A stretch of DNA of 63,103 bases, the filler included, from Reclinomonas americana ATCC 50394 (taxonomy: Eukaryota), in the NCBI GenBank assembly GCA_048213135.1. It is 6 parts of 4 records of this genome, joined end to end, with 100 filler letters (N's around TTAATTAATTAA, not from the genome) between each part and the next. Parts side by side here need not be neighbours in the genome. Positions count along the whole stretch, not along the records: positions 1 to 30,647 come from PS015184.1; 5 more parts are not named here. One strand, given 5' to 3'. Made by a program: the position numbers and the translations under genes. How positions within the stretch are numbered: the first letter of the stretch is position 1; every line of letters begins with the position of its first letter. The notes under the pieces are model-generated. The model searched no databases. It had not been told where the DNA came from and saw only the letters and a program-made list of their open reading frames with translations. Shown one piece after another: positions 1 to 63,103 of this stretch.

Positions 1-17
1 GAATACACTCGTCGTTC

Positions 18-59
<42 letters not shown>

Positions 60-157
60 TCTTACTTCGTTGTTCACCGCTGCGCATGTGACGCGCACCA
101 AGACACACCATCGCTTTCTCTCTGCTCCCTCTCCCTCTCCCTCCCTCATTCCCTCAC

Positions 158-322
158 CTGAGCCGCAGAGATCTCGAAGAGTGCCGTCGACATCAGCGCC
201 GGAAGCAGCACCAGCAACAGAAATGACACTGAGACGACTGAAGCATGCGCGGCTCCTCTTCTTCTTTGCCTTCTCCTCCACCACACCAGCGCCACCGAAG
301 CTTCCCGTGATCCACCAACCAT
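158..322 (-). CDS. Possible first coding exon of a secreted or membrane protein continuing beyond the window start
   Basis: ATG at 322 opens MVGGSREASVALVWWRRRQRRRGAAHASVVSVSFLLLVLLPALMSTALFEISAAQ (basic stretch then hydrophobic), ending at a CAG|GTGAGG donor. No recognisable domain. Confidence 0.35.
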
Positions 323-757
323 GACTGTGCGACAAGTGAAAGAAGGATTCGTTTTTTTTGGCGCGAAATCTCGTTGATCGTGATTCATGCTGGCTTCCAA
401 GACATGACTTCGAAAGTCAGCATCCCACAGCGTACTAATAAGCGCAGCGCTCATCTCGCGCTCAGATGGCGTGGGATGCAACTTTTTGTTCGCACGCATG
501 AAGTACTGCGCACGTGCACATGCGCATGCGCGCAGCGGCGCAGCGCAGCGCTGCAGCGTTGCTGGTGATGGTACAGTATACACGCGGCCACTCTGCCTAC
601 CTAAGGCGTCTCTGGAATATGCATGTCCATAACGCGACTCTTTACCGCGTTGTTCATTGCCAGAATCCGTGAGGCACCACCGAGTGGGGCGTCACGCCAT
701 TTTCAGAAGAGAGAGAGAGAGAGAGAGAGAGAGGAGGGTACCACCCCCGCGCACCGC

Positions 758-3013
758 CTACTTGCAGTTCTCCTCCTCGCTGCAGTCGGCGCCGGTGAAT
801 CCCGTGTCGCACTGGCAGGCACCCTTGGCGTCGCAGTTGCCGCGGTTGGAGCACGTCACCTGGCGCAGGCAGTTGTTGTTGCAGAGCGTGCCGAAGAAGT
901 CACCAGTGCAGCTGCAGGAGCCCGTGGCGGCGCATGTGCCGTTGCCGGAGCAAATCGCCGTCGTGCACTTGACGTTGCACGAGGGGCCGTAGAAGTTGGC
1001 ATCACAGTCGCAGGCGCCCGTGCTGCTGCACTGACCGCGACCAGAGCACTTGGTCTGGGCGACGCACGACACGTCGCACGCGGCTCCGTACCACGGGTTG
1101 AAGCACTCGCAGCTGCCGTCGGTGCCATTGCAGGTGCCGTGGCCGGTGCAGGTGGTCGACGCCAGGCAGTACTTGCTGCAGTCCGACTTGTAGTAGTTGC
1201 TGTTGCAGCTGCAGTTGCCGTTCGAGTCGCACGAGCCGTTGCCGCTGCAGGTGGAGGAGGCCTCGCAGAACTTGTCGCAGTTGGCACCATAGTAGTTGGT
1301 GGCGCACTTGTCGCAGTGGGCGCCGACCCAGTTGCCCGAGCACACGCACTGACCGCTGGTGTTGCAGGTACCATGGTCGTTGCAGGTGATGCAGGCCTCG
1401 CAGTAGGTGGCGCAGTTGGCGCCGTAGTGGTGGGCGTTGCACTGGCAATTGCCCGAGACGTCGCACGTGCCCTTGCCGCTGCAGGTGGTCGAGGCCTTGC
1501 AGTACTTGTCGCAATTGGCACCGTAGTAATCGGTGGCGCACTCGTCGCAATTGGCACCAGCCCAGTTGCCCGAGCACACGCAGTGGCCGTTGCTGTCGCA
1601 TGCGCCGTGATTGCTGCACGTGGTGCAGTCCTCGCAGTAGGTGGCGCAGTTGGCGCCATATTGGTGGGAGTTGCACTGGCAGTTGCCCGAGTCGTCGCAC
1701 GTGCCCTTGCCGCTGCAGGTGGTCGAGGCCTAAGTGCACCAAAGATACGATGAGTGATCAGTGATTCTCACGAAGCGAACGTGTCTCTTCTCCCGAGCGT
1801 ACACACCAGGCAGTACTTGTCGCAGTTGGCGCCAAAGTAGTCGGGCGCGCACTGGTTGCAGCTAGCGCCGGTCCAGTTCACGCTGCACTGGCACGAGCCG
1901 TCGCCGTTGCAGGTGCCGTGGCCGGAGCAAGTGGTCGAGGCTTGGCAGTTCTGGGAGCAGTTGGCGCCGAACCAGCCGCTGTCGCAGTTGCAGGAGCCAG
2001 ACGAGCTGCACGAGCCGTGGTTCGAGCAGGAGACGACCGGGTGGCAGGTGCAGAAGGGGCCGGCCCAGCTGTGAGGAGGAGGGAGGGGAAGGCGGCGTGA
2101 GAAAGGAGAGGAGAAGTGGGAGGGGGGGGGGAGCGGGGAGAAGGAGAGGAGAAGTGGGAGAGGGGGGAGGAGGAGGGGGGGAAGGAGAGGGGGGAAACAG
2201 AGGCGAGGAGGGGGAACAGAGGGGAGGAGAGGGAACAGAGGGGAGGAGAGGGAACAGAGGGGAGGAGAGGGAACAGAGGGGAGGAGAGGGGAACAGAGGC
2301 GAGGAGAGCGGAATAGAGGAGAGGAGAGCGGAATAGAGGCGAGGCGAGGACAGGGAACAGCGGCGAGGCGAGGACAGGGGATAGAGGCGAGGAGGAGAGG
2401 GGATAGAGGCGAAGAGGAGAGGGGATAGAGGCGAAGAGGAGAGGGGATAGAGGCGAAGAGGAGAGAAAGAAGAGGTAACAGGCAACGATGGGAGACAGGA
2501 AACGAAGGGAGACAGGCATGCGCAACGGGGTAAGAAAGATGCAACGAGGGAAAGGAAGTGTGGAGGGCAAGCAGACGAGAGAACAGAAGCGAGGAAGGCC
2601 TTCTCTCATGCAAGAACGACTGAACATCGGAGAAACAGACAACTCTCGATCGCAGAAGATAGGTTCAAGCATTAACTCACTCAGCGCAAACGTTGGTGCC
2701 GCCAATGTTGTAGCAGTTGCTGAAACATGTGCACTTGCCAGCTGAGCATGCACCCTGCGCGCAGAGAGAAAACGGAGTTTAGTCCCTCGAAACCGTTGCA
2801 AATGCAACACGCAACGGTGAAAAGAAAACGCAACATTCGTGTTACATGCGCCCGGGTTGTTGGAGCAGTCGCCACCTATGAAGCATCAAGTGAGCACGCG
2901 CACCTGGCGAATATGTCCTTGTTTGCCAACGGTCAGACAAGTCTCTCACCTTGGGCTCGTGCCGTGCTAACGAGAAGCACAATACATACGAGGAACAGCG
3001 CAGTCTTCATCAT
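758..3013 (-). CDS. Secreted Cys-rich EGF/laminin-EGF (tenascin-like) repeat protein, spliced
   Basis: Signal-peptide exon MMKTALFLVCIVLLVSTARAQ (3013-2950, G|GTGAG). Small exons GGDCSNNPGACNTN and GACSAGKCTCFSNCYNIGGTN follow. Large exons ~2068-1808 and ~1729-758 carry repeated CxASTTCSGxGTCxxxGxCxCxxxxxGANC units. The junction near 2690/2068 is not fully resolved, and the 3' end could extend past 758. Confidence 0.85.
2073..2470. repeat. Intronic purine-rich minisatellite (~19-20 bp units, GGGAACAGAGGGGAGGAGA / GGGGATAGAGGCGAAGAGGAGA)
   Basis: Tandem units visible directly. Lies in an EGF-gene intron and is pyrimidine-rich on the sense strand. Confidence 0.85.
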
Positions 3014-3958
3014 TTGCTCAATCAGCGTCTGCGAGGAAGCAAGGGGGGGAAACAGAGAGAAGGCGGTGGTCAGTTGAGTGACAAGGGGGCGTGAGAAAGC
3101 GAACAAATGTTGTTCGTGCCCGTGTCAGGAAAAGAGGCGCGTGTACGAGAGAGAGAGAGGAGGGAGGAGGGAGGGAGGGAGGGACGGAGGAGGCGCAAGG
3201 AAGAGTGCTTGTTTGTGGCGAGAACGAGCGAGTGGCACAAGATGCAGAAAACCAACGGTTTTCTCGCTCTTTGTGGACACCGTTTCTGGAAAGAAGCACG
3301 CAAAGAGACACGCAGTGTGGGGCTCCCAGCGCACCAACACGTGCACGGAGAGCAGGATAGTGGTGTGCTGTGGCCGTTGGAGGAGGAAGAGGAGAGAGGG
3401 AGGAGTGGGAGAGAGGGAGGGCAGACACCGAGGAATACCAAGGAGAAACAAGCGAGAAACTGCCGCCGCAGCAACAGCGACAGCAGCAGTAGCAGGAGAG
3501 AAACGGAGAGACTCAGTGCAGGTGGTGAAAGGAGGGGCGTGTGCGAGAAAGAGAGAGAGAGAGTGCATCAGGGGATCTTTGCTCACCGAATGACAAGAAA
3601 TGAGATTGTGTGACCGTTCGCAGCGGCGATGCACGCGTTTGTTCGAGATGGACCGGGCGCGTGTGGGTGAACGTTTTGCGACGTTGGGGTTGGGGTGCAG
3701 TGGATGTGCTAAGGTAGGGAAGGGAACAAAGTCACTGCGACCGCAAGGTGCCAGATGCCACGGTGCTGCCACCCTTTCGATACCGCGATCGCGCGAAGAC
3801 GATCCGCGGACGTTATGTCGTCTGCATGCTGGCAGCAGCAAGAGTGAAAGAACAATGAAACCGATGCGACCCTTGCCTGTAAACATCGTGTACGCGTTGA
3901 TTTATTTGTGGACCGCGCCTCTTTACATGTCACATGCATGACACCAATGTCGGACTTG

Positions 3959-17919
<13,961 letters not shown>

Positions 17920-18309
17920 GGCGCCGTGTCAAGCGAGAGATATGTGTGCATCATATTGGCGGACAAAATTCATTCCGTGTTCTCTGTCGTCCATCGCCGC
18001 CGATGAACTGTGGCATGCACTAAAGCAGCATATGGGTAGCGCACATTGCATGTCTTGAGGCCTAACAATATGAACCATCCTTCGCTCTGCAACAACCAAA
18101 TGTGTCGTTGGCGTTCGACTATCGAACCCCGGTCTGGCACGCCCGCGCCTTCCTTCCCTCCACCGAGAATCTCGGCACACGGAGGCGCCTTGTCCGTTCT
18201 GCGTTCTCTTCACGACTATCGCACGCAATGTCATCGTGATTTTCGGGCGAGAGATTCGACGTGTGCTGTTTCAGCACCGCATCGTTCCCTGCTCCTTCTT
18301 CCCCTCCAT

Positions 18310-20850
18310 TCACCCCCACCCCACCCCACTCCTATACACCACCACCTCCGCCTCCTCCCCCACAAAACACCGCATCACAATCTCCACCAAGCAACGCACA
18401 TCCTCCCCCTCCCCCTCCCCCTCCCCCACCACCATCATCCCCCTNNNNNNNNNNNNNNNNNNNNNNNNNNNNNNNNNNNNNNNNNNNNNNNNNNNNNNNN
18501 NNNNNNNNNNNNNNNNNNNNNNNNNNNNNNNNNNNNNNNNNNNNNNNNNNNNNNNNNNNNNNNNNNNNNNNNNNNNNNNNNNNNNNNNNNNNNNNNNNNN
18601 NNNNNNNNNNNNNNNNNNNNNNNNNNNNNNNNNNNNNNNNNNNNNNNNNNNNNNNNNNNNNNNNNNNNNNNNNNNNNNNNNNNNNNNNNNNNNNNNNNNN
18701 NNNNNNNNNNNNNNNNGCACCTCGTCCCCACTGGCCAGCGACCATAAGCGCACTGTCTTGTCCGCACCGCCGCTCACCACCAGCTGCGCATCGGGGGTGA
18801 CGGCCACCGAGTGCACTCCGCTCGTGTGCCCCTTCAAACGCCGCACTTCGTCACCGCTGGCCAGCGACCACACACGCACCGTCATATCCATGCCTCCACT
18901 CACCACGTGCCGACCGTCGGGGGTGACGGCGACGGAGCGCACCGCATCGACGTGTCCCTCCAGCCGTCGCACTCCCTTGCCACTCGCCACGGACCACACT
19001 CGAATCGTCTCGGCGTCGCTCCCACTCACAGCGTGCTGGCTGTCGGGGGTGACGGCGACGCACCACACTGCCGATGTGTGTCCCTTTAGTGCCTGCAAGG
19101 GGGGAGGGGGAAAGGAGGGAGGGTAAGGGGAGAAGGGGGAAAGGAGGGAGGGTAAGGGGAATGGGGGAGGAGTGGGGGAGGAGTGGGGGGAGGAGAGGGT
19201 GGGGGAGAGGGGGGGAGAGGGGGGAAGGGAGGAGGAGAGGGTGGAGGAGAGGGTGGAGGAGAGGGTGGAGGAGAGGGTGGGGGAGAGGGTGGAGAGGGAG
19301 GAGGAGAGAGGAGAGGAGAGGGTGGAGGACAGAGGAGAGGAAAAGGTGGAGGAGAGGGTGGAGGAGAGGATGGAGGAGAGGGTGGGGGAGAGGGTGGAGG
19401 AGAGGGTGGAGGAGAAGGGGGAGAAGGGGGAGAAGGGAGAGAAGAAGGAGAGGAGAGGGTGGAGGAGAGGGTGGAGGAGAGGGTGGGGGAGAGGGAGGAG
19501 GAGAGGGAGGAGGAGTGGGCGGAGGAGAGGGTGGGGGAGAGGGTGGAGGAGAGGGTGGAGGAGAGGGTAGAGGAGGAGAGGGTGGAGGAGAGGGTAGAGG
19601 AGAGGGTGGAGGAGAGGGTGGAAGAGAGGGTGGATGGAGGAGAGGGTGGGGAGAGGGAGGAGAGGAGAGACGGGAGGGAGGAGGGAGGGANNNNNNNNNN
19701 NNNNNNNNNNNNNNNNNNNNNNNNNNNNNNNNNNNNNNNNNNNNNNNNNNNNNNNNNNNNNNNNNNNNNNNNNNNNNNNNNNNNNNNNNNNNNNNNNNNN
19801 NNNNNNNNNNNNNNNNNNNNNNNNNNNNNNNNNNNNNNNNNNNNNNNNNNNNNNNNNNNNNNNNNNNNNNNNNNNNNNNNNNNNNNNNNNNNNNNNNNNN
19901 NNNNNNNNNNNNNNNNNNNNNNNNNNNNNNNNNNNNNNNNNNNNNNNNNNNNNNNNNNNNNNNNNNNNNNNNNNNNNNNNNNNNNNNNNNNNNNNNNNNN
20001 NNNNNNNNNNNNNNNNNNNNNNNNNNNNNNNNNNNNNNNNNNNNNNNNNNNNNNNNNNNNNNNNNNNNNNNNNNNNNNNNNNNNNNNNNNNNNNNNNNNN
20101 NNNNNNNNNNNNNNNNNNNNNNNNNNNNNNNNNNNNNNNNNNNNNNNNNNNNNNNNNNNNNNNNNNNNNNNNNNNNNNNNNNNNNNNNNNNNNNNNNNNN
20201 NNNNNNNNNNNNNNNNNNNNNNNNNNNNNNNNNNNNNNNNNNNNNNNNNNNNNNNNNNNNNNNNNNNNNNNNNNNNNNNNNNNNNNNNNNNNNNNNNNNN
20301 NNNNNNNNNNNNNNNNNNNNNNNNNNNNNNNNNNNNNNNNNNNNNNNNNNNNNNNNNNNNNNNNNNNNNNNNNNNNNNNNNNNNNNNNNNNNNNNNNNNN
20401 NNNNNNNNNNNNNNNNNNNNNNNNNNNNNNNNNNNNNNNNNNNNNNNNNNNNNNNNNNNNNNNNNNNNNNNNNNNNNNNNNNNNNNNNNNNNNNNNNNNN
20501 NNNNNNGGGAGAGGGAGGCATGCGCAGCGGAATGGAAGGGAGGGAGAAAGGCAGACGGAGGGAGGGAGAGAGGGAGAGAGTGAGAGTGTGTGACAGCGCG
20601 TGGTTCATGTTCGAGCCCCTCTCGCCACGCGACATTCTTCACTCACTGCGTTTCACAGCACCCAGAACGCTCTCTCATGTTGAGGCAAGAGCAACAGGCA
20701 CCAGCTGCACACTCGCTCTCCCTGTCTCCCACCTTCCCTCACACACATTCGATCTCCCTCTCCCTCTCCCTCTCTCTCTCTTTCCCTTTCGCCCTTCCAC
20801 TCATCTTCTCTCTCTCTCTCTCTCTCGCACGTGCACACCTTGGTCGTCAT
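18310..20850 (-). CDS. WD40-repeat protein, paralogue 1 (interrupted by gaps)
   Basis: First exon ATG ACG ACC AAG|GT (20850-20839, MTTK) splices to CAG|ALKGHTSAVWCVAVTPD at 19092. Three repeats are visible before the gap. The tail ...DVRCLVEIVMRCFVGEEAEVV... stops at 18310. Confidence 0.8.
19097..19690. repeat. Intronic (GGAGGAGAGGGT)n 12-bp minisatellite
   Basis: Visible tandem units in the intron of WD40 paralogue 1, running into an N gap. Confidence 0.85.
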
Positions 20851-20970
20851 TCCCTTCCTTGTGCGCTATGCTTTGTCAACGAACTTGTTTCATCCGACAA
20901 AAAACTTCAAAATCAGCCTCACACTCTTTCCCTTGCACACTTGCATACTTTTGAATCACAAAGGAATGCT

Positions 20971-22310
20971 TCACTCCGACCAGCACCATCCAGGCGCACG
21001 GCGTTCAACCACCTCGGCCTCCTCCAGCACGAAGCACCGCAGCACAACATCGACGAGGATCCAGTCACAGTCATCGTCCTCCCCAACAAACAGTTCGTTG
21101 ACGGCCAACACGGCCAATCGCGCAGCCGAGAGCTCCCATCCGGCTAGCCCGCGTGGCGTGTGCCACACTCGCACCGTCTCGTCCACGCCACCCGCGCTCG
21201 CAATGTGCTGACCGTCAGGGGCGACGGCAACAGACAGCACCACATCGCTGTGCCCCTCCAACCGCCGCACTTCCTCTCCGCTCACCACACACCACACGTG
21301 CACTGTCTTGCAATCGCCCCCACACACAATGTGCTGGCCGTCGGGGGCAAAGGCCACAGACCGCACCCACGCACTGCACCCGCCCCACCGTCTCACCTCC
21401 TCGCCACTCGCCACGGACCACACTCGCACGGTCTTGTCGCGACTCCCGCTCACCACGTGCTGCCCATCGGGAGCGATGGCGACGGAACGCACCCAGTTAG
21501 AATGCCCCGCCATACGGCACACCTCCTCCCCATGATTCGCCAGCGACCACACTCGCACGGTGCAGTCGTCACTCCCGCTGATAACATGGTGGCCGTCGGG
21601 TGTGACGGCGACAGACCACACCCACCCCGTGTGTCCTTCCAGTCGTCGCACCTCCTCTCTGCACGCCAGCGACCACACTCGAATGGTCTCGTCCTCACTT
21701 CCACTCACCACATGCAGTCCATCGGGGGTGACGGCGACGGAGAACACTGCATCGAGGTGTCCCTCGAAGCGAAGCAGCTCCTCGCCACTTGCCAGCGACC
21801 ACACTCGCACCGTGTTGTCCACGCTCCCGCTCACCACACGCAGACTGTCGGGAGTGACGGCAACCGACAGCACCGCACCGGTGTGACCCTCCATCCGTTG
21901 CACTTCGCGGCCACTTTGGAGAGACCACAGGCGAACAGTCTTGTCAAAGCTCCCACTGACGACGTGCTGGCCATCGGGGGTGAAGGCGACAAATCGCACC
22001 ACGCCAGTGTGGCCCTCCAGGATCTGCGCAAGCGGCGAGCCACACGATCACTATGCAGTACCACACCCAGGCGCACATGCACGTACGCACACGCAAGAGC
22101 ACACACACACACTGCACACATATACACACACACTGCACACACACACGCACGCGCACACACACACGTACACACACACACACAAACACAAACACAAAAGCAC
22201 GCTCACACACACACGCTCACACACACACACACACACAAACACAAACACAAAAGCACGCTCACACACACACGCTCTCTCTCTCTCTCTCACNNNNNNNNNN
22301 NNNNNNNNNN

Positions 22311-22370
<60 letters not shown>

Positions 22371-22468
22371 TTCAGATGCACACATCCCCATCTCCACATG
22401 CAATCACGTTTCAACATGTACACACACATGCACCCTGAACACGCACCAGCACAGACCTTTGTGGCCAT
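20971..22468 (-). CDS. WD40-repeat protein, paralogue 2 (7 repeats + conserved tail)
   Basis: Exon 1 ATG GCC ACA AAG|GT (22468-22457, MATK). Exon 2 22023-20971 begins ILEGHTGVVRFVAFTPDG and has seven GH..V..V.VTPDG..VVSGS.D.TVRVW repeats, then TPRGLAGWELSAARLAVLAVNELF...WILVDVVLRCFVLEEAEV. Confidence 0.92.
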
Positions 22469-23074
22469 TCCGCTCCGCTGCGCTCCGTTGTTACGAAATG
22501 AAATATTAAATGTCATGCTGCGCTGCGCGCGTCGTGTCTCTTGTGCGCTCGCGGAACCATATGTGCCGCACTACGTCTTTTTCACTGCGGTATGTACGCT
22601 GCTCGACTGCTGGCGGTGGAAGCTGTGTTGCTTGTGATCATGAGACGATATCGATGTCGATCAGTATCGACGTCGACGTCGACGGCATGCATGCGAATTA
22701 CCGTCGCTGCTGCTGCAGCGCAGGGCCACAAGTGCAGATCACGATACATGCGGTGCCAGGGAGATAATTGGATCAACTGCAGCGGCTGTGCGCGATCGAT
22801 CAGGAATTCGATATGCTGAAATCGATCGCGAAGTGCAGTCGAAGTGACCCATGTTGACGAGGTTCGCCGACGCGGAGAGAAAGAGAGTGAGATCGCGATC
22901 ATCTGGGAAGAGAAGCCCCGAGCAGCGACTCGAGACGTACAAGCGACGTTGCGGAGGACAAGTGTTCGGAAAAACGAGATTCGCAGAATCGAACACCGAC
23001 GCACACACCACACCTCCGCACACACACGCATCAAAGAAGCACCACCACCCTCCAACCCCGTGTGCTAAACATCA

Positions 23075-26038
23075 ATGTCCACCAAACATGGTGAGTGGTG
23101 CCGTGCTGGCTTCAGCTTCATACTCTCCTTTGTTGTTTGTCTGATAATTTCTCCGCGGCCGGCTCCGCCTCCCTCTTCGCAGTCACCTCTCGTCTCCTTG
23201 TGACGCTGTTGTGCGTCATCATCATGCTCGTCGGCGTCTCGCATGGTGAGTCGCACGACGTGTGTGGATGTACTCGCGTGTTGTGGGCGCTGTTGTTGAG
23301 AGTGTGTGTGTAAATGGCGGACGGAGCCGCGCGCGCGCACCATCACGTCGCGCGCCCGATCTTAAACTGTTTTCTGTGTAACCAGGTGTGCCTCTGCCGG
23401 TCAGGCAAATCTCCACCGGCTTCAAGGGGACGACCATTCCGCCACCAGTGGGTTCTGGCGTCGCGTTCTCGCAAGACGATCACTGGAGTGTCGCAGTGAA
23501 CGGCCAGACCACCAAGGCCTTCGTTAGCAACCCTTCGCTGTGCTACTTTGACGGCTCGAGCACCATTTGCTGGGACGCTCCCTCCACGGCCTCTGCGTGG
23601 GTGACTCCATGTGAGTAGCGATCGGATTCTGTGCTCTCTCTCGATCTCGCACTCTATCTCCCTTCGGCTGTGTGTCTCTCTGTAAGTACCAGTCTTCCCG
23701 TCTGTCTCTCTGTGCTCCTCCTTCTCTTTATCTTTCTCGATCCCTTCTTAACCATTCTCTCTCTTCCCCCATCGATATCCCTTCGCCTCTCTTCGCACAG
23801 CCAGCAGCAGCACTGCTGCGCTCGTGTGGAACGACAAGACGTTGCAGTTCACCACCAGCTTTGACATGACGGGCTACGATCCGAGCAAGGCAATGCTGCA
23901 GATTCGACTGGAGGGAGATTTTGCTCCCGCGGAGCCGACCACCGCCTTTGTGCAAGTGACGCCTGCCGGCACCTCTGATCTAATAACCGTGCCCTATCCC
24001 GCGTGGTCGCCCACCAACTCGTACTCGCTGTCCAACCATCCGTGGGTGACCGTACCGGCGACCGGCTGGCTTCCCAAGGCCGGTAATGTGCTGTCGGTGA
24101 AAATCCAGAATGTCGCCGACGTCACCGGACTCCGAGTGGAGGCGCAATGTGAGTGTGCAGCGTCATGACTGGCTGTGCACTCTTACTCACTTCCCAAACC
24201 GTGCATGCAGTGCTCTGCAAAACAAGCGCCTGCGCGGCGCCCTTGACGTGCTGCGTCGGTCTATGCCAGGACCTCCTCCACGATGTCAACAACTGCGGCA
24301 CGTGCGATAAAGTGTGCCCCGTTGCGTTGACTGTGATTATGAGACAATCTCTCTCCCATGACCATAATCTCATTCATCTACTGTACATTGCCCCTTCCTT
24401 CCCACCCTTTTCTTCTTCATTTCCCCACAGAACCCTCAAGCATGCTGCCGAGGCGCGTGTACTGATCTGACTTCGACTATCAACAACTGCGGCGCGTGTG
24501 GCAAGATTTGCAGTCCGGCAGATGCCTGTTGCGCTGGTGTGTGCACCAGTGTGCTCACCATGCAGACGGATCCCAAGAACTGCGGCATGTGCGGCAACGT
24601 GTGCCCCACTGGCCAGTCGTGCTGCGCCGGCAAGTGCGTCAACCTCGGCAACAATCCATTCAACTGCGGCACGTGCGGCAAGTCGTGTGCCGCCGGCCAG
24701 GACTGCTGCAACGGCGTGTGCTACACCATCAGCAACTACGCCACCGACGCCAAGAACTGCGGCAAATGCGGCAACGTGTGCCCCACTGGCCAATCGTGCT
24801 GCAACGGCGTCTGCACCAACCTCAGCAACACCGCCAGCAACTGTGGCACCTGTGGCAAGTCGTGCGCCGCCGGCCAGGTCTGCTGCAACGGATTGTGCGT
24901 CTTCCCCAGCGCCTTCACGTTTGACAGCAAGAACTGCGGCTCGTGTGGCAATGTGTGCCCCACTGGCCAGTCATGCTGCTACGGCAAGTGCGTCTCCACG
25001 AGCAGCGATTCGAGCAACTGCGGCACCTGCGGCAAGACGTGCGCCACTGGTCAGTCGTGCTGCAACGGCGTCTGCGTCAATACCCAGAGCTTCGCCACGG
25101 ACGCCAAGAATTGTGGCACGTGCGGACATTTGTGTCCGCTGACAGCACCCAATTGCTGCAACGGATCGTGTGTGGCACCGACCAATGATCCGCTGAAATG
25201 TGGTCCGTGCGCCAATGTGCAGTGTCTTCCCGGTCGCGCCTGCTGCAGCGGCGTCTGCACCAATCTCAGCAACGACGCCAGCAACTGTGGTACTTGTGGG
25301 AAGCCGTGCGCTGCCGGCCAGGACTGCTGCAACGGCGTGTGCTACGCCATCAGCAACTACGCCACCGACGTCAAGAACTGCGGCTCGTGCGGCAACGTGT
25401 GCCCCACTGGCCAGCCGTGCTGCGCCGGCAAGTGCGCCAACCTCAGCAACAATCCATTCAACTGTGGCACATGCGGCAAGTCGTGTGCCGCCGGTCAGGA
25501 CTGCTGCAACAGCGTGTGCTACGCCATCAGCAACTACGCCACCGACGCCAAGAACTGCGGCAAATGCGGCAACGTGTGCCCCACTGGCCAGTCGTGCTGC
25601 AACGGCGTCTGCACCAANNNNNNNNNNNNNNNNNNNNAAGTCTGCTGCAACGGATTGTGCGTCCTGCCCAGCAGTTTCACCAACGACAAGAACAACTGTG
25701 GCTCTTGCGGCTTTGTTTGCCCCGCCGCTGGCCAGTCATGCTGCAACAGCAAGTGCGTCGTGTTGAGCAGCGATTCGAGCAACTGCGGCACCTGTGGCAA
25801 GACGTGCGCCACTGGTCAGTCGTGCTGCAACAGCGTCTGCGTCAATACCCAGAGCTTCGCCACGGACGCCAAGAATTGTGGCACGTGCGGACATGTGTGC
25901 CCGCTGACGGCACCCAATTGCTGCAACGGATCGTGCGTGGCACCGACCAATGATCCGCTGAAATGCGGTCCGTGCGCCAACGTGCAGTGTCTTCCCAATC
26001 TCAAGTGCTGCACGGGAGTGTGCAAGACCGCCTGCTGA
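23075..26038 (+). CDS. Secreted protein: N-terminal beta-sandwich (lectin/galactose-binding-like) domain + STIG1-like Cys-rich repeats
   Basis: Exons 23075-23090 and 23183-23245 give the signal peptide MSTKHVTSRLLVTLLCVIIMLVGVSHG. Next exons encode DDHW..SAWV..FTTSFDMTGYDPSKA..GNVLSVKIQN..TGLRVE. Many DxxNCGxCGxxCxxGQxCCNGxC repeats follow, to the stop at 26038. Confidence 0.88.
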
Positions 26039-26193
26039 TCTGGACCATCCAAGTGAAAAAGGGCGCAAGCTGAGGATTGTTAATGTAAAGAAGCTCTGGC
26101 CTTGGAACAGTATTGTCAATGCGAAACAGCCAGCTGGAGGGGAAGGCGATAAAGTACCAGTCATCCATCTCGTGCTGGCCATGGTTCATTGCG

Positions 26194-27331
26194 CTACCAA
26201 AGCGCGCAACGCTCAATCACCTCTGCATCCTCCAGCACGAAACAACGCAGCACGACATCCACGAGAATCCAGTCACAGCCATCGCCATCATCTTCGGCAA
26301 GGAGCTCATCAACAGCCAGCACGGCTAATCGCGCGGCCGCAAGTTCCTGCCTGGCGAGCCCACGCGGAGTTGACCACACTCGGATCGTCCTGTCGCGACT
26401 CCCACTGACGATGAGGCCACCGTCGGGGGCGACGGCAATCGACGTCGCCCAATGGGCGTGTCCCTGTAACCGCTGCACTTCACCTCCACTCTCGAGTGAC
26501 CACACACGAACGGTCTTGTCAGCACTTCCGCTCACAACGTGCAGGCCACTGGGAGTGACGGTGACACATAAAACTTCGCCAGCGTGTCCCTCCAGCCGTC
26601 GCACCTCCTCACCACTCACCGCAGACCACACTCGCACCGTCATATCCGCCGACCCACTCACGATGTGACCACCATCGGGAGTGGTGGCGACAGACATCAC
26701 TCGATCTGTGTGTCCGTGTAATCGGCGCACCTCCTCTCCACTCTCCAGCGACCACACTCGCACTGTGTTGTCCACGCCCCCACTCACCACGTGTCGGTTG
26801 TCGGGAGTGACGGCGACCGCCAACACCACACTGCCGTGTCCCTCCAGTTGTCGTACTTCTGCTCCAGTCGCCAGTGACCACACCCGCACTGTGTTGTCCC
26901 AGCTCCCGCTGACAACGTGACGACTGTCCGGAGTGGCAGCCACAGAAAACACCACGCCAGAGTGACCCTCCAGCCGTCGAACCTCCTTCCCACTTGCCAG
27001 AGACCACACTTTCACGGTGTTGTCACCATTCCCACTCACCACGTGCTGACCGTCGGGAGTGACCGCCACAGACTGCACACCTCCAGTGTGTCCCTCCAAC
27101 CGCCGCACTTCCGCCCCACTAACCAGTGACCGCACTCGCACTGCCTCGGCGCCACAGCCGCTCACAATGTGCAGACCATCGGGGGTGATGGCGAGCGAGT
27201 ACACCGCGTAGGTGTAGCCGTCCAGGATCTGTGTGAAGCGCAGAAGGTGAGGCGACAAGGGCAGGTACACTCACGGATGCACAAGCACACGATGACCACG
27301 CAAGTGCGCATATTCACACCTTGGTTGCCAT
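26194..27331 (-). CDS. WD40-repeat protein, paralogue 3 (7 repeats + conserved tail)
   Basis: Exon 1 ATG GCA ACC AAG|GT (27331-27320, MATK). Exon 2 27228-26194 begins ILDGYTYAVYSLAITPDG and has seven repeats, then TPRGLARQELAAARLAVLAVDELL...WILVDVVLRCFVLEDAEV. Confidence 0.92.
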
Positions 27332-28643
27332 TCTCCGTGTGTGTGTGTGAGAGAGAGAGAAAGAGGGTATGTGTGTGCGTGCGTGCGCGCGTGTGTGCGT
27401 GTGCGTTACGAGAAGCAGCAGCGAGAGGCTGATTCATGAATTCATCCGACGGAATATCAACATCCTCTTTCTCTCTCGCGCGTGGTGTGCGCCTCGCGGT
27501 GCTGTCTGTGTCTCAGTGCCCCCTCTTTCTCCGCGTCCTCGTCGTGGTGCTCCCTTCTCAAACTGCAAAATGAGTGAGATGTTGCGGCATTGAAGGTGCA
27601 TGCATGCATGCATGCCAAGACTGTTCAACTCGACACGCCATGAGCGTCAACTCGCTCCGAGCCACGCACGCGAGTCGAGGCGGAGAGTCCAGCAACACAC
27701 GATTCACAAGGGAGCAACGAGGTATCCACCAGTTATCAGGGCACACACGCACGCGCGGGAAACGAGTGCGCAGGGCAAGTGCACTCCCTCCCCGTGGCGT
27801 GTGTAACGAGAACGGTGGCCCTCTGAATCGATGCTTGACGTGCTCAGCATGGACATGCAGTGCCAGTGTGAGGAGGGGAGGCGACCATGATGCCACTGGC
27901 CGCTGCTTCAAAGCCACAGGCTGGCGTCTCCGCCGCGTTCGAATGACAAGGCGACATGAGCTCGAGGGCACAAGGCTTGTGTATGTGGGTGGATGAGCGA
28001 GGACTCGCTCAATTCCGAGCAGCGCGTGTCTGTTCATTCCATGGTCTCACCTCAACCACACACCCACACCTCCTTCTTGGCATGCTCCACTGCACTGTGC
28101 TGCATCTTCTTTCTCGCGGCCTCGACTTGGCAATGCAACAAGGAAGCACCTGTGTGCACCAGGCGGTGTGGTGGCCAACATGACAGAGTTGCGCAGTGAC
28201 AGCAATCGGTCTTCGTACATTCATTGAGCTCACTCCGTTCNNNNNNNNNNNNNNNNNNNNNNNNNNNNNNNNNNNNNNNNNNNNNNNNNNNNNNNNNNNN
28301 NNNNNNNNNNNNNNNNNNNNNNNNNNNNNNNNNNNNNNNNNNNNNNNNNNNNNNNNNNNNNNNNNNNNNNNNNNNNNNNNNNNNNNNNNNNNNNNNNNNN
28401 NNNNNNNNNNNNNNNNNNNNNNNNNNNNNNNNNNNNNNNNNNNNNNNNNNNNNNNNNNNNNNNNNNNNNNNNNNNNNNNNNNNNNNNNNNNNNNNNNNNN
28501 NNNNNNNNNNNNNNNNNNNNNNNNNNNNNNNNNNNNNNNNNNNNNNNNNNNNNNNNNNNNNNNNNNNNNNNNTGGTGGGAAGGGCACACACACACAGAGA
28601 GAGAGAGAGAGAAGCAGACACACACACGCGCGTGTGAGCGCAC

Positions 28644-28655
28644 CTTGGTTGCCAT
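28644..28655 (-). other. Fourth MATK micro-exon (ATGGCAACCAAG|GTGCGC) with no visible WD40 body
   Basis: Coding 12-mer identical to exon 1 of paralogue 3, followed by a GT donor and intron-like simple sequence that runs into the N gap at 28241-28572. Confidence 0.6.
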
Positions 28656-30691
28656 TGGATAAAGAGGAAGGCTAAATGCCTCTTGTGTCGTCTCTCTTGA
28701 TAGGTTCGCTTCTGTTGACTTTCTCTCTTCGGATAGCAAGGCACCTGGTTGGTACGGTGGCAAACGAAGAGTCTGTTGCTTCTCGCGTGTGTGTGTGTGT
28801 GTGTGTGTGTGTGATTTGCTCGCTCCGGATTGTCACTGTTTCCCGCCTTTCTTCTCCCGCCTTGCTCCGAGATGTCGCTCATCCCTCGCCAGGCTGCAGC
28901 CAGCACCCCACATAGCATATGGTAGTGTGGGCGACGTGACTCCGATGATGCGTGTGGGCTTTCGATGACCGACATGGGACTTGGGAAATCGGCAGAATGG
29001 ACAAGGGTGGTGGCTCGAGGTGGCGCTCCACTGCATCGCGATGCTGACCAGCGACACTCCCTTTTGACTGGCCTGCATTCTCTATCAACGAGGACTGGCA
29101 TGTCGTGCTGCTTGGATACGCAGTTGTGGTCCAGCTGTGCTGGTGCTACTGCATTCCCGAGAATCCAAGTCATGGATACCTCACCCCGTCTTGGATCGAT
29201 CCACAGCAAGGTTAACGAGGGCACGATGAAGAAAGAGAGCCACAAGGGACGGGAGAGAAGCGACCAGCACAGCAGCACAGCGATGGAAGAGGCAGCTGTG
29301 TTGTGTGTAGCCTCCCCTTCACCCAAATCACAATCAATGCCTCGTGACTTCAATCACACTCACATTCGGTCGATAAATCGTCTCATGCAGGCACTGTGAA
29401 GCACGGAACCACGTGTCTTCGCATGCCAATCACTTGCCAGCACGCTTGTGTTACGATCACACATAGAACCGAGTCAGTCTGTCTCCCAACATGTTCCTCG
29501 AGCTCAACGCAGATGCAGAACACGCACGCACTGTGTTGCAGGCCGAGTATGCGTCTAAAGTCACCCATGGCCATCACCATCATTACTTGGCGGCGACAGC
29601 AGCAACCAGCGTGCGCACATCATCGATCCGCTTCAACTTGCCAGTCGGGGTTGAAAAACGATCCACCGACCAGGCCATCCATCGCACATCACGACACGCA
29701 TGCGTACACCCACTAATCCACGCTCTCCATAGCATGTGCGGCCTGCACGAATGAGGTGAGTGGGAGGGAAGGAGGAAAGAGAGATCACGCCGAACAAGGT
29801 CACACAACTGCTGAGTGCATGGTGGGATGCAAGTGGGGAGCCGAGTGAGTGAGGTGACAGCCGGCAACAGGCGATGCACAACACGCCTGCAATCATTACG
29901 GAACAACAAGGGGGACCTGCACCTAAGGTATCTGCATGTCGGTACACTGTGAGCGAAAGAAATGAGGAAGGAGAGAGATATCTGCTCTGTCTCGCTGACA
30001 AACACACCGATCAGCACCTGATGCCAACACGCGATTGTCAAGAAGCAAGCCAAGCGGACGCTCACACAACCATCCTTCAATAGGGGGAGAGCGGAGTCAG
30101 TCTGCAGTCATGTCACCTCACACACTTCGGTGTCGAGATGCTCACCATGATGGACTGACCAACTCGACGGCAGAATGGCAGTCGGAAAACGGTGAGCAGA
30201 CCAGCATGCTCGGCCTCGAGCTTGTGCGGCAAGGAGGGGTGGATGGCTGGGGAAGCAGATAAGCGCACAAAGGAGGGAGACGGTGGAGAAAGAGAGAGAC
30301 TCTGCAAGGGAGAAAAAAGGGGAGAGCTGAATGACAGGCATTTTTCAGAACCGGAAAGAGAATGCCCACGGCGCACAGGCACAATGGGAAGCAGAGCAGT
30401 GGCGCCAAGGAGGTATGGGCAGAACAAGACGCGAGGAAATAGACAACGGCGACTCGCTCTCCTGAGGCACATACATGCACGACTCGCGGGGTACGCACAA
30501 CAGACATCACAACGAGGGGAAAAGAAATTACAGACTCCCAAGTGATTCATCGAGCTTGCACACAAAATGGAGGTGAGAAAGAGGCACGCACACAGAGAGA
30601 GACTTGCTTCACGACCACCCACTCTCATTCACATGACAGGACAACACNNNNNNNNNNNNNNNNNNNNNNNNNNNNNNNNNNNNNNNNNNNN

Positions 30692-30703
30692 TTAATTAAT
30701 TAA
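30692..30703. other. Assembly linker TTAATTAATTAA (six-frame stop spacer) within Ns
   Basis: Identical 12-mer flanked by 44 Ns on each side; occurs five times in the window. Confidence 0.95.
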
Positions 30704-30747
30704 NNNNNNNNNNNNNNNNNNNNNNNNNNNNNNNNNNNNNNNNNNNN

Positions 30748-31275
30748 GCTGTGCTCGTTGTCTCTCGCTGTGCTCGTTGTCTCTCGCCGAGCTCCATGTC
30801 TCTCGCTGTGCTCCATGTCTCTCGCTGTGCTCCCTGTCTCTCGCTGTACTCCTTGTCTCTCGCTGTACACCTTGTCTCTGACTGCGCTCCATGTCTCTCG
30901 CTGTGCTCCCTGTCTCTCGCTGTGCTCGTAGTCTCTCGCTGTGCTCCCTGTCTCTCGCTGTGCTCCTTGTCTCTCGCTGTGCTCCTTGTCTCTCGCTGTG
31001 CTCCTTGTCTCTCGCTGTGCTCCTTGTCTCTCGCTGTGCTCCTTGTCTCTCGCTGTGCTCGTTGTCTCTCGCTGTGCTCGTTGTCTCTCGCGTGCTCCAT
31101 GTCTCTCTCGCTGTGCTCGTTGTCTCTCACTATGCTCCTTGCTCGCTGTGCTCCATGTCTCTCGCTGTGCTCCATGTCTCTCGCTGTGCTCCTTTTCTCT
31201 CGCTGTGCTCTCTGTCTCTCACTGTGCTCCATGTCTCTCGCTACCCTCCTTGCCTCTCGCCGTGCTCCTTTGTCT
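30748..31275 (+). repeat. 19-bp minisatellite (CTCGCTGTGCTCCTTGTCT)n, intronic
   Basis: More than 20 tandem units directly upstream of the polypyrimidine tract and acceptor at 31361. Confidence 0.92.
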
Positions 31276-31361
31276 CTCTTGTCTCTCTCTTCTCTCTCTC
31301 TCTCTCTCTCTCCCTCTCTCCCTTGCCCCCTTTCTCATCCCTCTCCCCCATCCTCGTGCAG

Positions 31362-32665
31362 GTCCGCGACGTCAAAATCATGCACGACCCCAACTCTGGC
31401 AAGAGCCGCTGCTTTGCCTTTGTGCGCATGGGTGACGGTGTGTGACTGCCATTCAATTCTCCTCCTATCCAGCACCCCCAACCTCATCTCCGCCCCCCTC
31501 CAGAGAATTCCTACGAGACCTCCCTGCGCTACTTGAATAACCAGCGCATCAGCACCGGTGTGGTCCTCATTGTGCAAAAGGTTCGTCTCTCACCCGCCGC
31601 TCACAGCCAGGCATGCATCTCACCCGTGGCTACCATGCACAGGCTCGTCGAGGACGCGAGCGAACCCCCACGCCCGGCCAATATCGCGGACCGCCAAAGC
31701 GTACGTGCATCTTTTTTCTTCTGCAATCTTCTGCTTGCGAATCTCACCTATTTCTTTTGATTGGCGCAGCGGGCGATCGCCACAGCCGCAATGGGCCTCC
31801 ATCATATCGTGGCGGCCGCTCACCTCCTCGCGGTGGCCGCTCGCCTCCTCGCCACCGTTCGCCTCCTCCCGTGTCGCACGGACATCATCACCACTCGTCG
31901 TCGTCGTCGAGCCGACATGGTTTGTTGCCATTTTCATGCGGTGTCTTGGGACTTTCTCTTTCGAGCTCGCTTCTCCTATCGTTGGCACTCGCTTCTCGAA
32001 TGTTCATGTGTGTTTGCTCGCAGTCCTGCTGTGGAATTTTAGTCTCAGCCATTCTCTCTTTTTTTTCACGTGCCTCTCCCGCGTTCTCGCACGCACAATT
32101 GTTCTCTCTCCTCGTCTCTCTCTGCCTCTCCTTCCTCGTCCCTCGTGCATGCATCTCTCACCGCTCTCTACACTCTGGATTACTTTTCTTCTCTCACCTG
32201 CACACGTTCATCCTCTCCTCTCTCGTTTCTCCCAGTGTCTCTTCAACTATTCGTATCTCTCCTCCGCTCTGCTCTGTCCTCCTTCGCCATTTCCCCCTTG
32301 CGTCTCACTCGCACGCCACACAGGTGCCCCGGACTCGCATCACGACGACAGGTAACTCGCAAGACTCTCCCCCCCATTTATCCCCCTCTCTTCTCTCTCC
32401 TTCTCACCTCTTGCTGACAGACACCACGGCCACTCGCGTCGCCGCTCGCGCTCCCCACCTCCGGCCTCCTCGCACCGACATCACGAAGACGATCGTCGCG
32501 AGCACTCTGGCTACCGACGTGGGTACGAGGATTCGCGTCGCGAACGTTACGATCCGTATCGCGGGTGCGTCATACGAATTCTCTTTGTTGTTGTTGGCTG
32601 TTCTTGCCGGTTTTCACTCATCCGCTATTAACAGAAGCCGAGACCACTACGAACGCCGTCGTTGA
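31362..32665 (+). CDS. Transformer-2/SR45a-like RRM + RS-domain splicing factor (5' part missing)
   Basis: Exons VRDVKIMHDPNSGKSRCFAFVRM (RNP1), ENSYETSLRYLNNQRISTGVVLIVQK and ARRGRERTPTPGQYRG (the post-RRM RTPTPGxY motif of Tra2/SR45a). RSP/His-rich exons follow, ending SRDHYERRR*. Confidence 0.85.
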
Positions 32666-33749
32666 AGCGTCATGACCACTCGCAGCCTCCACTCCCAATC
32701 CGCCACTGATTTCTCCTGTGCCTCTATGCGTCCCAACAAGTACATGAAGCATCATCATCATCATCATCATCGTCATCATCGTCGTCAGCAACAGCAGCGA
32801 CAGCAGCGACAGCAGCGACAGCCACATCATCATCTCGACGACTTGACCTGCTTGCACTCTCTCCTCTGCACATGGTTCCACTGCATTGCCATCGTTCGTC
32901 CACGTCAGTCCATCATCTGCAGCACTGCTCGCTGTGTTGCGATTGCAGCGCGCATTGGTCGTCCACTACAATTGCGATCGTGCGGGCGGCCGTCGCGGAG
33001 ATATTAGCACGTACAATCAACAACACCAGCACATCCACAACAGCTAACTGCGTGAGCAGAACAGCATCAGCGGTTGCCTTTGCGGCGATCGAGCTCGACA
33101 GCGCCACATTCCACGACATCAGATGCTGCAGCGATGCAGCCCCGGAGTCCATCGTCGCTATGGTGATGGAGGTCGAATCAGCGTCAGCCAAGAACCACGA
33201 CATCAGCTGCTTCTTCAATACGGGTCGTGGAGTTTGTTGGCGCCTGTGTACTGAGCTCGGCAGCAGCGGCAGTCGAGAATCAGTCGAGAATCACGACATC
33301 AACTGCGTCGGTGCCTGCAGCAGCACCCTTAGCAACTTTATCCATGTGTATCAAGACGCCACCTCTGGCTCTGCCCGTGGACGAGAACTGTGGAGCAACG
33401 CAGGTGATCGCCTAACTGCGCTTGTGCCACACTGCGAGACCCGGAAACTGACAGTATCGCGATTTCGACAGTGTTATCATACAAGTTGCCGACGTATGCG
33501 GACAGGCATTGGTCGTATTTGTGTCTGATCATTATATTGCTTCGATGTTGTGGTGCGTTGTGGGAGTCGCACTCTTTCTTGCGTCGCACTGAACTGTTCG
33601 GCACGGGTGTATAGAGGGGGACGAACTGGGGGACGCCTCTCTCTTGCCAATTGGCGCGAGAAACGCGCAATTCACCTTTCTCTTCGTTCGGCTGTGCTCT
33701 CACACGCATACCTCACTCCTTCGCTCCGTCACTCCCTTCCTCCCTCACC

Positions 33750-34523
33750 ATGAGCGTCACTTTTGTGATCGTCTACTTGGTCATTGTGGCCGTGACGCTG
33801 GTCACGGTGATGATTCCGTTTCTTGTTCTTGTTCTCGACGGTGGTCGTCTTCGTCTTCTCGCCGCCGAAGGGCATCACACGATCAGCTCGTACTGCAGTA
33901 ACCCTACACGCTACGGCAATCGGTTCTTGCTGACAGTTACATGCATCATCGGCGGTGGCCTTTGTTGCCTGCTTGTGGAGGAATACAACTCCCGCAGTGA
34001 CAACGACTGGCGCTTTTGGTTTGAGATGGTTACCAGCGCCACGTTGCCGTTGGTGGGCCTCTTCTACACCAAGGGGTCCAGCTTGCAACCCCTGCAATAC
34101 TACGACTGTGGGTTCTGGCACTTCCCCATCGCCCTCAGTCAAGCAATTCACATGGGTGCGGCGATCTCGTTTTTCTTTGTGCACGCAATCTTTAACCTGT
34201 GGTACTCTGCGGGATTGTCGGAGAAAGATGAGTGGCGACCCATGTTTGTCGCACTTGCCAGCCTTGCAGTCGTGTTTCTCGGTGTGTTTGCTCTCGCTCA
34301 ACTTGTGATTCACTTCTTGTACGACCCGATCTCTGGGTGCTGCACCATCGCTCCTCGACCTGCTTTGCTTCCTGTGAACGCTCCTGCTCCTGCTCCCACC
34401 CGGCCGCAGCTGACTGTGTACCTCACAAGCTTCTTGAGCGAGCTTTTGTTGGTGATTTTTATCGTGCTGGTCTCCACGCTGGCCACCATCAAGCGCAACA
34501 ACAACATTCACTGGTTTCAGTGA
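33750..34523 (+). CDS. Single-exon ~6-TM membrane protein, Frag1/DRAM/Sfk1-like
   Basis: MSVTFVIVYLVIVAV... with about six hydrophobic segments. TISSY follows TM1 and IHMGAAISFF lies in TM4, resembling the IS and HxxGAxxFF motifs of the Frag1/DRAM family. Confidence 0.7.
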   Translation: MSVTFVIVYLVIVAVTLVTVMIPFLVLVLDGGRLRLLAAEGHHTISSYCSNPTRYGNRFLLTVTCIIGGGLCCLLVEEYNSRSDNDWRFWFEMVTSATLPLVGLFYTKGSSLQPLQYYDCGFWHFPIALSQAIHMGAAISFFFVHAIFNLWYSAGLSEKDEWRPMFVALASLAVVFLGVFALAQLVIHFLYDPISGCCTIAPRPALLPVNAPAPAPTRPQLTVYLTSFLSELLLVIFIVLVSTLATIKRNNNIHWFQ

Positions 34524-34905
34524 GGGCGCACGCAGAGGGGGCACACCCAACAGCACACATTGTTTGTATTCGATGCAGTAGTGTATATACGCGTGCTTGG
34601 GGATCCAACCTCTGTGGCTGTGCATGTAGTTTATCGATCGCGAGGACAAGAGTGATTTTTGGTTGCTGGCAGACCTTGACATTCGCCAGGAGAGCACTGA
34701 CGACTTGTCGATCACTGGTTGCTGCTCATTGTTGTGTTCGGATTACCGGAAAGTTGCTATTGTATCGGGCAGTCCACGACGTTGACTTCGAATGCACAGC
34801 GCCACACCCGTTCACATTTTTCTCCTGGCCTGAGCTGCATACAATGCCACGAGAGGTCTCCGTTTGCAGGGCACAGCGGACAACTCGTTTCGATTCCGAA
34901 CAAAC

Positions 34906-35425
34906 ATGCAAGGAGCCATCCTCTTCCCCTCTCTCCTCCTCCTCCTCCTCTGTCTCTCCTCGCCCACCCTCGCCCTCTCACCCGTGCGCATAGTCACACA
35001 GAGTGACCGCATTGTGCTGGAGAATGGCTTTGTCTCGGTCGCCTTTTGTCGCCTCCAACCGGGCGTGTGTGCTGTGCGCGGGGATGTGACTGGCGGAGGC
35101 GCGTATGGTCCACTGGTGACGGTGGCGCAGGCGGAGAGTGATCCATTGGGATTGAATCGTGTGGGAGTGGTGTTGGAGAGGGTGTCGGCGGAGGGGTGAG
35201 TGGGAGGGGATGAGAAAGGGGGAAGAGAGACAAGGAGAGTGCATTGAGAGAGGAGAGAGAGAGAGAGAGTGAGGGAGAATGAGAGTCGGGGGGAAGGCAT
35301 TGAGAAGGGAGAGAGAATGAGGAGCATGCATTGAGAGATGGAGAAAGAGTGTGTGTGAGAGAGAAGGAGAAGAGACTGGGAGGAAGAGGAAGAGATAAGG
35401 ACGGCAAACAATAAGAGGAGGAAGA

Positions 35426-35457
<32 letters not shown>

Positions 35458-38400
35458 CAGAGGCAGAGAGAGAGAGACAGAGGCAGACAGACAGAGATAG
35501 AGAGAGACAGAGAAGCTCGCCTGAGAATGTGATGGCGTGCTCTGAGGTGTGAGAGAGAGAGGATAGAGACGGAGAAGCTCAGCTGACTTCCTGAGACTGT
35601 GTAAACTGAGCAAGCTGTGCAGGTATTACCCCATCACACATGCTTCGTCTCGCGCCGCCGGATCCAACTTTGGTTACAACATCGAGGTCAACAACGGCGC
35701 CTTGGCTCGGTTCGGCGTTGCAGTTGCACTGTTTCCCCCTTTTTGTTCACATTCGTGACCCGTGAATGCCCGGCAGCGTTCGTTTCTTTGGTGTGGTCGA
35801 CGATGCCACGAACCCGGTGGTGACTTCGGAGTGGACGCTGTCGCTAGCGCAGGGCGAACGCTACTTTGATGTCAAGGTGTTTCACACAGCTTTCTCCGAG
35901 TCTGACGCATGTGCAAAGAGCTCACGCACCATTGCGCAGGTCATCGCCACCGCTCTTGTGAGGCAAATGACGGTGCAGCACATCGCACACACTCTGCCAC
36001 CCTCTGTCGTCACCCTCACTTGAGTCATGCAGGTCGCCGTCATGGTGTCCATCTACACGCCCAACCCATCGGCTTACGCCTTCTTCAACCGCGGACCGAT
36101 GCAGAGCATGGCGGGCGACAAGCCCTTTTTCGCCTCGCGCGACTCGCTGCAGCGATTCTACTCGCTCGACGCCAATGTCCAGCGCAGCGGCTGTGCGGAA
36201 ATCGTGGATGCGTTCGGCCAGTCGTCCACGGTGTTGATGACGCAGGTGAGAGTGGCGGGGGAGGCGTGGAAAGGATTAGGGTTGGGTGCTGAATCAATCT
36301 TCTGCAGCCGGCGGATCGCTGGTATGGCAGCGGAGTGCAGCTGGTGATGCTCGGCTTGTTCGGGAGCGGCTACGATACGTGGGCGACGGGATGGGTGCGT
36401 TGCGGTGGTTATTCTAGATCTGTACGCTCAGTCGCTCTGCACGCTCAGTCGCTCTGCACGCTCAGTTCGCTCTACACGCTCAGTTCGCTACACGCTCAGT
36501 TCGCTACACGCTCAGTTCGCTACACGCTCAGTTCGCTACACGCTCAGTTCGCCACACGCTCAGTTCGCTACACGCTCAGTTCGCTACTCGCTCAGTTCGC
36601 TCTGCACGCTCAATTCGCTCTGCACGCTCAGTTCGCTCTGTACGCTCAGTCCGCTCTGCACGCTCAGTCCGCTCTGCACGCTCAGTCCGCTCTGCACGCT
36701 CAGTTCGCTCTACACGCTCTATTCGCTCTGCACGTTCAGCCTCTCCTCTCACTTCTCCTTTCCCATCTTCTTCTCCCCCCTTCGCCTCTTTTCCCCTTAC
36801 CCCTCCCCCCTTTTTTTTCCTTCCCCCCCCTTCACCAGTACGGCTCCTCCAATTCCACAATGAACGCCAACGACTCCTGGAGCGTCTCCTTCCGCTACTA
36901 CGCCTCCGATCGACCGCTGCCGGCCTCTCGTCTCCCCTCGTACGCCGACGCAGTGAGCGCGGCGCCACTCACCGACGAGATGCAAGCCATGTACACGGCG
37001 ATTTACGGCTCGCCCGCCGGTGCACTCGTCACTTACCAAGTGCCGCCGGCCCGAGTGTCGCCCACCATTGCCACGCCGGATCACGGGTACTCGGGACTGT
37101 ACAATTTCTTTGTTGCGGAACTGGGCACGTCGTCTTCCCGTTCTTGTGGAAATCACTGACCATCATGCAGGATCCCGACTCCTTCTTTGCCGTCTCCGCT
37201 CTGCTGTATGCCGACGACGAGTATCTCTCGGCGCAAGCCAGAGGCGTTCTGGAGACCAGCATTAGCGGGCAGCTGTCGAGTGGCCAGCTTCCTCATGTTT
37301 CGTCGCCCTCCGTCGCATCTTTGCCTCTCATCATCTTGTCATTTTGTCGTGTTCTTCTCGTTGGTGCTGTTCTCTCCATCTTGTTCCTCGTCTTTGTTTT
37401 CATTCTGCATTCATTTGCTCTGTGTTGTTGTGAAGCGTTGTTGTCTTTTCTTCTCTGCTATTCCCGCTCCGTTTCTTCGCCTCCTTTTCTTCCCGTTCTT
37501 CGATTCTTGTTATTGTTTTCTCCCTTTCCTCTCTCTTCTCTCGTTTTCTGCATTATGTTCTTCTCGTTGCTGTTGTTCTCCTCGTTATTCCCGTCTTTAT
37601 TCTCATCCTGTATTCGTTTGCTCTGTGTTGTTTTGTTGCTCGTTCTCTTCTTTTCTTCTCTTGCCTCCCTCTCCTTCTCCTCCTTCTTCTCTTACTTCTT
37701 CCCTGTCTTGCCACCTTCGCCCTGCTCTTGGCTGTCTGCTCCATATTTTCCTTATTCATTGTTCGTCGTCGTGCTCCTCCTCCTCCTCCTCCTCTTCTCT
37801 TCACCGTCATCTTCTTCGTCTCCTTCCTCAGCCTTTTTTCACTCTCGCCCCCTGCTCACTGCTTTCTCCTCCTCTTCATATTGTTGTTGTTATGGTTGTT
37901 CCATTACTCCTGTTTCCCACTTCACACCTTCATGACTGTCTCCTTCGTCATGGTGTTCCATCCCTCCCTTCCTCCTTTTTAGCTCTGTGCTGTCCTTCTG
38001 TCATCTCCCCCTCCTCCTTCTCCTCTCCTTCTCCTCTCCTTCTCCTCTCCTTCTCCTCCTCCTCCGCATTGTCCTTTTCTCCTCTTTTCGCCTTCTCTCG
38101 TCTTTCTGTTCTTCTGCTTGCTTTCTCCTCCATTGTCATCATTTGTACTTCGTCTTCCTCACTCCTCCTTCCCCTCTTCCTCCTATCCCTCTCGCAGCAC
38201 TTTGAGGGCACAAACCCCGTATACACGGCTCTGTCGGGCGCCACACAAACCGGACCCAACCTCTTCTGGTCCTCCGCCGCCCTCCTCTACGCTCGCGAAA
38301 CCGGCGACATGCCGTGGTTGCGCTCGCACATCTCCGCCATCGATCGCGCCACCGACTTTGTGCTGCGCAACACCGATCGCCTCTCCGGACTGGTGCGTCC

Positions 38401-63103: not shown

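What the first reader, a model, noticed from the sequence alone, without database searches (positions are those of the whole stretch)
18310..28655. Tandem family of stand-alone WD40 propellers with near-identical repeats, variable top-face residues and a conserved unknown C-terminal tail
Seen: three co-oriented paralogues share the architecture M(A/T)TK micro-exon + one exon of highly similar WD40 repeats (7 in the two complete copies) + a ~55-aa tail (TPRGLAxxELxAARLAVLAVxEL..acidic..LVDVVLRCFVLE[DE]AEV; LVEIVMRCFVGEEAEV in copy 1). Variation concentrates just after GH (TGVVRF, TGAVLS, LDAVFS, TGWVWS, SNWVRS, TGGVQS, TDRVMS, AHWATS) and in SGSxD (F, V, E, D, R, W, A). Established: these are the ligand-facing positions diversified in fungal HET-E/NWD NLR WD40 repeats. 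Inference: a diversifying recognition module with no NACHT domain. The helical tail may be an adaptor, for example a SOCS-box or PRANC/F-box-like cullin recruiter, making these variable substrate receptors for intracellular defence.
Basis: partly seen in the sequence, partly recalled or inferred. Interest (0 to 1): 0.72.

Follow-up and report, generated by a model that had tools for sequence, protein, structure and literature searches.

The report
WD40 propeller genes with orphan hairpin
Three neighbouring protist genes encode small WD40 propeller proteins that vary mostly on their predicted binding face and end in the same conserved, unclassified two-helix tail, likely a set of adaptors sharing one unknown partner; diversifying selection was not detected, and the tail lacks the SOCS, VHL and F-box motifs of ubiquitin-ligase adaptors.

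Summary
The genes are real. Copies 2 and 3 are complete (a four-codon exon, one exon with 7 WD40 repeats, a ~57-aa tail). Copy 1 is split by assembly gaps, and a fourth micro-exon at 28644-28655 points into another gap. Two claims fail. The repeats are not near-identical (mean 60% aa; best 72% over 100 aa, against the 85% fungal-NLR criterion). The six HET-E-type top-face sites evolve freely (omega about 0.96, versus 0.16 elsewhere) but not measurably above 1, and the same sites vary in 39 of 39 other repetitive WD40 proteins scored. The tail is the distinctive part. It is under strong purifying selection (omega 0.07), is predicted to form a helical hairpin, and has no significant Pfam or NCBIfam match. 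Its only outside relatives found are a Reclinomonas americana (jakobid) EST and one unnamed protein whose propeller is ~29% identical but whose tail is 61% identical. BC-box, LPxP and F-box motifs are absent; a DDB1 H-box resemblance is partial (5-6 of 10 features). Best reading: lineage-restricted adaptors with a variable face and a constant plug; partner unknown. The scan has already noted similar arrays on many other pieces of this genome (unverified notes).

The parts
20839..20850 (-). Copy 1 micro-exon (MTTK), GT donor; link to exon 2 crosses an 816-N gap
   Evidence: gaps
18717..19092 (-). Copy 1 exon 2, visible 5' part: three WD40 repeats, cut by the gap 18445-18716
18310..18444 (-). 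Copy 1: acidic linker, second tail helix and stop codon
22457..22468 (-). Copy 2 micro-exon (MATK), followed by a 433-nt intron
21160..22023 (-). Copy 2: seven WD40 repeats (repeat 6 degenerate at GH and SGSxD)
20971..21159 (-). Copy 2: conserved C-terminal tail and stop codon
27320..27331 (-). Copy 3 micro-exon (MATK), followed by a 91-nt intron
26371..27228 (-). Copy 3: seven WD40 repeats, predicted 7-bladed propeller (pLDDT about 90-98; repeat 1 degenerate)
26194..26370 (-). Copy 3: conserved tail, predicted helical hairpin (helices 3-27 and 33-56 of the 57-aa model)
28644..28655 (-). Fourth MATK micro-exon with GT donor; probable fourth copy whose exon 2 would lie in the gap 28241-28572 (not seen)

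Best explanation
These are paralogues of a lineage-restricted protist gene family (likely jakobid) in which a seven-bladed WD40 propeller likely binds a copy-specific target through its variable top face, while a conserved C-terminal tail, predicted to be a helical hairpin, likely docks every member onto one shared and still unknown partner. Shown: gene models, 7 repeats, relaxed evolution of six top-face sites, strong purifying selection on the tail, and the same tail on a far more divergent propeller. Inferred: that the top face binds targets (established for WD40 propellers generally) and that the tail is a docking plug. Guess for the partner (about 0.3): cullin-RING ubiquitin-ligase machinery reached through a non-canonical box, the closest motif being the DDB1-binding H-box. 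The four-codon first exon probably supplies part of the strand that closes the ring (inference from the repeat register).
For: 7 WD40 matches per complete copy. AlphaFold2 gives a confident propeller whose best structural matches are regular 7-bladed propellers such as PkwA, 5yzv. The six sites with HET-E spacing have omega 0.96 against 0.16 for the other 26 columns (p 5e-20 for a difference) and sit in the d-a loop, the start of strand a and the b-c turn. Tail of copy 2 vs copy 3: omega 0.07 over 48 codons at dS 1.3, lower than the propeller scaffold (0.22). P0126 is 29-30% identical overall but 61% identical to copy 3 in the tail, so the tail outlasts the propeller sequence. An EST of Reclinomonas americana encodes the same last repeat plus tail, so a family member is transcribed in a jakobid. 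With a 5-row alignment the tail folds as a hairpin (pLDDT 88, pTM 0.69) with conserved hydrophobic and alanine positions on both helices. Helix 2 meets 5-6 of 10 H-box features listed in PMC11112733. Unverified scan notes report a similar tail on MATH-domain and E2-like proteins in this genome.
Against: Omega at the variable sites does not exceed 1 (95% profile interval roughly 0.65-1.4 on the ML tree), so relaxed constraint explains them equally well. The same sites vary more than the rest in 39 of 39 other repetitive WD40 proteins scored. No BC-box, LPxP or F-box pattern in 5 of 5 tails and no F-box, SOCS or PRANC Pfam hit at E<=10. The H-box match lacks the basic residues at positions 7-8, four of five tails are net acidic, and the propellers have no WDxR motif. 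The hairpin model is uneven across the five models (pLDDT 60-88) and the tail was unresolved in the single-sequence model (pLDDT about 40). The sequence look-ups in the scan's notes found no look-alikes, so I could not confirm that the tails in those notes are this tail.
Confidence: 0.55

Rival explanations
1. Diversifying immune-type recognition repertoire: free sensors or decoys related to the sensor domain of NLR-like proteins, under pathogen-driven selection.
For: Variable sites match the HET-E selected sites in spacing and position. Repeats show no positional orthology between copies: same-position and different-position pairs are both 0.68 nt identical, as expected after past shuffling. 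Unverified scan notes describe arrays of 5-20 genes elsewhere in this genome, some beside NLR-like genes, and one note reports selection.
Against: No omega>1 class (M1a vs M2a p 0.75; M8a vs M8 2dL 0; M7 vs M8 p 0.04 but with the extra class at omega 1.0). Repeat identity is far below the 80-100% of HNWD genes. None of the long ORFs of this window that I scanned against Pfam matched NACHT or NB-ARC (most ORFs were not scanned).
Confidence: 0.25
2. Ordinary birth-and-death expansion of a moderately repetitive WD40 gene: surface loops drift neutrally, and the tail is a structural cap or self-association hairpin rather than a plug for a common partner.
For: Omega about 1 at variable sites. 24 of 39 other repetitive WD40 hits are as internally similar or more so. 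Moderately and highly repetitive WD40 proteins are common in prokaryotes, fungi and protists (PMC5587647). One repeat is degenerate in each complete copy.
Against: The tail is more conserved than the propeller scaffold and persists on a propeller only ~29% identical, which is unexpected for a passive cap.
Confidence: 0.15
3. Canonical SOCS-box, VHL-box or F-box/PRANC substrate receptors (WSB-like or poxvirus-like).
For: The architecture (WD40 followed directly by a short helical C-terminal module) parallels WSB proteins (PMC3355856). One of five tails (P0125) has a hydrophobic-Pro start to helix 2, as in the Cul2 box and F-box.
Against: BC-box consensus (S,T,P)LxxxC/S/Axxx-hydrophobic from PMC4878042: my strict (Cys) and loose (Cys or Ala) patterns matched 0 of 5 tails, and LPxP and an F-box pattern also 0 of 5. 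No such Pfam family at E<=10. The predicted fold is two long helices, not the three short helices of these boxes (box architecture recalled).
Confidence: 0.05

Closest known systems
WD40 sensor domains of Podospora anserina HNWD/NWD NLRs (HET-E, HET-D; PMC1805685, PMC12222747, PMC4986451; passages read)
   Same: Regular 42-residue WD40 repeats; variation concentrated at sites with the same spacing (10, 11, 12, 14, 30, 32) in the d-a loop and b-c turn; repeats no more alike within than between genes.
   Different: No NACHT or HET domain; repeat identity about 60% rather than 80-100%; no positive selection detected; a C-terminal hairpin that NLRs are not described as having.
Moderately/highly repetitive WD40 proteins such as Thermomonospora PkwA (PDB 5yzv; PMC5587647, passages read)
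   Same: Best structural match (rmsd about 1.0-1.1 A over 286 residues); internal identity falls in the 'moderately repetitive' band (0.4-0.7, my measure); same variable sites.
   Different: Stand-alone, spliced, tandemly duplicated eukaryotic genes with a private tail.
WSB1-type WD40-SOCS-box and other Elongin BC receptors (PMC3355856, PMC4878042; passages read)
   Same: Propeller followed directly by a short helical C-terminal module.
   Different: No BC box, no LP-hydrophobic-P Cul5 box; predicted fold is a long two-helix hairpin.
DCAF WD40 receptors of CRL4 with an H-box/helix-loop-helix (PMC11112733, PMC3928422, PMC8056151; passages read)
   Same: WD40 propeller plus a two-helix module; hydrophobic positions 2, 3, 6, 11 and Arg at 9 of the 13-residue helix are met.
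   Different: Module is C-terminal (N-terminal in the DCAF1 construct described); not basic at positions 7-8; mostly acidic context; no WDxR motif.

Membership tests
WD40 seven-bladed propeller | Seven GH...W repeats folding into a closed propeller | tested here: met
   7 PF00400 matches in each complete copy; AlphaFold2 model and Foldseek matches
Fungal HNWD/NWD NLR | NACHT domain N-terminal to the WD repeats | tested here: not met
   Copies 2 and 3 begin with a four-codon exon spliced to the first repeat; only WD40-type families among the Pfam hits shown
Fungal HNWD/NWD NLR | High internal conservation (>=85% over >=100 aa, PMC4986451) | tested here: not met
   72% and 70%; mean repeat identity 60%
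Fungal HNWD/NWD NLR | Variation concentrated at top-face sites in the d-a loop and b-c turn | tested here: met
   matched by spacing and secondary structure, not by alignment to HET-E itself
Fungal HNWD/NWD NLR | Positive selection (omega>1) at those sites | tested here: inconclusive
   omega 0.96-1.22 depending on tree and site set, never significantly above 1; only 17 repeats, dS about 1
Fungal HNWD/NWD NLR | Repeat-number polymorphism among isolates | not testable with these tools
   No population data available
SOCS/VHL-box receptor | BC box (S,T,P)Lxxx(C,S,A)xxx-hydrophobic | tested here: not met
   0 of 5 tails with Cys or Ala at the fifth position (the Ser variant was not in the pattern and is absent by eye; copy 1 lacks helix 1); consensus
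SOCS/VHL-box receptor | Cul5 box LP-hydrophobic-P or Cul2 box hydrophobic-PxxPhixxxPhi | tested here: not met
   LPxP in 0 of 5; the Pro is present in 1 of 5 tails only
SOCS/VHL-box receptor | Binds Elongin B/C | not tested
   No Elongin sequence was fetched
F-box / PRANC receptor | F-box motif or Pfam F-box/PRANC match | tested here: not met
   Recalled F-box pattern 0 of 5; no such family at E<=10
F-box / PRANC receptor | F-box/PRANC-like fold | tested here: inconclusive
   A 57-residue hairpin model cannot exclude a family by fold search
F-box / PRANC receptor | Binds Skp1 | not tested
   No Skp1 sequence was fetched
DCAF (CRL4 receptor) | 13-residue H-box helix (hydrophobic 2, 3, 5, 6, 11; basic 7-9; polar 1, 10) | tested here: inconclusive
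   5-6 of 10 features in 5 tails; the published motif is itself weak
DCAF (CRL4 receptor) | WDxR motif in the propeller | tested here: not met
   None in copies 2 or 3
DCAF (CRL4 receptor) | Binds the BPA-BPC cleft of DDB1 | not testable with these tools
   Needs a pull-down or a solved structure with the host's own DDB1

The most novel reading that the evidence does not exclude
A jakobid variable-receptor repertoire: dozens to hundreds of NACHT-less WD40 propellers, each with its own binding face, all plugged into ubiquitin-ligase machinery by a new C-terminal hairpin box (possibly a C-terminal DDB1 H-box that is also grafted onto MATH and E2-like proteins), used to recognise and destroy foreign proteins inside the cell.
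Probability: 0.15. Interest if true: 0.8.

Novelty: new variant of a known kind. Interest (0 to 1): 0.4.

Why it matters
The propeller part is ordinary: repetitive WD40 proteins with variable top faces are widespread. The conserved tail is an unclassified module known here only from this window, one jakobid EST and one unnamed protein. If it is a docking box, it would be a new way of wiring many target-binding domains to one cellular machine in a deep-branching, little-studied eukaryote, and one pull-down would identify that machine. If a ubiquitin ligase is the partner and selection is confirmed on the full family, it would be a protist counterpart of the expanded F-box and NLR repertoires. 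This window adds three more copies, a 5' micro-exon and a negative selection test to a family the scan has already flagged.

Tried and rejected
Own-genome search: no genome is held for this window, so family size could not be counted. Sequencing runs: none was listed and no RNA holder was listed, so the gaps could not be filled. Tail by word-based protein search: nothing at E<=1 among 567 candidates; with the 5-row profile among longer proteins only P0125 and P0126 returned. The third hit of the full HMMER search, P0127 (a Cys-rich repeat protein of Nitzschia, E 4e-6 summed over five stretches), was rejected as compositional. Metagenome and viral contig scans for the tail: 0 of 77 and 0 of 102 pattern matches confirmed. 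ESM Atlas: no usable hit twice, which shows neither absence nor novelty. Pfam, NCBIfam and PHROGs on the five tails: no hit better than E 0.019. PDB sequences: only weak light-harvesting-complex helices (best E 0.054), rejected as chance likeness of one helix; helix 2 alone gave nothing. Fold searches of the hairpin model returned only generic helical hairpins (Foldseek PDB and viral, no E<=0.001; VIA best Z 8.9, rmsd 1.8 A over 56 residues, tied with unrelated coiled coils); no SOCS, F-box, PRANC or DCAF chain was among the rows shown, which does not exclude them. Complex prediction of the tail with a stand-in metagenomic DDB1 (BPA/BPC parts): no answer, score 0.02 against a mark of 0.34, alignments not used, tail fold uncertain, controls not run; no support and no evidence against. 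Remains of copy 4 below the gap: no nhmmer hit, and a gappy local alignment was inconsistent between copies (0 of 200 and 19 of 200 shuffles reached the score), so inconclusive. The jakobid Gcp1-3 WD40 proteins (Pex7-like; PMC8134430, passages) are a different description and were not pursued. Literature searches for this family: 'jakobid + WD40 + gene family expansion', 'protist + immune + WD40 + tandem + substrate receptor + expanded' and 'Reclinomonas + WD40' listed no title or abstract describing it; of those papers only PMC8134430 was opened, and only open-access full text was searched.
Full report
Observation. The window is spliced eukaryotic DNA with many microsatellites and assembly gaps; it also encodes a dynein heavy chain. 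On the minus strand, four 12-nt micro-exons read M(A/T)TK and end in a GT donor: 20839-20850, 22457-22468, 27320-27331 and 28644-28655. Three of them face a pyrimidine-rich AG acceptor that opens a WD40 exon in phase 0, across introns of 1746, 433 and 91 nt. Copies 2 and 3 are complete, with 7 Pfam WD40 matches each. Copy 1 shows three repeats, a 272-N gap, and then the second half of the tail; its intron also holds an 816-N gap. The fourth micro-exon points into a 332-N gap, so a fourth copy is probable but unseen. A STIG1-like cysteine-rich gene on the plus strand lies between copies 2 and 3.

Repeat similarity. I compared 17 repeats over 32 codons (one inserted codon in copy 2 repeat 7 left out; linkers not counted). 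Identity averages 0.60 aa and 0.67-0.68 nt. It is the same within genes (45 pairs), between genes (91 pairs), and for same-position (13) versus different-position (78) pairs; dS is about 0.95. The best internal identity over 100 aa is 72% and 70%. Fungal HNWD repeats are 80-100% identical (PMC12222747, passages), and the high-conservation criterion is 85% over 100 aa (PMC4986451, passages). 'Near-identical' is therefore wrong. The proteins fall in the 'moderately repetitive' band of PMC5587647 (passages; my measure may differ from theirs). The bootstrap support of the repeat tree is mostly low, which fits old duplication or past shuffling but shows no recent homogenisation.

Variable sites. 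The most variable columns are the three after GH, the residue two further on, and the two flanking the Asp of SGSxD; two other columns (GH-1 and the residue after TPDG) are nearly as variable. Their spacing equals that of positions 10, 11, 12, 14, 30 and 32 used for HET-E and of the four codons 7, 9, 25, 27 placed in the d-a loop and b-c turn (PMC1805685, passages; figures not seen, so the match is by spacing and secondary structure). In the AlphaFold2 model of copy 3 (propeller pLDDT about 90-98) they lie in those elements. With my own codon-model code, these six sites have omega 0.96 against 0.16 for the rest on the ML tree (1.13 and 0.14 on a star tree). The difference is highly significant, but omega=1 is not rejected (p 0.83 and 0.55). 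M1a vs M2a (p 0.75) and M8a vs M8 (2dL 0) find no positively selected class; M7 vs M8 gives p 0.04 only because the extra class sits at omega 1.0. Power is limited by 17 repeats, high dS and possible recombination. As a control, 39 of the 120 listed hits had five or more regular repeats (81 dropped); all 39 are more variable at the same six sites (entropy ratio >1.5, median 3.8; copies 3 and 2 give 3.7 and 4.4), and 24 of 39 have internal identity of 0.60 or more. These hits were chosen for likeness to copy 2, so the control is biased, but it shows the pattern is not peculiar to this family.

The tail. Between copies 2 and 3 the two tail helices have omega 0.07 over 48 codons, against 0.22 for the propeller scaffold; against copy 1, helix 2 gives 0.34-0.40 over 18 codons. 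An HMMER search of 1.84 billion representatives with a 3-row profile gave 3 hits at E<=0.001, two of them real by inspection. P0125 is an EST protein of the jakobid Reclinomonas americana with the last repeats plus the tail. P0126 is an unnamed Logan protein with a divergent propeller, 29-30% identical overall but 61% identical to copy 3 in the tail. That the window itself is from a jakobid is an inference from P0125. With five rows AlphaFold2 predicts a hairpin of two ~25-residue helices joined by an acidic loop of variable length (pLDDT 88, pTM 0.69; other models 60-78). Without an alignment the tail was unresolved. Invariant residues include TP, L-A, E-L and alanines in helix 1 and L, V, R-C-F, E, A, V in helix 2.

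Is it a cullin box? The BC-box and Cul2-box consensuses (PMC4878042 and PMC3355856, passages) are not met: 0 of 5 tails match my BC-box patterns, LPxP or a recalled F-box pattern, and Pfam gives no F-box, SOCS or PRANC hit at E<=10. I noticed from memory that helix 2 resembles the DDB1-binding H-box of DCAF proteins. Against the features listed in PMC11112733 (passages) it meets 5-6 of 10: hydrophobic positions 2, 3, 6, 11 and Arg 9, the arginine whose counterpart matters in DCAF1 (PMC3928422, passages). It is not basic at 7-8, four of five tails are net acidic, and there is no WDxR motif. H-boxes are dissimilar in sequence (PMC8056151, passages), so this is a lead only.

How it most likely works. 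A fold whose top face normally binds proteins (established knowledge), free variation on that face, and a constant module that is more conserved than the fold itself together suggest interchangeable adaptors with one shared partner (0.55). A selected immune repertoire (0.25), neutral expansion with a structural tail (0.15) and canonical SOCS/F-box receptors (0.05) are the rivals. No step beyond the gene anatomy and evolutionary rates is shown.

Earlier notes. The scan reports arrays of 5-20 similar genes on many other pieces of this genome, some beside NLR-like genes, and a similar tail on MATH-like and E2-like proteins. These are unchecked AI notes. Sequence look-ups found no look-alikes, so their identity with this tail rests on their wording. 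They describe the genes as intronless, whereas these copies carry a 5' micro-exon. Notes disagree on selection; my test on this window sides with 'not shown'.

Novelty. The architecture is a variant of known repetitive WD40 proteins with an unclassified tail. Three open-access searches listed no title or abstract describing it; supplements and subscription papers were not seen and could annotate such genes. Verdict: real, partly as described, new variant of a known kind, interest 0.4.

Noticed in passing
window 28644-28655 (-) and gap 28241-28572: Fourth MATK micro-exon with a GT donor; the stated gap (332 N) is too short for a 1-kb exon, so either the gap is under-sized or the exon is an orphan.
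   Followed up: partly
window 23088-26038 (+): Multi-exon gene with a likely signal peptide and a long STIG1-like cysteine-rich repeat region (PF04885, E 2e-68), inserted in opposite orientation between copies 2 and 3. The start is inferred from the sequence.
   Followed up: partly
window 58327-61113 (+): Two long ORFs; the first carries a Walker-A-like GxGKT motif. No Pfam hit at E<=0.001. By recall they resemble Crinkler-like P-loop/nuclease proteins; untested.
   Followed up: partly
window about 4400-16800 (-): Large intron-rich gene with Gly/Ser/Asn-rich repeats resembling polymorphic-membrane-protein beta-helix repeats, followed by a Cys-rich segment and hydrophobic segments; two exons scanned had no Pfam hit.
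   Followed up: partly
window about 47700-51100 (+): Leucine-rich-repeat gene (LRR_4/LRR_6 hits in one exon).
   Followed up: partly
window 61755-63102 (-): Dynein heavy chain fragment (stalk and AAA_9).
   Followed up: partly
window 19166-19662: Purine-rich 12-nt tandem repeat (about 42 copies) filling the intron of copy 1.
   Followed up: no
tail helix 1, window 26300-26370 (-): Weak likeness to the chlorophyll-binding helices of light-harvesting proteins (best E 0.054); treated as chance.
   Followed up: yes
P0010: Metagenomic protein with very similar repetitive WD40 blades and a helical N-terminal region that looks F-box-like by eye; not tested.
   Followed up: no
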